Positions 1 through 64,000 of a stretch of DNA of 64,000 bases are shown here, in pieces. Source of the stretch: a virus. Taxonomy: Duplodnaviria > Caudoviricetes. The notes under the pieces were generated by a model. It saw only the letters and a program-made list of their open reading frames with translations, was not told the DNA's origin and made no database searches. The position numbers and the translations under genes were made by a program. Every line of letters starts with the position of its first letter. Positions within the stretch are counted from its first letter, which is position 1. The DNA is taken from the IMG/VR virus record IMGVR_UViG_3300035676_000001; one strand, 5' to 3'.

Positions 1-426
1 ACCACGACGAACATGAAGAAAAATTGGATTGTCCAGTTCAGATACAATCTCTTTACAAGGATTCAAAACCTCTTTCTTAAAGGTAAAGTCTTTACGAATA
101 GTATTACTTACATTCAAAAAGTATTTCTCAGACTGAAAGTAATCGTGAAGATTTACATTGTCGGGACATTTATCAAAGAACTCTTGACTGAAATGAAATT
201 GTCCAGTTTGAATACTCTGAGCATTTAAATACCCAAAGTTCTTTTCCTTGACTGAACTCATTTCAAAACAATCGAAGAGTCCATAGTTGGAATCCCCATA
301 ACTTTCTGGACGAGGAATTACCCAATCAAATCCACGATTGGCGGCAATTCCACGAAGACCAGCATACTGAAACATTTGGTTCCCTAAACGACCATTGGAA
401 CCTAGCCGATTATAACTTATAGTCAT
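1..426 (-). CDS. alpha-1,2-fucosyltransferase, GT11 family (runs off the left edge; not in the ORF track)
   Basis: Manual translation from ATG 426: MTISYNRLGSNGRLGNQMFQYAGLRGIA...FLHVRRG; GRLGNQMFQYA and HVRRG are GT11 motifs; ATGA overlap with the upstream gene. Confidence 0.88.
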   Translation of the reverse strand, partial: MTISYNRLGSNGRLGNQMFQYAGLRGIAANRGFDWVIPRPESYGDSNYGLFDCFEMSSVKEKNFGYLNAQSIQTGQFHFSQEFFDKCPDNVNLHDYFQSEKYFLNVSNTIRKDFTFKKEVLNPCKEIVSELDNPIFLHVRRG

Positions 427-1229
427 TTGTTAAAATAATTCAGATAGATAAAGTCTTCAAGAATCTCATATTGTTTTACTCTCTCAAGATTGTCTTTGAC
501 TGCATCGATTTTACTAAAGTAGATTTCTTCAGATACATCAAACTCTTCACTCAAGTCAATAATTCCATCCTTGTTGAAGTATTTACCAATATCAGGAGAA
601 CCCATATAAACTGGAATAGTACCAGTAGCAAAACAATCAAGAATCTTCTCTGTAAAATATGATTCGTAGAATCCATTTTCAATAACTACAGAAAACATGT
701 AATCACACAAACCTTCTTCCTTCAGGGCAATCTCATTGAATCCACGACCATAAAGATCAATTTGGTCTCCAATCATTTCAACCCAACGAAGACGAAGACG
801 CTGCCCTTCAGTCATTGTCTTATTTGATGAAATCATAGAAATCATCTTTGTCTTCTCATAAATCTCTGGTTCTTGAATCCAAAACCCTTGAGCGGGGCAC
901 CACTTGAACTTAGAGTCAAGAGTAAGTAATTCTTGACTATGAGTAAAAATAGTTTCAAAAGTATCAAGATATTGTTGGAGGTTTCTTTTCACATCTTCAA
1001 CAATACCAGGTTTAATATATTTGGATTCCAAAATCCAAGCATACTTTTTTCCTTCAATATTATCAGTGAAAGCACGAGCAATCGTATCATCAACATAAAA
1101 GGTTTCACCAATAGAATTATCGTGAATCCATTCAATATATTTTGATTCCTTTCCGTGTACAGAATACCCCTTATTTCCTCCAGTGAGGTGAGTGAAGGTA
1201 TCTCCAACTAAATTGAACTTTTTTTTCAT
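423..1229 (-). CDS. GT10-family (alpha-1,3/4-fucosyltransferase-like) glycosyltransferase
   Basis: FSVVIEN..YESYFTEKILDCFATGTIPVYMG matches the GT10 C-terminal motif. Confidence 0.75.
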   Translation of the reverse strand: MKKKFNLVGDTFTHLTGGNKGYSVHGKESKYIEWIHDNSIGETFYVDDTIARAFTDNIEGKKYAWILESKYIKPGIVEDVKRNLQQYLDTFETIFTHSQELLTLDSKFKWCPAQGFWIQEPEIYEKTKMISMISSNKTMTEGQRLRLRWVEMIGDQIDLYGRGFNEIALKEEGLCDYMFSVVIENGFYESYFTEKILDCFATGTIPVYMGSPDIGKYFNKDGIIDLSEEFDVSEEIYFSKIDAVKDNLERVKQYEILEDFIYLNYFNK

Positions 1230-1268
1230 AGGTGATATAATATATAAATCTGATGTTGAATTAAAAAA

Positions 1269-1949
1269 ATGCGAGTCATATCCTTTTCATTATACGGCAA
1301 TAATCCAAAATACACAATAGGTGCGATCAGAAACTCAGAATTAAAACAATTATTCTTTCCCGATTGGGAAATGAGAGTTTATCACAATGACTCCGTACCA
1401 AATTATGTATTAGATGAACTGGATGGAAAAGGAGTTGTTCTAGTTAATACCGGAGTTGATCAGGGAGTATGCAACGCTATGTGGCGTTTTGCTCCAGCAT
1501 CAGAAAAAGTAGAATGCTTCATTTCAAGAGATTGTGATTCCCGTCTCTCTGAGCGCGATGCTGTAGCAGTAGAAGAATGGTTAGAATCTGGAAAATGTTT
1601 TCATATTATTCGGGACCATCCTGGTGGTCACGCTTGGGAAATTAATGCTGGTATGTGGGGAGCAAGAGGATGTTTTGTCGAAAATATTCAGGAGAAAATT
1701 GATGAATACATCAGAACCAGTTCTTGGGTAACAGATAGAGCAGTGGATCAAAGATTCTTACAAGAAATCATTTATCCTAGAGCTCTTGAGAGTTTATTCC
1801 TTCACGATGAATATTTTAATTATGAAGGTATTGGTGTCGCTATTAAGAGAGACCGCCAATTAGATGACTTTGCTTTTATTGGAGAACCTTTTGACGAAAA
1901 TGATAATCAGTTAGAAGATCACAGAGCGATGATTATTCAAAGATATTGA
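1269..1949 (+). CDS. conserved hypothetical, glycosyltransferase-like; opposite strand to its neighbours
   Basis: 226 aa; ISFSLYG, FISRDCDSR (DxD-like), IIRDHP, AGMWG and DQxFL motifs. Confidence 0.55.
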   Translation: MRVISFSLYGNNPKYTIGAIRNSELKQLFFPDWEMRVYHNDSVPNYVLDELDGKGVVLVNTGVDQGVCNAMWRFAPASEKVECFISRDCDSRLSERDAVAVEEWLESGKCFHIIRDHPGGHAWEINAGMWGARGCFVENIQEKIDEYIRTSSWVTDRAVDQRFLQEIIYPRALESLFLHDEYFNYEGIGVAIKRDRQLDDFAFIGEPFDENDNQLEDHRAMIIQRY

Positions 1950-2644
1950 AGACTTTCTGGAAGAATCTTCTGCTTATAGAGTGAAAGATTCTTCTCATAG
2001 ATTGCTTGATCTTCAGGATAAGGTGTTGCTACCTTATCTGCTGGAAGAGAACAAACTTTAATGTGTCTAAGGTCTTTTACCTTATACCCAAAGGACCAAG
2101 CACGATACGCCATATCAGCATCAGCATAATAGTATCGATAATCGGGATTGTACATTCCAATCTCTCTGAAAATCTTTTTGCGATAGAGACCATAATTCAT
2201 TACAATCTCTCCACCAGAATCAGCAATATTACACAAACACCAACCTTCCGTATGGTCTCTTCCTTTTAACCAATCCGGATTTTTAGTGTCTTCATAAGTT
2301 CCATACTTCCAATTAAAAAGATAAAAGTCGTGATTTGATTGAAGTTCTAGAAATACTTCAGACCAATCATTACACAAAAATACATCATCGTTCCACTGAC
2401 AAATAACTTCGTGAGTTGCTTCTTGAATGCCCAGATTCATAAAGTGGGGATAAGAGCTACGACCACCAACCTCAATTAGTTTAATTCTAGGATGATTTAC
2501 ATCTTTAATAAGAGAGATAGTTCCATCAGTACTTCCACCATCAACCAATACAAGTTCCAATCTTTCATCAGCAAGAACAGTATTTGCGATTAAAGTCGGA
2601 AGCATTCCTGCACGATTTAAAGTACCAGTTACAATACTAATCAT
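1937..2644 (-). CDS. GT2-family glycosyltransferase
   Basis: ISIVTGTLNR, LVLVDGGSTDGT, WNDD and YADADM motifs; ATG at 2644 overlaps the upstream stop. Confidence 0.85.
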   Translation of the reverse strand: MISIVTGTLNRAGMLPTLIANTVLADERLELVLVDGGSTDGTISLIKDVNHPRIKLIEVGGRSSYPHFMNLGIQEATHEVICQWNDDVFLCNDWSEVFLELQSNHDFYLFNWKYGTYEDTKNPDWLKGRDHTEGWCLCNIADSGGEIVMNYGLYRKKIFREIGMYNPDYRYYYADADMAYRAWSFGYKVKDLRHIKVCSLPADKVATPYPEDQAIYEKNLSLYKQKILPESLQYL

Positions 2645-3321
2645 CACTCTACCTCAATAAATGAGTTCAGACCAGATGAATTCATTTCTGGTCCATAATT
2701 TCTTACATAGTTATGTTGATAAAGAACTGGTTTATCTAACTTATAAGAACAGATTAATTCTTTGAATGAAGACTGCATAAAATGAACTTCTTCTGCATTT
2801 TCAATCAGAGTCAGATAATCAAAAACATTAAATTGCTTATCGTTCATAATAATCTTATGCTCTGTTTGAATCTTACTCATATCAATTGAAAATCCACGAG
2901 CGGCATCATCGTGAACAAATACATAAGACTCACCATTTGGATTCAAGGTCTTCATTACCTCTTGCTCTTTTTCTAAATCTCTTTGAAGATAGAACTCATC
3001 AAATCGCACAGAAAAATCAAGTCCAGCAAGTTTGTAGAATGCCTTATCAAAAGGAAGTTCAGGCATCACACCACTCAAATCACTGAAACCAATTTTGATA
3101 CAATCCAGATTATTATTTGAAATGTATTGGTCTGCCTGAGGGTCACTTTCAATACCAATGACTTGAAACTTTTCTAAGTCACGATACATATACTGCACAT
3201 TTTTTACATTATGCTTATAGGCAAATAAAGTCAATGCACCATATTCATTGTAAAAATGACGCACCATACCATTATTAATGATATGGTCCCCAAGACCTAA
3301 GTGGTGATAAATGTATTTCAT
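2644..3321 (-). CDS. hypothetical glycan-modification protein (GT-B-like)
   Basis: 225 aa; HHLGLGDHI N-terminus, VFVHDD, SSF; translationally coupled within the glycan island. Confidence 0.5.
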   Translation of the reverse strand: MKYIYHHLGLGDHIINNGMVRHFYNEYGALTLFAYKHNVKNVQYMYRDLEKFQVIGIESDPQADQYISNNNLDCIKIGFSDLSGVMPELPFDKAFYKLAGLDFSVRFDEFYLQRDLEKEQEVMKTLNPNGESYVFVHDDAARGFSIDMSKIQTEHKIIMNDKQFNVFDYLTLIENAEEVHFMQSSFKELICSYKLDKPVLYQHNYVRNYGPEMNSSGLNSFIEVE

Positions 3322-4088
3322 TGATTCAAATTCATTATTGTTTTAAAATCATTTGCTCCTAATATTAGCGCAAGGAAGCTAACATTTGAGAAACTATACA
3401 AAAAGTGACTACACCTTGAAAGAATATAAACGCTCGATAATACTTCTTCATTTATTCGGTCCCTATCTGGTAAATTATGTAATGGGGTATCATCAGAACT
3501 GATTAAAAGTGACTTATCATATACAAGCAAGTCACCATATTTTTCGCTAAGTGAATTCAAGTATTTGATATCATCGGTCGCTAAAAATATATTTTGAACA
3601 TCTGTCGTTTCAAAGTAATAATCAATCTTTTTAATTATATTATCTATACTTGGTTCAGGTATCTCATTTTTCTTATCGGTTCCACGAATCTGAACTGCAA
3701 GAGTTTTATCAGTAACATTGAGTTGTGAATATTTTTCTTCAAACTTTTTAAGTTTATCGGGTTTGATTTTTAAAATAGAGTTTAATACTTTGTTTTTAAG
3801 TTTTATATCTTCAAGGTTTGCAATCGTATGAGCATTATATTTTGAATGGTGAAGTTGATGTTGAAAGAATCTATCTAACCACCAAGACCCCGAATCATAT
3901 TCATTATCACCATCCTCATAAACATTATCAAATAGTTTAAGAGTTTGTGATTCAAAAACAGAACAGTTTAAATTATCATAAACTTCATAATGTTCAAGTG
4001 CTATATCAATTATAGCACAGACAATCGAACAGAATCCTTTATAAGAGTAATTAAATCTTGAATCTTTGAGTGTGATGCAAGCATTCAT
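3318..4088 (-). CDS. NodZ/O-fucosyltransferase-like (GT23/GT68-type) glycosyltransferase
   Basis: LAVQIRGTDK, IFLATDD and ILSRCSHFLYSFSNVS match the fucosyltransferase motifs I-III pattern. Confidence 0.65.
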   Translation of the reverse strand: MNACITLKDSRFNYSYKGFCSIVCAIIDIALEHYEVYDNLNCSVFESQTLKLFDNVYEDGDNEYDSGSWWLDRFFQHQLHHSKYNAHTIANLEDIKLKNKVLNSILKIKPDKLKKFEEKYSQLNVTDKTLAVQIRGTDKKNEIPEPSIDNIIKKIDYYFETTDVQNIFLATDDIKYLNSLSEKYGDLLVYDKSLLISSDDTPLHNLPDRDRINEEVLSSVYILSRCSHFLYSFSNVSFLALILGANDFKTIMNLNQ

Positions 4089-4426
4089 AGTCCTTTATCT
4101 CTGATTAAATTATAGGCATATGCGGTTTTAAGACCACTTGGTTTCTCATCATTGAATAATATTCTTTCACCTATAGGTAAATCATAAATGATATAATCAA
4201 AACGAATTTTATTTTGAATTAGAAACTCCTCAGTCTCTTGCTTAGATTCAGAAGAGCGGGCAGTCAAAATAATAATTTTGTCGTCTTCCGAAATAGTGTT
4301 AAAGAACTCAATAACTCCTGGTAACAATACATCACCACCATTCTTATATCCATTATGTTTGACTAGTGTTCCATCCAAATCAAACAACCAAGTTTTGGTT
4401 AAATCAGAGTAATTGCTTCTGTCCAT
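4085..4426 (-). CDS. small HAD-superfamily phosphatase
   Basis: WLFDLDGTL motif I, LTAR motif II, ND.K. Confidence 0.75.
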   Translation of the reverse strand: MDRSNYSDLTKTWLFDLDGTLVKHNGYKNGGDVLLPGVIEFFNTISEDDKIIILTARSSESKQETEEFLIQNKIRFDYIIYDLPIGERILFNDEKPSGLKTAYAYNLIRDKGL

Positions 4427-5922
4427 AATTCACAACCTTTGTAGAATGAGTATAATACTGCGTCAATATCTTCCTTCACATAACCAGACAGAGAGAACCA
4501 AATACTTGCATGAATAAGATTCATTTCAACTTCAGTCATTTTTGACCTTTGAAGAATGTACTTACCAAGATGTTGATATCCATTGGATTTGATTTCCAAC
4601 TTAATGCCTTGAGTTCGGTCTACACTAAACTCCTTGGAGTTTATTCTATCATAGTTTCCTACTGCAGAATAGTATAACTTAGCCCAATCATATCTTGGGT
4701 CACCGTAAATATTAGAACCACCAAAAGTTCCTCTTGGGTCGATAAACCAGATTTGATTTTTATCATCAACTATAGTATTACTAAAGGTACAGTCTCCGTG
4801 AATGATTGTATATTTGATATCTTTAAGTATATGTTTCTCCATAATCTCTTCAAAACTTCTCATATCACAAAAAGGATTGCGACAAGACTTTCCATTAATT
4901 TGAAGAACTGGTTTTGAAAAATCTTCAATAATATGACGAACCTGCATTACCCTCTGATAGGGTTTAAACATATAAGTATCGGCACAATCATAATCACTAA
5001 GTGGTTCGCAACCATTGATAGAATGTAATTGTTGAAGAGCATCACAATAGTTTTCAATCACCCAATCTTTATTTGTTTTTACATTCCAAGCGTGGTTTCC
5101 TTCAACCTTAGACATCACCAAAGGTTCGGTAGAATAAATCTTAGGTATTCTGTAGAAATCATCCTTCACATAAGCATACCAATTCTTTTCTGCTTGATGA
5201 ACTTTATCATATTTGGAATCGATGCATCTCTTATAAACTTTATCTCCTTCAATCTTAACTTCATTAAAGAAACGATGATTAACTGCTTGACTGAGAAGTT
5301 CTTCATACTTTTCTATTGTACCAACCTCAAAGCAATTATGATTGGTAAAAGAAGTAATCTCGTAAGGTAGATAATTATCAGACAAAAATCCCCTCACTAA
5401 GGACTTATCAGTTTTTAAATCTACAAATCTTTCTTTATTTTTAAAGGCAAAGAATCCAGAAACTCCCTTTTCTTGAGAAGGAATATTTTTGAATGTACCA
5501 TTCTCTAGGGACCAACGACAATCAAAGTTTCCAGCCAGACCCACCAACATTTCAGTATCAAACTCAAACTCCTGCTCCTTCTCAAAGAACAAATCAGACC
5601 AGGTGACGATAAATGGTTCACCATCTGGAACATTTTGAAGTGCTGCTTGAATACCTGCACCCGTACCATCTTCGTCTGTCTGAAGAAGAATGTAATTATC
5701 AAAACTAGTAATCTCACAAATATAATGCAGAAGCATCTTAAAGTGAGCATCTCCTATAATAATTACAGTCTTATCTCGATAGATATCCAGAGTCTGCTCA
5801 ATCATGGGTCGTCCCTTAACTGGAACTAAACACTTTGGACGATTGAGTGTATATTTTCCAAGGCGAGTACCTTTACCACCAGCTTGGACAATCACATACT
5901 TAATGTCTTTATGAGTAATCAT
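4399..5922 (-). CDS. bifunctional sugar nucleotidyltransferase / APH-choline-kinase-like phosphotransferase
   Basis: N-terminal QAGGKGTRL..PKCL nucleotidyltransferase; C-terminal HGDCTFSN and FIDPRG kinase motifs. Confidence 0.75.
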   Translation of the reverse strand: MITHKDIKYVIVQAGGKGTRLGKYTLNRPKCLVPVKGRPMIEQTLDIYRDKTVIIIGDAHFKMLLHYICEITSFDNYILLQTDEDGTGAGIQAALQNVPDGEPFIVTWSDLFFEKEQEFEFDTEMLVGLAGNFDCRWSLENGTFKNIPSQEKGVSGFFAFKNKERFVDLKTDKSLVRGFLSDNYLPYEITSFTNHNCFEVGTIEKYEELLSQAVNHRFFNEVKIEGDKVYKRCIDSKYDKVHQAEKNWYAYVKDDFYRIPKIYSTEPLVMSKVEGNHAWNVKTNKDWVIENYCDALQQLHSINGCEPLSDYDCADTYMFKPYQRVMQVRHIIEDFSKPVLQINGKSCRNPFCDMRSFEEIMEKHILKDIKYTIIHGDCTFSNTIVDDKNQIWFIDPRGTFGGSNIYGDPRYDWAKLYYSAVGNYDRINSKEFSVDRTQGIKLEIKSNGYQHLGKYILQRSKMTEVEMNLIHASIWFSLSGYVKEDIDAVLYSFYKGCELWTEAITLI

Positions 5923-6494
5923 ATAATTGTCTTTCCGATACTACCGCCTGGGTGATTGCGAACAAACTCTTGAAGTGTAAGATTTTTTTGTCTTGCTATC
6001 TCACAAGCAATCGATTGAAGAAATATTGTAAAGATAGCAATTGAAGAAGTTGGAACAATATTTAAATGATCCGCTTCTTTACTTACATGAAGGTTAATAT
6101 CCAGATAAGAATACTTTTGAGATTGATTTCCGCTGTTAGAATGAATGGAAACAATCTTACAATTCTTATGATTAACATGATGTAAGAAATTAATTAACTC
6201 ATCGGTGTTTCCACTTTTAGATACAGCAATTAGGAGGTCATTCTCATCAATGACTCCCATATCTCCATGAACGCTATCTACAGCATCAATAAAGAAGCAA
6301 GGAACTCCAATTGAAGACATTGTAGAAGTTGCCTTAGCAGCAACATGTCCATTTTTACCGATACCAGTAAAAAGAACTTTACCTTTACAATTTAAGATTA
6401 GATTTACAAGTTCTTCTACTTTATCTTCCTCTAAGTGGTCAAAGGAATCTACAATTGCTTCAATATGAGATTTATAAAAATTACTTACCGACAT
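5919..6494 (-). CDS. SIS-domain sugar-phosphate isomerase (KpsF/GutQ, arabinose-5-phosphate isomerase-like, no CBS domains)
   Basis: FTGIGKNGHVA, HGDMG, SKSGNTDEL, PTSS and NHPGGSIG; start refined to ATG 6494. Confidence 0.85.
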   Translation of the reverse strand: MSVSNFYKSHIEAIVDSFDHLEEDKVEELVNLILNCKGKVLFTGIGKNGHVAAKATSTMSSIGVPCFFIDAVDSVHGDMGVIDENDLLIAVSKSGNTDELINFLHHVNHKNCKIVSIHSNSGNQSQKYSYLDINLHVSKEADHLNIVPTSSIAIFTIFLQSIACEIARQKNLTLQEFVRNHPGGSIGKTII

Positions 6495-7416
6495 TCTCTT
6501 TATACCACTTATAAGTTTCCTCAATACCTTCGCGGAGACCAATCTTTGGTTCCCATCCCAGAGATTTAATTTTATCTACATTCAGAACTTTTCGTGGAGT
6601 ACCATTTGGTTTTGTAGTGTCCCAATTAATATTACGAGTATATCCAGTAACATCAGCAATGGTTTCTGCAAGTTCCTTAATCGTCACATCCTCACCAGTA
6701 CCGACATTGATATGTTCTGCTTCATTATAGACCTGCATACAAGTATAACACGCCTCTGCAAGGTCATCAACATGCAAAAACTCTCTCATCGCAGATCCAT
6801 CGCCCCAGAGTTTAACCTCATAATACTCACTATGATTAAGAGTACCGTAAAACTTGGCAATCATAGCAGGGAGAACATGTGATGTTTCCAAATCAAAATT
6901 GTCGTTAGGACCATAAAGATTTGTAGGCATCAAAGATATTGCATTAAATCCATACTGTTGACGATATGCCTGACACAACATAATCCCAGCAATCTTTGCA
7001 ATCGCATAAGCATCATTTGTTGGTTCCAGAGGACCTGTCATCAACTGGTCTTCGGTGATAGGTTGAGTTGCAAACTTAGGATAGATGCAGGAAGAACCAA
7101 GAAACAGGAGTTTCTTCACACCAAAATTATAAGACTGTTGAATGATGTTCGTTTGGATTTGAAGATTCTCAGTGAGAAACTCTGCCTTGTAGTTACTGTT
7201 TGCCATAATACCACCAACTTTAGCAGCAGCAACAAAAACATACTCAGGTTCTTCTGAGCAAAAATATCTTTCTACTTCTTCCTGATTTGTAAAATCTACA
7301 TCTTGACGAGTTCCTTTAATGATATTTGTATATCCTTTCTCTTCAAGATTTCTAACAATTGCTGAACCAACCATTCCGTTAGCACCAGCAACTAATACTC
7401 TAGAATCACTGTCCAT
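6481..7416 (-). CDS. fcl: GDP-L-fucose synthase
   Basis: [47 protein letters not shown] and REFLHVDD; start ATG 7416. Confidence 0.95.
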
Positions 7417-8407
7417 AAATGCACATATCCTCAACTAATTGTTTAAAAGAAGTCTTAGGTTCCCAACCTAGTTTTTCCTTTGCCTTAGTGGCATCACCTA
7501 ATAAAGTCTCTACTTCAGCAGGTCGAAAATATTTAGGGTTTACCTTAATAACGGTTCTACCAGTATTTTTATCAATACCAATCTCATCTAGCCCTTCACC
7601 TTCCCATACAATATTCATATTAAAATAAGGTGCTGCTTCCTCTACAAACTCACGAACAGAATACTGAACACCAGTAGCAATTACATAATCTTCTGGTTCG
7701 TCTTGTTGAAGCATCAACCACATTGCTTCTACAAAGTCTTTGGCGTGTCCCCAATCACGCTTTGCATTTAGATTACCAAGCTCAAGAACATCTTGAAGAC
7801 CACAAGAAATGCGTGAAAGACCTCTTGTAATTTTGCGAGTTACAAAAGTTTCTCCTCGTCTTGGAGATTCATGATTAAACAGAATACCTGTGCAAGCATA
7901 CATTCCATAGGATTCACGATAGTTCTTTGTAATCCAATAACCATAAATCTTTGCTACACCATAAGGAGAACGGGGATAAAAAGGAGTAGTTTCACGCTGA
8001 GGAATTTCTTGAACCAAACCATAAAGTTCGCTAGTAGACGCCTGGTAGATGCGTACACGGTCTTCCAGACCCAAGAGACGCACTGCTTCAAGAACACGAA
8101 GAGTTCCCACAGCATCGACATCAGCAGTGTATTCAGGCATCTCAAAGGATACCTTAACATGACTTTGAGCACCAAGATTATAAATTTCATCTGGTTGGAC
8201 TTTTTGTATAACTCTGACTATATTAGTCGAGTCTGTTAAATCTCCGTAATGTAACTTAATATTTTGATACAAATGGTCAATTCTATCAGTATTAATTGAT
8301 GAAGAGCGACGAATAATGCCGTGAACTTCATAACCTTTTTCTAAAAGAAGTTCAGCAAGATAAGAACCATCTTGACCCGTAATACCAGTAATTAGTGCTC
8401 TTTTCAT
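7406..8407 (-). CDS. gmd: GDP-mannose 4,6-dehydratase
   Basis: [41 protein letters not shown] and [16 protein letters not shown]; start ATG 8407. Confidence 0.97.
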
Positions 8408-9228
8408 ACTTCGCAATTTGTAAAATCAATTTGACCATTTCTAGTAGCCCAGATTGGATACTCTCTACCATAAGTATTCCAGACTCTCGCTTGTTCTGAC
8501 CCTACAGGAACACCAGATAATCCAGCAGAATTCCAGATAGTTTCATAAGTATCATCTTCGTGAAATGTAAAGTCGTAACTTTCAGAATAAATTTTAAGAA
8601 TAAGAGAGAGAATAGATTGATCGTGCCTATTCTCTCTAAAGATAGAATCGTTAGGAAGTTCTGAAGGACTATCATCTAAGTAATGCCCATCATCTTCCAG
8701 ACAAATATTTTTCCATTTATCAACAATTTCTCTCATCAAAGAGTTATTCTTTATAAGAAAGATACCAGAAATAATCTGCCTGGTCATCAAATACTCATCG
8801 TTTTCGTCAATAATTCTACGATAGGTATCCATCTTTGTCCATTGGATTTCAGGAAGATCCAATGTAAAAAACACGCCGTTATTATCCAAACACTCCTGAT
8901 AATATTGTTGAAGTTTTTCTAATCCGTTCTTGTTAAGTTCGCATCCAGAATCGACATAAAGAAGGACATCATCTTCAGGAATATTGGAAAGTGCCTTACC
9001 AACAAAATAAGACTTAGCAGCATAATATCCATAATACTTGCTAGGCATTCCCACACGAGGAATCATTAGAAGCTTAGCGTGTTCTTCCCAAAATTCAGTT
9101 CCTTCTAAATCACTTTCACCGAACTCTTGAATAGATTTGAATACTCCAAAATTCTCTGCTTGTTTGCGTATCCTATTCTTACCAATAGAGAAGTTATTAT
9201 CTCCAAAATAAGTCAAGTGTATATTCAT
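8404..9228 (-). CDS. putative GT-A glycosyltransferase
   Basis: LLYVDSGC (DxG/DxD-like) and [12 protein letters not shown] motif; first gene of the glycan operon. Confidence 0.5.
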
Positions 9229-9250
9229 ACAATTAATTTAATATCAAGTC

Positions 9251-9285
9251 ATTATACCAAAAAAGGAGAGTTTATGCAACTCTCC
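9251..9285 (-). terminator. intrinsic terminator with an overlapping sigma70-type promoter for the glycan operon
   Basis: GGGAGAGTT-GCATA-AACTCTCC followed by a T run; TTGCAT (9274-9279)-17 nt-TATAAT (9251-9256). Confidence 0.7.
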
Positions 9286-9294
9286 CATCAGGTC

Positions 9295-9438
9295 TTTCAT
9301 GCACGCCACCAATTCTTTGGCTGGAAATTGGAAACCAGGCGGGAGAGAGTCCCATCCGCACCACTTACTTTTGAGAAAAGCAAGAAAACAATAGGGTCAT
9401 ATTTGACTCCACCACTTGATTTTAATAAACCAAGAAAA
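9295..9438 (-). ncRNA. cyanophage structured RNA, manA/wcaG-motif-like
   Basis: Three tandem TTT-[hairpin]-TGG units, GGTGCGGATGGG..CCCGCC core, CTGG/CCAG pseudoknot potential; upstream of gmd/fcl. Family assignment is from memory and needs Infernal. Confidence 0.6.
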
Positions 9439-9649
9439 GTTGGGTTAGTTTTGAAATCTCAGTAAAGGTAAAGAATGCACATAAGAATAGCACATCCCAT
9501 AATTTTAACTTGATTGCAAAAGGTACTGTAAGTAATCCTCCAATACATTTTATAAGTAACCCATTTTTAAAATCTCCCCACAACATAATTTGATAACCAA
9601 TTATGAGAAAGAGATTTCCAAGATATCGTAAGATACTTGTGTTAGACAT
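9422..9649 (-). CDS. small membrane protein
   Basis: 75 aa, hydrophobic; the last codons overlap the first RNA hairpin. Confidence 0.6.
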   Translation of the reverse strand: MSNTSILRYLGNLFLIIGYQIMLWGDFKNGLLIKCIGGLLTVPFAIKLKLWDVLFLCAFFTFTEISKLTQLFLVY

Positions 9650-9694
9650 AAGGGGTTTGCTCCCGACCAGTGCGCTTTTATAGTCATCCCGAGA

Positions 9695-9928
9695 CTAATC
9701 ATCGTCTCTCACATAACAAGGAACTCTATCTGAATCAAGCCAACGAGCATAGTCGATGTCTTCCATTGCTAGAGAACATTGCATTACATTATCAAAGAGA
9801 TAAATGTCGTTCCAGCGTTTCGTATAATAATTTTGTTTTTGCATACGATAATCTGGTTTTCCATTTATTTCAAGGATACCTGCCTCAATGAAGCGGTATC
9901 CTTCGCGTTCAAGAAGAACTTTTGTCAT
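9695..9928 (-). CDS. hypothetical protein
   Basis: 77 aa ORF, coupled to the upstream ORF. Confidence 0.65.
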   Translation of the reverse strand: MTKVLLEREGYRFIEAGILEINGKPDYRMQKQNYYTKRWNDIYLFDNVMQCSLAMEDIDYARWLDSDRVPCYVRDDD

Positions 9929-10140
9929 GCCACTTCAACAGATTCCAGGTCGTGTGCTACATATTCCATTAGCATTTCGTAGTCATCCAGAGGGTCTCCA
10001 GAAAATACTACACCTTCGTTCTCATAGAAGCGACGAACCTTTTTATAAAGTTTCGGATTCTTTACATCAAGGTAGAATTCACCGTTAGCAGCAGAGCGTA
10101 GAGTGCTAACATCTTTCTTGAATTTTGCGGTCAGAGACAT
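9925..10140 (-). CDS. hypothetical protein
   Basis: 71 aa ORF downstream of a TTGACT-17-TATAAT promoter. Confidence 0.65.
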   Translation of the reverse strand: MSLTAKFKKDVSTLRSAANGEFYLDVKNPKLYKKVRRFYENEGVVFSGDPLDDYEMLMEYVAHDLESVEVA

Positions 10141-10163
10141 TGTTTTGAATTGTTTGCTCTAGT

Positions 10164-10192
10164 ATTATAAGGTGTTGGGTTTGTTTAGTCAA
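10164..10192 (-). promoter_or_regulatory. sigma70-type early promoter
   Basis: TTGACT (10187-10192)-17 nt-TATAAT (10164-10169). Confidence 0.7.
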
Positions 10193-10217
10193 GTGGTCCA
10201 GATTAGAAACTGGACAG

Positions 10218-10293
10218 TCGGAGTATTCGGATTTGAACCGAAATTATTCCTGCTCCCAAAGCAGGTGCCATGACCAAGTTAGGCGATACTCCG
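10218..10293 (-). tRNA. tRNA-Pro(UGG)
   Basis: Acceptor CGGAGTA/TACTCCG; anticodon arm CCTGC-TTTGGGA-GCAGG; TTCAAAT T-loop. Confidence 0.9.
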
Positions 10294-10299
10294 TTACCG

Positions 10300-10416
10300 T
10301 TATTTATTTCGGTGTATAAGCATTATACCCATAATTGGAGCAATCGTCAAGCCCAACCCACAAAGACCCAACCAAACTGGACTATTCGCAAGTGCCTCTA
10401 CAATATGAAAAATCAT
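10300..10416 (-). CDS. 38-aa membrane peptide (below ORF-track cutoff)
   Basis: MIFHIVEALANSPVWLGLCGLGLTIAPIMGIMLIHRNK; ATGA-coupled. Confidence 0.55.
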   Translation of the reverse strand: MIFHIVEALANSPVWLGLCGLGLTIAPIMGIMLIHRNK

Positions 10417-10502
10417 TGTGGATATGCGTTATTGAGTGCCCAAATAATGAATAGTCCGATTATACCAAATATAGTCATTGCTGCAAAAATCGTGTTAGTC
10501 AT
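10413..10502 (-). CDS. 29-aa membrane peptide (below ORF-track cutoff)
   Basis: MTNTIFAAMTIFGIIGLFIIWALNNAYPQ; overlaps the upstream stop region. Confidence 0.5.
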   Translation of the reverse strand: MTNTIFAAMTIFGIIGLFIIWALNNAYPQ

Positions 10503-10785
10503 CTTCTTCGTCCTCATAAGTTGAAGGTTCTTCAAATAATTCGTCTATCTTCTGTTGTAAAACTCTTTTTTGGAGTTCTTGTAAATCTTTTTCTGTAAAT
10601 CTTACCACTAGTAGAGGGTCTCCTGCCTTAACGCCATTTAATTCTGGATGTTTAACTTTTGGACTTTTTGAATACCCGTAACGAGCATTCATTAGCATCC
10701 AACCTTGAATAAACATTGATAGTGCAATGCCTACAAGAACAAACCAAGGAACTAAAAAGATTAGTTCAGAGTGATTTTGAGCCAC
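10495..10785 (-). CDS. membrane-anchored hypothetical, DUF2973-like
   Basis: GTG start at 10785; TM segment followed by KHPEL..V..GDPLLVVRF. Confidence 0.55.
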   Translation of the reverse strand: MAQNHSELIFLVPWFVLVGIALSMFIQGWMLMNARYGYSKSPKVKHPELNGVKAGDPLLVVRFTEKDLQELQKRVLQQKIDELFEEPSTYEDEEDD

Positions 10786-10952
10786 GGTAATAGGGGTGGA
10801 ATGACCCCAATAAGTCGTAGAAGTCCTTCTGCAAATAATGCGAGAACTACCCAACCGACACACATACTGATGATAGAAGCATTACGATTGTGTCGTCGTA
10901 TTGCTGCTGCGATGGATTCATCAATCATCGACTGAACTTCTTCCTTATCCAT
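10761..10952 (-). CDS. small membrane protein
   Basis: MDKEEVQSMIDESI..RRHNRNASIISM..TM; start ATG 10952. Confidence 0.6.
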   Translation of the reverse strand: MDKEEVQSMIDESIAAAIRRHNRNASIISMCVGWVVLALFAEGLLRLIGVIPPLLPWLKITLN

Positions 10953-11136
10953 AGGTAGTAAATTTATGGAACTCATTACGAATCATTCTATCAAGTTCAT
11001 CCAAGTCTTCTGGTAAAATCCAGTTTTCTTTAATGATTTTATCAGCAAATCTGTAAGAATCAGTAGCAATCTGAATTTTTAATCTAGAAAATGAACTGAG
11101 AATAAACGCTCTCTTTTGAAAGTGTTCGTCTTTCAT
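10945..11136 (-). CDS. hypothetical protein
   Basis: 63 aa coupled ORF. Confidence 0.5.
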   Translation of the reverse strand: MKDEHFQKRAFILSSFSRLKIQIATDSYRFADKIIKENWILPEDLDELDRMIRNEFHKFTTYG

Positions 11137-11282
11137 TTTTCATCACCAAGAAACTTCGCCAGAGGGTCTCTCCTCGTTTTAGCAATTTCAACTGCTCTCT
11201 TGTAAAACATATTATCTGTATTACCAGAGGCTTCAAAAGTCTCCTTGATCTTCACCCAATTGTCGTAGGTGTGCTGATCCAT
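11133..11282 (-). CDS. hypothetical protein
   Basis: MDQHTYDNWVKIKETFEASGNTDNMFYKRA; start ATG 11282. Confidence 0.6.
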   Translation of the reverse strand: MDQHTYDNWVKIKETFEASGNTDNMFYKRAVEIAKTRRDPLAKFLGDEK

Positions 11283-11371
11283 AGGGGTTTTAGGTTGAAT
11301 ACTACTAGTTATGCTAGCGAGTAGTTTCAACCTGTCAACTGTGTGTGGGTTTGGTGATAGTGTTTAAGAGA

Positions 11372-11632
11372 TTATAAAGAAGGTGTATCGCTTGATACTT
11401 CTAACGATGCTTGATAAGCAGAAATGACTTCTGGTGTCCAGGTTGCTTCTGCGATTGCTACGACTCTTGGGTCTTCGTTTGTGAGGTCATCACCAGGTGA
11501 TAGAACGTGACGGTGATAAGTTGCTGCAACTTCTACACCATCTTTAAGAATTTGGTCTCTTCTACGAACTTGTATTTGTCCTAGTAGTAGAACTTCAATC
11601 TTATCTACGACTGATTTTTCTTCAAGTGCCAT
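11372..11632 (-). CDS. tail-fibre-associated small protein
   Basis: MALEEKSVVDKIEVL..QVR..HRHVLSPGDD..DPRVVAIA..WT; follows the fibre gene; late-promoter-like AATAAATA upstream. Confidence 0.65.
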   Translation of the reverse strand: MALEEKSVVDKIEVLLLGQIQVRRRDQILKDGVEVAATYHRHVLSPGDDLTNEDPRVVAIAEATWTPEVISAYQASLEVSSDTPSL

Positions 11633-11685
11633 TAGGATAATCCTCCGGATGAAACAGATTTAGGCTTAGATATTTATTAGATATT

Positions 11686-12636
11686 TCAAATTCTATAGAA
11701 TACTCCACCACTAATATCTGTTCCACCGCTACTACAATCAGTTAATGCTACGCTAGCAGCACTACCTCCAGATCTATTTTTAGCAAAATTAATAGTAGTA
11801 CCGCCCGAAGAAGCACTCATATCCAAATAGGTAAAACCAGTATATGTAATATTATCCTGTTGAGGAGTAGTTTTTGCTTGAACTATATTTGCCGCAGTGA
11901 AAGGCAATCCAGCTATTTGAACGCCTCCACTACCAGTTCCATTTGTAAATGTAAAAGTTGCTCTAAAAGAAACATAAACCATATTACCTATCTTAGTGTA
12001 ACTGCCAGTCTGAATTGAGTAACTAATACCAGTTGGAGCTCCACCAGAAGCGGTAAGTGTTGGTGTCCAAGTTCCTGTTTCATAATCACTCAAAACTTCA
12101 GAAGACATTGTTCCTGAACTATTAGCAGTCGCAGAGAAGTCTATACCATATCCACTACTCATTATAATATTTTGACTATTCATTGATAATGGTCTATCCA
12201 TCTGGATATTTCCAGAACTAGCATTATCACTAAATCTTAAGTTTGCTCCATTACCATAGATATCCCATTGTCCACTACTAGCGGCAGCATACATTCTTAC
12301 ATAAGCACCTGCTGTTGTGCTTTGACTTTTAAAATGATTGTTGATTAATGCTGGAGTCTCATATTTAAAAGCGGTCATTATTCCCGCAGTATTCACAAGA
12401 TTAAAGTTACCACTGGAATCTATACGAACTTTTTCTGTGTTATTGGTTCCCAGAGATAATACATTAGTCGCTGGAGAATACACAGAAGCACCAGTACCGA
12501 CTACAATACCTCCAGTAGCAGTAACAATACCAGTCGCATTTAAGTTTGTTACAGTAGGTAGTTCGGCACCACTGACAGTCAAACTCCCATCAATCGCTGT
12601 AATAGTATCAGTTTGCCCGTTTATCTGAATACCCAT
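11686..12636 (-). CDS. tail-fibre-like virion protein
   Basis: Gly/Ser/Thr-rich; EKVRIDSSGN and GIDFSAT..LSDYETGTWTPT fibre motifs; TATAAATA at 12658-12665. Confidence 0.75.
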   Translation of the reverse strand: MGIQINGQTDTITAIDGSLTVSGAELPTVTNLNATGIVTATGGIVVGTGASVYSPATNVLSLGTNNTEKVRIDSSGNFNLVNTAGIMTAFKYETPALINNHFKSQSTTAGAYVRMYAAASSGQWDIYGNGANLRFSDNASSGNIQMDRPLSMNSQNIIMSSGYGIDFSATANSSGTMSSEVLSDYETGTWTPTLTASGGAPTGISYSIQTGSYTKIGNMVYVSFRATFTFTNGTGSGGVQIAGLPFTAANIVQAKTTPQQDNITYTGFTYLDMSASSGGTTINFAKNRSGGSAASVALTDCSSGGTDISGGVFYRI

Positions 12637-12669
12637 TCGTCACAAAGACTTTTCTGGTATTTATAAGAA

Positions 12670-12756
12670 CGGAAGGTGGGAGAGTCGAACTCCCAAGGGC
12701 TTTAACACCTCAACGCTTTTCAAGAGCGGTTCCGTCGCCAATCGGATTGACCTTCC
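12670..12756 (-). tRNA. tRNA-Ser(UGA)
   Basis: GGAAGGT acceptor, CTTGAAA anticodon loop, long variable arm, GTTCGACTC. Confidence 0.9.
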
Positions 12757-12766
12757 AAATAAGTCC

Positions 12767-13024
12767 TCAGCGGACTTCGAAATCAAGACGCTTTACTTTA
12801 CGCTGGCGTCTTGCTTCTTGAAATGCAAGGTCTTCATTGGTAAGAACACCAGACCTTGAATTATTACTATAAGAGTTTAGCATAACAACCTTAGATAAGT
12901 CAATAGCTGAGATTCTATCTCCACGAACAGTCGCCATATTTGGACAACCACACGACACAGTTTTAGTAGGATGCCCCTCTAACTCCCTGTTACAGGAGCG
13001 GCATCTGATTTTTAAATTTTCCAT
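12767..13024 (-). CDS. hypothetical Cys-rich (Zn-ribbon-like) protein
   Basis: CRSC...CGCPN. Confidence 0.6.
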   Translation of the reverse strand: MENLKIRCRSCNRELEGHPTKTVSCGCPNMATVRGDRISAIDLSKVVMLNSYSNNSRSGVLTNEDLAFQEARRQRKVKRLDFEVR

Positions 13025-13033
13025 TGTCTTAAA

Positions 13034-13525
13034 TTACTCTTCTACCGTTTCTTCAATAACTTCAATTTGTTCGTCAACCTTTTGCGTTGGTTTATCTGAA
13101 AATGAACGCAACATCCATACAAACTTGCCGTGAGACTCCATCAAATCTTGGACCAGATTTGCGGTAGCATATGACTTTTGAGTTTCTGCTTCTTCTGAAA
13201 TCTTGGACATCATATCGCAGAACTCAATATTAGATTTCAATAAGTCTGAAATCATACCTTCAGCGTTTACTGAACTATTTCCTTCAGCAATACCAGACAC
13301 TTCAAGAACTCTCTTTAAGCTACTGAGAGGTTTAACATTCAAATATCTCATATGTTCTGAGAGACGGTCAATCTCTTCAAACATAGTCTCATACTGTCCA
13401 CCAAAAAGGGTATGAAGTTGTTGGAAATCTTCTCCTACAACATTCCAATGATAGACCCAAGTTTTATGAAAAAGGACAAAAAGAGACGCTTGTGCATCAC
13501 TCAATAGTTTAAATAACTTTTCCAT
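13034..13525 (-). CDS. dps: Dps/ferritin-like DNA-protection protein
   Basis: KTWVYHWNVVG.DF.QLH.LF..QY...FEEID.LSEH ferroxidase motif; TATAAATA at 13547-13554. Confidence 0.88.
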   Translation of the reverse strand: MEKLFKLLSDAQASLFVLFHKTWVYHWNVVGEDFQQLHTLFGGQYETMFEEIDRLSEHMRYLNVKPLSSLKRVLEVSGIAEGNSSVNAEGMISDLLKSNIEFCDMMSKISEEAETQKSYATANLVQDLMESHGKFVWMLRSFSDKPTQKVDEQIEVIEETVEE

Positions 13526-13549
13526 TATACCAATACTTTTTTCAAGTAT

Positions 13550-13984
13550 TTATAAAGTGGGCATTACAGTATGTTTGGGATGTTTGCATCCTCTTGAATA
13601 TCTTCCATTTCCAATATTTTTTGATCCAAAAGTTTCAGTTAATGAATGGCAGTTTGGACACAAAACTCTAAGATTACTTGAAGTATGATTAAATGGGTCA
13701 CCATCAATGTGGTCTATATGGAGTGGAACTTTTCCAGTATTAGAATTAATTTCCGACCAACCACATTCAGAACACTTACTATTAGATTGCTCTATCAAAT
13801 AATTTCTAACATATTGCGATAGTTGAAATCCATTTCCACCCAATTCTTTACCATTCAACCATCCAAATATATATTCTTTACTTCTATAATCAGAAGAACA
13901 TCTACAAGAGCAATATTTTCCAGATTTATTTGCTGGATTATATTTAAATTGCTTATTACAATTCAAACAATTTGAAATCGCCAT
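13550..13984 (-). CDS. HNH homing endonuclease next to tRNA-Val
   Basis: N-terminal CxxC..YCSxxC; CSECG..LHIDHIDGD..N..NLRVLCPNCH. Confidence 0.88.
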   Translation of the reverse strand: MAISNCLNCNKQFKYNPANKSGKYCSCRCSSDYRSKEYIFGWLNGKELGGNGFQLSQYVRNYLIEQSNSKCSECGWSEINSNTGKVPLHIDHIDGDPFNHTSSNLRVLCPNCHSLTETFGSKNIGNGRYSRGCKHPKHTVMPTL

Positions 13985-13986
13985 AG

Positions 13987-14027
13987 TAATGTAGAGTATT
14001 TTTTGTTATTTATACAACTCTACATTA
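13987..14027 (-). promoter_or_regulatory. 11-bp inverted repeat enclosing the late promoter TATAAATA, ending 2 nt before the HNH ATG
   Basis: TAATGTAGAGT-tgTATAAATAacaaaaaat-ACTCTACATTA-ct-ATG. Confidence 0.8.
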
Positions 14028-14037
14028 AAATTTAAAA

Positions 14038-14109
14038 TGGGCAATCGCAGATTCGAACTGCGGACTTTCTGAATGTAAATCAGACACTCTACCGCTGAGT
14101 TAATCGCCC
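14038..14109 (-). tRNA. tRNA-Val(UAC)
   Basis: GGGCGAT/ATTGCCC acceptor; TCTGA-TTTACAT-TCAGA anticodon arm. Confidence 0.9.
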
Positions 14110-14116
14110 GATAAAG

Positions 14117-14281
14117 TCAAGATTGACTTAACATATATTCTACAGTATTTGCTACATCGTTCATAGCATCACGAAGGTCTGGTCTTTGTCCAGACTCCAT
14201 TTTAATAATGGGTCGGTGGTCGTCAACCAAAGTCCAACGCCACTGTTTCATATCTTCACAATACCAGAGATTAATTTTCAT
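14117..14281 (-). CDS. 54-aa hypothetical (below ORF-track cutoff)
   Basis: MKINLWYCEDMKQWRWTLVDDHRPIIKMESGQRPDLRDAMNDVANTVEYMLSQS. Confidence 0.65.
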   Translation of the reverse strand: MKINLWYCEDMKQWRWTLVDDHRPIIKMESGQRPDLRDAMNDVANTVEYMLSQS

Positions 14282-14474
14282 TCTTTTGATATTCTAATTT
14301 AATCCAATTAAGAAGAGCATAAGTTTCTGGCAACTCTGCCTTACAATTTAGATAGTCAGTATCATCAAGCATTTCTTCTGCTTCATAATGCTCTATCTCA
14401 CTTGAGAGATAATCTGCATAATGTCTGAAAGCAGTGATAGCAAGTTGTCTATCTCGTTGGGAAATAAGAGACAT
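14271..14474 (-). CDS. hypothetical protein
   Basis: 67 aa; GGAGG SD and TTGACG-17-TATTAT promoter (14496-14524). Confidence 0.65.
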   Translation of the reverse strand: MSLISQRDRQLAITAFRHYADYLSSEIEHYEAEEMLDDTDYLNCKAELPETYALLNWIKLEYQKNEN

Positions 14475-14538
14475 AACCCTCCTAACTCGTTATCTATAAT
14501 ACACCAAAAAGGGGGTTTCGTCAACCCCCTTATGTATA

Positions 14539-15510
14539 TCAGTCTCCCAGACCAATCTGATTGACGGCAATTCGTGCCTTATTCAGAATAGAACCTGAAA
14601 GAGGTACATAACCCAAATCATCAGCAATCATCTGTGCCTTAGAACTGAGAGCATACTTCAGAGCATTTCTGACTGCCTCTGCCTTACCAGGGGCATAACC
14701 ACTCTTATAAGCAAGAATCCAGGTCAGAGTGGAGATAGGATATGCACGAGGATTGGAAGGATTGGGGTCTTCACCAGCAAGATTCTTATCCAGAACAATA
14801 CTGTTCAGAGCAGCGGCACCAGTCACAGCAGAAGGTCCGACGAACTTACCTGCCTTATTTTGAAGAACTGCTGCTTGGAGTTTATTCGAACGAACAAATC
14901 CAGTATTCACATAACCAATCGCACCAGGAGTGTTCTGGATTGTACCAGCAACACCTTCATTACCCTTTGCACCGACTCCAACAGGCCAATTGATGGATTT
15001 ACCGACACCAGCAGTCCAACCACCGAAGGCATCCAGAGAGTTCGTGAAAGCAAAAGTAGTACCAGAACCATCAGCACGATGAACCACACTAACTTTACCA
15101 GCAGCACAACCGACTTGTTTCCAGTCTTTAATACGACCAGCAAAGATATCGACAGTTTGCTTCTGAGTCAGTTTCAGTTTGCAACCAGGTTTGTTATAGG
15201 CAACAGCAATCGTTCCACCCACCATAGGAATCTGAACGACACCACGCTTTACTTTTGCTGCTTCTTTTGTCTTGATGGGTTCGTCGCTTGCTCCGAAGTC
15301 AACTGTGCCCGCAACAAATTGACGAACACCAGCACCAGAACCAACGGACTGATAATTAACCCTGTTCCCAGTAGTTCGTGCATAATCTTGGAACCATCGT
15401 TGATAGATTGGTGCGGGGAAGGTAGCACCAGCACCATTAAGAGTAGGTCCAGCAAGTGCAGAGGTAGGAGCAAGAGCAAGACCGATTGTAGCAATATGTT
15501 TGAGTTTCAT
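14539..15510 (-). CDS. pstS: phosphate ABC transporter substrate-binding protein
   Basis: Signal peptide; GAGATFPAPIY, NYQSVGSGAG, DFGASD, HRADGSGTT, GAKGNEGV and YPISTLTWIL. Confidence 0.96.
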   Translation of the reverse strand: MKLKHIATIGLALAPTSALAGPTLNGAGATFPAPIYQRWFQDYARTTGNRVNYQSVGSGAGVRQFVAGTVDFGASDEPIKTKEAAKVKRGVVQIPMVGGTIAVAYNKPGCKLKLTQKQTVDIFAGRIKDWKQVGCAAGKVSVVHRADGSGTTFAFTNSLDAFGGWTAGVGKSINWPVGVGAKGNEGVAGTIQNTPGAIGYVNTGFVRSNKLQAAVLQNKAGKFVGPSAVTGAAALNSIVLDKNLAGEDPNPSNPRAYPISTLTWILAYKSGYAPGKAEAVRNALKYALSSKAQMIADDLGYVPLSGSILNKARIAVNQIGLGD

Positions 15511-15596
15511 AAGAATTAAGAACTTCGTAAGTATTCTAAAATAGGAATAAAGTAAAGTCCACTAAGAATTGGTTAAGGTTTTGATTTCATAAAAAA

Positions 15597-15620
15597 CCAC
15601 CCCAAAAAGGGGTGGTTCCA
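15597..15620 (-). terminator. intrinsic terminator between the porin and pstS
   Basis: AACCACCCC-TTTTT-GGGGTGGTT followed by a T run. Confidence 0.7.
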
Positions 15621-15640
15621 CTCAACTTATGAGTAGTTTA

Positions 15641-17137
15641 TCAGAACCTGAACTGAGTCTGAATCACACCACCGTAGTTAGAAGAAGCATTCTTGAAACC
15701 TTGGTTGTTAGACACATAGAACACAGAAGGAGTGATGCTGATGTTATCGCTAACCTTGTAACGATAGAAGGTTTCCCACATCACAGCATCCTTGGTCAGG
15801 GAAGCAGCGTTACCAGGAGCACCGATGGCGAATCCAGCGGCATTACCCTTGGCGAACACGTCTGCCCACTGAAGACCAGCAAACCAAGTGGTAGAGTTAG
15901 TAGCACCAGTAGGAGTGCTACGACCAGCAGCATTCTTGCTCACTTCGTTCCAACCATAAGCACCAGAGATGGAAGGAACAATACCTGCCTTCTTAGGTTG
16001 CCAGTATGCGTTCAGAGCATAGTTGTTAGAGGTTTGTCCTGCAACAAGAGAACCAGAACCACCGTTCACAGCGTTAAAGTTGCGAACACGAGTTCCTTCA
16101 GTACCATAACGGTAACCGAATGCAGCACCGAACTGAGGAGCACGGTAACCGACCTGAGCAAGCAGGTTCAGAGCACCAGTCTCATCAAATTGACCCTTGG
16201 TAGAATCAGAACCGTTCTGAGCAACATAGTTCACACCAGCAACGAAACCACCCTTACCTTTCTTAACAGGTTGTGCCCACTGAGCACCGAAACCAGAACC
16301 CGTTGCCTTGTTGTAGACACCAGGAGCACCAGCAACTTGGAAGAAGTCAAGAATGTCCGACTTGTATGCAGAAGGAACCCATGCCATTTCGGTGTTACGA
16401 ACGATAGCACCAGCAGTCAGAGTTACGCCCTTTGCAAGACCAGGGAACTGGTAGTACAGACGGTCAAGTTTCACAGCATCAGCATAAGATTCTGCCTTGT
16501 CCAGTTTGAACAGTGAGGAAGAAGAACCAAAGGGTTGACTGGAGAAGTTACCCGAACGCAGACGAGTGCGGAGAAGGTCCTTACCAGTGAAGGAAGTATC
16601 GAAGTTCAGACGAACATCATAGTTGAATGCAGTATTACCAACATTAGTATTGTTAGCAAGACGAGCACCTTCTACACCACCAAGAACGAAGGTTGCTTCA
16701 CCACGCAGTTTGGTGGTAGTGGAGAACTGGGTTGCTTCCAGTTGTCCGACCTTGCTTTCAAGGTTGGTAACACGACCACGAAGAACGGCGAGTTCACCAG
16801 CAAATTCCTTTTGAAGGCGGCGGAGTTCATCGGTAACTTCCGTCACACGGTCAAGGCAAGCATTGAGAAGAGCAGCGGCTTCGTAACGAGTCATTGCCTT
16901 AGAACCACCAAAGGTGCCGTTAGGATAACCAGCAACGCAACCATAGTTTTCTACAAGGTTTGCGAGTGCCTGATATGCCCAATCACCAGGTTGAACATCT
17001 GTAAATTGGGAAACACTTGTAACCTGTTCATTGGAATATTGATTGACTGCTGCAATGTTAAGGTCTGCGGCATTTGCAACAGCAGGAGCAATCATACCAA
17101 GAGCAACAGGTGCAAGCATCAGTTGTTTGATTTTCAT
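15641..17137 (-). CDS. som: cyanobacterial Som/OprB-type outer-membrane porin with SLH domain
   Basis: Signal peptide; FTDVQPGDWAYQAL..LVENYGCVAGYPNGTF (SLH), TRYEAAALLNACL, FSTTTKLRG, C-terminal QFRF; start ATG 17137. Confidence 0.92.
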   Translation of the reverse strand: MKIKQLMLAPVALGMIAPAVANAADLNIAAVNQYSNEQVTSVSQFTDVQPGDWAYQALANLVENYGCVAGYPNGTFGGSKAMTRYEAAALLNACLDRVTEVTDELRRLQKEFAGELAVLRGRVTNLESKVGQLEATQFSTTTKLRGEATFVLGGVEGARLANNTNVGNTAFNYDVRLNFDTSFTGKDLLRTRLRSGNFSSQPFGSSSSLFKLDKAESYADAVKLDRLYYQFPGLAKGVTLTAGAIVRNTEMAWVPSAYKSDILDFFQVAGAPGVYNKATGSGFGAQWAQPVKKGKGGFVAGVNYVAQNGSDSTKGQFDETGALNLLAQVGYRAPQFGAAFGYRYGTEGTRVRNFNAVNGGSGSLVAGQTSNNYALNAYWQPKKAGIVPSISGAYGWNEVSKNAAGRSTPTGATNSTTWFAGLQWADVFAKGNAAGFAIGAPGNAASLTKDAVMWETFYRYKVSDNISITPSVFYVSNNQGFKNASSNYGGVIQTQFRF

Positions 17138-17212
17138 AAAAGATTTGTGTTTTGTACTAAACGACAATGTAAAGATTTCCTACAGAAGAGAAAACCTTCG
17201 TATATAGGGGAA

Positions 17213-17313
17213 CTTAACCGAATCTTAAGAAACTATTAAGTTGGGAGTATCATAGCACAACAGTATCGGTTGTGTCAATTAAGATACGGTTAAGACTTTT
17301 TACGGATAGTTAA
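17213..17313 (-). promoter_or_regulatory. porin promoter with Pho-box-like TTAA repeats
   Basis: TTGACA (17273-17278)-18 nt-TATGAT (17249-17254); TTAA at 17310, 17290 and 17279 upstream, and at 17236, 17225 and 17214 (11-bp period) downstream. Confidence 0.6.
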
Positions 17314-17316
17314 GAA

Positions 17317-17388
17317 AGCGGCTGACCCGATTCGAACGGGCGACATCCAACTTGGAAGGATGGCGTTCTACCACTGAACTACAACCGC
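17317..17388 (-). tRNA. tRNA-Gly(UCC)
   Basis: GCGGTTG acceptor; CTTCCAA anticodon loop. Confidence 0.9.
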
Positions 17389-17390
17389 AA

Positions 17391-17459
17391 TGTGGAGGAT
17401 TTACCCAGCCTCAGAGTTTCCTCTTCATAGGCACGGAACCTCCGGCACTTCCTTCACAC
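17391..17459 (-). ncRNA. candidate small structured RNA preceding tRNA-Gly
   Basis: Closing stem TGTG.AGGA/TCCT.CACA, GAAA-capped AGAG/CTCT hairpin; own TTGACA-17-TATACT promoter (17466-17494). Confidence 0.5.
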
Positions 17460-17495
17460 AAGAGAAGTATAGGACATAATGAGTATTATGTCAAG

Positions 17496-17568
17496 AGCCC
17501 CCGACAAGATTCGAACTTGCGACAAATGGTTTACAAAACCATTGCTCTACCAACTGAGCTACAAGGGC
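17496..17568 (-). tRNA. tRNA-Thr(UGU)
   Basis: GCCCTTG acceptor; ATGGT-TTTGTAA-ACCAT. Confidence 0.92.
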
Positions 17569-17570
17569 AA

Positions 17571-17642
17571 CTGGGGTGACTGGATTCGAACCAGTAACCT
17601 GCGAGTTAACAGCTCGACGCACTGCCGTTGTGCTACACCCCA
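17571..17642 (-). tRNA. tRNA-Asn(GUU)
   Basis: TGGGGTG/CACCCCA acceptor; CTGTTAA loop. Confidence 0.9.
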
Positions 17643-17679
17643 TTGTTTATTCAGTTAAACTTGGAGAATAAATCTCCAA

Positions 17680-17753
<74 letters not shown>

Positions 17754-17755
17754 AT

Positions 17756-17823
17756 AAGTAGGTTCCTATCGCCGCCACTCCTGAACCTACCGAAGGGGAG
17801 TACCGCAGTTGATTTCTCAACTC
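17756..17823 (-). ncRNA. candidate pseudoknotted small RNA preceding tRNA-Arg
   Basis: AGTTGA-GAAA-TCAACT hairpin; ACTCC/GGAGT and GTAGGTTC/GAACCTAC interlocked stems; TTGACG-17-TATAAT promoter (17828-17856). Confidence 0.55.
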
Positions 17824-17858
17824 TGATATTATACCAGTCCTTGAGAAAGTCGTCAAGG

Positions 17859-17940
17859 TGGGCAGGGAGGGATTTGAACCCCCGTAGGCAGAGCCAGTGG
17901 ATTTACAGTCCACCTCCATTAACCACTCGGACACCTACCC
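17859..17940 (-). tRNA. tRNA-Tyr(GUA)
   Basis: GGGTAGG acceptor; GTGGA-CTGTAAA-TCCAC; variable arm; TTGACG-17-TACAAT promoter (17950-17978). Confidence 0.92.
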
Positions 17941-17999
17941 GACTTCTTTATTGTATCATTCTTTAGGGTAGTCGTCAACTAAAGAGATGCAGATTAAAC

Positions 18000-18683
18000 T
18001 TAACCATTGGAAACTATAGAAATTCCATCTAATGATTGTTCAGTTTTAAAAAGTTCAATAATATTACTATCGATAACATTTGGATCTACATACCAATCTT
18101 CAAAAGCGTGACCACAATTAAGAACATTTTTAGCAATTGATTCATATCCATAATCTCTAAAAATTTTTCTAGATTCCTCTACACATTCTGAAGAGGATCT
18201 ATAAGCATCAGTCTCATATGTAATCACAGAAAATCTGTAAGTATCTAATGGAAGATTTTTAAGGCAAGCAAGTGTTTGTTCTGCAGGATCAATGTCAAGT
18301 TGAAGATAATCAATCTGAGTTGAGAAATTATTTTCCTCAAAAATTTTACTATAATCTGCAGTAATTGCATTTGCACATATGCAATTATTTTTTCTAACTG
18401 AATTATAATGATTTACTTTCTCTGATTCAATTTCGAAAGAAACACCTTTCCAATCATATTCTGACTCTAAAAGATAGGTGTTATTAATCACAATTGGATC
18501 GTCTCCTCCAATTTCAATATAAGTTCCATTCTTCTTCCCATTCAGCATACTCAAAACAAACATATCCTGAAATGCTTGTGAGTAATTATTTTTAATGAGA
18601 TTTATATTTTTAAATTTATATTTTAAACTATTTGCATTTTCGGCAAAATATCTATGGCAATCATAGTCGGAAAAACTAGACAT
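18000..18683 (-). CDS. FkbM-like SAM-dependent methyltransferase
   Basis: YSQAFQDMFVL..NGTYIEIG..NNTYLLE..W.GVSFE and IDYLQLDID. Confidence 0.75.
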   Translation of the reverse strand: MSSFSDYDCHRYFAENANSLKYKFKNINLIKNNYSQAFQDMFVLSMLNGKKNGTYIEIGGDDPIVINNTYLLESEYDWKGVSFEIESEKVNHYNSVRKNNCICANAITADYSKIFEENNFSTQIDYLQLDIDPAEQTLACLKNLPLDTYRFSVITYETDAYRSSSECVEESRKIFRDYGYESIAKNVLNCGHAFEDWYVDPNVIDSNIIELFKTEQSLDGISIVSNG

Positions 18684-18753
18684 AATACTAAAAATAATTT
18701 TTAATAATAAAAAAGGGAGTATCGTAGCACTCCCCCTTATTTATTCTATTTTA

Positions 18754-19386
18754 TCAAACCTCTACCGTGATCAGTTTGGAAGCATACTCATGTGCATAAG
18801 ATGTACGGGCACCATGATGCCCCCAACCAATCCAACTATACGCATAGTCCATATAACGATTGATAGATTTACCAGGAGTCTTCATACGCTCCTCAATCTC
18901 CTTCCACTGGACTTCATTCGTAAGATAACGAAGTTGCGTGTGAAGTGATGATGGCGAACCACCAAACTTCTTAGCAAAATCACCCAATCCATAATAACGG
19001 TTGGCAGATGTCCATTGAATCAGTCCGTAACCACGTCCGCAGTTACCCCAACTGGTTCTACTACCACCTTCGCAAATATTAGGAACGAATGTTGATTCTT
19101 GTCTAATATTGCCCATAATGGTAGCAAGGGCGTTTCTGTCTTTAATTCCAATGTCCTGAAAATAATTCAGGGCTACATTTTCATTTTCATTACACCCTTT
19201 ACAAATTAGCCTTTTCTCTTTTGGCTTTTCGGGAGCAACCTCTTTGGTCGCTGTCGGCGTTTCAAACTCCTTAATAACAGAAAACGGCGCTGGGGGAGTC
19301 GTCAAAGGAGGAAATATCGGCAGTGTTGCCATATTGGTTGTAACCGATGCCAGGAGAGGCAGGGCTACAGTAAAGAAGTTTTGCAT
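18754..19386 (-). CDS. cell-wall hydrolase, phage tail-lysozyme-like domain with N-terminal signal/anchor
   Basis: ALATIMGNIRQES.F..GYGLIQWT..QLRYL. Confidence 0.7.
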   Translation of the reverse strand: MQNFFTVALPLLASVTTNMATLPIFPPLTTPPAPFSVIKEFETPTATKEVAPEKPKEKRLICKGCNENENVALNYFQDIGIKDRNALATIMGNIRQESTFVPNICEGGSRTSWGNCGRGYGLIQWTSANRYYGLGDFAKKFGGSPSSLHTQLRYLTNEVQWKEIEERMKTPGKSINRYMDYAYSWIGWGHHGARTSYAHEYASKLITVEV

Positions 19387-19533
19387 TTAATCGATTGAAC
19401 TCTACATCCGTATAGAGAAAGCGCACTTCCCTCTTCTCAGAGGGCAATCTCCACGGCTCTAAAATCACATCAAAATCTCATGATGTAATCCCTGTTATGG
19501 GATTTTTCATAATAAGTTAATATTTAGTATTTG

Positions 19534-19737
19534 TCAAGCGCCCTCAGACACTTCTTCAACTGTCTCTTCAGGTTCGGGAAGCACCACACCTATTTGCTGC
19601 AGATACTCAATAGCACCCTGAACTTTAAGAAAAAGTTCTCTTTTAGATGTTAATTGTCCGTTCAAACCATCAAGTTCTTGAGCAAGAGTTTGACGCTGTT
19701 GAATAAGATTTGCAAGATGTTGTTGTTGTTCGGTCAT
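19534..19737 (-). CDS. small coiled-coil protein
   Basis: 67 aa with a heptad pattern. Confidence 0.55.
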   Translation of the reverse strand: MTEQQQHLANLIQQRQTLAQELDGLNGQLTSKRELFLKVQGAIEYLQQIGVVLPEPEETVEEVSEGA

Positions 19738-19807
19738 TTCTATTATTAAAATATAATCTATTATACCATATATTTTACTAAATACTTACACACCATATTT
19801 TAGAACG

Positions 19808-20269
19808 ATGAAAAGATTAGCACTTATCTTTTCGTTATTCCTTACCACTCCTGCTTTTGCTGGCGAAATCACATCAAAAATCACTGACTCAATTCAATTA
19901 GGCGTTCAGGGTGCAGCGGTACAAACCGAAAGAGTTGGTGCCTCGTATGCGGTCTCAGGCACCAATATCAATGTAACAACTCTTGGAGGAGTTGGCGGCG
20001 CAGGTTCTTATGATATCAACACAAACGGACAAGCATTTAGTTTCTCTGAAACATCAATTACTGCAGATGTTGATGTTACCTCTCAGTCGGCAGCTTCTGG
20101 AACAATTGCTTCTCCCAACCTTTATGGCAACTCTACTACTCAGTTAGGTGGCTCTGCAGGTTCTCTTTCTGGTTCTCTAAGTGGAACTGGAGTTCCTAGC
20201 GTCACTGCTGGTGGTCCTGGAAGCACAGGAACAGCACAAAGAACCGTTGAGTTAAGCGTATTCAAGTGA
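19808..20269 (+). CDS. exported beta-rich protein A
   Basis: Signal peptide MKRLALIFSLFLTTPAFA; CTAAATA late promoter at 19778-19784. Confidence 0.7.
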   Translation: MKRLALIFSLFLTTPAFAGEITSKITDSIQLGVQGAAVQTERVGASYAVSGTNINVTTLGGVGGAGSYDINTNGQAFSFSETSITADVDVTSQSAASGTIASPNLYGNSTTQLGGSAGSLSGSLSGTGVPSVTAGGPGSTGTAQRTVELSVFK

Positions 20270-20628
20270 GACACATAACTCTCGGACTGCTTGCAGTTCT
20301 GGGAGTTATAAGTCCTTCATACGCTGGACCAGTAACTCCCAACTTCACCAGTGGGACCATTACCTCAGAGACTAAAACACGCACTGAAGTTATTGAAACT
20401 ATCAGGCAAGTAGAGTATTCTACTGGAACATCTTACACAGTCACTGGCACCAACATCAATATACCAGGAACTCCTGCTCCTGGTATGAATTACACCATTC
20501 AAACTCAAGGTGCTCCATTCCAATTTAGTGAGACTTATTTGACTCCTGGAGTGGCAAAAGAAACATGGATAGACAGAAAAACCACCGAAGATTCTGTAAC
20601 AAATACTATATCGGTCTTTACACAATAA
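20266..20628 (+). CDS. exported beta-rich protein B (paralogue of A)
   Basis: Signal peptide ending SPSYA; shares SY.V.GTNIN and F.FSET with protein A. Confidence 0.7.
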   Translation: MRHITLGLLAVLGVISPSYAGPVTPNFTSGTITSETKTRTEVIETIRQVEYSTGTSYTVTGTNINIPGTPAPGMNYTIQTQGAPFQFSETYLTPGVAKETWIDRKTTEDSVTNTISVFTQ

Positions 20629-21179
20629 TCGCATTAGCAACTCCAGCATTCGCAGAGTCTCCTTCTAATACGAATATTGCAGGACCCTCAGCATCTGCAA
20701 CTGGTAATGTAACTAACCAGGCAGTTCAGGTGCTTCAGGGTCCTTTTGCTTTGAATACTTATGGTGGTGGAGTCTCCTGCCAAGGTCCAACACTTAACTT
20801 TCAAACCTTTGGATATAATAACACCAATATGAATAATGATCCAGCAACTTATCAAACTGGATCAGTAAATGTTGGTGTTTCTGCAGGATTTTCAATTCCT
20901 CTTGATGGGTCTCTACAAGAACTTTGTAAAGCAAGAGCTCGCACAGAAATTACCAGACAGCAAGCAGAAGCAGATAAAGCAAGACTTGACTTTGAACTAG
21001 TGAGACTTTTGAAGTGTGGTGAAGCAAAGAAATCTGGAATTGACTTTCATCCTCTTTCACCTTACGCAAAAGTATGTGCTGATATCATCGTGCAACCACC
21101 CAAAATTGTTACAATTGACCCAGTAGGTTCAATAAATACTAAGTTACCGCAACAATCAAATGTCAAAGTCACCAAATAA
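20565..21179 (+). CDS. exported protein C with amphipathic beta-hairpin and coiled coil
   Basis: ALATPAFA cleavage site; NVGVSAGFSIPLDG followed by a long helix; 4 Cys in the mature part. Confidence 0.65.
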   Translation: MDRQKNHRRFCNKYYIGLYTIIALATPAFAESPSNTNIAGPSASATGNVTNQAVQVLQGPFALNTYGGGVSCQGPTLNFQTFGYNNTNMNNDPATYQTGSVNVGVSAGFSIPLDGSLQELCKARARTEITRQQAEADKARLDFELVRLLKCGEAKKSGIDFHPLSPYAKVCADIIVQPPKIVTIDPVGSINTKLPQQSNVKVTK

Positions 21180-21273
21180 GGGTAAGAAAGGTTCTGCTGG
21201 AGGAAAGCAATCCAAACAGAATCAGGGTAACGCAACCGCCAAAAAGGCTAAAAACGGCGGCAAGAAAAAATAA
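21160..21273 (+). CDS. 37-aa Lys/Gly-rich basic peptide
   Basis: MSKSPNKGKKGSAGGKQSKQNQGNATAKKAKNGGKKK; AATAAATA upstream. Confidence 0.55.
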   Translation: MSKSPNKGKKGSAGGKQSKQNQGNATAKKAKNGGKKK

Positions 21274-21282
21274 TGAGGTTTT

Positions 21283-21483
21283 ATGCCTAGAGAATGGAAC
21301 ACTCCAAAGAGGGAGTGTTGGAATGCTCCAATCCATCAAATACTCAAGGCAATAGATAATCACACAAGACTCTGGATGGAGACTGGTGATTACTGGCACG
21401 AAGAACAAGCAAATATATTAAGAAAATATGTAAAAGATTTAAAAGTATGGATTCACAAGCAGGAAGGATGTTGGGATGAATGA
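21283..21483 (+). CDS. hypothetical protein
   Basis: 66 aa; GAGG SD. Confidence 0.65.
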   Translation: MPREWNTPKRECWNAPIHQILKAIDNHTRLWMETGDYWHEEQANILRKYVKDLKVWIHKQEGCWDE

Positions 21484-21628
21484 GTTTCCTTGGGGTGTTT
21501 TTATAATTCTTTCTTCTGGATTAGTTTTTACTGCCTATGTGATTTACTACATATTAAGACTAGCCTATTTGGAGATGAACGATGAAACAAGTAGCACTGA
21601 TTCTATCAACAACAAGTCTTCTCATTAG
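21476..21628 (+). CDS. 50-aa membrane peptide (below ORF-track cutoff)
   Basis: MNEFPWGVFIILSSGLVFTAYVIYYILRLAYLEM... Confidence 0.5.
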   Translation: MNEFPWGVFIILSSGLVFTAYVIYYILRLAYLEMNDETSSTDSINNKSSH

Positions 21629-21794
21629 TGGTGCTCTTTGTGTGGGTGCTTATATGACCTACAAGAAAGCAGAAGCAATTCTCAACAATCCAGAACAATT
21701 TGTTGGTGCTGTTGTAGAGAAGCAAGTAAATAAAGCATTTGAGAGATTACCTATCCCCAAACTAAATACTGGGAAGTTTCAATTACCTTTCTGA
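21582..21794 (+). CDS. small membrane-anchored protein
   Basis: N-terminal TM helix; GGAG SD. Confidence 0.6.
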   Translation: MKQVALILSTTSLLISGALCVGAYMTYKKAEAILNNPEQFVGAVVEKQVNKAFERLPIPKLNTGKFQLPF

Positions 21795-22207
21795 TGGACA
21801 ATAAAGACCCCTATATCTACAGAATTCGTGAGATTCATAAGGTTGTAGATGGTGACACTATTGACGCTGATATTGATTTGGGGTTTGATATTTCTCTTAC
21901 TAAAAGGATTCGTCTTGCTGGTGTTGATACTCCTGAGTCACGCACAGCAGATACAAACGAAAAGAAATACGGACTTGAATCAAAAGAATGGTTGAAGCAT
22001 CGTTGCGAGAACGCTAAAAACATTCTGATCAAGACCGAACTTCCAGATTCTACAGAGAAGTATGGTCGCATCATCGGTCATCTGTTTATTAATGGTGAAG
22101 AGACTTCACTGAATAATCAGATGATTATTGAAGGTTATGCTTGGGAATATGATGGTGGAACAAAGAAAAAGAATTTCGCAGAACTAGACGCGAAGCGTAA
22201 GAAGTAA
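21794..22207 (+). CDS. staphylococcal-nuclease (SNase/thermonuclease)-like protein
   Basis: KVVDGDTID..RIRLAGVDTPES..KYGRI. Confidence 0.85.
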   Translation: MDNKDPYIYRIREIHKVVDGDTIDADIDLGFDISLTKRIRLAGVDTPESRTADTNEKKYGLESKEWLKHRCENAKNILIKTELPDSTEKYGRIIGHLFINGEETSLNNQMIIEGYAWEYDGGTKKKNFAELDAKRKK

Positions 22208-22966
22208 TCACTTTGAGTGAAATCTTTTGTATTGTTCTTTCTTTTCCTTCTTCTGTTCTTTCTTGAGTAACTTATTGACTTTCTTAAGAGACTGATTCTT
22301 TTCAAATGCAAAGAATATCTGCGTCTCATAAGGTGTTAAATCTTTATTCAGAAGTTTCTTACCGCGAACAAATAATTGATTTGCTATTGGTTTAAAGAAC
22401 TTGAGAAGAAACTCTACAGCAGATTTTCCCAGAATCGCAGCAGCAGTTGCAGCAACAGCAGTTGTTCCTGCTAATGCAACTTCTTTATTTGTTGGTACAG
22501 GAACCGCACCCAATATAGGAACTTGAATTTCAGGTGCTCCCATTTGAGTATTTGTAGTGGGTTGATCGGATAAATTCCGATTATCCTGAGTATTTTGAGC
22601 AGGAACTTGGACTTGAGGTAGTACCGGAGTTGTATCAGGAAGTCCTCTAGACTTTTCTTCCTTCTCCTCTTCTTTCTTTGGTTGTCCTGCTTTCACGGCA
22701 GCATTAAACTCTTCCTGTGTTGGAACATCAATCACAGGATAATTTAATGTGGGGTCTGGTACATTAAAAATAGGAAGCGACAGACCCCTTATAACAGGAA
22801 GTTCAGGTTTAGACCGTTGTATTTGCTCTACTATAGTCTGGGGAATCTCCTGGATCGCAGTTTGGGCAACCTGCGGTTGCTTCTGCAGCGATACCTGGCT
22901 CGACTGGAGCTGGGGTATCGACGACGAGTTCAGGTTCTGGAGTTCTTTCAGTTGGTTTATTGGCAT
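22208..22966 (-). CDS. Pro/Gln-rich hypothetical with a hydrophobic segment and basic C-terminus
   Basis: 252 aa ORF; start uncertain because it overlaps the upstream gene by 158 nt. Confidence 0.5.
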   Translation of the reverse strand: MPINQLKELQNLNSSSIPQLQSSQVSLQKQPQVAQTAIQEIPQTIVEQIQRSKPELPVIRGLSLPIFNVPDPTLNYPVIDVPTQEEFNAAVKAGQPKKEEEKEEKSRGLPDTTPVLPQVQVPAQNTQDNRNLSDQPTTNTQMGAPEIQVPILGAVPVPTNKEVALAGTTAVAATAAAILGKSAVEFLLKFFKPIANQLFVRGKKLLNKDLTPYETQIFFAFEKNQSLKKVNKLLKKEQKKEKKEQYKRFHSK

Positions 22967-23162
22967 CTTCTTTATCGTCCCCCTTCTTTAGGGTATCAAC
23001 TCCAAAGGTTGCTGCTGCAGCAGTGAATACTGTAGCAATAAAGGTGGGGTCCATCTTAGCAAGAAGACCAGCATAACTAGCGGTAAGTAATGCAGCACTC
23101 CAACTCAAAACAGAAATTCTAATGATTGTGCTCATACATTTTTCTCTTTTATTATCGCTCAT
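22809..23162 (-). CDS. two-TM membrane protein
   Basis: IIRISVLSWSAALLTASY..MDPTFIATVFTAAAATFGV; CTAAATA upstream. Confidence 0.6.
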   Translation of the reverse strand: MSDNKREKCMSTIIRISVLSWSAALLTASYAGLLAKMDPTFIATVFTAAAATFGVDTLKKGDDKEDANKPTERTPEPELVVDTPAPVEPGIAAEATAGCPNCDPGDSPDYSRANTTV

Positions 23163-23197
23163 TGGTCGTGAGTGAAGTTTCCCCAGTATTTAGGTTT

Positions 23198-25066
23198 TTA
23201 GAACCTAAACTTGACCTTACCAGCAATAGAATTGTTAGTAACTCCATTGTTTACACCGTGAGAACCTTCAACAAATAACACTTCTTTATAATCCACAGCA
23301 GCAGTCACACCATAAGAACTATCAGTTCCATAAGCACCTTCTACCTTCACACCAAAGAGGTTATTTTTCTTACCACCAAAACGAGTTTCTAGTTTGAGTC
23401 CTACCTCACCAACATGTGTTGTTTGATTAAACTCATCGACACTTCTAGCAGATTCTGAAGAACCAGTTTCAGTGTATGCGTTTCTCTTTACATTCTGAAC
23501 AGTATAACCAACAAATGGTTTTACTGATTTATTGAGATGCCAATATAAACGATTAGAAACCCACCACTCAGTTCCAGTTGTTTCACCAGCATTATTAAAG
23601 ACACCTTCTACATTTCTGTTATACTTGTAATTACTATTCGCAATCGCGGCATTAGTATTCAGAGTAAGTGTATTACCTCTCAATTCACTGAATACACCGA
23701 AGTGGTCTTTATTCTGTTGTGTGCTTGAGTCAACACCATTAAGGTTTATGTTAACTCTATTATACTGGAAACCAACAGTCCAACCTTTGGTTGCATCAAA
23801 CTCAAATCCACCACCGAAGATCTTAGAGTCAGCAGTGTATCCATCAGCATTGTATGACTGAACGAATCTGTTGTTCTCAAATACTCTCAATCTTTGCTTA
23901 CCTGCAGTTGGTTCGTGATTCAGAAGTCTATTGATACCAGTATTAATTCCATCAAGAACTTCTAACTGGTCAATGCGTCCAAAGTAATCTCTGTAAGTGT
24001 TAGCAACTTCAACAGTGGCCGCACCAAATGTAACTTGAGTAGCAGCACCGTTGGTGAATACTCTTGTGTACACAGGAGTAGTTGTAGTTGTGGTAGTTGT
24101 ATGTGCATGGATTTTCTGTCTTCCACCACTTTCAGATGCAGTGTGATTTACTGCAGAAACAGGAACAACACTAAAAGTTCTGGTTCTTACCCAATCAGAT
24201 ACAGTTGCTTGAGTTATAACAGAAGTTCCAGCATTATCATCAGTTGTTACTGTAGTTACAACTGGAGTTCCATTTGTTGTGGTAGTAGAATTATCAGACC
24301 AAGTTGTAACTGTTACTGGAGTTGTTGTAGTAGTAACTGTGGTTGTTGGAATCGTAATAACTTCTGTATCGGTATAATGAGTTTCAGTTTGATTTCCATT
24401 CGCATCAGTTCCCATCACATGTCTGTGAGGATTATTTGTTACAGTTCTGGTTCCAGCAGTTGTGCTAGTCGTAACAATATTAGAACCAGCAGCAGTTGAT
24501 ACTACTGTTGGTGCTGGTGGAGGTGTTCCACCAGTTTCGTAAATATCAAGAATACCATTCAGGTTAGCGTCACCAGAAAGAAGACCAGCAGAAAGACTTA
24601 CTGTACCTGTACGAATAACTTGCGATGATGGATCCCAGTCCATCGTTGGTTGTGCGATTGGGTTATAAGTAAACTGATAATCTCCCGCAGCAAGTCCCGT
24701 GAATGTAACACCCTGCCAAGTGTAACTATCCATTCCATATAATCTGGTAGGATCCCCATAAGGAATAAGATTAGTTCCATCAGACTGGAAATAGTTTGTA
24801 CCAGAAATTAGTCCGTCTGGCGTTGTATTTTGAAGAAGTGTCCAGTTGACGGTTGTTGGTGTAAATGTGGTTCCATTGACTCCCTCTAAAGTCATAGAAC
24901 CTTCTGTAAAGGTAGTTCCAGCGTGCCAAGAACCATACCAAAATGTAACTGTTCCACCGCTAGCACCAACATATCCTATAGAGTTGGTGTGAGATAATGC
25001 TGCTGTTGGCACTCCAAAAAGAAGCGCAGACGCTGCAGCCAGCGCCTTTTGCGTGTTAGTAGACAT
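23198..25066 (-). CDS. autotransporter-like outer-membrane protein (signal peptide, passenger, Thr-rich stalk, C-terminal beta-barrel)
   Basis: Signal ending TAALS; Thr-rich middle; alternating beta strands (GGGFEFD, VKPFVGYT); ends AGKVKFRF; start ATG 25066. Confidence 0.72.
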   Translation of the reverse strand: MSTNTQKALAAASALLFGVPTAALSHTNSIGYVGASGGTVTFWYGSWHAGTTFTEGSMTLEGVNGTTFTPTTVNWTLLQNTTPDGLISGTNYFQSDGTNLIPYGDPTRLYGMDSYTWQGVTFTGLAAGDYQFTYNPIAQPTMDWDPSSQVIRTGTVSLSAGLLSGDANLNGILDIYETGGTPPPAPTVVSTAAGSNIVTTSTTAGTRTVTNNPHRHVMGTDANGNQTETHYTDTEVITIPTTTVTTTTTPVTVTTWSDNSTTTTNGTPVVTTVTTDDNAGTSVITQATVSDWVRTRTFSVVPVSAVNHTASESGGRQKIHAHTTTTTTTTPVYTRVFTNGAATQVTFGAATVEVANTYRDYFGRIDQLEVLDGINTGINRLLNHEPTAGKQRLRVFENNRFVQSYNADGYTADSKIFGGGFEFDATKGWTVGFQYNRVNINLNGVDSSTQQNKDHFGVFSELRGNTLTLNTNAAIANSNYKYNRNVEGVFNNAGETTGTEWWVSNRLYWHLNKSVKPFVGYTVQNVKRNAYTETGSSESARSVDEFNQTTHVGEVGLKLETRFGGKKNNLFGVKVEGAYGTDSSYGVTAAVDYKEVLFVEGSHGVNNGVTNNSIAGKVKFRF

Positions 25067-25173
25067 AAAAATAGGTGAGTTGGTGTGGTAGAAATTCCTA
25101 AGAACTACCAAACACAACTCACCTTGGTGTGGGTTCGAGTTGCAGTTTCAACTCACTGGGTGAAACTATTTAT

Positions 25174-25839
25174 CTATCCTTTCTTCCAAGCTTCACCTTC
25201 TGCCTTTCTTCTACGAGCAAGTCCTGCTTCTACATTTGAACCAGGATTACGGTAGAGGTATAAAGCATCAGGAACTAAATCCCATTCTTTATTCTTCAAC
25301 CGTTTAGTAATAGTATTAAAGTTATCGCCACCGTAAAAACCGGCACCAAGATTATAAGCAAAGCTGAGCAGAGCGCCTCTTTGTCCATCTGACATTTCAC
25401 CCCAATGTGGAATTTTGCGTAATGAAGGAAGAAACTGATTCTTACACTGACTAATCAGTAGTTCATCTGCTTCTGCCTGAGTAATGGTATCGCCCATATG
25501 AAATGGAGAACCATCCTTCTTACGAGTGGAACCCCAACCGATTGTGATTGGGAGACCTCCTGTAAGTGGGTCAGGATATGCTTTGAGATGACATCCTTCA
25601 AACTCTTTAATAAGTTTGATGCCCATCATCGGCATATCATCACCACTAACTGCAGGAGCTGCAGCAGCAGAAACTGGTGCAGCACTAGTCTTTTTTCCGC
25701 GATAAATCTCCGCCCACTCTACATTATCTTCTAGGAACTTAACTGGAAGATTATCTTCTAACCACTGAACTCCCTTAATATGATTGGGGTTCTTTTCATC
25801 ATAGAACTTGAAAAAGTTGTGTAAATCTACTTTTGCCAT
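25174..25839 (-). CDS. GH24 lysozyme (endolysin) with N-terminal accessory domain
   Basis: LIKEFEGCHLKAYPDP..ITIGWGST (E-x8-D-x5-T-like), ALLSFAYNLG and GLARRRKAE; start ATG 25839. Confidence 0.9.
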   Translation of the reverse strand: MAKVDLHNFFKFYDEKNPNHIKGVQWLEDNLPVKFLEDNVEWAEIYRGKKTSAAPVSAAAAPAVSGDDMPMMGIKLIKEFEGCHLKAYPDPLTGGLPITIGWGSTRKKDGSPFHMGDTITQAEADELLISQCKNQFLPSLRKIPHWGEMSDGQRGALLSFAYNLGAGFYGGDNFNTITKRLKNKEWDLVPDALYLYRNPGSNVEAGLARRRKAEGEAWKKG

Positions 25840-25853
25840 TGTACTATCTCCTA

Positions 25854-26525
25854 TCAGTGAAAAATACGACCCCAACCATCATTGCCACCTGGGCACCAAC
25901 GATGCTTAAGCATTGCTTTTGTATAAATGGTCTTCTTACCATTCGTTACTGGACCAGTGTAGTTATCATTGCATGAACCATAAGGATCATTGCAATAGTA
26001 ACCTTTACCATCTGGAGTCTTACCGATGACTACAACCATGTGCCCGCCAGTAGGTGCAGATAGAGGACCACGGTGCAGGATACCAATAACGACAGGCTTC
26101 CCAGCATCAAGACTCTTATCAATATCAGAGAAAGAAAGATTGTAGCTAAAGTGTGACTTAACTCCATACCCTTCAAGAACACGAGTCTGTACCGCATGGT
26201 CAGTCGTGTCGCCAATCGCAAATACTTTCTTAACATACTCATCGTCGCCTTTAATTGAACCTGGCTTAAGGAAAGCAAGACACATGGCGCAAGATGAACT
26301 GTTGCAAGTTCTATGTGCGTCTCTATAATTATCTACTTGATTAAAATATGGAACATTTAGAACTGATGGTGTAGGGGGTTTCGTTCTAAAAATTCCTACC
26401 CAATCTGATTCAGAATCATCCAAGTATTGAGCAGGCAGATTGTCTTCTAACCACTGAACTGCTGCTACATGATTCTGATTATTTTCATCATAAAACTTAA
26501 AAAAGTTATGAAGATCTAAGGTCAT
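25854..26525 (-). CDS. peptidase C39-like protein with the same N-terminal accessory domain
   Basis: LNVPYFNQ.DN..RTCNSSSCAM (Cys), GGHMVVV (His), NDPYG (Asp). Confidence 0.8.
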   Translation of the reverse strand: MTLDLHNFFKFYDENNQNHVAAVQWLEDNLPAQYLDDSESDWVGIFRTKPPTPSVLNVPYFNQVDNYRDAHRTCNSSSCAMCLAFLKPGSIKGDDEYVKKVFAIGDTTDHAVQTRVLEGYGVKSHFSYNLSFSDIDKSLDAGKPVVIGILHRGPLSAPTGGHMVVVIGKTPDGKGYYCNDPYGSCNDNYTGPVTNGKKTIYTKAMLKHRWCPGGNDGWGRIFH

Positions 26526-26706
26526 TTTCTTCTCCTATGAATTCTAATGAAAAAACATCATGCTCTGGAATTTCTGGATCCATCCATTCACGAAATTCGG
26601 ACTGAATCGCTTGAGCATTTTCATAATTCTTTTCTTCACAAAGAGAATGAATTCGATCAACTGCCCAGTCATGTGATTGGCGAAGAGTCTTTTCCAAAGT
26701 TTCCAT
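26506..26706 (-). CDS. hypothetical protein
   Basis: 66 aa coupled ORF. Confidence 0.55.
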   Translation of the reverse strand: METLEKTLRQSHDWAVDRIHSLCEEKNYENAQAIQSEFREWMDPEIPEHDVFSLEFIGEENDLRSS

Positions 26707-27118
26707 AATCTTTTCGCATATAGCGTCCTAGAATATTGCTATTATAGTACGCTGGCGAACCATCGTCAAGAGACTCAATCAACACATTATTTAGGAAAAG
26801 CTGTTTGGTTTCTTCGTAATTACACTGTCCTTTTGTTCGATGGAGGCTAAGTATCGTTCTGTTGCAGGATGCTTTGCCCCAAATGTGAATATCGGATTTG
26901 AGTTCAGGGCAGGATCCATAATACTTTTTCCAATCAGACTCTGATTTAACTTTTCTAGATTTGCCCTTTGGTGTGCGGAAACTCCAGAAATATTTTCTAC
27001 CAATATATGAACGACCAGTTGCAGTGCAGTGGATATGATAAACGAAACCAAAATAATCTTGGATGTCGTCTGATTCAAAAACCTTTGAATTATACAACCA
27101 AGGATTCTCATAACTCAT
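26669..27118 (-). CDS. GIY-YIG endonuclease (T4 EndoII/Seg-like)
   Basis: GFVYHI..TGRSYIGRKYFW..WKKYYGS..YEE..YN.NILG. Confidence 0.8.
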   Translation of the reverse strand: MSYENPWLYNSKVFESDDIQDYFGFVYHIHCTATGRSYIGRKYFWSFRTPKGKSRKVKSESDWKKYYGSCPELKSDIHIWGKASCNRTILSLHRTKGQCNYEETKQLFLNNVLIESLDDGSPAYYNSNILGRYMRKDYGNFGKDSSPIT

Positions 27119-27167
27119 ATTAAGTAATCTTATGAGCTATTATTTATCCTTCAACCTTAGCAAAGCG

Positions 27168-27205
27168 ATTCTAGCAATAAAAAAGCACCCCGTCAAGAGG
27201 TGCTT
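27168..27205 (-). terminator. intrinsic terminator with embedded sigma70 promoter
   Basis: AAAGCACC-TCTTGACGG-GGTGCTTT plus T run; TTGACG (27191-27196)-17-TAGAAT (27168-27173). Confidence 0.65.
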
Positions 27206-27225
27206 TAAGTTATGTTAGAATTGAA

Positions 27226-28482
27226 TCACTTAGTTGCAGGTTTTGGTGCTGGAGCTGGAGCTGGTTTACCCTTCATAAATCCTTGAATTTTGGAAGGAAG
27301 TTCATCAACGAACTTATAAACACTTGGGGGGACATTTGGTGCAGAACCGCCACCACGAGGTTCAGCTGCCTCAGAAACGATGTCCTGAATGACTTCTGCA
27401 TCCATCTCCATCATTACATAAAGTGCCTCTTCTACGGTCTCTACATGCCCCTGTGAGAGGAGATACTCAAGAACTAGGTCATAGGCATCATACTCTTCTT
27501 TCTTGACTTTTGATGCTTGAACTCCAGCTTTAACTGCTGATAATTCTTGTTTTGGTTTTGATTCTCCTGATACTTTTGCTGCCTCTCTTGCTGCTTGTGC
27601 TGCTTTGAGTTCAGCAGAAGTTGCTGCTCTTCTTTCAAACTTAACTCCACCTACAGAACCTACAGCATAACCTGCAGGAGATTTTTCAATCTTTGGTTGT
27701 GGAGATGTTTTTACTGCTGGTGATAAAGATGGGCGAGTAGGAGCAGACGTAACAGGAGGTTTTTGTACAGGAGGTTTTTGTACAGGAGATCTATAAAACT
27801 CAGGATCTTTACCGGGTGGAGTTGCTGCAATTTGTCTATTCATAGCAGCAACGTCTTTATTCAATTGCTTATCAGTTTTAAGTTGCGATGGACCTCTTTT
27901 CTCTTTATATCTTTTAAGAAGTTCTGGATCTGTCGAAGGTTTCCAAGTACTTGGTTTTCCAGGTTCTTGAGTTCCAAGATCTCCTCCCTTTGGAGCAGCA
28001 ATTCTTGTATTAGTAGGTTTACTTTTTGATTTATATCCCTTTATCGCTTTTGCATTAATTGCATCTTTTTCTTGTTGACTAAGAAAAGGACCCCACCCCT
28101 CCACTTTAAGACCTCCAGTAGGTCCTACTTTTAGTTTTTCTGGTTTATGTTGCTTCACTGCAGCTGGTTTTTCTGGTTCTTGAGGTTTTGTTGTTCTACC
28201 TTTACCCCCAGAACCTAGTAACTTTTCTGCGCTTTTTCCAATTTTTTCTAAATCTACTGCACCATCAGTAGCAGCTCTAACTACTCCAGATGCTGCTTGA
28301 CCAGCATAGTCAGATGCGGATTTAAGTGGTGCTGAGATATACTTAGATACATTACGATCCGTCCATCTAGAAAATTGTTTAGCACCTTTCTCCCATTCTT
28401 TTGATACATCACTTTGCTCATTTAAAATAGATTTATACAATTCATCTATCTTGTTAATATCCTTACTGGAAAAATCTGTCAT
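27226..28482 (-). CDS. probable internal virion protein (Lys/Pro/Ala-rich)
   Basis: TATAAATA at 28510-28517; C-terminal YDAYDLVLEYLL..GHVETVEEA module shared with 47864-48406. Confidence 0.6.
   Translation of the reverse strand: MTDFSSKDINKIDELYKSILNEQSDVSKEWEKGAKQFSRWTDRNVSKYISAPLKSASDYAGQAASGVVRAATDGAVDLEKIGKSAEKLLGSGGKGRTTKPQEPEKPAAVKQHKPEKLKVGPTGGLKVEGWGPFLSQQEKDAINAKAIKGYKSKSKPTNTRIAAPKGGDLGTQEPGKPSTWKPSTDPELLKRYKEKRGPSQLKTDKQLNKDVAAMNRQIAATPPGKDPEFYRSPVQKPPVQKPPVTSAPTRPSLSPAVKTSPQPKIEKSPAGYAVGSVGGVKFERRAATSAELKAAQAAREAAKVSGESKPKQELSAVKAGVQASKVKKEEYDAYDLVLEYLLSQGHVETVEEALYVMMEMDAEVIQDIVSEAAEPRGGGSAPNVPPSVYKFVDELPSKIQGFMKGKPAPAPAPKPATK
27753..27788. repeat. 15-bp tandem repeat (x2.4) encoding PVQKP
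   Basis: caggaggtttttgta x2 followed by caggag. Confidence 0.8.
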
Positions 28483-28539
28483 TTTTTCAAAACGTTTGCC
28501 TTATATTTTTATTTATAAAAAAAGAGGGTCAAAAGACCC

Positions 28540-28701
28540 TCACTTCACATCATCATTCTTCTTACCTAACCACTCCTTCTCATAATCATAATCACCGAAT
28601 AGGTATTCATCTGATTCTGCAGCATCTTTGTATGCGTTCAGGATTTCCTGTTCGCACCATTCATCATAATTGGAATCCTGTGAAAGAATCTTTGGTAACA
28701 T
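28540..28701 (-). CDS. 53-aa acidic hypothetical after nrdB (below ORF-track cutoff)
   Basis: MLPKILSQDSNYDEWCEQEILNAYKDAAESDEYLFGDYDY; followed by the GAGGGTC/GACCCTC terminator. Confidence 0.6.
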   Translation of the reverse strand: MLPKILSQDSNYDEWCEQEILNAYKDAAESDEYLFGDYDYEKEWLGKKNDDVK

Positions 28702-29848
28702 CTTGCTTAATTCCTCCTACGATGTAACTTTCAACTTCTGTTTCCTGTGGAGCAACTTGAAGTCCCTTAGAGGAAATCCAATGTTCAGTCCAAGGCAATG
28801 GGTTGTTCTTTGCTGGAATATCATAAAGTGGGCGAAGTCCGATTGCCTTCATTCTACGGTTCGCAATCCATTCGACATACTGTTGTAACAATTTGTCGTT
28901 AAGACCAATCATTGAACCATCCTTAAACAGATACTCTGCCCAAAGTTTTTCCTGATTCACAGCGTTCTCAAAGGTCTTATAAACCCACTGTTCTTCTTCC
29001 TGTGAGATTTTCTTCATATCAGGGTCATCACCTTCCTTCCACTTATTCAGGATGTTCTGAGTGATAACCAGGTGCTGATTCTCATCTCTAGCAATCAGTG
29101 AGATGATTTTTGCACTTCCTTCCATAAGTTTGAGTTCGCCAAATGCAAAACTGCAAGCGAAACTGACGTAAAAGCGAATACCTTCAAGAATATTAACGTT
29201 TGCAATTGCTCTGAAAAGTTTGCGTTTGAGTTCATACCTTTCTGCCTGGGCGTAGGGAACTTGTTCTTGGGCGTGTTTCCAAAGTTCAGAAGTCCCATAA
29301 TGCTGAGCACTATTGATGAAGTCATTATATGCCTCAGTCACACTGACGGCACGTTCTAAAATACGGTCATCTCTGAGAATTGTATCAAAGACCTCAGAAG
29401 GGTCTGGATAAACATTTTTGATGATATAGGTGTAAGAACGGGAGTGAATCATTTCCATAAACTCCCAAACCTTCATACAAGCTTCCAGTTCAGGAAGCGA
29501 ACAGTATGGAGCGAAAGCCATTCCAGGACCACGACCCTGAACAGAATCAAGCATCACCTGATACTTCAAGTTGGAAGTAAAAATATGCTTTTGCTCAGGA
29601 CGAAGAGACTGATAATCTCCCCTATCTTTTTGAAGGGAGACTTCTTCTGGTCTCCAGAAATATCCCAATTGTTGTGTTGTGAGTTTATCAAAGATTGGAT
29701 ACTTATAAGAATCATATCTCTGAATTCCAAGAGGTTGCCCAAAAAACATTGGTTGTTTCTTAGTATCAACCTCTTCAGAATTGAAAACGGTCATCTGATT
29801 AATCACTCTCACATCCTCTAAACCTGTTTTAAATCTTACAAGACTCAC
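28664..29848 (-). CDS. nrdB: ribonucleotide reductase class Ia beta subunit
   Basis: FWRPEEVSL, DSVQGR, EMIHSRSY, NILEGIRFYVSF, RDENQH and VAPQETEVESY. Confidence 0.97.
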   Translation of the reverse strand: MSLVRFKTGLEDVRVINQMTVFNSEEVDTKKQPMFFGQPLGIQRYDSYKYPIFDKLTTQQLGYFWRPEEVSLQKDRGDYQSLRPEQKHIFTSNLKYQVMLDSVQGRGPGMAFAPYCSLPELEACMKVWEFMEMIHSRSYTYIIKNVYPDPSEVFDTILRDDRILERAVSVTEAYNDFINSAQHYGTSELWKHAQEQVPYAQAERYELKRKLFRAIANVNILEGIRFYVSFACSFAFGELKLMEGSAKIISLIARDENQHLVITQNILNKWKEGDDPDMKKISQEEEQWVYKTFENAVNQEKLWAEYLFKDGSMIGLNDKLLQQYVEWIANRRMKAIGLRPLYDIPAKNNPLPWTEHWISSKGLQVAPQETEVESYIVGGIKQDVTKDSFTGFQL

Positions 29849-32126
29849 AATCTTCCTCCTCTGAATCTAGAATATCGGAAATTAAATTTTCAAGAGACTG
29901 TTTGGTTTCTTCAACCTCGTCAGTCTTATGATCATAAGTATTTTGATAGTAGCTGGTTTTCCAACCGTACTTATATGTAGTCAAAAGGTCCTGCGCCATT
30001 ACTGAAGTAGGAACTTCATTATCGGGATAATTTTCTGGATTATATGACCAGTTTCCAGAAATCGCTTGATCAAAGAACTTCTGCATAACAGCAACAATAT
30101 TAATATACCCACGATTGCTAGGCATATCCCACAGAAGCGTATAATTGTTCTTAAGTGTTTGATACTGAGGAACAATCTGCTTGAGAGGTCCTTTCTTGGA
30201 CTTCTTAACGGACAAGTATCCGCGAGGTGGTTCGATTCCATTGGTTGCATTTGACACAACGGAACTGCTCTCCGATGGCATCTGTGCAGACAATGTTGAG
30301 TTCCGTACCCCGTACTGCTTGACCTGTGCTCTAAGACCTTCCCAATCATACTTCAGATTATTTGGAACGATTTCATCAACATCTTTCTTGTAAGTATCTA
30401 TGGGGAGAATACCATTACCATACTTGGTTCTATTAGAGTATTCACAAGCACCCTTTTCTTTAGCAAGATCGACAGTTGCCTGAATCAGATAATACTGGAA
30501 TGCTTCTGTCAGGTCGTGAACCAGTTTCCAAGAACCAGGATCGTCATAGTGCTCCCCGTGCTTGGCGAGATAGTGAGCAAGACCAATATAACCTACCCCA
30601 ATCGAACGACGCGCTCTGGTGGCGATTTCTGCTGCTTTAACGGGGTATCCCTGAAAATCAATGAGTTCGTCAAGAGACCTAACAGCAAGATCACAAAGAA
30701 CCTCAAGGTCCTCATTATCCCGAATCTTTCCAACATTAATAGCAGAAAGTATGCATAGAGCAATCTCACCATTTGGATCATCAATATGTTGAATGGGTTT
30801 GGTGGGTAGAGTAATTTCTTGACATAGATTACTCATCTCAACTTTATCCATAAAGGATGAGTGAGAGTTGCAGTGGTCAATGTTCATAATGTAAACACGA
30901 CCAGTTTCTGCGCGTTCTTTCAGGAGGTCCAAAAAGAGTTCTTGAGCTCCGATAGTCTTTCTTGGAATAGACTCATCTCGTTCATAACGAACATACAACT
31001 CGTCAAAAGCATCAGTTCCAAAAGCATCATACAGACCAGGAACTGCGTGTGGAGAGAAGAGTGAAACTTCTTCGTTCTTGATGAATCGTTCATAGAACAG
31101 TTTAGAGATTTGGATACTGTAGTCTAACTTACGAACACGGTTATCTTCGGTTCCTTTATTATTTTTCAATACCAAGATATCTTCTATTTCTTGGTGCCAG
31201 ATGGGGAAGTGGACAGTTGCTGATCCACCTCTGATGCCATTTTGAGTGCAGCATCGGACAGTTGCTTCAAACTTTTTGAGGAAAGGGACAACACCTGTGT
31301 GCTGAACTTCTCCGCCTCTGATTTTAGCGTTGATGCCACGGATTCGACCTGCGTTGATACCGATTCCCGCCCTTTGTGCAACATATTTGCCGATAGCCAT
31401 ATCAGAACTAAAGATGCTATCGAGGGTGTCATCAACATCAACAAGAACACAGCTAGCATATTGTCGAAGTGGAGTTCTAACCCCCGCCATGATAGGTGTG
31501 GGAATGTTGATTTTGTGTTTGGAGATTGCATCGTAGTACTTCCTAACGTAGTCTAAACGTGTTTCTTTAGGATACTTGGAAAAGATTGTCGCCGCAATCA
31601 AAAGGTACATAAACTGTGGCGTTTCATAAAGTGCCCCAGTGCTTCTATCTTGCACAAGGTACTTATCAACGACTTGACGTAGACCTGCATAAGTAAACAG
31701 ATAGTCACGACTATGATCAATAAACGACTGAAGTTTATCAAATTCTTCTGCTGTATAAAGATCCAAAATTTCTGGATCGTAAACACCTCTACCAACACAA
31801 CGCTCAACATGTTGAAGAACAGTTGGGCATTCGTGCATACGACCAAACAACTGCTTACGAAGAGCAAACAGAAGCAGACGAGCAGCAACGAACTGATAAT
31901 TGGGATGCTCAAGATCAATTAGGTCGCTAGCAGAACGAATCAGAATCTCCTGAATCTCTGCAGTTGTGATACCATCATAAAATTGAATACCAGATTGCAT
32001 TTCAACTTGCGATGCAGATACCCCAGCAAGGTCCCTACACGCTTCTTCTACCATCAAATGTAGTTTATTTAACTCAAGGCTTTCGACCGACCCATTTCTC
32101 TTAATAACTTTTGTTCCGTTGCTCAT
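29829..32126 (-). CDS. nrdA: ribonucleotide reductase class Ia alpha subunit
   Basis: ATP cone; PTPIMAGVRTP..ASCVL, SNLCQEI, TLSAQMPSESSS and C-terminal CESCKI; start ATG 32126. Confidence 0.97.
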   Translation of the reverse strand: MSNGTKVIKRNGSVESLELNKLHLMVEEACRDLAGVSASQVEMQSGIQFYDGITTAEIQEILIRSASDLIDLEHPNYQFVAARLLLFALRKQLFGRMHECPTVLQHVERCVGRGVYDPEILDLYTAEEFDKLQSFIDHSRDYLFTYAGLRQVVDKYLVQDRSTGALYETPQFMYLLIAATIFSKYPKETRLDYVRKYYDAISKHKINIPTPIMAGVRTPLRQYASCVLVDVDDTLDSIFSSDMAIGKYVAQRAGIGINAGRIRGINAKIRGGEVQHTGVVPFLKKFEATVRCCTQNGIRGGSATVHFPIWHQEIEDILVLKNNKGTEDNRVRKLDYSIQISKLFYERFIKNEEVSLFSPHAVPGLYDAFGTDAFDELYVRYERDESIPRKTIGAQELFLDLLKERAETGRVYIMNIDHCNSHSSFMDKVEMSNLCQEITLPTKPIQHIDDPNGEIALCILSAINVGKIRDNEDLEVLCDLAVRSLDELIDFQGYPVKAAEIATRARRSIGVGYIGLAHYLAKHGEHYDDPGSWKLVHDLTEAFQYYLIQATVDLAKEKGACEYSNRTKYGNGILPIDTYKKDVDEIVPNNLKYDWEGLRAQVKQYGVRNSTLSAQMPSESSSVVSNATNGIEPPRGYLSVKKSKKGPLKQIVPQYQTLKNNYTLLWDMPSNRGYINIVAVMQKFFDQAISGNWSYNPENYPDNEVPTSVMAQDLLTTYKYGWKTSYYQNTYDHKTDEVEETKQSLENLISDILDSEEEDCESCKI

Positions 32127-33103
32127 ACTTTCTTCCACTCGTTAAACTTTACTTTTGCCTCTAAGCCTTTGTATGTATGTGATTTTAACACATCCATAAC
32201 CTGATGTCCAGTCAGGACCATATCATTAATATCTTTTTCAGTAATTGACCTTGGCCAGATTACTACTTTCTCACCTCTATCGATGAGTTTGGAGATCCTG
32301 TTACAGATTTCTTTGTTCCTAGGTTCATTATCAAGAACATACACAATATCGTTGCCCAAATTAAGACTATCGAGTAAAATATCCGATCCGCACATTGCGA
32401 TGGCATTTTGGACAAACGTTGAATCAAAGGGACCTTCTGTGACGTAGATTGTTTCATCTTTCTTTACTCCTTCTAATCCATAGACTTTGGGAATACTTTC
32501 GTCTAAAATCACCGTAATATATTTAACCTTGCTAGGTCCTAAAGCACGACCTTGAAACCCAAAAATGTTACCATCTAATGCACAAAGGGGAATAACTATT
32601 CTGGATTCCTCATATTCTAAACTTTTTTGGTCAAAGGTTTGAACTTGAGTATTTGTCCATTCTTTAAATTTTTCTGCAAAGTAAAATCTATTTGGATCTA
32701 GTCTTCGGTCTGTTAGATACTTTTTTGCGGTTTCATTCTCCGCCGCTTTTGGTAGATTCAGTTTCTGCTTAAAGACTGGTTTTGCAAATTCAAACTTGGG
32801 TTCTTCAACTACAAAGTTTTTACCCGTATGCCCCTCTTTGAACTTCTCCAAAGTATATTGCTTATGAAGCGTTGGGTCTATCTCTTTCAGAAAGTTATTG
32901 AACGATAAACTAGCACCGCAATTGTGGCACTTAAAGTTTGTATTATTCTTTACTGGATAGATATATCCTCTTGTTTTATTCTTGTTCTTCTGAGAGTCTC
33001 CACAGATAGGGCAGCGAAAGTTGTAGAGATCCGCTTTGACCCTTTTAAATTTTTGAAGACGCGAAGATACGAGTCCAATATACTTGGAGTCAATCAAATC
33101 CAT
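32123..33103 (-). CDS. 61: DNA primase (gp61)
   Basis: NFRCPICGDS..CHNCG zinc finger; YVTEGPFDS and DNEPRN TOPRIM motifs. Confidence 0.95.
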   Translation of the reverse strand: MDLIDSKYIGLVSSRLQKFKRVKADLYNFRCPICGDSQKNKNKTRGYIYPVKNNTNFKCHNCGASLSFNNFLKEIDPTLHKQYTLEKFKEGHTGKNFVVEEPKFEFAKPVFKQKLNLPKAAENETAKKYLTDRRLDPNRFYFAEKFKEWTNTQVQTFDQKSLEYEESRIVIPLCALDGNIFGFQGRALGPSKVKYITVILDESIPKVYGLEGVKKDETIYVTEGPFDSTFVQNAIAMCGSDILLDSLNLGNDIVYVLDNEPRNKEICNRISKLIDRGEKVVIWPRSITEKDINDMVLTGHQVMDVLKSHTYKGLEAKVKFNEWKKV

Positions 33104-33116
33104 TACGAAGGATGCT

Positions 33117-33539
33117 TTATTTTGCTCTCTCTATTGTACTCTGAGATGATGGGTGTGTCAAGAGAGAAGTTGCTGTTGGAATGACTCCAATTAAAAATAC
33201 AACTATCGCAATTGCTCCAACTGCTTTCCATTTAAATTGGGATATTATTTCCACTTTCTCTTCTAGGATATCTATTCTTTCTCCAAGTTCTTTACTAATT
33301 GCATCATGCTGTTCCTTTGAAGATTTTTTAATATCTTCAATCATCGTTACAATCAAATTATCAGTTCGATTACACTGCTCAATCTTTTCATTATGAACGG
33401 CAAGCATTTGACTAATATTTTGACTTGTCTCACCAATCTTTTGAATTGCAGTATCAATTCGTTCCATCATCTGCTCATACACAGACAATCTTTCTTCCAA
33501 GATTGCGATTTTTGTATCTGTGGATGATGGATTAAACAT
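33117..33539 (-). CDS. coiled-coil protein with C-terminal TM helix
   Basis: Heptads followed by WKAVGAIAIVVFLIGVI. Confidence 0.6.
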   Translation of the reverse strand: MFNPSSTDTKIAILEERLSVYEQMMERIDTAIQKIGETSQNISQMLAVHNEKIEQCNRTDNLIVTMIEDIKKSSKEQHDAISKELGERIDILEEKVEIISQFKWKAVGAIAIVVFLIGVIPTATSLLTHPSSQSTIERAK

Positions 33540-33547
33540 TGTCTTAG

Positions 33548-33751
33548 TTATTGTGGTTTTTTCCAGCGATTACGAGAACCTAAACCTAGGTAAATATTTT
33601 TTTTCTTTTTACGGAATACTGGTGGTTGGTCTGGTGGAAGACCTGCAATATTTCCACTGGAAGCATTGTTTGTTGGTGCAGCAGGAGCAGCAGCACCTTC
33701 TTGCTCCTTAATAAACCTAACTGTAGCAATTAATTTATCTAGTTTATCCAT
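33548..33751 (-). CDS. small virion-type protein
   Basis: MDKLDKLIATVRFIKEQE..PTNNASSGNIAG; start ATG 33751. Confidence 0.55.
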   Translation of the reverse strand: MDKLDKLIATVRFIKEQEGAAAPAAPTNNASSGNIAGLPPDQPPVFRKKKKNIYLGLGSRNRWKKPQ

Positions 33752-34122
33752 TAGATTGCTTGCAATTGTTCCAGACATTCACGGTCTTCTTCAATTTCGT
33801 GAATTTGTGTTCTAGGATATTCTGGCAATCTATTCAGAAAAAGAAGAAAACTTTTAATAGATGGCCAGAGATCACTCTCCAAATTGTAAAATAATAAAGG
33901 AACTGCAGCATCATTAAAGACATTGAACAGAATCGTTAGGTGATTCAGAATCAGATGAATCTTCAATTCGCCGCAGCTTTTATATCTTTTTAATAATCGT
34001 TTTACATAACGAATTCGTTTCAAATCTGACTCAAAATCTTCCATCGTTACCGATTGAGGATTATCGTAAAATTTTATAGCAAATAACAAATAATTATTTT
34101 CATTCAATTCATCAAATCTCAT
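33751..34122 (-). CDS. conserved T4-like hypothetical
   Basis: MRFDELNENNYLLFAIKFYDNPQ..F..DLKRIRYVKRLL..LILNHL. Confidence 0.75.
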   Translation of the reverse strand: MRFDELNENNYLLFAIKFYDNPQSVTMEDFESDLKRIRYVKRLLKRYKSCGELKIHLILNHLTILFNVFNDAAVPLLFYNLESDLWPSIKSFLLFLNRLPEYPRTQIHEIEEDRECLEQLQAI

Positions 34123-34131
34123 ACCATATTA

Positions 34132-34686
34132 TCAGCTATCTGGATATCTCGAATCGTCGTCAGCGTCACCAGTGATGCTACTTCCAGCAACTAATGTTTC
34201 AGCCTTAACTCTGAAGTTACCGTGATTATCAACATAAGTCGTAACACCGACCCAACCAGCGTGTGCTACAGCATAAGCGGCGTTTTTATTACCAACAGTT
34301 CTTCCAGCGGCGACAGTTGCTTCGGTCGTACCAACACCAAAGACAGCAGAGAATCTGTTTGATTTTACATCAGGAGCAAAGAATTGCCCATCTTCAAGAG
34401 TATACTTTGGTTTCTGATTTACTGTGTAAGCAACACCTGCAATTGCACCATTAAGAGGAATCAGGAATTGCGTTGATGCGATTGAAATTTGAGTAGCAGA
34501 GGTTACACCTGAAATTACTGCCTGACCATAAGTAGCGCCGACGCCAACTACTAAAATATCACCAGTTGAAATTCCAGCAGTTACAAAAGTTGTACCACTT
34601 CCGGTTACTACTTCAGTAGCAAGATTGATTGTTATAGTTCCTGTAAGACCCGTGCTAAAAGAATCTTTATTGCCCCAAAGAGACAT
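34132..34686 (-). CDS. virion structural protein
   Basis: MSLWGNKD..AHAGWVG..RVKAETLVA; TATAAATA at 34720-34727. Confidence 0.7.
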   Translation of the reverse strand: MSLWGNKDSFSTGLTGTITINLATEVVTGSGTTFVTAGISTGDILVVGVGATYGQAVISGVTSATQISIASTQFLIPLNGAIAGVAYTVNQKPKYTLEDGQFFAPDVKSNRFSAVFGVGTTEATVAAGRTVGNKNAAYAVAHAGWVGVTTYVDNHGNFRVKAETLVAGSSITGDADDDSRYPDS

Positions 34687-34766
34687 ATGCTTTACCTAAT
34701 AAATTTCTTTTTCTAGTAATATTTATAAAAAAAGGAGACCTTTACTTTTGGTCTCCTCTATATTTC

Positions 34767-34946
34767 TCAGGGAGTTAAATCTTGAGCACCCTTCTTCTTT
34801 AATACTCCTTGAGCTTGAAGAAGAATAAGTGAAAGGATGCCGTTTGATTTTACCTTTGGGTTTGCTCCAAGTGCTTCCGAAACTGCAAAAAGAACAGTTG
34901 CGATAAGAGCCTGATTTGCTAAACACCAAGCGACTAGTGCGGACAT
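34767..34946 (-). CDS. 59-aa membrane protein, holin-like (below ORF-track cutoff)
   Basis: MSALVAWCLANQALIATVLFAVSEALGANPKVKSNGILSLILLQAQGVLKKKG; GAGG SD; followed by a terminator. Confidence 0.5.
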   Translation of the reverse strand: MSALVAWCLANQALIATVLFAVSEALGANPKVKSNGILSLILLQAQGVLKKKGAQDLTP

Positions 34947-34985
34947 AATGACCTCGTGTGAAGAGTATCCTGTCCTATTTAGTAA

Positions 34986-36419
34986 TCAGTCAAATCTAGA
35001 ATGCATTGCGTCTTGTGCTCTTTGAGCAGAAGCACGACGAGCAGCTACTTTTTGAGCAGGAGAGTGAGGACCACCATACTCACCAGCAGCAGGTGGCTTC
35101 TTACCTGGTTCCTTTTTCTGCTGACCCTTTGGAGTTCCTTGCATTTTACGCATAGAACCCTTTACAATCTCAAGTGCTTTATCTCTAGGAGGTCTTGGAG
35201 TTCCTGCTACCTTCTCTTCCTTTCTTCTCTCATCAAGAACTTCACCTTCTGGTTCATAGTCCATCTTGAGACCCATTGCTCTCAACTTATTCTTAACAAG
35301 ATTAACTTTCGTTGGAATTGCTCTGGGGTCTTCTTCACCACCTTCGCTCTTCTTGAGTTTTGGTTTTTCATCCATACCACAATCTGCTTCTTCCTTATGA
35401 ACTGGAAGTCCTTCATGCTTAGTCTTTGCAAATTTCTTTGCTTCTTTCTTACTCATTCCTTCTGCTGCTTTTGCAACTTCAGGAGATGCTGGTTTTGCTC
35501 CTTTTTTAGCAGCATAAACCATTCCCATAAACTTTTGTTGAGCCTGACTTACTGCCTTCTCAGTAATCATTTCACCTTCTAGTTCGTGATGGGCAACCAG
35601 ACCCTTTCCTTGAGCAGGTGAAATTACAACCTTATTCTTACCCTTCATCACATCAATCTTCTTTCCATTCGCATCAGGATTGTCCGATTCACCTTCGTGA
35701 ATAAACTCTTCCTTACGAGTCGCAATTGCCGAACCACGAACATCTCTGCGATGCTGCAGATACTTATCAGTCTTGTTTACTTTACCATCATTATTAACAT
35801 CAGCATCTTCCTTACCAACTGGGTCTAATTTCTCACCACGCTTTGCTCTCGCAGTCTGCTCACCTTTGGTTCTCTCACCTTCATAAGGTTCGCCATATCC
35901 AGTCATCTCAACTTCTTTAATATTTGGATTTGCACGAAGTTCAGAAATCTTTTGACGGTCAGCCATTCTTACATAAGAACGACCATCTTTACCAGTCACT
36001 CTTACCTTATATTTTCTGTGCTCAGCAGTCTCCATCTTCTCCATATAGGTCAGACGAATTGGTTCTTCTTCTTTCTGAACCCCTTCTACAAATACTTTAT
36101 AAAGTGCATTTGCAACACTAGTAGATGCAAACTCTTGAATGTTAAAGTCTTCTGCTTGCATACCACCTTTACCAAAAAGTTTTGCTTTTACCATAGCCTT
36201 TTCTTGCTGAGGCATATTACTGTTGTTCATATACTGAGAATATGCTTGCTGAAGAGATAGTTCCTCTCTTCTAGCACGATAGCGAATATCATAAATCGCT
36301 TGCTTTACTCTCTTCTCTGGAGACTTTCCACCAGCTTCCTTCTTATCTCCGCCAGCAGGAGCTGCGGCAGCAGGAGCGTGTTTTCTTGCTGGAAGCTCTT
36401 CAGCAATATGTTTTTTCAT
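34986..36419 (-). CDS. probable internal virion protein (DUF3008-like segment, EF-hand-like loop)
   Basis: AVSQAQQKFMGMV..KKFAKTKHEGLP; DADVNNDGKVNKTD; many L/I-x-E sites. Confidence 0.6.
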   Translation of the reverse strand: MKKHIAEELPARKHAPAAAAPAGGDKKEAGGKSPEKRVKQAIYDIRYRARREELSLQQAYSQYMNNSNMPQQEKAMVKAKLFGKGGMQAEDFNIQEFASTSVANALYKVFVEGVQKEEEPIRLTYMEKMETAEHRKYKVRVTGKDGRSYVRMADRQKISELRANPNIKEVEMTGYGEPYEGERTKGEQTARAKRGEKLDPVGKEDADVNNDGKVNKTDKYLQHRRDVRGSAIATRKEEFIHEGESDNPDANGKKIDVMKGKNKVVISPAQGKGLVAHHELEGEMITEKAVSQAQQKFMGMVYAAKKGAKPASPEVAKAAEGMSKKEAKKFAKTKHEGLPVHKEEADCGMDEKPKLKKSEGGEEDPRAIPTKVNLVKNKLRAMGLKMDYEPEGEVLDERRKEEKVAGTPRPPRDKALEIVKGSMRKMQGTPKGQQKKEPGKKPPAAGEYGGPHSPAQKVAARRASAQRAQDAMHSRFD

Positions 36420-36429
36420 GAGAAAACTT

Positions 36430-37731
36430 TTACTTCTTATCTTTTCTATACTTATTTATGAAATTAAGACCGTATGCTATTCCACCTGGTTGCAGATTCT
36501 CTTTACCAGTCCCGATTGCTCCTGGAGTTTGCTTTGCAGCATACTTAAAAGCACCCAAAGTTCCAGTAAGAGTATTTGGTTTTCCTGGAGACCTATACAT
36601 TCTATCCATCTTGACTTCAGTATATTCAGACAAATCTTTAATCCAAGACTTAAACATCATACCCGATTCAGTTACACAAATCAAATAGTTGGTTCCACGA
36701 CGAATGATACGACCAACCATTCCAGTGTTTAGATTTTCTACCAACTGACCAATTCTAAAAATTGATTCTGTGAGATAATTTTCACGAAGAGTTTGGAAAT
36801 CAAACTTAGGTGCAATCTCCCAAATACTCCAACCTTCTTTAATGTTCATTGAAGCACGAAGATTATCATACAATTCCATTGCTTCCTTGCGCTTCATCTC
36901 TGGAGGAAGACCCTCTCTAAACTTCCTAAAGTCTCCTTCAGCAGCGGCAAGTCTCATTCTTGATGCAGACATTCCTTCTACACCTTTTGCATCAGGGTCT
37001 CTTTCTCCAGCAGAGACTACTTCAATATTATCAAATTGATAAAGTTGCCCGTTATAATTGCCTGATAATTTTTCAAACTCTTTAACTCTATCAGACCCAC
37101 CAACAATTCTTACATTCGTATATCCATCATTATGCGCTTTCTTGAGAACATCAAAAATAGTTTTTGTATTTGCATCATTTACAATTCTTTCACTATGAGC
37201 AGGGAACATCCTTCTCATATAAGAAACTTTTGTATCTGGGTCTAATGGATTCTTTTTCTTATCCTGACTTCTTGAAGGATAGATTAAATAGTCACCCTTA
37301 TCTGCTGCAGCCGATTGTGCAGCAACATCCATCAATTGCTGATGCCCAATCGTAGGAGGATTGAAACGACCAAATGCAATTGTAAGAGTTCCCTTTGTTT
37401 TGGGAACTGGTGGTGGAGTTGCAACAGGTTGCTCTTGTGCTGCTGCCTGCTGTTCAGGAGCAGGTGCTTGCTGCTGTGCTGCTTGCTGTTGAGCAAGTGC
37501 TGGGTCTTGATATCCAGGAGAAGCAATTGTTTTTTCCTTTTCAGTTTGCGCTGGGTCCTTTTCACCAACTTTTTGACGCTTATTATAAAACTTGAGTTGA
37601 CCCCTTTCAGTTTTTGCTACAAACTCTCCTTGCCTATCATACCATCCACCGTGCCCGTCGCCAACAAGACCAAGACGCTGAGCTTGTTGAGATGCAGATG
37701 CTTCAGAGATAAACTGGAAAAAACTTTTCAT
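36430..37731 (-). CDS. cytidylyltransferase-like (HIGH-motif) nucleotidyltransferase of T4-like cyanophages
   Basis: FGRFNPPTIGH, KNPL, VGGSDRV, SAGERDPD and GMSASRMR; N-terminus MKSFFQFISE. Confidence 0.8.
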   Translation of the reverse strand: MKSFFQFISEASASQQAQRLGLVGDGHGGWYDRQGEFVAKTERGQLKFYNKRQKVGEKDPAQTEKEKTIASPGYQDPALAQQQAAQQQAPAPEQQAAAQEQPVATPPPVPKTKGTLTIAFGRFNPPTIGHQQLMDVAAQSAAADKGDYLIYPSRSQDKKKNPLDPDTKVSYMRRMFPAHSERIVNDANTKTIFDVLKKAHNDGYTNVRIVGGSDRVKEFEKLSGNYNGQLYQFDNIEVVSAGERDPDAKGVEGMSASRMRLAAAEGDFRKFREGLPPEMKRKEAMELYDNLRASMNIKEGWSIWEIAPKFDFQTLRENYLTESIFRIGQLVENLNTGMVGRIIRRGTNYLICVTESGMMFKSWIKDLSEYTEVKMDRMYRSPGKPNTLTGTLGAFKYAAKQTPGAIGTGKENLQPGGIAYGLNFINKYRKDKK

Positions 37732-37733
37732 TC

Positions 37734-37979
37734 TTATTTTTTAATTCTATTACAAATGTCCGACATTATTGACTTTTCGTTTGCAATAATGTAGTTAAGA
37801 CCATTCTTTCTAATCTTAATATATTTATTCTTTAACAAATCTGATTTATTGGATTGAATTTCCTTATCAAGTGCAAAGTAAAAATACTTGATAAAATCAT
37901 TGAAAACATCTTTTGGTCTTGACTTTTTGGTTGTAAAAATATCAAGAACATTATTAAGGAATGCTTGAAGGTCTTTCAT
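37734..37979 (-). CDS. hypothetical protein
   Basis: 81 aa coupled ORF. Confidence 0.5.
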   Translation of the reverse strand: MKDLQAFLNNVLDIFTTKKSRPKDVFNDFIKYFYFALDKEIQSNKSDLLKNKYIKIRKNGLNYIIANEKSIMSDICNRIKK

Positions 37980-39109
37980 ATCAAAAACATTCCAGGTTGT
38001 GCTTCCAAATAATTTCTTGGATAAAATCTGTACATTTTTCCTGCTGCAGTAGTTGAACTTGCAACTTCCATTTTATATCGTATCTGAATAATCAAATTAC
38101 TATTTCCAGATAATTTTGTTCCATCAGAATTTGAACGATAGATTTCAATTTTTGGGTCTCCCGATGCATTTATTCTAGCATTATATCTAGCGTTTGCAAG
38201 AATATCCCTAAACTGACGGTCGGCAACTCTTGTTTTGACTCTACCATCTCCAGTAAATTTAACAAGTTCGGTATTAACATTTCTAGAAAGACCGTAGATA
38301 ATGTAGTCAGCAAACTTTACTTTGGTATCAGTTCTATCTGGGGTATCTAATCCTTCGTTTAACTTTTTAGCGGCATAAGCATAAACAAGTCTTGCTGCCT
38401 TTTTAAGATATTCACCACCTCCAGTTTCTTTTGCGTTATCTCTAGAGGCATATTTTTTTGTGAATACTTCTTTATCAAAAAATTCATCAATAAAGTTCTG
38501 ATAATTATTAGCAACTGGGGAAACATCTAATCCCATTTCACTAAAGATATTCAAAAATTTATCAAATCCCTGACCAGATACTTGGTGAAATTGCTCACCA
38601 CCATCAACTTTTAATGAGTAATCAATATTCCTAAATCTTTTATCAGGATTTGTTGGAGAATTAACTTCTATCTTAACATCCGCTTTTGTTCCTTTTTGGT
38701 CTTCTGTTCCAGCAGCAGTTACTCGAATAAAATCTTCACGAGCATTGATAGAAAGACCTCTTGCTTGTGCATTAAGTCTACTATGCGAATTTACAAAGGA
38801 TACTGCGCCATTTTTTAAATCAGAAACTTTTGCCCAATTTGTTCTATCAGACAAAAAATCTTGTGCCTTTTTAGGAACGGATACAGATACGGACACTGTA
38901 TCAATTACAGCACTACCAACATCATTAACTTGCTTAACATATCCCTTCTTCATCATTTCCGTCAATACGGTATCAACATCCGAACCAGTAACTGTCGGTA
39001 GAGTCTTAGAAGATTTTGTTTTTGCTCTTTTTACAAATCTAGCGGCAACAGCAGCAGCAAAAAAAACTTCAAACAAATCACCTCTATTAGCTGATATTTT
39101 TTCCGCCAT
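37976..39109 (-). CDS. hypothetical, possible PD-(D/E)XK nuclease
   Basis: GDLFE...TKADVKI...YSLK pattern; CTAAATA at 39124-39130. Confidence 0.45.
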   Translation of the reverse strand: MAEKISANRGDLFEVFFAAAVAARFVKRAKTKSSKTLPTVTGSDVDTVLTEMMKKGYVKQVNDVGSAVIDTVSVSVSVPKKAQDFLSDRTNWAKVSDLKNGAVSFVNSHSRLNAQARGLSINAREDFIRVTAAGTEDQKGTKADVKIEVNSPTNPDKRFRNIDYSLKVDGGEQFHQVSGQGFDKFLNIFSEMGLDVSPVANNYQNFIDEFFDKEVFTKKYASRDNAKETGGGEYLKKAARLVYAYAAKKLNEGLDTPDRTDTKVKFADYIIYGLSRNVNTELVKFTGDGRVKTRVADRQFRDILANARYNARINASGDPKIEIYRSNSDGTKLSGNSNLIIQIRYKMEVASSTTAAGKMYRFYPRNYLEAQPGMFLI

Positions 39110-39130
39110 AAGACTTTTTGAAGTATTTAG

Positions 39131-39155
39131 TGCCCAAAAGAGGACTTGAACCTAT
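39131..39155 (-). pseudogene. 3' remnant (T-arm and acceptor strand) of the disrupted tRNA
   Basis: ATAGG-TTCAAGT-CCTCT-TTTGGGC-A. Confidence 0.75.
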
Positions 39156-39163
39156 ATCGACAA

Positions 39164-39246
39164 TGCTCCAGAGAAGATTTGAACTTCCACGCTTTTTAAG
39201 GCGGCGGATTCTAAGTCCGCTGTGTCTACCGTTCCACCACTGGAGC
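39164..39246 (-). tRNA. tRNA-Leu(UAG), intact, inside the HNH cassette
   Basis: GCTCCAG/CTGGAGC acceptor; GCGGA-CTTAGAA-TCCGC; variable arm; TTCAAAT. Confidence 0.92.
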
Positions 39247-39690
39247 TAAACAATTTCTATTTGAGAATGTATTAGTTTGTGTATGACAATTAGGACATAA
39301 TAATCTTAAGTTGTCGGGTCTGTTATCATATGGTTGACCGTTAATATGGTCAACTTGTAATCTTAATGGTTTTCCATTCCAAGTAGAAGGAATGCCACAT
39401 TCAAAACAAGTATTACCTATTTCTTCTATTAATAATCTATATAGAATTTCACGCTTACAAGATTTACCTTTTAAAGAAGTATATTCTAAAAGTGTTTTCC
39501 ATTTATTATATCCACCATATTGCCTAATTTTATTAGTATAATCTGGTTTGTAATCGGGAATCCATTTTTTATATCTTGCTCGTAAAGTATCTGGTTTACA
39601 ATTTAATTCTAAACATAATTGAGTTGGTGATACTCCAGACAATAAAGATTCTATTATGTATTCTTTTTTGTCGTCAAGGTCTTTTCTCAT
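39226..39690 (-). CDS. HNH homing endonuclease whose last 7 codons lie inside tRNA-Leu
   Basis: Start ATG 39690; HTH-like N-terminus; CFECG..LQVDHING..DNR.DNLRLLCPNCH; ends GCT CCA GTG GTG GAA CGG TAG. Confidence 0.88.
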   Translation of the reverse strand: MRKDLDDKKEYIIESLLSGVSPTQLCLELNCKPDTLRARYKKWIPDYKPDYTNKIRQYGGYNKWKTLLEYTSLKGKSCKREILYRLLIEEIGNTCFECGIPSTWNGKPLRLQVDHINGQPYDNRPDNLRLLCPNCHTQTNTFSNRNCLAPVVER

Positions 39691-39725
39691 AATTGGTAGA
39701 CACGCTGTATTATTTATACAAAATA

Positions 39726-39747
39726 CTACTAATTTTACCATTTGGGC
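39726..39747 (-). pseudogene. 5' remnant (acceptor strand and decayed D-arm) of the disrupted tRNA-Leu
   Basis: GCCCAAATGGTAAAATTAGTAG; GCCCAAA is the exact complement of TTTGGGC in the 3' remnant. Confidence 0.7.
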
Positions 39748-39751
39748 AAAG

Positions 39752-39824
39752 TGGAGAATAGCGGACTCGAACCGCTGACATCCTGCTTGCAAAGCAGGCG
39801 CTCTACCAACTGAGCTAATTCCCC
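39752..39824 (-). tRNA. tRNA-Ala(UGC)
   Basis: GGGGAAT/ATTCTCC acceptor; CCTGC-TTTGCAA-GCAGG. Confidence 0.93.
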
Positions 39825-39847
39825 GAAAACCCCGGAGGGTTATTTGT

Positions 39848-40024
39848 TCATTCTACTGCAGAACCAATCTTTTCGTCAAGGTCTGCAATTACATTGCGAA
39901 TATCAGCAACACGAGGAGGAACACTCAATTCATCATAAGTGTATCCTTTTTGTGCATCAAATAGAACTTGACGAACTGCTGCTGCAGCACGAATATCGAT
40001 TTTTACAGATACAGATTTAGCCAT
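39848..40024 (-). CDS. 58-aa hypothetical (below ORF-track cutoff)
   Basis: MAKSVSVKIDIRAAAAVRQVLFDAQKGYTYDELSVPPRVADIRNVI; coupled to mazG. Confidence 0.6.
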   Translation of the reverse strand: MAKSVSVKIDIRAAAAVRQVLFDAQKGYTYDELSVPPRVADIRNVIADLDEKIGSAVE

Positions 40025-40434
40025 CAGATGTCTCCTTCTTCACGATTTTCACTATAATAAACATCAAAGAAACCGTCAGGATAACGCTTCATCAGTTTAT
40101 CAATATTAGTCTGAACAACCTCATCAAAGGAAACTTCCAGAGCAATACAAGCTTGTGCAATATACCACAGAGTATCACCAAGTTCTTTAATCAGGTGAGT
40201 GCGGGTTTCTTCATTCCAGGACTTACCCTGAAAAACCATCTTCTTCACAATCTCCATAAACTCACCACCTTCGGCATTGATACCAACGGCAGCAGTCAGA
40301 AGACGCTCAATATTAGCACCCTTCTCATCCAACTGAACCATACGGTCAGAGAGAGCGAGAAAATCTTTGGATGCGTCAGAAGTGACGGCATCTACAAAGT
40401 TTTGGTATTTATCAAAATCAACTCGTTGCGTCAT
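40024..40434 (-). CDS. mazG: MazG-family nucleotide pyrophosphohydrolase
   Basis: LTAAVGINAEGGEFMEIVKK..KELGDTLWY..NIDKL..RYP. Confidence 0.92.
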   Translation of the reverse strand: MTQRVDFDKYQNFVDAVTSDASKDFLALSDRMVQLDEKGANIERLLTAAVGINAEGGEFMEIVKKMVFQGKSWNEETRTHLIKELGDTLWYIAQACIALEVSFDEVVQTNIDKLMKRYPDGFFDVYYSENREEGDI

Positions 40435-41810
40435 GAAAATTTAAATCCTTCAAATGATTTTTTTGGTTTCTTTTCTTCGTAATTATACTCCTCTTCTTGT
40501 CCAGAGTCAAGTATGTCTTGTTGTGCTGACTGCTCACAGTCATACAATCTCATCTTAGCACGGTCAATACCAATAACAAAACGCTTGAAGATTGTTGGGT
40601 CATTGTATCGATTCTTCAATTGTTTGACTAGAATTTGTCCCAACCCCTCCAACTCTTCTGTACTAATAAGGGCAAACATAAGGTCAGCAGTAGCAGGGAG
40701 ACCAAAGGACTCACTAGTATCAGTAAGTTCAACATCAGAGTTCCCATAACCACTGCGGGTAGTCTGGGTAGCAGAGACAATGGGAACATTGAATTCCACC
40801 GCCAAACCGCGAAGTTCTTCTGCAATTGACTTGATATACGAATAAGAATTGATAGAGCTGTTTGCCTTATGCCTAGAGGAAGCACAAATATTAAGGTAGT
40901 CAATGAAAATAATATCAGGTCTGAATGATTTCTTAAGAGCAAGTTCATTGAGAAGTGCCTTGAAATGTCCTGAGTGTGCAGAAGCAGTCGGGTATTCTTT
41001 GATGACCAAAGAACCTTGTGTCTTCTTCGCAATACTATTTACTTTCGTTTCAAACATTTGGCGCGGTAAATCAACCAATTGCTGAATCGGGACATTGAGA
41101 AGGTTTGCGTCAATTCTTTCTGCAATTCGCTCTTCCGCCATCTCAAGAGTGATATAGAGTACATTCCGACCCTGTAACAAGGCGGCGCTAGCCACATGAC
41201 ACATAAACAATGATTTCCCAACACCCGTTCCAGCGAGAGCAATATTGAGAGTCTTGTTAGGTAAACCACCTTTAGTGATTTTGTTGAAATATTCCAGGTC
41301 AAACTCGATTTTATCTTCTTTACGGTGGTAAAATTCATAACGCTCCTCATAGTTCTGAAGATAATCGTGTCCGATATTGTTATCAAACGATACTGCTAGA
41401 GCATCAGAAAGAATGCTTGGAATCGCGTCACGATTTTTCTTCCCATCATTACCATCAGCAATATGAATTGACTCCATCAAAGCAAGATAAATTGCTCTAT
41501 CTCGACACCACTTTTCAGTCGTATCAAGCAACCATTGCTGTTCTACAACACCATTATGAAATCCAGAATTGAGTTCCCGAATCTCTTTGATTTCAGACTC
41601 ATTAAGGTCTGTGCGATTTTCTATCTCAATCGCAAGTGCTTCTGTTGTAATTGCTGATCCATATTTAACAATGAACTTAACAATTTCCTCAAATACGACC
41701 TTTTCGGATCTTTGCTCAAAATAATCTGGTTGTATAAAAGGTATGACTTTTCTGGAGTAATCTTCATTGAATATCAGGTTTCTTAAAATTGTAAGTTCAA
41801 GTCGTTCCAT
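40431..41810 (-). CDS. 41: replicative DNA helicase (gp41)
   Basis: LAGTGVGKS, YITLEMAEERIAERIDANL, IKEYPT, IDYLNI and SATQTTRSG. Confidence 0.96.
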   Translation of the reverse strand: MERLELTILRNLIFNEDYSRKVIPFIQPDYFEQRSEKVVFEEIVKFIVKYGSAITTEALAIEIENRTDLNESEIKEIRELNSGFHNGVVEQQWLLDTTEKWCRDRAIYLALMESIHIADGNDGKKNRDAIPSILSDALAVSFDNNIGHDYLQNYEERYEFYHRKEDKIEFDLEYFNKITKGGLPNKTLNIALAGTGVGKSLFMCHVASAALLQGRNVLYITLEMAEERIAERIDANLLNVPIQQLVDLPRQMFETKVNSIAKKTQGSLVIKEYPTASAHSGHFKALLNELALKKSFRPDIIFIDYLNICASSRHKANSSINSYSYIKSIAEELRGLAVEFNVPIVSATQTTRSGYGNSDVELTDTSESFGLPATADLMFALISTEELEGLGQILVKQLKNRYNDPTIFKRFVIGIDRAKMRLYDCEQSAQQDILDSGQEEEYNYEEKKPKKSFEGFKFS

Positions 41811-42367
41811 TACTTATAATGCAAATAGGCACTCATAATATACTTTGGACCACTGATAGGAGGTTCCCCCTTATGAGGAAACATCCAGAGTGGGGGAAAC
41901 ATAATTAAGGTTCCCTGTTTTGGTTGAATTTGAATGTCCTTAAAAATAGTTTGACCACCACTCTCAACATCATTCAAATACCACATAAAAGACAAATATC
42001 TACGGGCGGTCCCATAGTCTACCACATCTACATGGGTATCAAACTGATCTACACCATTTGGTTCGTATTTTTTAATACGAAATTGTTCTAGAGCGTGTTC
42101 TTCTGGAAATACACGCTTATCTACAAACTCATAATACTTATCACGATATTCAAAAATATTTTTAATAATATGATTATGAACTTGATTAACTTCTGGTGTC
42201 AACTCACGATTTTCTGTGAAATTAAACTGAGTAAAGTTAGGTTTTCCGTCATTATCGTGACGCTCTTGTTTATCAGGAACCTGGTCAAATAGACTAATTA
42301 GAAAGTTGCATATATCAGGTTCAAGAGCATTCTCGTAGATATGAATGAAATCTTGAAGTTCATCCAT
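41810..42367 (-). CDS. 2OG-Fe(II) oxygenase
   Basis: FDTHVD (HxD), [21 protein letters not shown] and KY; start ATG 42367. Confidence 0.9.
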
Positions 42368-43361
42368 AAGAGAATTCGCCTTTAGCAATCACATCCAGTT
42401 TCTGCATTACTTCTTCAGTAAAGTATTCTTCTGGATTTGCTAAAATCTGTTTGGCGTAGATTTTTTTACCGTCCATCTCATAGCGACCTGCTACATTCTT
42501 CCAGAGTCCACCAATCTCACCAAGTTCCAGAAGACCGTAGTAACGATCAAGACCGCGCTCATCATAATACAGACGGACTTCAACATCCTTATTCTCCTTA
42601 CTCAAACGCGATTTAGCAGTCTTAGCTTTGATAATATTGCCGACCACTTCTGTTCCATCCTTTTCTTTCTTTTTGCTGAGATATATGATTGAAGACGCTG
42701 CGTATTTGAGTCCGCTGCCTCCACCCATTTCCTTAGTTGGTACATAAGCTCCGATAACATCATAGGTATGATTAGTAACTATCATTGGAATATTTGCTTG
42801 ACCAAGTTTCAAGGTAAGCATACGGAATGCACCTTTAATCAGTTGTGATTTGGTCATGTCACGAACTTCTTTATCATTCAGAGCATCATTAATCTCTTTA
42901 CTTGTGGAAAGCATCCCCAAAGAGTCTAACACGAACATACAAGGATTGCGTTCTCCCTCTGGTTTCTTCATATACAAATCTACTGCCTTGAGTGCCTTTC
43001 CACGAAACTCTTCAACAGTAACAACATTGACAACCACAAGACGAGAAGTATCAATTCCACGAGATTCTAATAGAGATTTAGTGATAGCAGCCTCAGTGTC
43101 AAAGTAGAGACAGTAACCATTGGGATTAGTATCAAGAAAGTTCTTAACCACGGCGAGAGAGAAAAAAGTCTTTCCAGTAGAAGACTCTCCAGCAATAGCA
43201 GTAATCTTATTCCCAGATACGCCACCAAATACACTACCTGAAACCAGTGCATTAAAAATGTATGAACCCGTATCAACATAACTTTCAGTCTCATCAATTT
43301 CTGAAGCAAGTTGGGTATAATCCCCACCAATTTCTTTTACGATATCTTTAAGAAAATCCAT
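42360..43361 (-). CDS. uvsX: RecA-like recombinase UvsX
   Basis: [24 protein letters not shown] and MGGGSGLKY; start ATG 43361. Confidence 0.95.
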
Positions 43362-43525
43362 CAGCAAACCATCCCGTATTCTTCACGAAGTATTTTTTTA
43401 TAAGGCAAACCTTGTTCTCTAAGTTCTTTCACCAATTTAAGTTTATGATAAAGAGCAGCATCTCCTCCAAATCCAAGAGAACTGACAATTTTTTTTAGTT
43501 CTTCGTCGTTAATAGGCAAATCCAT
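43361..43525 (-). CDS. 54-aa hypothetical (below ORF-track cutoff)
   Basis: [29 protein letters not shown]; abuts gp43 and uvsX. Confidence 0.55.
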
Positions 43526-46026
43526 TAGGCAAAAAATAGTTCAAGGTTTACAGTTTTTTCCACATTCCATCCAATTGCATCAAGAATGGACTTAAGTGGT
43601 TCAAGAAAACTCTTTTCAAATTGTAGTTCATAGTCGATGTATTTGTCAAGTCCAAGTTCCAAAGGAAAATCTTGAATGAAAGAAATGATATTTTCTTGAA
43701 TGATATTTGGTTTTTTGAGGTAGATAAATTTAACCTTTTCCCCATTACCAATAAGTGAATATTTATTGGTCAGTTTTTTCTCTTTCACATAGTGATTGAA
43801 CAATAATGCTCCACGAATATGAATGGGAGTTTTTGGTTGATAAATGTTCGATGATGAATAATACTTGCGGACATCAGAAGCAGTTCTTGGGAATGCAATC
43901 TGTTCTGGAGGAAGTTTTTTGAAATCAGAACGACACTTATCAATAAACTCAATCACCTCTTCTTCAGTTCCACTCATCATCAGTTTCAGACCATCCTTAA
44001 TCATCTGACGACAGGGAGCTGGAGTAGAAGACTTGACTGCCTCAATGCCCATCATCTTCAGTTTAGGTTCTTCATAACGAACACCTTCACTATCCCAGAC
44101 ATTGAGAATATAACGCTTCTTCGCAGTCCAGATTCCACGGTCAGCAATATTCTCCCGCTTCATCTGCATCTTCTGGTCATAAGCATTCACATAGTCCGCC
44201 AGTTCTTGGTAGCAACCTTCAATATGCTTTTCAAGTTCCACTTTAGCGACCTTATCAAGGAACGAAACAACGCTTTCAGTAGTTTTCTCTCTTCCCTTGT
44301 ATACAGTCTCAACCAAAGGACCCATATTAAGATAAATGGAATCGGTATCAGAAGCAATGACATAATCAACATCCTGTGTCTTGAGAACTTTATTCAGATA
44401 CTTATTAATCTTATCTTCAATCCAACGAATCGAAACCTGTCCTGAAAGAGTAATTGCTTCAGCATTTGCTAGTTTGAAATAACGGAAATACTGATTGCCG
44501 ATAGCACCATAAGCAGAGTTAAGTTGAATCTTCCTCGCCATTTGGATGTTATTGCACCTTGCAATCTCCTTTTCCAGTTCTTTGGTTTTCTTTTTCTCAT
44601 ACTCTTGTTTAGCAGCAAGCATCTTCTTTTTGTAGATAGTGCGGTCCTCATAAATCTTTTCCATCAGTTCTGGAAGAAATCCACGCACATCTTTGCGATA
44701 CATTGCACCATTAGCACAAACTGCATAATCCTTATACATTTCAAAATTAATTTGCTGATTAAGGATTTTATCTACAGTTACAGACGGATGCCTCTCATCC
44801 AAAAGAGTTTCTGGTGAGATATTGTATTGCATAATCAGGTGAGGATACAGCGAGTTCAAGTCAAAGTTCACCACCCAATCATAAACACCAGGAATCGGTT
44901 CCTTTACATAAGCACCAGCATACTTGGAATCCTTATCCGACCTTACATTCGGAGGAATTACAATATTCTTCTTTTTCAGATAGTTGTAGATAATCGTATC
45001 CCACATCCGAACCTGAGAGAACACATCAGCATAATTTGCTTTAGCGTCATACGCCATCGTCAACGCAAGTTCAATCAGTTTCATCTTGTCTTCCAAACGG
45101 TCAACAAGTTCTACGTCAATGATGTTGTATTCTACAAACTTTTGCCATCCCTTGGTATAGAAATCTTTGAAAGTATCGAATTCACTGTGGTCCAACTTTT
45201 GCTGCCCAAGTTCCACATTCGCAATATGGTCAAGGCGATAAGATTCTTGTGCCTTATAAGTAAACTTCTTATAAAGATTGAGATAGTCAAGTTGACTCAC
45301 ACCACCAATATCATAAGAGATATTTTTACGACCAGAAATGTAAATCTCATCCTCAGTCACTAGCCCCCAAGGAGACATACGCTTCATTAATTTTTCACCA
45401 AGAACACGGTCTATACGACGAACCAAATATGGAATATCATACAGTTCACTATTCCAACCAGTGATGACTTCTGGAGTATTCTCCTCAATCATCCACCAAT
45501 TGATAAAGTCATTTAACAAATCATATTCGTTAGTAAAAGAACGATACTTTACATTGCTTTGCTGATTATTGAATTTACCAAGACCCCAAGTACGAATCTG
45601 TTTCGTATTATAATCTTGAAGCGTAATCAGCAGCACTTCCTCAGCAGCACTTTCTACATCAGGGAATCCATTCTCTGATGCAACCTCAATATCGATAGTA
45701 GTTACTTTGATTTTACTAATATCAAACTTAACTTCATCTTCTGGATAATTTTCGGCAATGTATTGATAGATGTATCGGTCATTTCCAGAAATCTTAAATC
45801 CTTCTACACCATCATACTTCTTAATAAACTCTCTACATTCTCTTACAGTTCCTGGTTGAACTGCTTCAACATATTCACCGTTCAGGGTTTTATATTTCGT
45901 ATTCTTTTTTGAGGGGACAAAAAGAGTCGGGTAAAACTTCTCACGGGTCATGAAATGTTTTCCATTTTCATAACCACGAACCAAGAAGTGGTCCCCGACC
46001 ATCTGAACGTTAGTATAAAATCTCAT
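43525..46026 (-). CDS. 43: family B DNA polymerase (gp43)
   Basis: DIEV exonuclease, FDLNSLYPHLI, KIQLNSAYGAIG, ASDTDSIY and WTAKKRY. Confidence 0.97.
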   Translation of the reverse strand: MRFYTNVQMVGDHFLVRGYENGKHFMTREKFYPTLFVPSKKNTKYKTLNGEYVEAVQPGTVRECREFIKKYDGVEGFKISGNDRYIYQYIAENYPEDEVKFDISKIKVTTIDIEVASENGFPDVESAAEEVLLITLQDYNTKQIRTWGLGKFNNQQSNVKYRSFTNEYDLLNDFINWWMIEENTPEVITGWNSELYDIPYLVRRIDRVLGEKLMKRMSPWGLVTEDEIYISGRKNISYDIGGVSQLDYLNLYKKFTYKAQESYRLDHIANVELGQQKLDHSEFDTFKDFYTKGWQKFVEYNIIDVELVDRLEDKMKLIELALTMAYDAKANYADVFSQVRMWDTIIYNYLKKKNIVIPPNVRSDKDSKYAGAYVKEPIPGVYDWVVNFDLNSLYPHLIMQYNISPETLLDERHPSVTVDKILNQQINFEMYKDYAVCANGAMYRKDVRGFLPELMEKIYEDRTIYKKKMLAAKQEYEKKKTKELEKEIARCNNIQMARKIQLNSAYGAIGNQYFRYFKLANAEAITLSGQVSIRWIEDKINKYLNKVLKTQDVDYVIASDTDSIYLNMGPLVETVYKGREKTTESVVSFLDKVAKVELEKHIEGCYQELADYVNAYDQKMQMKRENIADRGIWTAKKRYILNVWDSEGVRYEEPKLKMMGIEAVKSSTPAPCRQMIKDGLKLMMSGTEEEVIEFIDKCRSDFKKLPPEQIAFPRTASDVRKYYSSSNIYQPKTPIHIRGALLFNHYVKEKKLTNKYSLIGNGEKVKFIYLKKPNIIQENIISFIQDFPLELGLDKYIDYELQFEKSFLEPLKSILDAIGWNVEKTVNLELFFA

Positions 46027-46280
46027 CAGGCAGTTAGTTCAAGATACTTCGTAACGATTTCTTCTTTTGGGTCAACGATAGTCAAAATACTATCAGAGTG
46101 AATCATCATCTCTCTTTGGTCAGTAACTTCTGGCCAAGGAGTAAGTTCACCTTCAGCATTAATCTGATAAGGATTAACAATGCGACAATCAGGTTCACCA
46201 AGTTCAGAAGGAACTTCTTCAATTTCGGTGACGATTACATTATCAACCTTCAGTAAAAGACACTTCACTGTTTTGGACAT
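46026..46280 (-). CDS. conserved hypothetical (paralogue of the upstream gene)
   Basis: KCLLLK..IVTEIEEV..NPY..PWP..ILTIVDP. Confidence 0.7.
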   Translation of the reverse strand: MSKTVKCLLLKVDNVIVTEIEEVPSELGEPDCRIVNPYQINAEGELTPWPEVTDQREMMIHSDSILTIVDPKEEIVTKYLELTA

Positions 46281-46575
46281 TTACTTTCTCCTCATACATT
46301 TGTTTAATAGTATCAATTGGTTCCACAATGGTCACAATCCAATCTGGAGGGACTGGAATCTGAGTATCCTTTGCAAGAACAATCCAGGGTGATAGTGAAA
46401 CCTCTAGGTCTCCACTTGGATTTGCATTTTCTTCAACCAATAGAACAGTTCTACGAGTCTCAACTTTATGTGGGTTTGTGAGGAGATATCCACAAACTTT
46501 ATCGTCAGAAATCAGTTCTTTAGCATCAGAAATCACAGTTTCACCCGACTTCAAGAGTGCTAGTTTAATCGACAT
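46243..46575 (-). CDS. conserved hypothetical
   Basis: MSIKLALLKSGETVISD..NPH..LSPW..IVTIVEP. Confidence 0.7.
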   Translation of the reverse strand: MSIKLALLKSGETVISDAKELISDDKVCGYLLTNPHKVETRRTVLLVEENANPSGDLEVSLSPWIVLAKDTQIPVPPDWIVTIVEPIDTIKQMYEEKVNVQNSEVSFTEG

Positions 46576-46596
46576 TTTACTCTATGTGCTCCTACC

Positions 46597-46662
46597 AGTA
46601 TAGCAAAAAAATGGGGGAGCGTCAACTGGATTTTGCCAGTTGCTCCCCTGCGGCGACGATAT
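46597..46662 (-). ncRNA. candidate short late RNA / long terminator with embedded sigma70 promoter
   Basis: GATAAATA (46670-46677), then ATCGTCGCCGCA-GGGGAGC-AACTGG-CAAAAT-CCAGTT-GAC-GCTCCCC and a T run; TTGACG-17-TATACT. Confidence 0.4.
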
Positions 46663-46672
46663 TCAATTATAT

Positions 46673-46816
46673 TTATCTTTTACGCTTAAATGCACAAACT
46701 TTCTTTTCAGGAGCCATAGCATATTTCACAGTTTTACCATAACAATTTTCTTTTGTTGGTAAAGGAGGATTTCCAAAATCTCCTACCTTTTCCATAAACT
46801 GCTGAAAAGTTTTCAT
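46673..46816 (-). CDS. 47-aa protein with T4 internal-protein-like N-terminus (below ORF-track cutoff)
   Basis: MKTFQQFMEKVGDFGNPP..; CTAAATA upstream. Confidence 0.55.
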   Translation of the reverse strand: MKTFQQFMEKVGDFGNPPLPTKENCYGKTVKYAMAPEKKVCAFKRKR

Positions 46817-46839
46817 CGCCCAGTTAAGTTTTCTTTTAT

Positions 46840-47274
46840 TTAGAGATAGTCCTTACGAGTATGATGCTCTGGTACTATTTTCCCAAGTACGATCCGTAAA
46901 AGTCCGTCTTCAAATGTGACTTCGCGGACTTCTGTGTCGTCGGATAAAGTCCACGCTCGTTTAAAACTTCTGCTAGCCACTCCCTTGTGGATAAACGTCC
47001 TATCCGATTCGGCATCTGCTTTTTGTCCTTCGACAAAAAGCTTTCCATATTCCGTGAAAACATTTACCTCTCCTTTCTTGAATCCTGCTAATGCGAGTTC
47101 CAAATGGGATTCGACATTATTTATTTGAATCAGGTTATAAGGAGGATAGTTCGTTGTAGTTTCGTGAAGATTAAAAAGACGATCAAAGTATTCATCCATT
47201 CCAATGCTATTGCGGGTGATTCGTTCCATCAAAGCAGGAAGATCCGCAGCAGTATACCTTGTAAGGTTAGTCAT
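46840..47274 (-). CDS. hsp20: small heat-shock protein Hsp20
   Basis: NYPPYNLI..LELALAGF..FIHKGVASRSFKRAW..F.DGLL.I.L. Confidence 0.95.
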   Translation of the reverse strand: MTNLTRYTAADLPALMERITRNSIGMDEYFDRLFNLHETTTNYPPYNLIQINNVESHLELALAGFKKGEVNVFTEYGKLFVEGQKADAESDRTFIHKGVASRSFKRAWTLSDDTEVREVTFEDGLLRIVLGKIVPEHHTRKDYL

Positions 47275-47352
47275 TATGGTAGCTCCTTTAAAAGCGAGGT
47301 TTGATTGTGTGATCCCTATAAGGCGATCATTAATAATTTATATTAGTTTGTA

Positions 47353-47766
47353 TTATTTTTCAAGTGTGGTTTTTACTACACTATTCTTAACAGGTCTTCC
47401 AAATGTTCCGGGAGAAAACTTCATACCTTTATTCCAAGCAGGTTTGCCCCTCATAGACATACTAGTTTTTTCTCTCGATGCTTTACTTCTTTTTGATCCA
47501 GAAGTACCTTCTCCACCATCTGTCTTATTAATCAATACACCACCACTATCTTTTTTCCCCCAAAATCTTATGAGTTCCACTTCCAAAGATAATGCTTCTT
47601 GTTCCGTTAAATTTTCTTTTATTCTTACTATTCTATCTTTATCAGGAGGTCGTTGAGCCAAACCCAACTTTCTTTTGTTTGTATCTCTAAATCCAGAACC
47701 TTTCCCAATATAATAAGGAGAATATCTATCTTCACGCAAATAAGCGTAAACGTAATACTTTTCCAT
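47353..47766 (-). CDS. GIY-YIG homing endonuclease with NUMOD3-like tail
   Basis: YYVYAYLR..PYYIGKG..R..E.ELI..G..L.NKTDGGEG..SMRGKPAWNKG. Confidence 0.85.
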   Translation of the reverse strand: MEKYYVYAYLREDRYSPYYIGKGSGFRDTNKRKLGLAQRPPDKDRIVRIKENLTEQEALSLEVELIRFWGKKDSGGVLINKTDGGEGTSGSKRSKASREKTSMSMRGKPAWNKGMKFSPGTFGRPVKNSVVKTTLEK

Positions 47767-47768
47767 CT

Positions 47769-47852
47769 GCTTTGTTTGTGGTTATAGTTATTTATACAAG
47801 AAAAGGGGCATTTCTGCCCCAAATCTCTTTGCTTGAATAACCACAAACAAGC
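47769..47852 (-). promoter_or_regulatory. 14-bp inverted repeat enclosing a terminator and late promoter, covering the GIY-YIG start region
   Basis: TTGTTTGTGGTTAT ... GGGGCA-GAAA-TGCCCC-TTTT ... TATAAATA (47789-47796) ... ATAACCACAAACAA-agcag-ATG. Confidence 0.78.
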
Positions 47853-47863
47853 ACTATTATTTA

Positions 47864-48406
47864 TCAACCAATAATACTATTTCTCCACTCCTCACTCATA
47901 TTCACCATAATTGCTTCTGCTGCTTCTGGAGTTTCAGCATATCCTTCATCAAGTAAGTGTGAGAGGATGATGTCGTAAATATCATAACTTTCATCAACAT
48001 CTCTTGAATTTGGAACATTTTTACCTGCTCGTCTTGCTGCCTTGTTTCCTGCTCCTCTATCTCTGGTTGGACCAGCAACAGACGCCCAATATGCCGCATT
48101 TCCAGCACGATGAGGTCCTTTTCCAACTCTTTCATCAGCAGGAGCATTCGTTCCACCACGCTTTCTTACTGGATTTTCCTTTGAACCAGTTTCACTTCTA
48201 CCGTAAAGAAGACCTAATGCTGTCTTACCTTTTTCATTATGATACTTACTGCGTGGATTTTCTCCTTTTGATTTATCACCCTTTCTAACTTCTTTATCGG
48301 CTATGGAGCGAAGTTTTGCTCTTCTTTCAGGATTTGTGATAACTTCATCAAGTTGATAAACTTCCAGATATGCTTCTTGAAGATTGCGAAGTTCTTGTGC
48401 GTCCAT
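47864..48406 (-). CDS. probable internal virion protein
   Basis: MDAQELRNLQEAYLEVYQLDE N-terminus; C-terminal YDIYDIILSHLLDEGYAETPEAA module; TATAAATA at 48426-48433. Confidence 0.65.
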   Translation of the reverse strand: MDAQELRNLQEAYLEVYQLDEVITNPERRAKLRSIADKEVRKGDKSKGENPRSKYHNEKGKTALGLLYGRSETGSKENPVRKRGGTNAPADERVGKGPHRAGNAAYWASVAGPTRDRGAGNKAARRAGKNVPNSRDVDESYDIYDIILSHLLDEGYAETPEAAEAIMVNMSEEWRNSIIG

Positions 48407-48478
48407 TTTATAAATACTTTTTAAGTATTTATAATAATACTTTTATAAAAAAAGACGGGTAGGAAACCCGTCCTCTTT

Positions 48479-48919
48479 TTATTCGGCATCCTCTACCTTT
48501 TTCTTTTTAGAACCAATATTATACTTGGTTTCCAGAATCCATTCTCCTTTGTCCTTATAAGCAAGAACCTTAATTTGGTTCAGGGGAGCAATATCTTGGA
48601 TTTTTTTCAGGTCAACAATCGTGATTAGACCCCAATCTGCAAGAAGTTGGGCAATACGATTACGACGCTGAACATCATTCACGGTCAGGTTTGCGTGTTT
48701 GCCATCCAGAGCAAACAGTTCCTTAAAGTGAACGAGATAATATCTACCTTGCTTGTGTAGAATATGGCAAGACTGATAGATTTTCTTTTCCTTTCTTGAA
48801 GCAACTCCGATACGGGTCAAAGTTTCACGAACTTTCAAAAAGTCATCTGGTTCATTCAGAATGACTTCCACCATTTGATCGGGCGCCCACTTTACTTCAG
48901 GTTCTTGAACGACACTCAT
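48479..48919 (-). CDS. regA: translational repressor RegA
   Basis: PDDFLKVRETLTRIGVAS..YQSCHILHKQGRYYLVHFKELFALDG. Confidence 0.96.
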   Translation of the reverse strand: MSVVQEPEVKWAPDQMVEVILNEPDDFLKVRETLTRIGVASRKEKKIYQSCHILHKQGRYYLVHFKELFALDGKHANLTVNDVQRRNRIAQLLADWGLITIVDLKKIQDIAPLNQIKVLAYKDKGEWILETKYNIGSKKKKVEDAE

Positions 48920-49296
48920 TTTGTTCCTCCAGTTTCAAATTTCGATTTTATAAAATTAAGTTGTTCTTTAGTAAGAATCCTCAAAGCTTGTTTTGCCTTC
49001 TCATTACTATAACCATAATAACGTTTGACATAATCAAGGTCTTTGATTTTATCTTGACGGAGCCAGGGAGAAAATCTCTTCTTTTTCCTCAGACTATTTA
49101 TAAAGAAGTCATATTGTATCTTTTTGGGGAGAAAATGATATCGATTCATTTCGTTTGCAAACATAATACAATCAATGTGCCCAGAGAGGCAACGATTAAT
49201 AATATACGGAGCATATTCCTTCTCAAGTGAAGGATCTTCGTCAATCAGATGTTGCTTCGTCTGATTGATCGAGTTTAACCAGTCCTTCAATTCCAT
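48916..49296 (-). CDS. 62: clamp loader small subunit (gp62)
   Basis: LKDWLNSIN..YAPYIINRCLS..ANEMN..YYGYSNEKA; start ATG 49296. Confidence 0.93.
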   Translation of the reverse strand: MELKDWLNSINQTKQHLIDEDPSLEKEYAPYIINRCLSGHIDCIMFANEMNRYHFLPKKIQYDFFINSLRKKKRFSPWLRQDKIKDLDYVKRYYGYSNEKAKQALRILTKEQLNFIKSKFETGGTK

Positions 49297-50113
49297 AATT
49301 AAAAAGCAAGAGTTCTTTACGTTGTTTTTGCTCACGCATATATTCACCAACAGAACGCATTGTGTAAGTCAAATCAAACTCGGCAGCGTTCCAGTTCTTA
49401 AACCTATCTTTTACAAGTTGGTCCGTATTATAACTTACCAACATATCCATATTGTTGGAATTACAATCAGCAGCAAACTTATCGTGATCAAATCCTTTGT
49501 GCATTGATCCTTTGTTCCCATAGAGATTATCCTTAATATCATAAGGAGGATCGAGATACATAAAAGCACTCTTGTCTCCATCCATTAGATAATCGTAGGA
49601 ATAATTAGTTATGCGCCAATTCTTAATTATCTCAGAATACCCAGGCAACTTTTCAATCCCGCGCAGACTGAAGTTGGAGTTAGATGCTTGTTCTGAAAAT
49701 GAAGAACTTTCTGTGAGACCACTGAAAGAACACTTATTAACAACATAGAAAGCCACAGCACGATCGAAACTTGACACATCTTTATCATTGATCTTCTCCT
49801 TAGAAACTAAGAAAAGTTGTCTTGCTTTATCTGGAGTATTAGCAGTACTTTTAATAGTTGTAAGTGCATTGGAAAGATCAACACCAAACATCTGGAGTTG
49901 CTGCCAGAAGTTTACAAGAGGTTCGTAAAGATCATTCACCCAAATATCTAGGTTGGGATACTTTTTAGTGATATAAATTGCAACACTTCCACCACCAAGA
50001 AATGGTTCTCGGAACTCATCATAGTTGCGAAGGTCTGGAAAGTAAGGTCCCATCTTTTCACAAGCACGGGACTTACCACCTGGGTAGCGTAAAGGAGTTT
50101 TCAGGGATTTCAT
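49241..50113 (-). CDS. dam: DNA adenine methyltransferase (Dam/D12 class)
   Basis: LRYPGGKS, EPFLGGGSV, VNDLY and YLDPPY; start ATG 50113. Confidence 0.92.
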   Translation of the reverse strand: MKSLKTPLRYPGGKSRACEKMGPYFPDLRNYDEFREPFLGGGSVAIYITKKYPNLDIWVNDLYEPLVNFWQQLQMFGVDLSNALTTIKSTANTPDKARQLFLVSKEKINDKDVSSFDRAVAFYVVNKCSFSGLTESSSFSEQASNSNFSLRGIEKLPGYSEIIKNWRITNYSYDYLMDGDKSAFMYLDPPYDIKDNLYGNKGSMHKGFDHDKFAADCNSNNMDMLVSYNTDQLVKDRFKNWNAAEFDLTYTMRSVGEYMREQKQRKELLLFNYGIEGLVKLDQSDEATSD

Positions 50114-50114
50114 A

Positions 50115-50669
50115 TTACCATTCATTAGATTCATCCTCCCATTTGTAAAGTTCATCAACAATTTCATGATATAGTTCTCTTACTTGGTTCTTAGGGGCGG
50201 GCAAAACACCCTTAGCAATATACTGAACATCCCTCTTATCAATCACAATATTGAGTCCAGATTTAGAAACGTTTTTTAAGGGATCAAAATTTTTCAATGC
50301 ATTCTCAAAAGATACTACCCCAAAATGACCCTGCATTTGATCAATTAAAAGCATTTGATCAAACTTTTTTTCAGGAAAAGCATTATTTACATTACCTTGA
50401 AAATTTTTAAGCGTTATTGGTTTTGTGTTAAAAGTAGCATCAGTTTGAAATAATTTATCTTTTCCCTTTGCCTCCCAACGGACATTATTATGAATAAAAT
50501 CGTGCCCTAAAGTGTCATCCAATCCAACGTAAGTTAAAGTGCTAGTTTTTTCAATTGCCTTTTCAACAAATACGGTTCTTGTAAATTTTTGTCCACCAAA
50601 ACGAAGGCAACGAGTGTATTTAATTACACCAATAACCATCGAGAAATCAAAATCAATCATTGTTTTCAT
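50115..50669 (-). CDS. hypothetical, possible PD-(D/E)XK nuclease
   Basis: FVEKAI...GHDF...RWEAKG pattern; directly upstream of dam. Confidence 0.45.
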   Translation of the reverse strand: MKTMIDFDFSMVIGVIKYTRCLRFGGQKFTRTVFVEKAIEKTSTLTYVGLDDTLGHDFIHNNVRWEAKGKDKLFQTDATFNTKPITLKNFQGNVNNAFPEKKFDQMLLIDQMQGHFGVVSFENALKNFDPLKNVSKSGLNIVIDKRDVQYIAKGVLPAPKNQVRELYHEIVDELYKWEDESNEW

Positions 50670-50865
50670 AATCTTTAGGATGATACTTCAAATACTCTCT
50701 AAAAGTAAGTTTCATTTCTTTCTGCGTCATACCACAATGCTTTGCGGCAGCAGGAACAGTCATTTTGGCGCGAAAGAGACCTTCATTTGCCTCTTTTACA
50801 TTTTCAGGAGTTGTTTTTACAGGAATCTCATAAAGAGATGCCTTATCAATTTTAAGCAAACTCAT
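50653..50865 (-). CDS. small HTH-like hypothetical
   Basis: MTVPAAAKHCGMTQKEMKLTF. Confidence 0.6.
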   Translation of the reverse strand: MSLLKIDKASLYEIPVKTTPENVKEANEGLFRAKMTVPAAAKHCGMTQKEMKLTFREYLKYHPKDYENND

Positions 50866-51803
50866 TTAAACTCACACTCCACCATTAGTTCAGTTAATGC
50901 AGCTAGGAGGTTAATTTCCTGATCAGCAACGAACGCAATTTGGTATTGATACTTAGCAATAACAAGAACGGCAGCGGGGATAGAGTTGGGAAGTAGAACG
51001 CTATAAAGGGCGTCATAAACCCTGCGAAGAATGAGAGAAGAATCGTTGTCCAAGTTGGCGACCACCCACTTTCGAACTTCGGAGAAGTTTTTTTCTTTGA
51101 GATGTTTAATGAGATCATTTACTGTAACGTCAGAGAAGGATGCAAGAATACCAGAGTCAATTTCGCCGCCCACCGAATACCTTTGACATTCGTTGAGGAC
51201 TCGGCGCCAATCTGGAAAATGTTTGTTAATCAGTTCGGCAAGGACTTTAGGATCGTATCGTACACCTTCCGCATCCAGGATGTCCTGTAAACGCTTGAAG
51301 AAGGATCCTGCCAGCTGGGTTTTTTCTTTTCCTTTAATCCCAAACTCGACGACTGCACATCGGGAGTGAAGGGGTTCGATGATTTTGTTTTTGTAGTTAC
51401 AGGTGAAGATGAAGCGGCAGTTACCAGCAAACTCCTCAATAAACGCCCGTAGGAGGAGTTGTACATCGTTTCCTGTATTATCTGCTTCGTCAATGATGAC
51501 GACTTTGTGTTTAGCATCTGACGAAAGCGAAACGGTCGAAGCGAAGTTCTTCGCATTGTTTCGGACAGTATCGAGGAATCTACCCTCGTCGGATCCATTG
51601 ATGACATAAACATCTACTCCCAATTCATTGCACAATGCTTTTGCTACGGTGGTCTTACCTACACCAGGAGGACCACAAAGAAGCATATTCGGAATTTCGC
51701 CTTTATTTAGAAAATCACTAAAGGTCTTTTTAATATTCTCAGGAAGAATACAATCTTCAATTGTTTTGGGACGATACTTTTCAACCCAAATAAAATTACT
51801 CAT
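50862..51803 (-). CDS. 44: clamp loader large subunit (gp44)
   Basis: WVEKYRP, GPPGVGKTT, INGSDEGR, IIDEAD, FTCNYKN..LHSRC; start ATG 51803. Confidence 0.96.
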   Translation of the reverse strand: MSNFIWVEKYRPKTIEDCILPENIKKTFSDFLNKGEIPNMLLCGPPGVGKTTVAKALCNELGVDVYVINGSDEGRFLDTVRNNAKNFASTVSLSSDAKHKVVIIDEADNTGNDVQLLLRAFIEEFAGNCRFIFTCNYKNKIIEPLHSRCAVVEFGIKGKEKTQLAGSFFKRLQDILDAEGVRYDPKVLAELINKHFPDWRRVLNECQRYSVGGEIDSGILASFSDVTVNDLIKHLKEKNFSEVRKWVVANLDNDSSLILRRVYDALYSVLLPNSIPAAVLVIAKYQYQIAFVADQEINLLAALTELMVECEFK

Positions 51804-51805
51804 AA

Positions 51806-51928
51806 TCAAATCCAATCAGGTTTTTTCAATTCACATGCGGGGACAATTTCCCACCATTCATTCCCATCAAAAATATACAATTTATGTGTATCTCTGTCAA
51901 GGAAGATGTCGCCTTTACTGTATTTCAT
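51806..51928 (-). CDS. 40-aa hypothetical (below ORF-track cutoff)
   Basis: MKYSKGDIFLDRDTHKLYIFDGNEWWEIVP; ATGA-coupled. Confidence 0.5.
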   Translation of the reverse strand: MKYSKGDIFLDRDTHKLYIFDGNEWWEIVPACELKKPDWI

Positions 51929-52434
51929 ACCCATTCAGGTTTACGCTCAGGCATACGGAGATAATTATCCGCCACCCAAGGTTTGGAAGCAATATACATT
52001 TTGTATGCAGTGAATGTATCAATGCTTTCATCAAGTTTGTATTCGTCGGGCATAGCACGAACGAATGGAGTCACCTCAGTAATCTTTCCTTTGGGGAAAA
52101 GATAATATGCGGCAACAAGAGTATTATAACACGAATGCTGCTTACCATATCGCAGAGTATATTCGTCACACAGATTCATTCCGTGCTTAATCAACCAGTA
52201 TGCATTATGAATGGACTTTGCTGCCCATTGAGTACAAGGATGATTGCGAAAGGCACCCTTCTCAGTTGCATAGGTTGTTCCGTCTGCTTTGGGAAGAGTG
52301 CCGTAGTTATGATACCACTTAGATGCTACAATGGAAAGCATTTGACAGCATTCCAAAGGCATCTTGACGATATGTTTGTCGGGAAGGCATACTGCCGACT
52401 CAGCAGGAAATTCGTTGGTTACAAAGATGTTCAT
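51925..52434 (-). CDS. conserved phage protein, DenV/pyrimidine-dimer-glycosylase-like family
   Basis: MNIFV..DKHIVKMPLECCQMLS..NHPCTQW..C.EYT.RYGK.H..AMPDEYK. Confidence 0.65.
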   Translation of the reverse strand: MNIFVTNEFPAESAVCLPDKHIVKMPLECCQMLSIVASKWYHNYGTLPKADGTTYATEKGAFRNHPCTQWAAKSIHNAYWLIKHGMNLCDEYTLRYGKQHSCYNTLVAAYYLFPKGKITEVTPFVRAMPDEYKLDESIDTFTAYKMYIASKPWVADNYLRMPERKPEWV

Positions 52435-52856
52435 CAGAGACAATACTTTCGAATTACATACTTTACTTTTTCTGGTTTATCTTCCATCCAATATGCTTCG
52501 TGTTCTATACGATAAGAAGCAGTAGATGACTTTACAGAATTATGAACATCTATAATTTTGTTAGCTGGAAGAAACATATCATTTAAAGATATTCCAAAAG
52601 GTTTGTATCCATTGCACAAATGCCCAACATGAGTAGCTTCATGATACACAGTTTCATTCACATAGTGCTTAACATCAAACCCACTGATTTTGATGTTATT
52701 TGTGCAGATAACAAACTTATTTCCAAAGTCTGCATATCCAAAGATATTTTTGTCTCTACAGTATCCAACATTTTCGTGAACACTGTAGTTTGCTCGATAA
52801 ACATCTTGAATAATTTCACGACCGATGGGGGTCAGATAAAGAAGAAATTCCATCAA
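52434..52856 (-). CDS. HExxH metallopeptidase-like protein
   Basis: TVYHEATHVG...EHEAY. Confidence 0.55.
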   Translation of the reverse strand: MMEFLLYLTPIGREIIQDVYRANYSVHENVGYCRDKNIFGYADFGNKFVICTNNIKISGFDVKHYVNETVYHEATHVGHLCNGYKPFGISLNDMFLPANKIIDVHNSVKSSTASYRIEHEAYWMEDKPEKVKYVIRKYCL

Positions 52857-53539
52857 CCAAAAGTCGAATCAGGTTCCAGAGCAATATAATACTTCAGATT
52901 GTACTTGGTGTTGCTGAATTGGGACAGAAGTTTTTCCGACACGACCACATCATAGGCACCAGGAATAATCTTGATATTTTCCACCTTGAAGTTGAAGGTG
53001 AATTCCTTATCAGTCTCACCAACCACAATAGAATACTCGTTAGAGGTGTCGTTCTTCTTATCACGAACCACCAGACGAATCACACCCGACTCACCAACTG
53101 CCGACAGGTCAGGAAGTTGATAGACCGCTGCTGCCTTCACCAGTTTCTCAAGAGAAGCACTCTCCAGTTGGAAACATACATCTTTAGAAGGAAGTTGAAT
53201 CTCCTTATCGGGAGGAGAGATAATCACATTCGGGTCAGCATAGAAATACTTCACACGACGCTTACCTTCACGAATAGTGATATAAGAATCTTCAGTAAAG
53301 TCAAGGTCAGGGTCTTGGTGAAGACTCAAACCATTCAGGAACTGATTGAGGTCATAAACTGCGAAGTCACGAGGAAACTCTTCAGTAATATCTGCTTCAG
53401 CAAGAATATTCTTAGCAACAGAAATAGTGCGAAGACGAGTCCCTTGCTTTACCAGAATTGAATTATTGATTCCAGCAAAGTTCTTGAGAATAGTCAGAGA
53501 GTTATCAGAGAGTTTCATAGTTTGAGGTTTGAGTTTCAT
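52853..53539 (-). CDS. 45: sliding clamp (gp45)
   Basis: ILKNFAGINNSI..FAVYDLNQFL..KYYIALEPDS. Confidence 0.95.
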   Translation of the reverse strand: MKLKPQTMKLSDNSLTILKNFAGINNSILVKQGTRLRTISVAKNILAEADITEEFPRDFAVYDLNQFLNGLSLHQDPDLDFTEDSYITIREGKRRVKYFYADPNVIISPPDKEIQLPSKDVCFQLESASLEKLVKAAAVYQLPDLSAVGESGVIRLVVRDKKNDTSNEYSIVVGETDKEFTFNFKVENIKIIPGAYDVVVSEKLLSQFSNTKYNLKYYIALEPDSTFG

Positions 53540-53541
53540 AA

Positions 53542-53895
53542 TCAACGGAATTCGGTCAGACCATTATCCTGACGAGAATAATGACCATCAAAGTGGAGCA
53601 GTAGCATAGCATAGTGAATGACTTTCATCAAGTCACGCTTGTTGCGACCATCCTTATCACCATAACGGCTTCCGTACTTAAGGATGTTTGCCTGACAAAA
53701 ACCTGCTGCGAGTTTCTTTGCTGCCATCAGATCAATTGTTTGAATATCAGCATAACCAGATTCATCACCGCAATAATGACCGTGATAAGTGCTGGTCACA
53801 TAATCCTCAACATCTTTGAGGATTTTGTCTTCATTGTATTTCCAAAGATGATTTGTTTTTTCAGTCATAGTAATAGTAAAGGTCGAATCACTCAT
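53542..53895 (-). CDS. DUF3310/T7 gp1.7-like protein (putative nucleotide kinase)
   Basis: KYNED..QTIDL..FCQANILKYGSRYGDKDG..DLMKVIHYA. Confidence 0.65.
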   Translation of the reverse strand: MSDSTFTITMTEKTNHLWKYNEDKILKDVEDYVTSTYHGHYCGDESGYADIQTIDLMAAKKLAAGFCQANILKYGSRYGDKDGRNKRDLMKVIHYAMLLLHFDGHYSRQDNGLTEFR

Positions 53896-53930
53896 AAAGG
53901 AAAGGCATATTTTTACCTTCCCCAATTATA

Positions 53931-55064
53931 TCAGAAAGGAGCAGGTTGGTCAACGTATTCTACAGTCAGTTCAGGACCAGTAGAAGGCATCTGGAAGTCA
54001 GCATCAATTTTATCGTAGAGTTCCAGGAAGGCAGTTTTAGTTTCATCATCAAAACGATTGATGCAAACTTGAATTGCTTTTGCTTTATCATTGAAGATGC
54101 TATAAGCACGAATGATATGAACCAGGCGACGGGTAGAGATGATCTCTTCAATACCACCATCATAGAAGGTCTTACGAATCACATCACCCCAATCAACCAG
54201 ACGCTTGCAGAAGTCACGGTCTTCCACACCAAGGTCCAGAGCGATGCCTTCCAGAATCTTCTGTTCGGTAGCAGGAGCAGGATAGGACTGCTCAAAGGTC
54301 ACAGGGAACCGCTCCAGGAACGCCTCATTGAGCACATTGGTGCCGATGAAGCGACCATCATCAGAGCCCTTACCCTTGGTGTTGGCGGTGGCGAACACGT
54401 TGAAACCAGCGACAGGTTTCACGAAGCGACCAATCTTTTTCAGGAAGACACCTTTACCTTCAAGGACAGATTGCAGACACAGAATCTTGTTGGATGCAAG
54501 GTCAATTTCATCCAGCAGCAGAATCGCACCGCGCTCCAGTGCCTCAATCACAGGACCATTGTGCCAGACAGTCTCACCATTCACCAGACGGAAACCACCA
54601 ATCAGGTCATCTTCATCAGTCTCAATGGTGATGTTAACACGAATCAACTCACGCTTCAGTTGAGCACAAGCTTGCTCCACACTGAACGTTTTACCATTAC
54701 CCGAAAGACCCGTAACGAACGTCGGATAAAAAATACGGGACTGAATAATTTTTTTAATATCGTTAAAGTTACCAAACTTGACGAAGGTATCATCTTTATC
54801 GGGAATAAGGTTTTGTTCCACAGCAGGAAGAGCAGCAGGAGATTGATATGCTTGCTCCATTTTACCAACAACAGTAGGGGTGACTTCCAGATTCCAGCGA
54901 CCACGAGAAGTCTTGAACTGCTCCAAACGACGGGTCACAGTCTGATAGTTCAGACTACGAGAAGCACAGAAACCCTTGATGTCGCCAGCAGAGAGTTCAG
55001 AACCAAACAGGGATTGGAGTTCAGAAATCAGTTGGTCGTCAGTCACAGAAGATTTGCGGGGCAT
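53931..55064 (-). CDS. cobS: CobS-like MoxR AAA+ ATPase
   Basis: GLSGNGKT, TDEDDLIGG, LLLDEIDL, ATANTKGKGS and NEAFLERF. Confidence 0.9.
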   Translation of the reverse strand: MPRKSSVTDDQLISELQSLFGSELSAGDIKGFCASRSLNYQTVTRRLEQFKTSRGRWNLEVTPTVVGKMEQAYQSPAALPAVEQNLIPDKDDTFVKFGNFNDIKKIIQSRIFYPTFVTGLSGNGKTFSVEQACAQLKRELIRVNITIETDEDDLIGGFRLVNGETVWHNGPVIEALERGAILLLDEIDLASNKILCLQSVLEGKGVFLKKIGRFVKPVAGFNVFATANTKGKGSDDGRFIGTNVLNEAFLERFPVTFEQSYPAPATEQKILEGIALDLGVEDRDFCKRLVDWGDVIRKTFYDGGIEEIISTRRLVHIIRAYSIFNDKAKAIQVCINRFDDETKTAFLELYDKIDADFQMPSTGPELTVEYVDQPAPF

Positions 55065-55153
55065 AATGTAGTTAGGTGGTTTTGTTTAACTGAAGTAATT
55101 ATAACAGCAAAAAGGGGGTCTTGGACCCCCCAATGGACAGTTTGAAAATTGGT

Positions 55154-57298
55154 TCAGGCAACGAGTTCGATAAACTCACCAAGAATACGCTTGTTCATTT
55201 TTTTAGACTTCAGACTCTTCACAAAAGCAGATTTAATTTGTGCTTTAGAAGCATCCTCCGAAACCGCAAACTCAGTGTCTTGGGCTAGAGCAGTAGCAGA
55301 GAGACCGAAGTAAGAATGATACCCAGACTTTTTAATCGTAAATGTCTTTTCCTTTCTCCAAGAACCCATCACCTTATCAAAATCGGGACCATAATATCCA
55401 CAATAACGGCGAATAAAATTACCAGCATCACGAGACTCAAGAACACGAATACCAATGAAGTTAATATCGGCAAACTTGTCCCGCAGATTGCGAAGAAAAA
55501 CATCAGTCATTTGATACCATTCACAATCCAAAGAATAGGTACTTCCAGTCTTACGGTCACGCAAGAATGACCCAAATCCAATCGCAGCAGTTCCCAGAAA
55601 AGGATTATCTTCCCAATGACGCTTCACTTCGCGGTGATACTTAATACCACAAGCTTCACCATCAGTCAGAACAACACACTGGACTTTCTGAAGTTTATTT
55701 TCTTTCTGAAACTTAGGAAGAATCTGATGAAGAGAAATAAGTGCCTCGTTCAAAGGAGTTCCTGAGAGAGAAAGACCCAAAGGAATCTGATAAGAAGTAT
55801 AGCAGTTACGCCCAAAAGAATAAGCAAGACGGAAGATATTCTTCATCTGCTCTTCAAGAGTCTTACCATTCACTTGACTGGTGAGCAGATTCATCATCGA
55901 GAACCATTCTCCAACTTGAATCATACCAGCTTGCTTTTCGTAAGCAAGTTCACGAAGATTTGCCTTACCATTCTCATCATAAGAAACCAGAGGATAATCA
56001 GTCGTGAAAGCATAAACCTCAAACGGAATCGAAACTTTCTTACAGAACCAAACAAGATTGAAGAGTTGCTTGACCGTATCCAGCATCACATCACACATCG
56101 AACCAGACCAGTCCAGAACGAACACCAGACCGTGATTCTTGCCGTTAGCAAGAGTTGTAACCTTCCTGAACAGGTCTTCGTTGTATTTGTAGGTATGAAG
56201 TTTAGAGCAGTCTAGAACACCAGTGCGGGCAGTCGTAGCACGGGCATAGGAGTCTGCTGCCTTACGACACTCAAACTCTTTGACCAAATAATTGACTTCT
56301 TTCTGTGCCGAACGCTTGAACTCTACAAACTGCTTATCAACTTCACCAAAGATGTCTTCATACTTATATTCACGGTCTTCAATGAAAGAATCCCAGGTAT
56401 TTTTACAGTTAGAATGAATATCAGCGTTCGGAACAATTACTTTTTTCAGGTCAAGTTTAGGCAGTTCCAGATAAACATTTTCAGGACCACTATTATTGAC
56501 GAGTTCTTTCAGTGCCTCTTCCAGAGAATCCATTGTCTTCACTTCAGGTTCTTCATTCCTCTCACCACCTTGATTACTTGAAGTCGGTTGCTGCTCCTGC
56601 TCTGCGGACCCACCATAAGAATCAGTTTCGCCAGGTTGCTCCTGGTCATTCTCACCTTCCTGTTGGTCAATAAAATCGGAAGCAGGTTGATTATTAGCAC
56701 CATCCTGCTGCGACTCAAGATTATCCAGAGAAATCTTGGTTTCTTCCTGCTGCTTTTGCTTACAATACTTGTAGAGTGCTTCTGCAGCAATCAGGACATC
56801 TGCAAAAGATTCAGAAGCATCAATCAGATTGATAATTTCCTTCTCTTCTGCAGTAAAGTTCAAATCCAAGAAGTTACCAATCTTGAAATAAAGATTCGCA
56901 CGGTCGGCAAGATTATAAGTTTCCAGTTTATCATCACCAATCTGAAAGAAGTCATCATCGGCAAGTTCCTTGTAACCGTTAAAGAAAGTCTTGGCAAGAC
57001 CAGCATAACGACGCTTCATCAGTTTCTCAATGCGAGCATCCTCAACCACATTCACAAACTGTGGGGGAATCTTATGCTCCTTCAACCAGTCTTCATCAGG
57101 TGTATAGAGAGCGTGACCCACTTCGTGACCCACCAGAAGGTCATAGACAGTGTTGCTTGCCTTATCCCACATAGGCAGAGTCAGAACACGGGTATGAACA
57201 TTAAAGCAGGCAGTCTCCACCTTCTTATGCTCAACCACAAGGTCTTCGGTAGCAAGAAGCTTTGCGAGTTGGGACTTAATTTCGTGGCGGACAGTCAT
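55154..57298 (-). CDS. CobT-like VWA protein with N-terminal HExxH peptidase-like domain
   Basis: GHEVGHALYT; NVVEDARIE; acidic linker; VLDWSGSM MIDAS, GTPLNEA and LTDGE. Confidence 0.82.
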   Translation of the reverse strand: MTVRHEIKSQLAKLLATEDLVVEHKKVETACFNVHTRVLTLPMWDKASNTVYDLLVGHEVGHALYTPDEDWLKEHKIPPQFVNVVEDARIEKLMKRRYAGLAKTFFNGYKELADDDFFQIGDDKLETYNLADRANLYFKIGNFLDLNFTAEEKEIINLIDASESFADVLIAAEALYKYCKQKQQEETKISLDNLESQQDGANNQPASDFIDQQEGENDQEQPGETDSYGGSAEQEQQPTSSNQGGERNEEPEVKTMDSLEEALKELVNNSGPENVYLELPKLDLKKVIVPNADIHSNCKNTWDSFIEDREYKYEDIFGEVDKQFVEFKRSAQKEVNYLVKEFECRKAADSYARATTARTGVLDCSKLHTYKYNEDLFRKVTTLANGKNHGLVFVLDWSGSMCDVMLDTVKQLFNLVWFCKKVSIPFEVYAFTTDYPLVSYDENGKANLRELAYEKQAGMIQVGEWFSMMNLLTSQVNGKTLEEQMKNIFRLAYSFGRNCYTSYQIPLGLSLSGTPLNEALISLHQILPKFQKENKLQKVQCVVLTDGEACGIKYHREVKRHWEDNPFLGTAAIGFGSFLRDRKTGSTYSLDCEWYQMTDVFLRNLRDKFADINFIGIRVLESRDAGNFIRRYCGYYGPDFDKVMGSWRKEKTFTIKKSGYHSYFGLSATALAQDTEFAVSEDASKAQIKSAFVKSLKSKKMNKRILGEFIELVA

Positions 57299-57468
57299 TT
57301 GATTTGAATCGTATGTGTATATGATACAAAAGAACCTCCCTTTTTGGGGGAGGTCATGTGCCGCTTTTTGAAGTGGCTCAGTCGTGCTTTTGCTTGTCGG
57401 AGTGCTTGCGGTTTCAGTTTCCGCTTCTGCTCCTTCTTAGAATGGTGGTAGCGGTTGGGGACTTGCAT
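57295..57468 (-). CDS. 57-aa basic hypothetical (below ORF-track cutoff)
   Basis: MQVPNRYHHSKKEQKRKLKPQALRQAKARL; coupled to gp46 and the VWA gene. Confidence 0.55.
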   Translation of the reverse strand: MQVPNRYHHSKKEQKRKLKPQALRQAKARLSHFKKRHMTSPKKGGSFVSYTHTIQIK

Positions 57469-59195
57469 TACTCTTGTGCTTGTGAGGACATCATACGCGA
57501 AAAACCTTTGACTTTCTCGAACCGTAGGACAGTTTCAAATTTGTCATGTAGGTCTGCCTTATGAGAAATCACAAAGATATTAGCATCCTTAATCACATAA
57601 CGAATAATCTTAAGAAACTCATCAGTTCCAAATCCATCAAGTGAAGAATCAAAGACCTCATCCATAATCAGCAGATTAGTATTGACGGAATTTTTGACTC
57701 TCGCAACTTCTCTCCAAGTGAAGAGTAGGGCAAGGTCGATTCTCATTTTTTCACCCTCACTAAAAGAACTATAAGAAAAGTCTTCGTGAATGGGTGATTT
57801 TACAGTTTCGTTGAACTCTTCATCAAGATGGAAGTTAATATAAAAATCCATCATCTGAAGATAACGATTCACCTGCTGATTTATGAACGGAAGATACTTC
57901 TTGATTATCTTCGTTTTTACGCCATCGTCCTTGAGTAAGGAGTAGGCAAAATCGTAATAAACGATTTCTTCTTTTTTCTTTGAAAGGTCTTCGAATGTTT
58001 TTTGGAGATTTTCCCGAAATTCTTCTAACTTTTCATGTTCAGTATTTCGGTTTTCAAGTTGTTCGGTAATAGTTTGAATTTCAGATTCAAGGTCTCGAAT
58101 TTGCCTCTGGTTGAGGGATATCCGAGTATTGTTTTGAGAAATCTCATGGTTGAGTTTCGTAATCTCCTTTGATAGAACTGTGAATTGACGCTCTCTCTCT
58201 TCCTCAAATTTTATAGTCTCCTCAAGTTCTTGAAAACCTTTCTGGAGTTCCTTTGCCTTATTTTGAGCGTCTGCAATTCTATTTAACCGAAACTCATCTT
58301 CAATCGTTTGAGTGCAAGTAGGGCAGACCGTATTCTCTGTGAAAAACTTATGCTCTTTGGTAATCACAGATACTTTCTGCGATATTTTGCCCTTCAGATT
58401 GTTTAGCTTTCTCAACTTATCATCAGCACCAAGCACTTCCTCTTGTTCTTTTGTGCGAGAAAAAACTTCTTCTTCAGTTCTACCACTCTGAGTCATATAA
58501 GCATCGACTTCTTTCATCAATTGGTCGATTTTATTCTTACGATTCTCAATATTTTCCTTACCACGATTTTCAAGTTCATCGATGAAGTTTTGCTGCATCT
58601 TCATCTTATCCTTGAGAGTTTCTTTACGAACATCAAGAGATTTCACTTGGTCTTTTTGGACACGAATCTTTTCTTTGATGAGAGAGTTCATCGCAGAGAA
58701 AATACGAATATCCAGAAGGTCCTCAATCACTTCTCTACGATGTGCCGTAGTCAGTTGCATAAAAGGTACAAATGTGCTAGAACCCAGAATCACAATCTGA
58801 GTAAAAGACTTGTAATTGACCTTGAGAATATTCTCTTCAAGAATGCGTTGATTTGCTCTGTCGTCTGCCTCCTTATGAAGGGGAACGCCATTCACTTCAA
58901 TATCAAAAATATTTGGTTTGATACCACGACGAACCAAATAATCCCGACTATTCACCGAAAACTCAATTTCTACACAACAATCTTTTTCGTTGGTAGTATT
59001 TACAAGTTGAGGTTTGTTAATCTTCCTGAACGGTTTGTTGAAAAGAACAAAAGTAAGTGCATCCAGCATCGTGGATTTTCCAGCACCATTTGTTCCAATT
59101 ACAAGATTGGTATGACTTTTTTGAAAATCAATCTCACTCCACTGGTTCCCAGTTGAAAGAAAGTTTTTCCACTTAATTTTTTTGAAGGTTATCAT
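57468..59195 (-). CDS. 46: recombination endonuclease subunit gp46 (Rad50/SbcC-like)
   Basis: GTNGAGKST, CPTC hook, FSEGEKMRID and LIMDEVFDSSLD. Confidence 0.96.
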   Translation of the reverse strand: MITFKKIKWKNFLSTGNQWSEIDFQKSHTNLVIGTNGAGKSTMLDALTFVLFNKPFRKINKPQLVNTTNEKDCCVEIEFSVNSRDYLVRRGIKPNIFDIEVNGVPLHKEADDRANQRILEENILKVNYKSFTQIVILGSSTFVPFMQLTTAHRREVIEDLLDIRIFSAMNSLIKEKIRVQKDQVKSLDVRKETLKDKMKMQQNFIDELENRGKENIENRKNKIDQLMKEVDAYMTQSGRTEEEVFSRTKEQEEVLGADDKLRKLNNLKGKISQKVSVITKEHKFFTENTVCPTCTQTIEDEFRLNRIADAQNKAKELQKGFQELEETIKFEEERERQFTVLSKEITKLNHEISQNNTRISLNQRQIRDLESEIQTITEQLENRNTEHEKLEEFRENLQKTFEDLSKKKEEIVYYDFAYSLLKDDGVKTKIIKKYLPFINQQVNRYLQMMDFYINFHLDEEFNETVKSPIHEDFSYSSFSEGEKMRIDLALLFTWREVARVKNSVNTNLLIMDEVFDSSLDGFGTDEFLKIIRYVIKDANIFVISHKADLHDKFETVLRFEKVKGFSRMMSSQAQE

Positions 59196-59454
59196 TCTTT
59201 GGAGGAATTACGATGTCGTCAGGGGTAATCACAGCATACTTGTAATTATACAGCTTACAAGTCTTTATAGCAAGCTCGTCATCAACTTCTACAACTTCCA
59301 TTTCTTTCTGGTAGTCTTCGTCGTCTTCGAGCATCAAAGCATATCTTACAGCATCATCTTCTTCCTCAAAAAGAAAAAGGACTTTTTCTCCGTATTGGTC
59401 TTGAACGGCATAAGCACCGTCATCTTTCCTATCTTTAAGAGTGAGAAGATACAT
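59173..59454 (-). CDS. conserved acidic hypothetical
   Basis: VLFLFEEEDDAVRYA..YAVITPDDIVIPP. Confidence 0.7.
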   Translation of the reverse strand: MYLLTLKDRKDDGAYAVQDQYGEKVLFLFEEEDDAVRYALMLEDDEDYQKEMEVVEVDDELAIKTCKLYNYKYAVITPDDIVIPPKNDNLQKN

Positions 59455-60491
59455 TACTCAACTTCGCAAGCTTGTTTGTATAGGTCTTGAAATATTCCTT
59501 TGATGATATTCTTATCAAATCCAAATTCGGATTCATCAATATAACGATTCAGAATTGAAATAGTATTCTCTTCCTCATCAACTTCAAACTCTTCACTTTC
59601 TTGAATTTCAAAGTTCTCAATAATCTTGAGTTCTTGAACACCTGCAGTATAAAGTTTATCAATGAACTTTTCAAAATCTTTTGGTTTGGTTTTTTTACGA
59701 ACGATTACCTTAACGATTTTGTTTTCATATTCAGTTGCATTAAAGAGTTTGTAATTGGTATCCTCATAATAAAGATTATAGAACAATTTATAAGGATTAT
59801 TAACTGGAGTATGAGTAAGAGTTTCAGTATCAAAGATATGAAATCCACGAGTATCATTCACATCATTCCAATACATCTCATAAGCATTTCCTAAGTAATA
59901 AATCTTACCATTATCGGAACGAGTATGATAGTGTCCAGAAAATACTTTTGTAAATTTATCAAAAATATTTGCATCCATTCCATGCTCTTCCATAATCAGA
60001 TTACGATTCACACGAAAACCTTTAAGTTCTAAGTGTCCCATCGCAATCTTTGCTTTGGACTTCTTGATTTGATTGAGAGTTTCATCATAGTTCTCACTAC
60101 AAATCCAGGGCACCATCATAATATCCAGACCACCAACTTTAATGGTTTGTGGAGAGCTATAAGTCCGAATATTAGGATAGGTCTGAAGAAGCAGACTTGG
60201 AGAATTGACGCTATTGGTATTCTTATAGTAACAATCGTGATTACCAATAATCATATGAACCTCATAGTTTCTCATAGGTTCAAATACAACTCTCTTTGCC
60301 CATTCCAGACTTTGATAATCAATTGACTTACGACTATCAAAAGCATCACCCATATGAATGACTGCTTCTACCCCGTGCTCTTCAAGGGCAGGAAAGAAGA
60401 CATTCTTATAGAAGAGTTCAAAGTGGTCGTGGAGATACTTGGAACCCTTCCTTGCCCCATAGTGAGTGTCTGTGATAATGGCAACTTTCAT
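59454..60491 (-). CDS. 47: recombination endonuclease subunit gp47 (Mre11/SbcD-like)
   Basis: ITDTHYG, HMGDAFD, IGNHD, GHLEL and FSGHYH. Confidence 0.96.
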   Translation of the reverse strand: MKVAIITDTHYGARKGSKYLHDHFELFYKNVFFPALEEHGVEAVIHMGDAFDSRKSIDYQSLEWAKRVVFEPMRNYEVHMIIGNHDCYYKNTNSVNSPSLLLQTYPNIRTYSSPQTIKVGGLDIMMVPWICSENYDETLNQIKKSKAKIAMGHLELKGFRVNRNLIMEEHGMDANIFDKFTKVFSGHYHTRSDNGKIYYLGNAYEMYWNDVNDTRGFHIFDTETLTHTPVNNPYKLFYNLYYEDTNYKLFNATEYENKIVKVIVRKKTKPKDFEKFIDKLYTAGVQELKIIENFEIQESEEFEVDEEENTISILNRYIDESEFGFDKNIIKGIFQDLYKQACEVE

Positions 60492-60964
60492 CGGTTACTG
60501 CGATACTGGATATTGTCCTTCATCGTATTATAGTCCGAACTGCTGCCTGAAAGCAAGCTATCGTCAATCATCATTACCTCATCAAACCCAGTGCGTTCGA
60601 TAATCTTTGTCTTAATTTCTAATTGCTTTTTCTCCTTCTGAATACGGCGGAGAAATGCATAGTGAATAATTTGTGTAAAATAAGCAAAAGGATTTTGAGA
60701 CTTCTCTGGATTGAAATTATGAATGTACTGCACACAATTTTCAATACCATCAGAAATCATATCCTCACGGAACATATAATTCACAAAGTTTGGTTTATAT
60801 GATAAATGAGTCGCAATCTTCAGAAAACACTCTCCCAAGTAATTTGTAATACGCGGTTTAGGAAGACCTGCTTCTTTAGCGGCAGCAACCTTAGTACGAT
60901 ATACAATTAGTGCTTCTAATAATTCTTTGTTATTTACATAGTGTTCTGATTTCTTCTTGGGCAT
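60488..60964 (-). CDS. 55: late-transcription sigma factor (gp55)
   Basis: HYVNNKELL..F.NY..REDMISDGIENC..NPFAYFTQI..AFLRRIQKEK. Confidence 0.96.
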   Translation of the reverse strand: MPKKKSEHYVNNKELLEALIVYRTKVAAAKEAGLPKPRITNYLGECFLKIATHLSYKPNFVNYMFREDMISDGIENCVQYIHNFNPEKSQNPFAYFTQIIHYAFLRRIQKEKKQLEIKTKIIERTGFDEVMMIDDSLLSGSSSDYNTMKDNIQYRSNR

Positions 60965-61073
60965 AGCATCGGACTCATTAAATATATGATTTACTTATTA
61001 TACCATACATTCGGGGGCTTGACAAGATATGAAAATATGTGTAGACTAGGTTTGTCTCCGTTGAAGATAAAAA

Positions 61074-61487
61074 CTAGCTTTCTTTAAGACCTTTAAAGAG
61101 CTCTTCAAGTCTCTTACGAGCATCTTTTACTGAAGAGATATATCCCATCTTTTCAGAAGGTTTAACGGCACCACCACCAGGTTTATATACTTCTATTGAA
61201 TCATCATCCTCAGAGAGATATTGATTATAAAGTTCTATAACTCTTTCATCTCTAGATTCAGTCATAGTAATAACTTTATCAAGTTTGATTAAAAAGATAT
61301 CATCACTTGCTATTTCCATCCAAGGTTTAATCTTCACATAAGATGTTGGACCATTGTGAAGCACCTTCATTACAACAGGATTTTGTAGCACTATAATAGG
61401 ATCTCCATCATTCTCATCTATAGATACTAGAGAGAATATTTCTTCACCTGATGTAAGTTTTATAATAGAGTAAAATTCGTCTCCCAT
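61074..61487 (-). CDS. conserved hypothetical
   Basis: FYSIIKLTSGEEIFS..L.NPV..KPWM. Confidence 0.7.
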   Translation of the reverse strand: MGDEFYSIIKLTSGEEIFSLVSIDENDGDPIIVLQNPVVMKVLHNGPTSYVKIKPWMEIASDDIFLIKLDKVITMTESRDERVIELYNQYLSEDDDSIEVYKPGGGAVKPSEKMGYISSVKDARKRLEELFKGLKES

Positions 61488-62950
61488 TAGTTTTTAAGAG
61501 GTATGTTTACAATATCGTAGTTAAAGTTTTCTTCATTATAAATTTTAATTCTTTCTATTAAGTGATTGAGTGTATAATTCTTTCTTGATTTATAACTAAT
61601 ATCATCGGCAATATCATATAAAGTTGCTTTTACTTTACTTTCCCCTTTCCTAAGAACTCTTCCGATAGATTGGAGATTTCTAATTCTCGATTTCGATGGT
61701 GACGCAAACACAACATTATGTAAGTTGCGAATATTGATACCGGTAGAAAAAGTTCCATAGGATGCTACGATAATTGCGTTATTTTCTTTCTCTGTTATTT
61801 CACGAACCTTTTCTCGTTCTTCAGTATCCACTCCACCGTGAACAAAGAATACATGACGGTTATCATGCTTGCTACTATTTATGAGTTCGTATAAAGGTTG
61901 TCCGTGACCTTCTACTCTACTGAAAAGAATTAAAGTATTTCCTTTTAAGTCAAGAGCAAGATTACGAATAAATTTGTTTCTTCTTTCGTGTCCGATAATA
62001 TACTGAACCTCATCTTCAAAAGTCTCAAACTTATTCGGTGGGTGTTTCAATAGAAGAATGTTGATATCCAGTTTTGCAAGATGACCTTTTTGCATCAGTT
62101 CATCCGTCTTGATAATCTTGTAAGAAGGACCAAATAATCCTTCTAGAACCCACTTGTGAGTTTGGCTACCATCTAGTGTTCCAGTAAATCCAAAGCGATA
62201 TTTTGCATCACAGAGTTTTGTCATTATAGATATTAATGACTTGGATTTAAACTGGTGTGCCTCATCTCCAACGACTACATTAAATCTTGCAAAATACTGC
62301 TTAGGCAATTTGTAAATACTTTGCCATGTAGTAATAATGACTTGGGAATTGGTTTCCCTCTCCTTTCCCGCATAGATTTTGTGACAGTATGAACCAACAT
62401 CCCACCCGTAATCTGCAAAATCTTTATACATTTGTTCTACAAGGGAAGTCGTTGGGACAACTATCAGAATATTTTGCTGCTTCTCAACATAATATCTCAC
62501 AACAGAATATATCATTAATGACTTTCCAGAAGCAGTTGGAGATATCAATAACTTTCGATTATGTCGCAAAGCGTCGTATACTCCCTCAACTTGGTAATCG
62601 CGTGGGGCGTGCCTACTGATAGCAGTCATATAATCTTTCACACCTTCTCTTGAGATGTTCTCATTTACCTCAAAAGGTAATCCATAGAATTTATTATTTC
62701 TAAATTCGTATGTATAGTTGTGATCTTCACAAAATTTGATAATTCTATCTAAGAGTCCAATGTAAATCTCACCTGTTTGTGTAGAGAACAGGCGAATTTT
62801 TCCGTCCCAGTATTTGTTGCGAAACTGGGGGCTGAATTTTGCATTTGGAACATCAAAAGTAAATTGGTCTTGAAGTTCATAATATACATGAGGTTCTGCT
62901 TGAACGTGGAGATAGACCTCATTCTTTTTTGATATTACCAAATGAGACAT
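61487..62950 (-). CDS. uvsW: RNA-DNA/DNA-DNA helicase UvsW
   Basis: PRDYQ, SPTASGKS, GDEAH, GFTGT, STGINI and QSIGRVLR. Confidence 0.96.
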   Translation of the reverse strand: MSHLVISKKNEVYLHVQAEPHVYYELQDQFTFDVPNAKFSPQFRNKYWDGKIRLFSTQTGEIYIGLLDRIIKFCEDHNYTYEFRNNKFYGLPFEVNENISREGVKDYMTAISRHAPRDYQVEGVYDALRHNRKLLISPTASGKSLMIYSVVRYYVEKQQNILIVVPTTSLVEQMYKDFADYGWDVGSYCHKIYAGKERETNSQVIITTWQSIYKLPKQYFARFNVVVGDEAHQFKSKSLISIMTKLCDAKYRFGFTGTLDGSQTHKWVLEGLFGPSYKIIKTDELMQKGHLAKLDINILLLKHPPNKFETFEDEVQYIIGHERRNKFIRNLALDLKGNTLILFSRVEGHGQPLYELINSSKHDNRHVFFVHGGVDTEEREKVREITEKENNAIIVASYGTFSTGINIRNLHNVVFASPSKSRIRNLQSIGRVLRKGESKVKATLYDIADDISYKSRKNYTLNHLIERIKIYNEENFNYDIVNIPLKN

Positions 62951-63005
62951 TCATAAAATATCAGTTACAAATATTTATTGATAATAAAAAAGAGGCATTC
63001 CTGCC

Positions 63006-63728
63006 TCAATTTGCCAATTTTATCCCAGATATTCCGAATGATGGTCCTTCCCCAGGAGTGAATTTTTTCTTGTTTGATGATGAACCAACATTTGGAAGTG
63101 AGCTGCTACCTCCAGGTACTTTCGCAGTTTGATATCCAGTTCTTTGATTAATTGGACTCATTCCCGCTCTAGAGTAAATAGCACCTCTTTTGGCAGCACC
63201 TTCTGCATCACTTCTTGCTCTTTGTCCAGATGCTGCAATATTTGAGGGTTTATTTACTACAATATCACCTTGTTTTGCTCCAGCATCAATTGCTTTCTGC
63301 TTCACGCCCTTAATTGCTGATAAGAATGCTCTGGCTTTTTGTGATGGGGATAGTTTGGACTTTGCCTTTCCTAAGGTTACATCGTGGACTGCACCCTTTA
63401 TACCTTGTAATTGTTGTTTTAATCCTTTTACAGTTGAACGTACATTTTTTTCACCCTCTTTATACGCATTTTTAGCCACATTAGCGGCAAATGCTGATGG
63501 ACTTGAGTGAGTTCTAATATATGTTGGCACATCAGGTCCATTCTTCATTTTCCAATCGGTTGCAACCTTTGGATTTTGTACTGGTCCTCTTCCTCTAAAT
63601 CCTGCAATTGCCACATCTTTTCTCGCAGCACCTTCAGTTCCCGGAATGGGCATTGTTCCAGATTTGCGCGATGCTGATATTTGACGTAGTTCTCTTGCTT
63701 CTTCTAAGAATTCTTTGAAAGTTTTCAT
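63006..63728 (-). CDS. basic protein with T4 internal-protein-like N-terminus
   Basis: MKTFKEFLEE; CTAAATA upstream; Lys/Arg/Gly-rich. Confidence 0.6.
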   Translation of the reverse strand: MKTFKEFLEEARELRQISASRKSGTMPIPGTEGAARKDVAIAGFRGRGPVQNPKVATDWKMKNGPDVPTYIRTHSSPSAFAANVAKNAYKEGEKNVRSTVKGLKQQLQGIKGAVHDVTLGKAKSKLSPSQKARAFLSAIKGVKQKAIDAGAKQGDIVVNKPSNIAASGQRARSDAEGAAKRGAIYSRAGMSPINQRTGYQTAKVPGGSSSLPNVGSSSNKKKFTPGEGPSFGISGIKLAN

Positions 63729-63746
63729 TCAACTTTTTATTTTTAT

Positions 63747-64000
63747 TTAGTTAAATCCTGATTGGAAACGATGCCATTCAATTGCATTCTTAATTTGATA
63801 TGTTCTGTTGGAAATTGTTTTAATGACTTCTTCAAGAAACTTGAGCATAATATCGTAGTATCTGATTTTAAGTTCTACTTTTGATAGTTTCTCATCGGCA
63901 GACATATATCTTTCAATAGCATCCTTTTCTCTTACCTTATAGGGAAATGGTTCTTCAGCATAAACTTCTAATGGTGCCTTTCCAGTGTAATAATTATAAC
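63747..64000 (-). CDS. uvsY: recombination mediator UvsY (3' part; starts beyond the right edge)
   Basis: Manual translation YYTGKA..EEPFPYKV..Y..ADE..I.NRTYQIKNAIEW.RFQSG; next to uvsW. Confidence 0.88.
   Translation of the reverse strand, partial: YNYYTGKAPLEVYAEEPFPYKVREKDAIERYMSADEKLSKVELKIRYYDIMLKFLEEVIKTISNRTYQIKNAIEWHRFQSGFN

Follow-up and report, generated by a model that had tools for sequence, protein, structure and literature searches.

A free-standing HNH homing endonuclease gene that probably invaded the junction of tRNA-Val and the dps late promoter in a freshwater T4-like cyanophage

Islands and prophages that carry an integrase are seated in the 3' ends of tRNA genes, where the tRNA is restored and its end recurs as a short direct repeat at the far side of the element. 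Among phages, T4 (with SegB) and T5 have homing nucleases in their tRNA clusters, but the natural target sites of such enzymes are rarely visible. In T5 and BF23, F-TflI and F-TflII, together with F-TflIV, are free-standing ORFs between tRNA genes that have been reported to be site-specific endonucleases (Akulenko et al. 2004, as cited in PMC2330249). The same paper describes SegB, a GIY-YIG nuclease encoded in the tRNA cluster of T4, as recognising the T-psi-C stem-loop of tRNA genes, as absent from relatives and as driving co-conversion of the tRNA region, with an ORF that ends at a tRNA (PMC2330249).

The locus described here belongs to a freshwater T4-like cyanophage (Kyanoviridae). The whole stretch of DNA that was analysed, referred to as the window, is 64,000 nt long and contains ten tRNA genes, pstS, a porin gene and mazG, together with T4-type late promoters (TATAAATA); the tRNA genes and the ORFs taken as genes are on the minus strand in both regions examined. 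A near-identity search with the window found no close isolate in the phage collection, and the nearest isolate was the freshwater Synechococcus phage S-SRM01, which has the same gene order and approximately 77% nucleotide identity over the matching pieces. Within the tRNA-rich region of the window, a gene for an HNH protein is located between tRNA-Val and dps (Table 1). The initial annotation had proposed that this gene entered at the 3' end of tRNA-Val and carries a remnant of the tRNA end at its far side, and its reading of the letters was correct throughout: the end of tRNA-Val and the HNH ORF are as described, positions 13558-13569 of the minus strand read CTGT-AATGCCC-A, and the ORF crosses them as ..HPKHTVMPTL before it stops within the dps promoter. 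Our preferred explanation, which we regard as likely, is that a free-standing HNH homing endonuclease gene of the T5 F-TflIV family invaded the junction of tRNA-Val and the dps late promoter, and that the last 7-8 nt of the resident tRNA gene were left behind as a stub.

Table 1. Coordinates of the features at the tRNA-Val/dps locus and of the related cassette in the window.
Feature	Position	Strand	Evidence or remark
dps / ferritin-like gene	13034..13525	(-)	right flank of the insertion; Pfam Ferritin 2.4e-22
dps late promoter box TATAAATA	13547..13554	(-)	contains the HNH stop TAA (13550-13552); box conserved before dps in relatives
HNH ORF, 144 codons	13550-13984	(-)	Pfam HNH PF01844, 22.1 bits (cut-off 21.4)
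tRNA-Val stub, tRNA positions 67-73, ATGCCCA	13558..13564	(-)	with the preceding A, AATGCCCA; codons Met-Pro-Th(r)
Thr-Val codons ACTGTA	13565..13570	(-)	conserved C-terminus of the nuclease itself; the commonest tRNA allele likewise has GTA at its positions 64-66
HNH endonuclease core, M1 to ..HPKH	13571..13984	(-)	catalytic and zinc-binding residues intact
Leader hairpin, 11-bp stem	13987..14027	(-)	late promoter box TATAAATA (14007-14014) in the loop; 3' arm stops 2 nt before ATG
10-nt spacer, tRNA 3' end to leader hairpin	14028..14037	(-)	left edge of the inserted block
tRNA-Val(tac), intact, allele C	14038..14109	(-)	ARAGORN; Rfam tRNA 67.7 bits; ends CTGCG-ATTGCCC-A
54-aa gene	14117..14281	(-)	left flank of the insertion; syntenic in S-SRM01 and IMG/VR relatives
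Sister cassette, HNH and tRNA-Leu	39131-39747 (HNH 39226-39690)		Pfam HNH 28.7 bits

The state of the locus in relatives was assessed by exact-pattern and dps-anchored scans of IMG/VR, which together yielded approximately 90 loci. In S-SRM01 the 54-aa gene, tRNA-Val and dps follow one another with no HNH gene between them, and directly after the last base of tRNA-Val come the promoter and leader that are also seen in the window. Furthermore, in approximately 70 distinct related contigs from IMG/VR the 3' end of tRNA-Val (..CCCA) adjoins the dps promoter without an HNH gene; the promoter at these empty sites begins in one of several variants (CTTTATAAATA, CTTGATAAATA, CTTGCATAAATA and TTTTATAAATA), and the HNH-free tRNA-Val genes end in ATCGCCCA, ATTGCCCA or a few other forms. 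The expectation that HNH-free relatives would carry tRNA-Val directly before the dps promoter was therefore borne out, but not one of them has the predicted ending AATGCCCA. The earlier view of the HNH gene as an insertion is upheld by these relatives, in which tRNA-Val stands directly before the same promoter; the gene is a true insertion at the tRNA-Val/dps junction and shows a presence/absence polymorphism there. A third HNH type (45% identity) was seen in L082, L089 and L090 (5108-5473), between tRNA-Ile(tat) and tRNA-Met, and the tRNA-Val site of these contigs is empty.

Three occupied DNA alleles were available, namely the window, L094 (the same record as L097) and L098, whose HNH proteins are 96% and 90% identical, respectively, to that of the window. 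Segment by segment, the window is 96% identical to L094 and 91% to L098 in the HNH core, 94% and 85% in the spacer plus hairpin, and 68% and 72% in the upstream genes (14117-14420), while dps is 79% identical to that of L094 and the contig of L098 ends before this comparison can be made. The HNH block, at 91-96% in the core against 68-79% in the flanks, is thus far more similar between genomes than its surroundings. The tRNA-Val allele accompanies the block in L094, where allele C is also found (72 of 72 aligned bases equal, with one 1-nt indel), but not in L098, which has a different allele upstream (69%). With approximately 70 empty contigs and three occupied alleles, the HNH gene is sporadic at an otherwise conserved locus, and its absence from these close relatives and the contrast between block and flanks are both signatures of recent horizontal spread.

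The tRNA-Val gene itself is highly mosaic: 110 such genes fall into 47 distinct alleles (49 in a second count). Allele C (one extra T in the D-loop) is also found directly before the promoter in the HNH-free contigs L011 and L012. The initial annotation had put forward a variant 3' end, supplied by the element and possibly immune to its own cleavage; this is at most a candidate reading, to which the alleles of L011, L012 and L098 lend no support. In L014-L018, dps is 98-99% identical to that of the window, the tRNA-Val alleles are different, the HNH gene is absent and, in the alignment, the upstream genes have visibly diverged from those of the window. Since dps resembles that of L014-L018 while tRNA-Val, the HNH gene and the upstream genes differ, the window is therefore recombinant exactly at the tRNA-Val/HNH site. 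By these sequence comparisons, tRNA-Val is a recombination hot spot independent of the HNH gene; its alleles are shuffled among backbones, and this helps to explain the mosaic tRNA clusters of T4-like cyanophages. Two further observations concern the same region: the two small genes upstream of tRNA-Val (14117-14474) are closer to S-SRM01 than to L014-L018, and L014 and L017 (as well as L007-L010) carry clearly different tRNA-Val alleles approximately 75 nt upstream of dps despite dps genes that are 98-99% identical.

Some relatives lack a recognisable tRNA-Val in this slot. In L084 (2947-2973), a spacer of only 27 nt lies between tRNA-Gly and the dps promoter, and because it joins the 5' part of tRNA-Val (GCGATTAACTC) to ..CCA, the tRNA-Val of this contig was deleted internally. 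As in the 5' arm of the hairpins that lead HNH genes, the first bases of the spacer are TTGGTAG; it is possibly the footprint of a lost HNH gene. In L004 (35-138) and L037 (1-45), the slot holds sequence that received no ARAGORN call and abuts the dps promoter; it has a core resembling an anticodon loop (TTTACAC), no canonical T-loop, and acceptor arms in which G and C are swapped (GCCCGAT...ATCGGGC).

The inserted gene has the features of an active nuclease gene. The catalytic His/Asn/His residues and two CxxC zinc pairs are present in the window HNH, and C71, C74, D91, H92, N104, C109, C112 and H113 are invariant in the HNH alignment. Against L094 and L098, dN/dS of the core is 0.10-0.13, indicating purifying selection. 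The gene is functional-looking in these respects, and its product is a predicted nuclease. A tblastn search matched the protein to hegA (F-TflIV) of T5 and BF23 (36% identity over 67% of the protein, E 3e-7), and in the protein database its cluster consists of 15 members at 90% identity or more, encoded on dozens of contigs. The leader folds into a hairpin of -11.6 kcal/mol (z -3.3), and hairpins of the same design but of other sequence precede homologues in L099, L038, RN05-S and L047; the HNH gene is predicted to be late-expressed, with a late-promoter hairpin of its own. The 10-nt spacer is missing at every empty site and is present, with some divergence, in L094 and L098. A reading of this spacer as a degenerate repeat of the start of the dps promoter, which would imply a duplication of approximately 20 nt, was rejected after comparison by hand (at most 8 of 15 positions ungapped, in AT-rich sequence, not significant).

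At the far end of the block, the stub adjoins the dps promoter exactly as the tRNA 3' end does in the roughly 70 empty sites, and AATGCCCA is ATTGCCCA with one substitution. To score this likeness, a matrix was built from the 24 distinct 3' 13-mers of tRNA-Val in relatives and applied to all 127,976 13-mers of the window. The 13-mer at the junction ranked 155th (top 0.12%), and with the same matrix the L094 version (GTCCA) reached 0.8% and the L098 version (CACTA, stub AATCACTA) 9%. The stub of the window has thus kept its resemblance to a tRNA, whereas those of L094 and L098 have decayed; in L098 the likeness to a tRNA end is gone, and this counts against our preferred explanation. In the window, the match of the stub to the tRNA end is more than chance. 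Coincidence had initially been left open for a remnant of about 12 nt, a reservation that does not survive a rank of this order at the one position where the tRNA ends in approximately 70 HNH-free relatives.

The exact position of the junction depends on where the nuclease ends. Homologues of 51-72% identity terminate in ..HPK[HYF]T[VI], each followed by an unrelated tail. When the tails were left out of the tree, this ending was found dispersed among several deep lineages, and tRNA-docked endings arose several times. Because the HPK[HYF]T[VI] ending recurs over lineages with differing tails, ACTGTA is best read as the Thr-Val codons of the nuclease. This places the junction at tRNA position 66/67, within the acceptor strand, and not in the T-arm region to which it had first been assigned. 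The far-end remnant thus stands as the 3' end of tRNA-Val, but its CTGT, previously taken for T-stem, belongs to the conserved Thr-Val codons. The junction is ambiguous by 3 nt because GTA is common to nuclease and tRNA. The insertion is accordingly placed, formally, within the acceptor 3' strand of tRNA-Val at position 66/67 ± 3 nt, and the upstream tRNA is complete. The HNH ORF is fused in frame to the 7-8 nt tRNA stub and ends in the TATAAATA box of dps. Two candidates were discarded in the course of this analysis. A remnant of exactly 13 nt (tRNA positions 61-73), suggested by the joining of ..HPKH to tRNA-Val in L099, was ruled out by protein searches, in which HPKHTV proved to be the native C-terminus. 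An extant tRNA-Val with the proposed old end (T-loop, ACTGT, AATGCCC and A) was dropped, since no such tRNA was found in IMG/VR and the sole match there was a non-tRNA sequence, L095.

The strongest support for a scar comes from the protein tails of other cluster members, which read as if translated from empty sites. In the window's cluster and a 72% relative, HTV is followed by MPTL, MSTL, MTTL, ITTL, SPT, SPTCINTWKKV or SPIL and then a stop. When the empty-site junctions of relatives were translated in frame from tRNA position 67, they gave, again up to a stop, SPT at 20 loci, SPTL at 14, LPTL at 7, SPTCINTQKRV at 3 and SPIL at 2. The tails SPT and SPIL, with their nucleotides back-translated, are exact readings of tRNA-Val positions 67-73 plus local promoter variants; SPTCINTWKKV closely resembles the empty-site reading SPTCINTQKRV, and the MPTL of the window is one base away from LPTL. 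By back-translation, at least four promoter backgrounds would share a junction at one and the same base, with a stub that matches the tRNA type of its backbone. Exact-pattern scans of the fetched loci, IMG/VR and genome_contigs returned no match to DNA of an SPT-type junction.

A route of break repair can be proposed for the preferred explanation. During mixed infection, the enzyme would cut or nick HNH-free tRNA-Val/dps alleles near the T-loop or the acceptor region, by analogy with SegB. The left end would then prime on the donor tRNA-Val and copy its 3' end, the hairpin and the HNH gene, after which the new strand would anneal to the right end, with the recipient's own positions 67-73 and dps promoter being kept. 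The outcome would be a regenerated tRNA and a stub matched to the backbone. Such a route would explain the intact tRNA, the backbone-matched stub and the high tRNA identity between the window and L094. We infer the putative cleavage target only from the junction at 66/67 and the precedent of SegB. It is possible, although we would not go so far as to call it probable, that one HNH clade is site-specific for the 3' acceptor strand of tRNA-Val, and that each homing event breaks the DNA near 66/67, rebuilds the tRNA from the donor and leaves the recipient's last 7 nt as a backbone-matched stub. If true, the outcome would be like an att-site duplication, yet would arise from break repair without an integrase, and stubs of the ATCGCCCA and ATTGCCCA types on near-identical nuclease genes would record repeated, precise invasions.

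Association with tRNA genes is a property of the wider HNH family. Among 115 distinct homologues from metagenomes and IMG/VR, 80 end between -45 and +10 nt of the 5' end of a same-strand tRNA, where 11% would be expected; 17 others have a tRNA on the upstream side alone, within 100 nt, such that a tRNA is present on at least one side in 97. DNA-level relatives of 50-73% identity end inside tRNA-Val, in its 5' part; usually the two overlap by 21 nt and the stop codon falls in the D-loop, and in L099 (73% identity) the ..HPKH of the ORF runs directly into the first base of tRNA-Val. The closest docked relatives, L099 (73%) and P0002 (75%), are on the 5' side of a tRNA-Val and not on the 3' side, which was counted against the preferred explanation. 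In the T5-like Escherichia phage HdH2 (L177, 692-1158), an HNH ORF that is 40% identical over 83% ends on the first base of tRNA-Thr; tRNA docking is therefore common to cyanophages and Demerecviridae. In a protein scan of genome_contigs no relative exceeded 53% identity, and these matches carry no information on the junction in the window. Those of 40-53% identity (L258-L337) include many contigs of bacterial and candidate-phyla MAGs and of filamentous cyanobacteria (Phormidium, Microseira, Floridaenema).

Docking offers another origin for the stub. The HNH gene would once have been docked on a second tRNA-Val downstream of it, a later deletion would have removed positions 1 to approximately 66 of that tRNA and left the stub, and the upstream tRNA-Val would be a mere neighbour. 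Every one of the DNA-level relatives of 50-73% identity is docked in this way, L038 has the order tRNA-Asn, HNH, tRNA-Val, dps at the same locus, and L084 is a case in which tRNA-Val was deleted internally at this site. We nevertheless consider this origin unlikely: two events would be required, as would an intermediate carrying a pair of tRNA-Val genes, and no such intermediate was encountered in any scan. Nor does this origin explain the Thr-Val codons, which docked forms lack but which are conserved in several further lineages; simple deletion from a docked form would therefore not yield the window form. Stub alleles in agreement with their local backbone are also better accounted for by repeated entry than by a single old deletion.

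A less probable reading still is that the gene is no longer mobile, that the nuclease has been retained for a different function, for example to compete with co-infecting phages or to degrade host DNA, and that the scar is history. Purifying selection and late-promoter control would agree with this, as would the persistence of the same junction down to 72% protein identity (P0009/P0135); against it, the gene is missing from approximately 70 close relatives, including the contigs whose dps is 98-99% identical, and the block is far more similar between backbones than are the flanks. A retained role would not exclude homing, and as the sole reading it is disfavoured by the patchy distribution. 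That the HNH block was simply inserted between tRNA and promoter, with an 8-13 nt likeness to the tRNA end by chance, is very improbable: the remnant is short, one of the three occupied DNA alleles (L098) has no resemblance and half of the 12 nt initially put forward (ACTGTA) is nuclease coding sequence, but the matrix rank was obtained at a single position fixed beforehand by the empty-site junction, and two independent protein tails equal the empty-site readings from position 67, with a third closely similar.

The second HNH gene of the window, in the tRNA-Leu cassette, provides a comparison for an invasion leaving tRNA stubs. The initial annotation had noted a motif shared by both HNH proteins, which was confirmed: they are 44% identical over the core (61 residues), with CxxCG, DHI, NL and LCPNCH invariant, and the two genes have the same promoter-in-hairpin leader. 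It had also suggested that this cassette, at 39.1-39.7 kb, follows the same logic, and the empty site in S-SRM01 agrees, having tRNA-Ala followed by an intact tRNA-Leu, both ends of which are the stubs found in the window. In both cases, then, the entry of one of these related HNH genes into a tRNA gene left part of the resident tRNA behind as stubs. The sister cassette differs in having its own tRNA downstream and both 5' and 3' stubs, whereas in the tRNA-Val case an intact tRNA lies upstream, the only stub is a 3' one of 7-8 nt, and the nuclease is not tied to one tRNA allele. The second HNH gene of the window (80% identity), together with its tRNA-Leu(tag), was also observed in the main tRNA cluster, upstream of tRNA-Gly, in L047 (2019-2546) and L080 (1842-2369). 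As this HNH gene is at the mazG/tRNA-Ala locus in the window and elsewhere in L047 and L080, the unit of nuclease and tRNA-Leu therefore occupies different loci.

Compared with described systems, the window HNH is of the same protein family as F-Tfl (hegA) of T5 and BF23 and likewise lies in a phage tRNA region. Unlike these, it is found in Kyanoviridae, lies 3' of a tRNA, is joined to the stub of a tRNA 3' end and finishes in the promoter of the next gene; the F-Tfl proteins are reported endonucleases, whereas the window HNH is a predicted one. With T4 SegB it has in common that it is a free-standing nuclease gene in a T4-like tRNA cluster that is absent from relatives, but the folds are unrelated (GIY-YIG in SegB, HNH in the window), and a duplicated tRNA end is not mentioned in the passages on SegB consulted in PMC2330249. 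Like integrase-borne islands, the window element is seated in the 3' part of a tRNA, with the tRNA regenerated and a repeat at the far end; unlike them, it is without an integrase, measures only about 0.5 kb and resides in a lytic phage, and its repeat most likely arose from break repair and not from att-site recombination. Free-standing homing nucleases of phage tRNA clusters are already known in the form of T5 F-Tfl and T4 SegB, and the window element is of this kind. Its novel features are the host group, a location 3' of a tRNA whose acceptor end is duplicated, an ORF that takes its last codons from the tRNA stub and its stop codon from the promoter of its neighbour, and an unusually rich set of empty and occupied natural alleles. 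The locus, with approximately 70 sites that are empty, several that are occupied and a base-precise junction, predicts a cut in tRNA-Val at about positions 60-70, so homing into a tRNA gene becomes directly testable in cyanophages.

Follow-up and report, generated by a model that had tools for sequence, protein, structure and literature searches.

Does the gap between the tRNA-Tyr (17857-17940) and tRNA-Arg(UCU) (17680-17753) genes on the minus strand of a viral DNA encode an RNA in its own right, and if so, of what kind and to what end? The stretch that was analyzed (64,000 nucleotides, hereafter the window) has ten minus-strand tRNA genes and one wcaG RNA, and on these grounds we take it to come from a cyanophage; its nearest database relatives are distant Synechococcus phages only. 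Marine cyanophages shape global primary production, and to our knowledge few of their non-coding RNAs have been recognized (CfrI, manA, wcaG, PhotoRC-II, and glutamine riboswitches).

A preliminary description of the window had placed in this gap an unnamed pseudoknot RNA with its own promoter, and the coordinates that it gave for the promoter, a hairpin, and two stems are all correct on the minus strand. Read from 17856 to 17754, this strand comprises a sigma-70 promoter, the hairpin P0, a GCGG linker, an H-type pseudoknot, and the sequence UUAU, after which tRNA-Arg(UCU) begins (Table 1). The TTGACG-17-TATAAT promoter is near-consensus (11 of 12 positions) and is separated by five bases from P0, the promoter-proximal 6-bp GAAA hairpin, which begins ∼35 nt from tRNA-Tyr. 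Stem S1, described as ACTCC/GGAGT, is found in the RNA as ACUCC (17801-17797) paired with GGAGU (17781-17777) and is lengthened to 6 bp by a U-G pair (17802/17776), whereas the 8-bp stem S2 stands as proposed, the last G of loop 1 being able to lengthen it through a G-U pair. The two stems, whose mutual exclusion would have spoken against the structure, interlock in a classical H-type pseudoknot, a single A (17782) standing between them, and the element does end, as described, 4 nt before tRNA-Arg.

Table 1. Features of the promoter-hairpin-pseudoknot module in the window, in the order in which they follow one another on the minus strand
Feature	Position	Strand	Remark
-35 hexamer, TTGACG	17851-17856	-	directly after the 3' end of tRNA-Tyr
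-35/-10 spacer	17 nt	-	between TTGACG and TATAAT
-10 hexamer, TATAAT	17828-17833	-	extended -10, with TG at -15/-14 (TGgTATAAT)
P0, 6-bp hairpin AGUUGA/UCAACU with GAAA tetraloop	17807-17822	-	predicted 5' end of the transcript
Linker GCGG, P0 to S1	17803-17806	-	GCG invariant among the matches listed (two alignments and a column tally)
S1 5' strand, UACUCC	17797-17802	-	pairs with 17776-17781
Loop 1, CCUUCG	17791-17796	-	CCUU invariant in all copies among the matches listed
S2 5' strand, GUAGGUUC	17783-17790	-	pairs with 17758-17765; 8 bp
Single A, S2 5' strand to S1 3' strand	17782	-	invariant among the matches listed
S1 3' strand, GGAGUG	17776-17781	-	pairs with 17797-17802
Loop 3, GCGGCGAUAG	17766-17775	-	nearly invariant among the matches listed
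S2 3' strand, GAACCUAC	17758-17765	-	pairs with 17783-17790
Spacer UUAU	17754-17757	-	4 nt, from S2 to G+1 of tRNA-Arg at 17753
tRNA-Arg(UCU)	17680-17753	-	71.7 bits; co-transcribed; first of an Arg-Asn-Thr run

The tRNA-Tyr gene has a promoter of its own (TTGACG-17-TACAAT, 17950-17978, minus strand) that ends ∼9 nt before the tRNA, and the tRNA run is thus split into short promoter-driven units: Tyr; pseudoknot-Arg-Asn-Thr; and leader-Gly. Ahead of tRNA-Gly lies a second sigma-70-like promoter (TTGACA-17-TATACT, 17494-17466, minus strand) followed by a leader of ∼77 nt (whole region, 17389-17494); the leader has a multi-stem fold (-23.6 kcal/mol, z -1.9) and finds matches among isolates only in S-SRM01, and there only for its promoter-proximal half. 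Directly after tRNA-Arg and before tRNA-Asn is a 7-bp hairpin (UUGGAGA-UUUAU-UCUCCAA, 17661-17679, minus strand) of a weak terminator-like or processing kind. The wcaG RNA of the window (RF01761, 99 bits) is found at 9295-9392 on the minus strand; in phage S-SKS1, a wcaG RNA (L001:2144-2241) lies ∼560 nt downstream of the pseudoknot RNA.

Because the element is a pseudoknot, which a nested-fold program cannot score, its single-sequence folding is unremarkable (z -0.45, no better than shuffles), and the evidence for the structure comes instead from comparison with other copies. These were collected by two pattern scans of IMG/VR, the first with the 3' half of the motif fixed and the second with the 5' half fixed; each scan had at least 120 matches, and those listed were used. 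In an alignment of 108 distinct copies among these matches, in which the 15 proposed pairs were tested, 99.7% of the stem cells hold standard pairs, and 10 of the 15 pairs show changes on both sides; compensatory changes are present in four of the six S1 pairs and in six of the nine S2 pairs, including a register-preserving shorter form. The covariation score of the proposed pairs is 0.50, compared with a mean of 0.21 after column shuffling (none of 500 shuffles reached 0.50) and with 0.04-0.13 when the partners are slid against each other. When all columns of the matches listed were scanned for mutual information with average-product correction, the S1 and S2 pairs ranked at the top, and no pairing beyond these two stems was suggested. 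An extra helix that would lengthen S1 (CUGC/GCGG) was considered and dropped, its CU belonging to P0 and its columns being invariant. G-U pairs are frequent in the stems, which means that the constraint acts on the RNA of the minus strand only. Loop 1 and S2 occur in a long and a short form, with the pairing register unchanged. The hairpin and pseudoknot are a real, strongly conserved small RNA.

The unpaired nucleotides are conserved as well. Among the matches listed, invariant nucleotides fill more than half of the 52 core positions, which together with the covariation of both stems gives the element a conserved aptamer-like core; the invariant loops are CCUU, the single A, and GCGGC-N-AUAG, position 6 of loop 3 being G or U and position 8 being U, rarely C or A. 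Two stretches that are invariant in the matches listed lay outside the retrieval pattern in each scan, CUGCG and CCUU in the first and UUC and AUAGGAA in the second, with rare exceptions among these matches, namely U to C or A in loop 3 and a single C-G pair of S2 changed to U-G. The distance between the S2 5' strand and the S1 3' strand is one nucleotide, at the position of A17782, in all of the 116 aligned copies from the matches listed.

The promoter belongs to the module, too. Of 124 unique upstream sequences from the matches listed, 114 have a hairpin directly adjoining the GCGG linker; this P0 hairpin varies in sequence and length, and its loop is GAAA or GAGA in 43 copies, a hint of a tertiary contact of the GNRA type. 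A -10 hexamer is present in 109 of the 124 sequences, and in 107 of these its end is 5-7 nt from the base at which P0 begins to pair; a -35 box with at least five of six matches accompanies it in 89 of the 109; 101 promoters match at least 9 of the 12 consensus positions, so that the promoter noted in the window is a property kept in about 100 of the 124 copies among the matches listed. Judging from the position of the -10 box 5-7 nt ahead of P0, the RNA probably begins at P0. Where the element follows close behind an ORF, the 3' end of that ORF contains both the promoter and a longer P0.

What follows the element varies. Among the matches listed, tRNA-Arg(UCU) stands behind 50 unique copies and tRNA-Pro(UGG) behind 19, and these are the only tRNAs found there; 45 unique copies precede ORFs, at a distance of ∼13-30 nt, and directly behind seven comes a second sigma-70 promoter for the next gene, as in S-SKS1, where the next gene's own promoter comes directly after S2. 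The preliminary description had the RNA fused to the 5' end of tRNA-Arg, and this holds in the window; it does not hold for the family, in which ∼40% of the copies among the matches listed have no tRNA behind them and precede an unrelated ORF or a second promoter instead. Where tRNA-Arg does follow, it is always the first gene of a variable tRNA cluster, and the spacer between the 8-bp S2 and the tRNA measures 2-5 nt while its sequence drifts (matches listed). This exclusive partnership with tRNA-Arg(UCU) or tRNA-Pro(UGG) at a spacing of 2-5 nt is new here, as is a contig with one copy per tRNA, described below.

The ORFs behind the element share no function: they encode DUF6561, the commonest, PurM, phosphomannomutase, tryptophan halogenase, a Phd-like antitoxin, a tail-tube-like protein, and a protein with a PHROG match labeled "ferredoxin." The ORF contexts are associated with flanks of low GC content (36%, Prochlorococcus-phage-like) and with loop 3 in its GCGGCUAUAG variant; flanks of ∼41% GC accompany the tRNA contexts, so the context in part tracks lineage. 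DUF6561 (PF20198; phrog_431/483) is a small protein family and the commonest ORF behind the RNA in low-GC, Prochlorococcus-phage-like contigs (L033:112-423, L026:4313-4576, and ∼13 others). At the element itself we saw no terminator, no alternative pairing, and no pairing that would sequester a ribosome-binding site, and no consistent terminator was identified downstream.

The module is present in at least 130 IMG/VR viral contigs and in about a dozen isolated cyanophages; BLAST-positive phages are S-SKS1, P-SSM2, P-SSM5, ACG-2014f, S-SCSM2R, SynMITS9220M01, S-SM2, Bellamy, S-B43, S-B05, RB11-B, and S-H68. Copies were counted with a covariance model, R1, built for the element. R1 finds one copy in the 64-kb window (77 bits, next match 10.7), one each in S-SKS1, P-SSM2, ACG-2014f, and S-SCSM2R, and one each in five large IMG/VR genomes, including that of S-SM2 (that is, nine whole or near-whole phage genomes with one copy apiece), and one copy in 99 of 100 loci totaling 745 kb, in which no twilight zone of scores separates 65 bits from noise. 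The remaining locus (L071, IMGVR_UViG_3300030708_001718) is the only two-copy contig seen among the loci examined: its copies, at 562-611 and 1736-1785 (∼1.1 kb apart), differ by compensatory changes, and one precedes the tRNA-Arg(UCU) that heads a tRNA run while the other precedes tRNA-Pro(UGG). R1 finds no copy in five reference cyanomyoviruses (Syn9, S-PM2, P-SSM4, S-RSM4, and S-SSM7). A general leader reused many times per genome was therefore ruled out, the covariance-model searches giving one copy.

In cellular genomes (185,579, one per prokaryotic species), the search yielded nothing beyond seven partial matches due to chance and one fragment of 832 bp, and a host origin was ruled out on this basis. 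The fragment, a contig of an Acidimicrobiales metagenome-assembled genome (JAURJB010000094.1), holds a full copy (L135:416-467, 78 bits) and is very probably phage DNA mis-binned with this actinobacterium. Since the RNA is carried both by Kyanoviridae and by the siphovirus S-SKS1 (genus Llyrvirus), which stands outside that family, the module has moved between phage lineages, promoter included. It is a phage-specific accessory and a mobile RNA gene, usually present once per genome.

Is the RNA already known under another name? The preliminary description called it unnamed, and a covariance scan (cmscan) of 17200-18100 with Rfam 15 gave neither a match on the element nor a ribozyme even at E ≤ 10; in seven other loci with the element, no family match at E ≤ 1 overlaps it. 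The sole overlap is a 15-bit YrlA match that is driven by the tRNA. The Rfam families without a match include preQ1, SAM-II/V, fluoride, guanidine-III, glnA, Downstream-peptide, manA, wcaG, and PhotoRC, and a known Rfam family was ruled out by the gathering-threshold and E ≤ 10 scans of the window together with the E ≤ 1 scan of the seven loci. We found no description of the element in Weinberg 2010, in Sullivan 2010, in the papers on the genomes of S-SCSM1 and S-CREM1, or in the text of Fremin 2023, whose lists give 10,006 unnamed IMG/VR candidates. The element constitutes a new RNA family; its general kind, the small structured phage RNA in a tRNA or accessory-gene region, is a known one.

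The closest parallels in setting are manA (RF01745) and wcaG (RF01761), which occur in the same phages and accessory-gene regions and are likewise orphan motifs with strong covariation (Weinberg et al., 2010; PMC2864571); manA can also lie inside a tRNA cluster, and its gene associations resemble those of the pseudoknot RNA (PMC2864571). Unlike the element, manA is a 192-nt multi-stem RNA and wcaG measures 98 nt, neither model matches the element, and anchoring to a promoter is a feature of the element. Identity with manA was considered for the neighborhood of purM, phosphomannomutase, and hsp20 downstream and was rejected, manA being a separate 192-nt RNA in these loci. In ACG-2014f (KJ019093, L003:1591-1949), a manA RNA (RF01745, 90 bits) begins 1-2 nt after tRNA-Arg and ends 1-2 nt before the next tRNA; this copy would be cut out by the tRNA-processing enzymes and not act as a 5' UTR, which is at odds with how manA is usually read, as a cis-regulator.

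Phage T4 has small RNA genes in a comparable place. In T4 (AF158101, L170:1909-2248), rnaD and rnaC come directly after tRNA-Arg, the gaps measuring 1 and 6 nt, and rnaC and rnaD are stable RNAs (species 1 and 2). Like the element, they lie beside tRNA-Arg in a T4-type tRNA cluster, and both kinds are presumably cut out by tRNA-processing enzymes; the T4 RNAs, however, lie downstream of tRNA-Arg, measure 119-139 nt, and end in a tRNA-like arm, whereas the element lies upstream, has its own promoter, and consists of a hairpin and a pseudoknot. Homology was rejected, as R1 finds nothing at rnaC/rnaD (the best T4 match, 12 bits, is in the tRNA-Leu gene). Thus tRNA-Arg adjoins orphan stable RNAs in T4 and in cyanophages, the RNAs themselves being unrelated.

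What, then, does the RNA do? We tentatively favor, from the sequence comparisons, a self-contained small RNA of ∼70 nt that would be released by RNase P and act through its invariant loops. The steps that we infer would run as follows. A strong host-type (sigma-70) early promoter would start transcription at the first base of P0, and after the GCGG linker the RNA would fold into its compact H-type pseudoknot. Cleavage by RNase P at position +1 of tRNA-Arg would then release an RNA of ∼70 nt with the triphosphate-bearing hairpin P0 at its 5' end and, at its 3' end, the pseudoknot followed by a tail of 2-5 nt (4 nt in the window). 3' exonucleases cannot load on very short tails, and a tail of this length would be too short for them, so that the RNA would be long-lived. 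The invariant CCUU of loop 1 would run parallel to the invariant GAA of S2 and form C+.G-C and U.A-U major-groove triples; judging from the geometry, such a triplex could form with the UUC/GAA end of S2, next to the junction. Major-groove triples of this kind are found in luteoviral, telomerase, and SAM-II pseudoknots. The released RNA would act in its own right, with a protein or a small ligand bound by the loops CCUU, A, and GCGGCGAUAG.

Similar maturation logic, in which a tRNA cut sets the end of a neighboring RNA, is known elsewhere. E. coli 3'ETS-leuZ is a functional RNA derived from a tRNA spacer, and the 3' end of MALAT1 is made by an RNase P cut at a tRNA-like structure (mascRNA) and protected by a triple helix, so that MALAT1, like the RNA proposed here, has a compact structure right at the RNA end. 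3'ETS-leuZ is a bacterial 3' spacer and MALAT1 a eukaryotic long non-coding RNA, whereas the element is a candidate 5' external spacer. The comparison with T4 rnaC/rnaD, the absence from the five reference cyanomyoviruses, and the model of RNase P release with triplex end protection are new here.

That the RNA itself is the likely product is suggested by its single copy per genome, its own promoter, and its indifference to the downstream gene, as well as by the second promoters that bypass it, the lack of an expression platform, and its sporadic distribution across lineages. Release by RNase P is compatible with a tRNA spacer that keeps to 2-5 nt even as its sequence drifts, and the roles first put forward for the element (trans-acting RNA, nuclease-resistant RNA, or protein decoy) are all compatible with such a product. 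Against release, the ∼40% of copies without a tRNA would need another 3' end or would stay as a 5' UTR, and RNase P might be impeded by a pseudoknot so close (2-5 nt) to where it cuts; the exclusive association with tRNA-Arg(UCU) and tRNA-Pro(UGG), together with the two-copy contig, could reflect a cis role in tRNA maturation. A further-reaching version, which we regard as doubtful, is that the element represents a new class of phage small RNA that hijacks tRNA processing to obtain an RNase P-made, triplex-capped 3' end, a counterpart in bacterial viruses of how the MALAT1/mascRNA end is formed, and that, once matured into a long-lived RNA, engages a host protein during takeover (for instance a ribonuclease, translation factor, or defense factor), either as its decoy or as its cofactor.

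Of the readings that compete with a released small RNA, a leader acting in cis survives best, and we consider it possible, if somewhat unlikely, that the element alters RNA polymerase or gates both the RNase P processing of tRNA-Arg and tRNA-Pro and the translation of ORFs. Leaders that modify polymerase (by processive antitermination or anti-pausing) include HK022 put, Bacillus EAR, and rrn leader elements. The element always opens its transcription unit and shares the strand of whatever comes next, at close range (2-5 nt to tRNAs, 13-30 nt to start codons); only two kinds of tRNA follow it, tRNA-Arg always first in its cluster (matches listed), the two copies on L071 are allotted one per tRNA, and the hairpin at 17661-17679 lies behind tRNA-Arg in the window. 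A leader of this sort is hard to reconcile, however, with one copy per genome in phages that have many early units, with downstream genes of the S-SKS1 type whose own promoter bypasses the element, and with S-PM2, S-RSM4, and Syn9, in which tRNA-Arg is expressed without it, nor was a consistent downstream terminator identified.

We consider it improbable that the module is the H-type pseudoknot aptamer of a ligand-sensing riboswitch, even though it looks like one. The aptamers of preQ1-I/II, SAM-II, SAM-V, guanidine-III, and fluoride are of similar size, with two interlocked stems and strongly conserved loops, and a major-groove triplex between loop 1 and stem 2 may be common to them and the element; more than half of the 52 core positions, loops included, are invariant in the matches listed, the GNRA-capped accessory hairpin and the possible loop-stem triplex recall small pseudoknot aptamers, and the same accessory-gene regions hold the orphan riboswitch candidates manA and wcaG. 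The element differs from all of these aptamers in having no sequence or model match to them (no Rfam riboswitch matches it), no terminator or platform seen that would sequester a ribosome-binding site, start codons too far from S2, and downstream genes without a common function, a tRNA being the most frequent neighbor. For the window, this agrees with the view taken at the outset that a translational riboswitch is unlikely.

We likewise think it very unlikely that the module is purely a protective, cap-like structure at the 5' end that wards off the 5'-end-dependent RNase E or RNase J in the manner of an exonuclease-resistant RNA: a hairpin at +1 with a compact pseudoknot right behind it, at the 5' end of the unit, would suit this purpose, but simple protection has no need of invariant loops, a general protective role goes poorly with one copy per genome, and the tRNAs behind the element are stable anyway.

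The end of loop 3 (...GGCGAUAG before the last stem) loosely recalls what we take to be the J4/2 junction of HDV-like ribozymes. Theta ribozymes share with the element an outer P1/P2-like topology and a place beside phage tRNAs as small pseudoknotted RNAs; theirs is the full minimal HDV fold with a catalytic C in J4/2, and they are cleaved at the tRNA, within ∼5 nt of its end by the position criterion (PMC10879173). The element, by contrast, lies 5' of the tRNA and, as the preliminary description had noted of P3 and P4, lacks P3/L3, P1.1, and P4, and an HDV-like or theta ribozyme was ruled out on topology, there being no room for P3. A new class of small self-cleaving ribozyme that aids tRNA precursor processing, to which the invariant unpaired nucleotides of a pseudoknotted core adjoining a tRNA might point, is scarcely credible with the single nucleotide between the S2 5' and S1 3' strands leaving no room for P3/L3 and P1.1, no Rfam ribozyme match, and many copies without a tRNA behind them.

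The pseudoknot RNA is widespread, with at least 130 viral contigs and about a dozen isolates that include P-SSM2, S-SM2, ACG-2014f, Bellamy, and S-SKS1; its covariation support equals that of curated Rfam families and it has a promoter of its own, which together make it an experimentally tractable orphan RNA, and it merits a family entry. If the element does act in cis, it would represent a new control of tRNA supply or of early transcription in a host without Rho. If a stable RNA is made through RNase P, as we tentatively propose, it would be the first example of a "5' external spacer" RNA with a function from a phage tRNA operon.

Follow-up and report, generated by a model that had tools for sequence, protein, structure and literature searches.

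The DNA analysed here, which we call the window, is a stretch of 64,000 nucleotides from a virus of the Caudoviricetes. On its minus strand lie, in this order, a tRNA-Ala gene, a 22-nt fragment of a tRNA-Leu gene (the 5' stub) separated from it by three T, the motifs TATAAATA and GTGTCTACCAATT, an open reading frame (ORF) for an HNH endonuclease, a tRNA-Leu(UAG) gene, a spacer, and a second fragment of a tRNA-Leu gene (the 3' stub). The tRNA gene to which the stubs belong is called resident below, and the one carried by the cassette that separates them is called new-type. The features are as follows; the Rfam tRNA model has a gathering score of 29.

39850..39879, minus strand: candidate sigma-70-like promoter TTGACG-18-TAGAAT upstream of tRNA-Ala, a consensus match only, at 10 of 12 positions
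39751..39824, minus strand: tRNA-Ala(UGC), left neighbour of the resident tRNA-Leu (ARAGORN; Rfam 73.6 bits)
39726..39747, minus strand: 5' stub, 22 nt, starting with GCCCAAATGG at 39747 (identity to the intact gene)
39711..39718, minus strand: TATAAATA, T4-type late-promoter consensus, in the loop of the leader inverted repeat
39691..39708, minus strand: 3' arm of the leader inverted repeat, ending 1 nt before the ATG
39691..39703, minus strand: GTGTCTACCAATT, whose reverse complement has one exact match in the window
39226..39690, minus strand: HNH endonuclease ORF, 154 aa, with its ATG at 39690 and its TAG at 39228-39226
39164..39246, minus strand: intact new-type tRNA-Leu(UAG), cassette-borne (ARAGORN; Rfam 56.8 bits)
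39156..39163, minus strand: 8-nt spacer TTGTCGAT between the new tRNA and the 3' stub
39131..39155, minus strand: 3' stub (T-arm, 3' acceptor strand and A73), ending in ...TTTGGGCA / ...GGTTCAAGTCCTCTTTTGGGCA at 39131
37976..39109, minus strand: 377-aa ORF, 21 nt beyond the 3' stub (context only)

The order of these elements and their coordinates had been proposed by an earlier examination of the letters alone (the sequence-only reading), and a sequence check, ARAGORN, Rfam and Pfam bear them out almost to the base. The spacer, given there as 9 nt, is in fact 8 nt long (39163-39156), and identity to the intact gene described below places the beginning of the 3' stub at 39153 rather than at 39155. 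The HNH ORF and the tRNA-Leu overlap by 21 nt, the last six codons and the TAG lying within the tRNA. This cassette-borne tRNA-Leu has a cloverleaf, a long variable arm and A73, and is predicted to be functional (ARAGORN, Rfam). It is the sole tRNA-Leu of the 64-kb window.

The product of the ORF matches the Pfam HNH family PF01844 (28.7 bits for a cut-off of 21.4; 1.5e-6) and PHROG 10822, an HNH group (1e-26). The zinc and catalytic motifs of the form CxxC...DH...N...CxxCH are intact, the translation reading CFEC...DH...DN...CPNCH. Its closest named sequence relative is hegA/F-TflIV of phage T5, with 36% identity between all 154 aa and the N-terminal 140 aa of hegA. Matches to solved structures, headed by cytochrome c-552 and resting on the CxxCH motif, were discarded.

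A scan of IMG/VR for the 3' stub sequence gave 51 contigs. In 33 of them, tRNA-Ala is followed, after 0-3 nt, by an uninterrupted 83-nt tRNA-Leu(UAG) that has the exact ends of the stubs, so that the empty site which the sequence-only reading had proposed to look for, an unbroken tRNA-Leu after tRNA-Ala, does exist with the exact flanks. In these intact alleles the resident tRNA-Leu(UAG) starts with GCCCAAATGGCGGAATTGGTAGAC and finishes with the 3' stub sequence; the identity of the window to it covers 10 nt at the beginning (GCCCAAATGG) and 23 nt at the end. As dozens of viral contigs have an intact gene with these ends, the resemblance of the stubs to a tRNA gene is not accidental. Four of the empty alleles (L014, L038, L042, L043) also have in common with the window its next 26 nt downstream. 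The 12 nt after the first 10 of the 5' stub are D-arm-like, with four transitions relative to the resident gene, and form the 5' arm of the leader repeat. The cassette stands in place of the remaining D-arm, the anticodon arm and the variable arm of the resident tRNA. With the occupied allele in five contigs in addition to the window and the empty one in 33, the locus shows a presence/absence polymorphism within IMG/VR. A near-isogenic empty allele was not found there, the best flanks of empty alleles being about 90% identical to those of the window.

Bacterial and phage genes can harbour group I introns that carry endonuclease ORFs. In addition, cyanobacterial tRNA-Leu genes are reported to have group I introns (PMC3984707), and the two stubs of the window can pair as a perfect 7-bp acceptor stem. 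One may then ask whether the stubs are the exons of a functional interrupted tRNA-Leu, the insert being removed as RNA in the manner of a group I or other intron. However, a tRNA assembled from the two stubs would have neither the anticodon arm nor the variable arm of the intact gene, and the insert holds a complete tRNA with the same anticodon. Moreover, no Rfam intron family matched positions 39000-39900 at E-values up to 1, and the HNH ORF, which has its own start and a promoter-like site, lies outside any Rfam-matched intron. An interrupted but functional tRNA-Leu is thus extremely improbable in our view.

Compared by inspection, the new and resident tRNAs have the same anticodon and differ in three of the seven acceptor pairs, in three of the five anticodon-stem pairs, at three anticodon-loop positions, in D-loop length and in the variable arm. 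The first 43 nt of the new tRNA are identical in 10 contigs, in several contexts, and other phage tRNA clusters contain the new-type tRNA-Leu, some together with the HNH gene and some lacking it. Indeed, tRNA-Arg directly abuts a new-type tRNA-Leu in L056, where there is no HNH gene, and L058 has the new-type tRNA at the locus of the window with neither HNH gene nor stubs. In RNA contigs from two runs of two studies, the new-type tRNA follows without a gap the sequence found upstream of the L066 cassette. Since the new-type tRNA exists without the HNH gene, its sequence alone is no proof of immunity to the nuclease or of dependence on it. In four metatranscriptome runs compared with positions 39100-39850, contigs cover only tRNA-Ala and the new-type tRNA-Leu, and run into the flanks of other phages.

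A search with the HNH protein gave 239 related loci, 80 of which were kept; all these relatives come from one metagenome-derived collection and many are kin. The 15 closest ones (72-100% identity) are all directly 5' of a tRNA-Leu(UAG), which is of the window's new type or near it, and their ORF stops 21-50 nt inside this tRNA or exactly at its first base. Apart from the allele of the window, the loci of close relatives mostly belong to a main tRNA cluster (tRNA-Arg, HNH, tRNA-Leu, tRNA-Gly etc.), where syntenic loci with and without the HNH gene differ only by the leader and the ORF, no tRNA being damaged. A more distant HNH gene of the same clade stands at the window's own locus in L021, L029 and L036, between tRNA-Ala and an intact resident-type tRNA-Leu inside which its ORF ends after 17 nt. 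The sequence-only reading had described the cassette as a mobile unit that destroys its target tRNA gene and supplies a substitute. This description suits the window and the loci L102 and L128 presented below, but the clade normally sits 5' of an intact tRNA-Leu; the resident gene of the window would be split because the cassette entered a divergent tRNA-Leu at a different genome position.

The association with tRNA genes extends to the wider relatives. At 55 of the 80 loci the ORF overlaps (by 10-50 nt) or abuts a tRNA of the same strand, with zero spacer, and in L102 and L128 a tRNA-Val is split. The commonest partner among the wider relatives is tRNA-Val(UAC). In a tree of 56 HNH proteins, the 11 Leu-UAG rows form one clade (support 100/100) and all 17 Val-UAC rows fall within one clade of 21 rows (support 99/95); as related rows share labels, the tree shows association, not co-evolution. 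A tRNA fragment, made up of the first 21-27 nt, precedes many of the leaders. These fragments were also considered as copies of the tRNA downstream of the same ORF, and most of the comparisons were not significant because the fragments derive from a different allele of that tRNA. The target of the nuclease is probably the tRNA gene itself, at the anticodon arm.

Insertions parallel to that of the window are found at tRNA-Val. In L102, whose HNH protein is 38% identical to that of the window, the 18-nt anticodon arm of a tRNA-Val is replaced by a late promoter, an HNH gene, a divergent tRNA-Val and 7 nt; the intact tRNA-Val allele is present in 11 contigs. In L128, a cassette of the same type replaces 13 nt around the anticodon of another tRNA-Val, the intact allele of which is present in six contigs. 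The acceptor stems of the stubs differ between L102 and L128 and each matches its own intact allele, so that the two loci are separate insertions. Furthermore, L078 keeps a 3' stub of 10 nt and L092 has a chimeric tRNA downstream.

These parallel cases bear on the idea that the split is an accident of general recombination between divergent tRNA-Leu genes during co-infection, the HNH gene and its tRNA being passengers and the nuclease neither having cut the gene nor forming an evolved unit with its tRNA. Phage tRNA regions have a mosaic make-up, and the slot downstream of the 3' stub, which in some empty alleles holds an unrelated 364-aa gene, is swapped between contigs as well. The syntenic alleles that differ by leader and ORF only, and L058, where the new-type tRNA is at the locus with neither HNH gene nor stubs, are in line with such an accident. 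However, three independent events have put a related HNH gene and a tRNA of the same anticodon in the middle of a resident tRNA. The HNH clades also track tRNA type, the spacer between ORF and tRNA is zero at 55 of 80 loci and the HNH catalytic motif is intact, all of which argues against passengers. A recombination accident is unlikely in our opinion.

The leader of the cassette is built on an inverted repeat. Its predicted fold places TATAAATA in the loop, with a stem that stops 1 nt short of the AUG. The 3' arm (39691..39708), read as its reverse complement, matches the resident D-arm and the start of the anticodon stem at 15 of 18 positions. The core stem TTGGTAG/CTACCAA is kept in 11 relatives, partly via G-U changes, and among the relatives 78.6% of the cells of the leader repeat are pairing, vs. 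24-52% in controls with slid partner columns; there is modest covariation, with both sides changed in 2 of 18 pairs. The predicted hairpin is weak in the window (-9.1 kcal/mol, z -1.1) and much stronger in L065 (-22.9 kcal/mol, z -4.5); an RNA that begins past the promoter is expected to have no structure (-1.2 kcal/mol, z 0.09). There is no Shine-Dalgarno sequence in the window allele.

According to the sequence-only reading, the cassette reuses the D-arm of its target as a hairpin repressing translation. Besides the weakness of the hairpin, two observations speak against this origin of the arm. The D-arm-like stretch of the window, TAAAATTAGTAG, has 4 mismatches to the resident D-arm over 12 positions and is closer to the cassette arm of L073, and a D-arm-like 5' arm is also present in relatives that have no resident stub. 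The arm is thus most likely derived from the cassette: it probably came with it and not from the target, decay of the resident sequence being the alternative. With a cassette-derived arm, the crossover would be at about position 10 of the tRNA. In L065 and L074, the cassette leaders read TGGCGGAATTGGTA, identical to the resident tRNA. L102 also has the antisense D-arm motif; in its minimum-energy fold, however, the motif pairs with nearby sequence instead of the D-arm of the stub, so that a target supplying the sense arm has no support there.

TATAAATA occurs 10 times in the window for 3.8 copies expected, nine of them on the coding strand of the cassette, and is invariant in the leaders of 10 of 11 relatives. 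Across 55 leaders, the antisense D-arm motif is found in 15 (background 2.8%) and late-promoter-like sites in 31 (background 3.8%); the p-values of these frequencies are inflated, owing to kinship among the loci and to a choice of motifs guided by the same data. In T4, control of the I-TevI type combines a late promoter with a hairpin that contains or adjoins it and occludes translation initiation (PMC2330249). The window resembles this arrangement in having TATAAATA in the loop and a 3' arm that ends at the start codon; it differs from it in that the arms mimic a tRNA D-arm, the predicted stem is weak and a Shine-Dalgarno sequence is lacking. By analogy, expression of the cassette is probably T4-like, from a late promoter placed in the loop of an inverted repeat ending at the start codon. 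As the sigma-70-like site is upstream of tRNA-Ala, an early read-through RNA would include the whole leader. At the other end, maturation of the tRNA by RNase P would separate the nuclease message from its stop codon.

The same repeat can also be seen as a DNA operator made of two D-arm-like half-sites around TATAAATA, through which the HNH protein would repress its own late promoter, no RNA hairpin being involved. Autorepression of its own late promoter by I-TevI is a precedent. Both arms resemble the presumed target, the D-arm of tRNA-Leu, and the weak RNA hairpin of the window and the modest covariation would fit as well. On the other hand, the L065 hairpin is strong, and pairing is kept via G-U changes, which are relevant to RNA and not to DNA. 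The operator seems to us quite improbable.

Taken as a whole, the locus is likely the outcome of an invasion in which a free-standing HNH homing endonuclease gene, together with the tRNA fused to it, entered a divergent tRNA-Leu gene at another position in the genome. The unit, which runs from the leader through the ORF and the entire tRNA to 8 nt past its end, would have replaced about positions 11-50 of the resident tRNA-Leu(UAG). In a mixed infection, the nuclease of the donor phage would have cut the resident tRNA-Leu at positions ~10-50, most likely in or near the anticodon arm, and the break would have been repaired from a donor located at a different genome position. The flanks of the donor-type and resident loci are unrelated, and on the left side the D-arm-like stretch of the leader is the only sequence common to the donor cassette and the resident gene; the left junction would have formed there. 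The right junction, 8 nt past the new tRNA, shows no evident homology and would have formed just past the donor tRNA without it. Only products with a complete donor tRNA would have survived. The ORF being fused to the tRNA, the tRNA would have come along and would now be the sole supplier of tRNA-Leu(UAG); it may be immune to the nuclease. A tandem or circular form of the donor was also considered, from the GTCGAT common to the 8-nt spacer and to the 5' fragments of L065 and L074, and was rejected as the match is too short.

By analogy of lifestyle, the closest known system is SegB, a free-standing GIY-YIG homing endonuclease of the tRNA gene cluster of T4/T6 (PMC2330249; PMC13096335). SegB too is encoded by a free-standing gene among phage tRNA genes; it cuts inside the tRNA genes of phages that have no segB and drives inheritance of the donor tRNA region (PMC2330249; PMC13096335). 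The stop codon of segB is at the 5' end of the downstream tRNA-Arg, whose maturation would cut the message, and a hairpin occluding the start has been proposed (PMC2330249). The association of SegB with tRNA genes is documented across phages, including cyanophages (PMC2330249; PMC13096335). In contrast to the HNH cassette of the window, SegB has a GIY-YIG fold. It recognises the T-arm common to many tRNAs, whereas HNH clades of the window type track one tRNA type, and neither a split resident tRNA with flanking stubs nor a D-arm-like leader arm has been described for it.

The T5 endonucleases F-TflI/II/IV (hegA) are also encoded by HNH genes in a tRNA gene region, and it has been proposed that their expression is lowered by processing of the tRNA transcripts (PMC2330249). 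However, T5 hegA is longer (227 aa) with an extra C-terminal part, and it follows tRNA-Ile and precedes a protein gene, not a tRNA. The hegA locus of T5 has no replacement tRNA and no stubs.

A similarity of another kind is found in fungal mitochondria, where mORFs make gene hybrids in Allomyces (atp6) and in Glomus (atp6, atp9, cox2 and nad3; PMC3630166). There, an endonuclease ORF brings a foreign, divergent copy of the part of the gene that it displaces, and the native part becomes an unexpressed downstream remnant. As in these hybrids, the stubs of the window are identical to the intact gene of relatives and the cassette tRNA is divergent. Unlike the window cassette, mORFs target protein-coding genes, replace only a C-terminal part and carry LAGLIDADG or GIY-YIG endonucleases; in the window, a tRNA gene is hit, the cassette brings a complete tRNA, and each end of the resident gene persists as a stub. 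By this comparison, the likeness is one of mechanism and not of membership, the mORF family being defined on mitochondrial protein genes.

The open-access literature yielded no paper on a split tRNA gene that houses an HNH gene with a complete replacement tRNA fused to it, and none on a D-arm-like leader. The sequence-only reading knew of no description of the architecture, and this stands for the combination on tRNA genes within that literature; the parts taken one by one have precedents in T4 SegB, the T5 HNH genes, control of the I-TevI type and fungal mORFs. The data suggest that the element works by the known principle of free-standing homing endonucleases, co-conversion included, here turned on a tRNA gene for which a complete substitute is brought along.

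Homing endonucleases usually spare the host gene, by means of a self-splicing intron, an intein or an intergenic site. The present locus suggests a third solution for RNA genes, in which the target is destroyed and a working, divergent replacement is brought in, fused to the nuclease gene. Indeed, as related phages keep the tRNA-Leu whole, it looks as though the element settles in an RNA gene by providing a replacement for it. More tentatively, and with somewhat less than even confidence, we propose that phage tRNA clusters harbour a large and so far undescribed class of HNH "tRNA-swap" cassettes. Each nuclease clade would go with a single tRNA type, a cleavage-resistant copy of which would be fused to the nuclease gene, and could enter any gene for that tRNA, whatever its location, by cutting the anticodon arm and inserting both nuclease and substitute, the D-arm-like leader arm serving both as homology arm and as part of an expression switch. 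If the clades are specific to one tRNA type, they offer a ready natural set of enzymes with predictable targets, account for the mosaic tRNA clusters of T4-like phages and provide a mechanism for the fast exchange of phage tRNA alleles. If the class is real, phage tRNA alleles would turn over rapidly, which could matter for escape from tRNA-cutting host nucleases; phage tRNA genes have been linked to escape from such defences (PMC13096335).

The phage of the window is a freshwater T4-like cyanophage. It encodes a gp41-type helicase and MazG, and the 377-aa protein next to the cassette is 70% identical to proteins of the Synechococcus phages Syn19, Syn2 and S-RIM8. Syn19 and S-RIM8 have no tRNAs at this locus, and a megablast of positions 38900-40100 against isolate phages gave matches to tRNA-Ala only.

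Contigs L003 and L006 carry a cassette 99.8-100% identical to that of the window, and in L006, which extends downstream, the downstream flank is about 99% identical as well. The sequence upstream, tRNA-Ala included, is only 91-93% identical, with 4-13 differences per 100 nt. The last upstream difference of both contigs is at 39765, inside tRNA-Ala and 18 nt before the cassette. Such a sharp exchange boundary at a nuclease gene may be the trace expected of homing with one-sided co-conversion, and general recombination fits it too. The boundary also agrees with a general pattern, nuclease genes being reported at the limits of exchange between phages (PMC10448857). Finally, 14 runs from 12 freshwater, lake or aquatic metagenome studies each contain at least 86% of the sampled words of the window allele. 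As the allele is abundant in lakes, the frequencies of forms with and without the cassette could be followed in nature.

The window holds a second HNH gene, whose 144-aa product (Pfam HNH, 1.7e-4) belongs to the branch of the HNH protein tree that contains all tRNA-Val(UAC)-linked rows and shares 44% identity with the first HNH protein when the HNH domain is compared. At this locus, the tRNA-Val comes first and the HNH gene follows, and no tRNA is preceded by the HNH gene. The features are as follows:

13550-14109, minus strand: second HNH gene and its tRNA-Val region
14109-14038, minus strand: tRNA-Val(UAC), immediately preceding the HNH gene
14014-14007, minus strand: T4-type late-promoter consensus TATAAATA, in the loop between the arms of an 11-bp inverted repeat

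The inverted repeat (arms of the GTAGAGT/ACTCTAC type; -11.9 kcal/mol, z -2.7) echoes the D-arm of the preceding tRNA-Val(UAC). In the whole window, TATAAATA occurs 10 times vs. 3.8 expected, with nine of the ten copies on the minus strand. One of these copies immediately follows tRNA-Ser (12665-12658), and another marks where the second HNH gene ends (13554-13547).

In the IMG/VR contig L092, the HNH-linked tRNA-Val has downstream of it a tRNA-like gene whose anticodon loop carries GAA. The 3' acceptor strand of this gene is complementary not to its own 5' end but to the tRNA-Val stub that lies upstream of the HNH gene, which suggests that the T-arm of the next donor tRNA was the place where the right-hand junction arose. 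In L116 (1240-1336), a nearly complete tRNA-Pro-like remnant is followed by an HNH gene starting directly after the T-loop of the remnant; thus, the left stub can reach about 60 nt. Finally, in L058 (8313-8478), at the locus type of the window, the new-type (cassette-carried) tRNA-Leu is directly 3' of the upstream tRNA, and both HNH gene and stubs are absent. The nuclease gene could have been lost after conversion, or the tRNA alone could have been converted.

The gene content of the slot 3' of tRNA-Leu varies between contigs:

window 37976-39109, minus strand: 377-aa ORF, also in L010, L024, L030, and L039 (88% aa identity)
L014 2416-3510: 364-aa ORF of this empty allele (resident tRNA-Leu intact), also in the empty alleles L038, L042, and L043

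The two ORFs are unrelated, and the same ATG opens both. A 49-nt island of 100% identity (window 39153-39105) separates the two replaced segments.

ARAGORN predicts permuted tmRNA-like genes adjoining tRNA-Ala:

L057 4628-4927
L059 2859-3162 (= L073 1062-1365)

These three contigs also carry the new-type tRNA-Leu, and in L073 an HNH cassette is near the tmRNA-like gene. A phage tmRNA next to elements expected to yield messages devoid of stop codons may merit attention.
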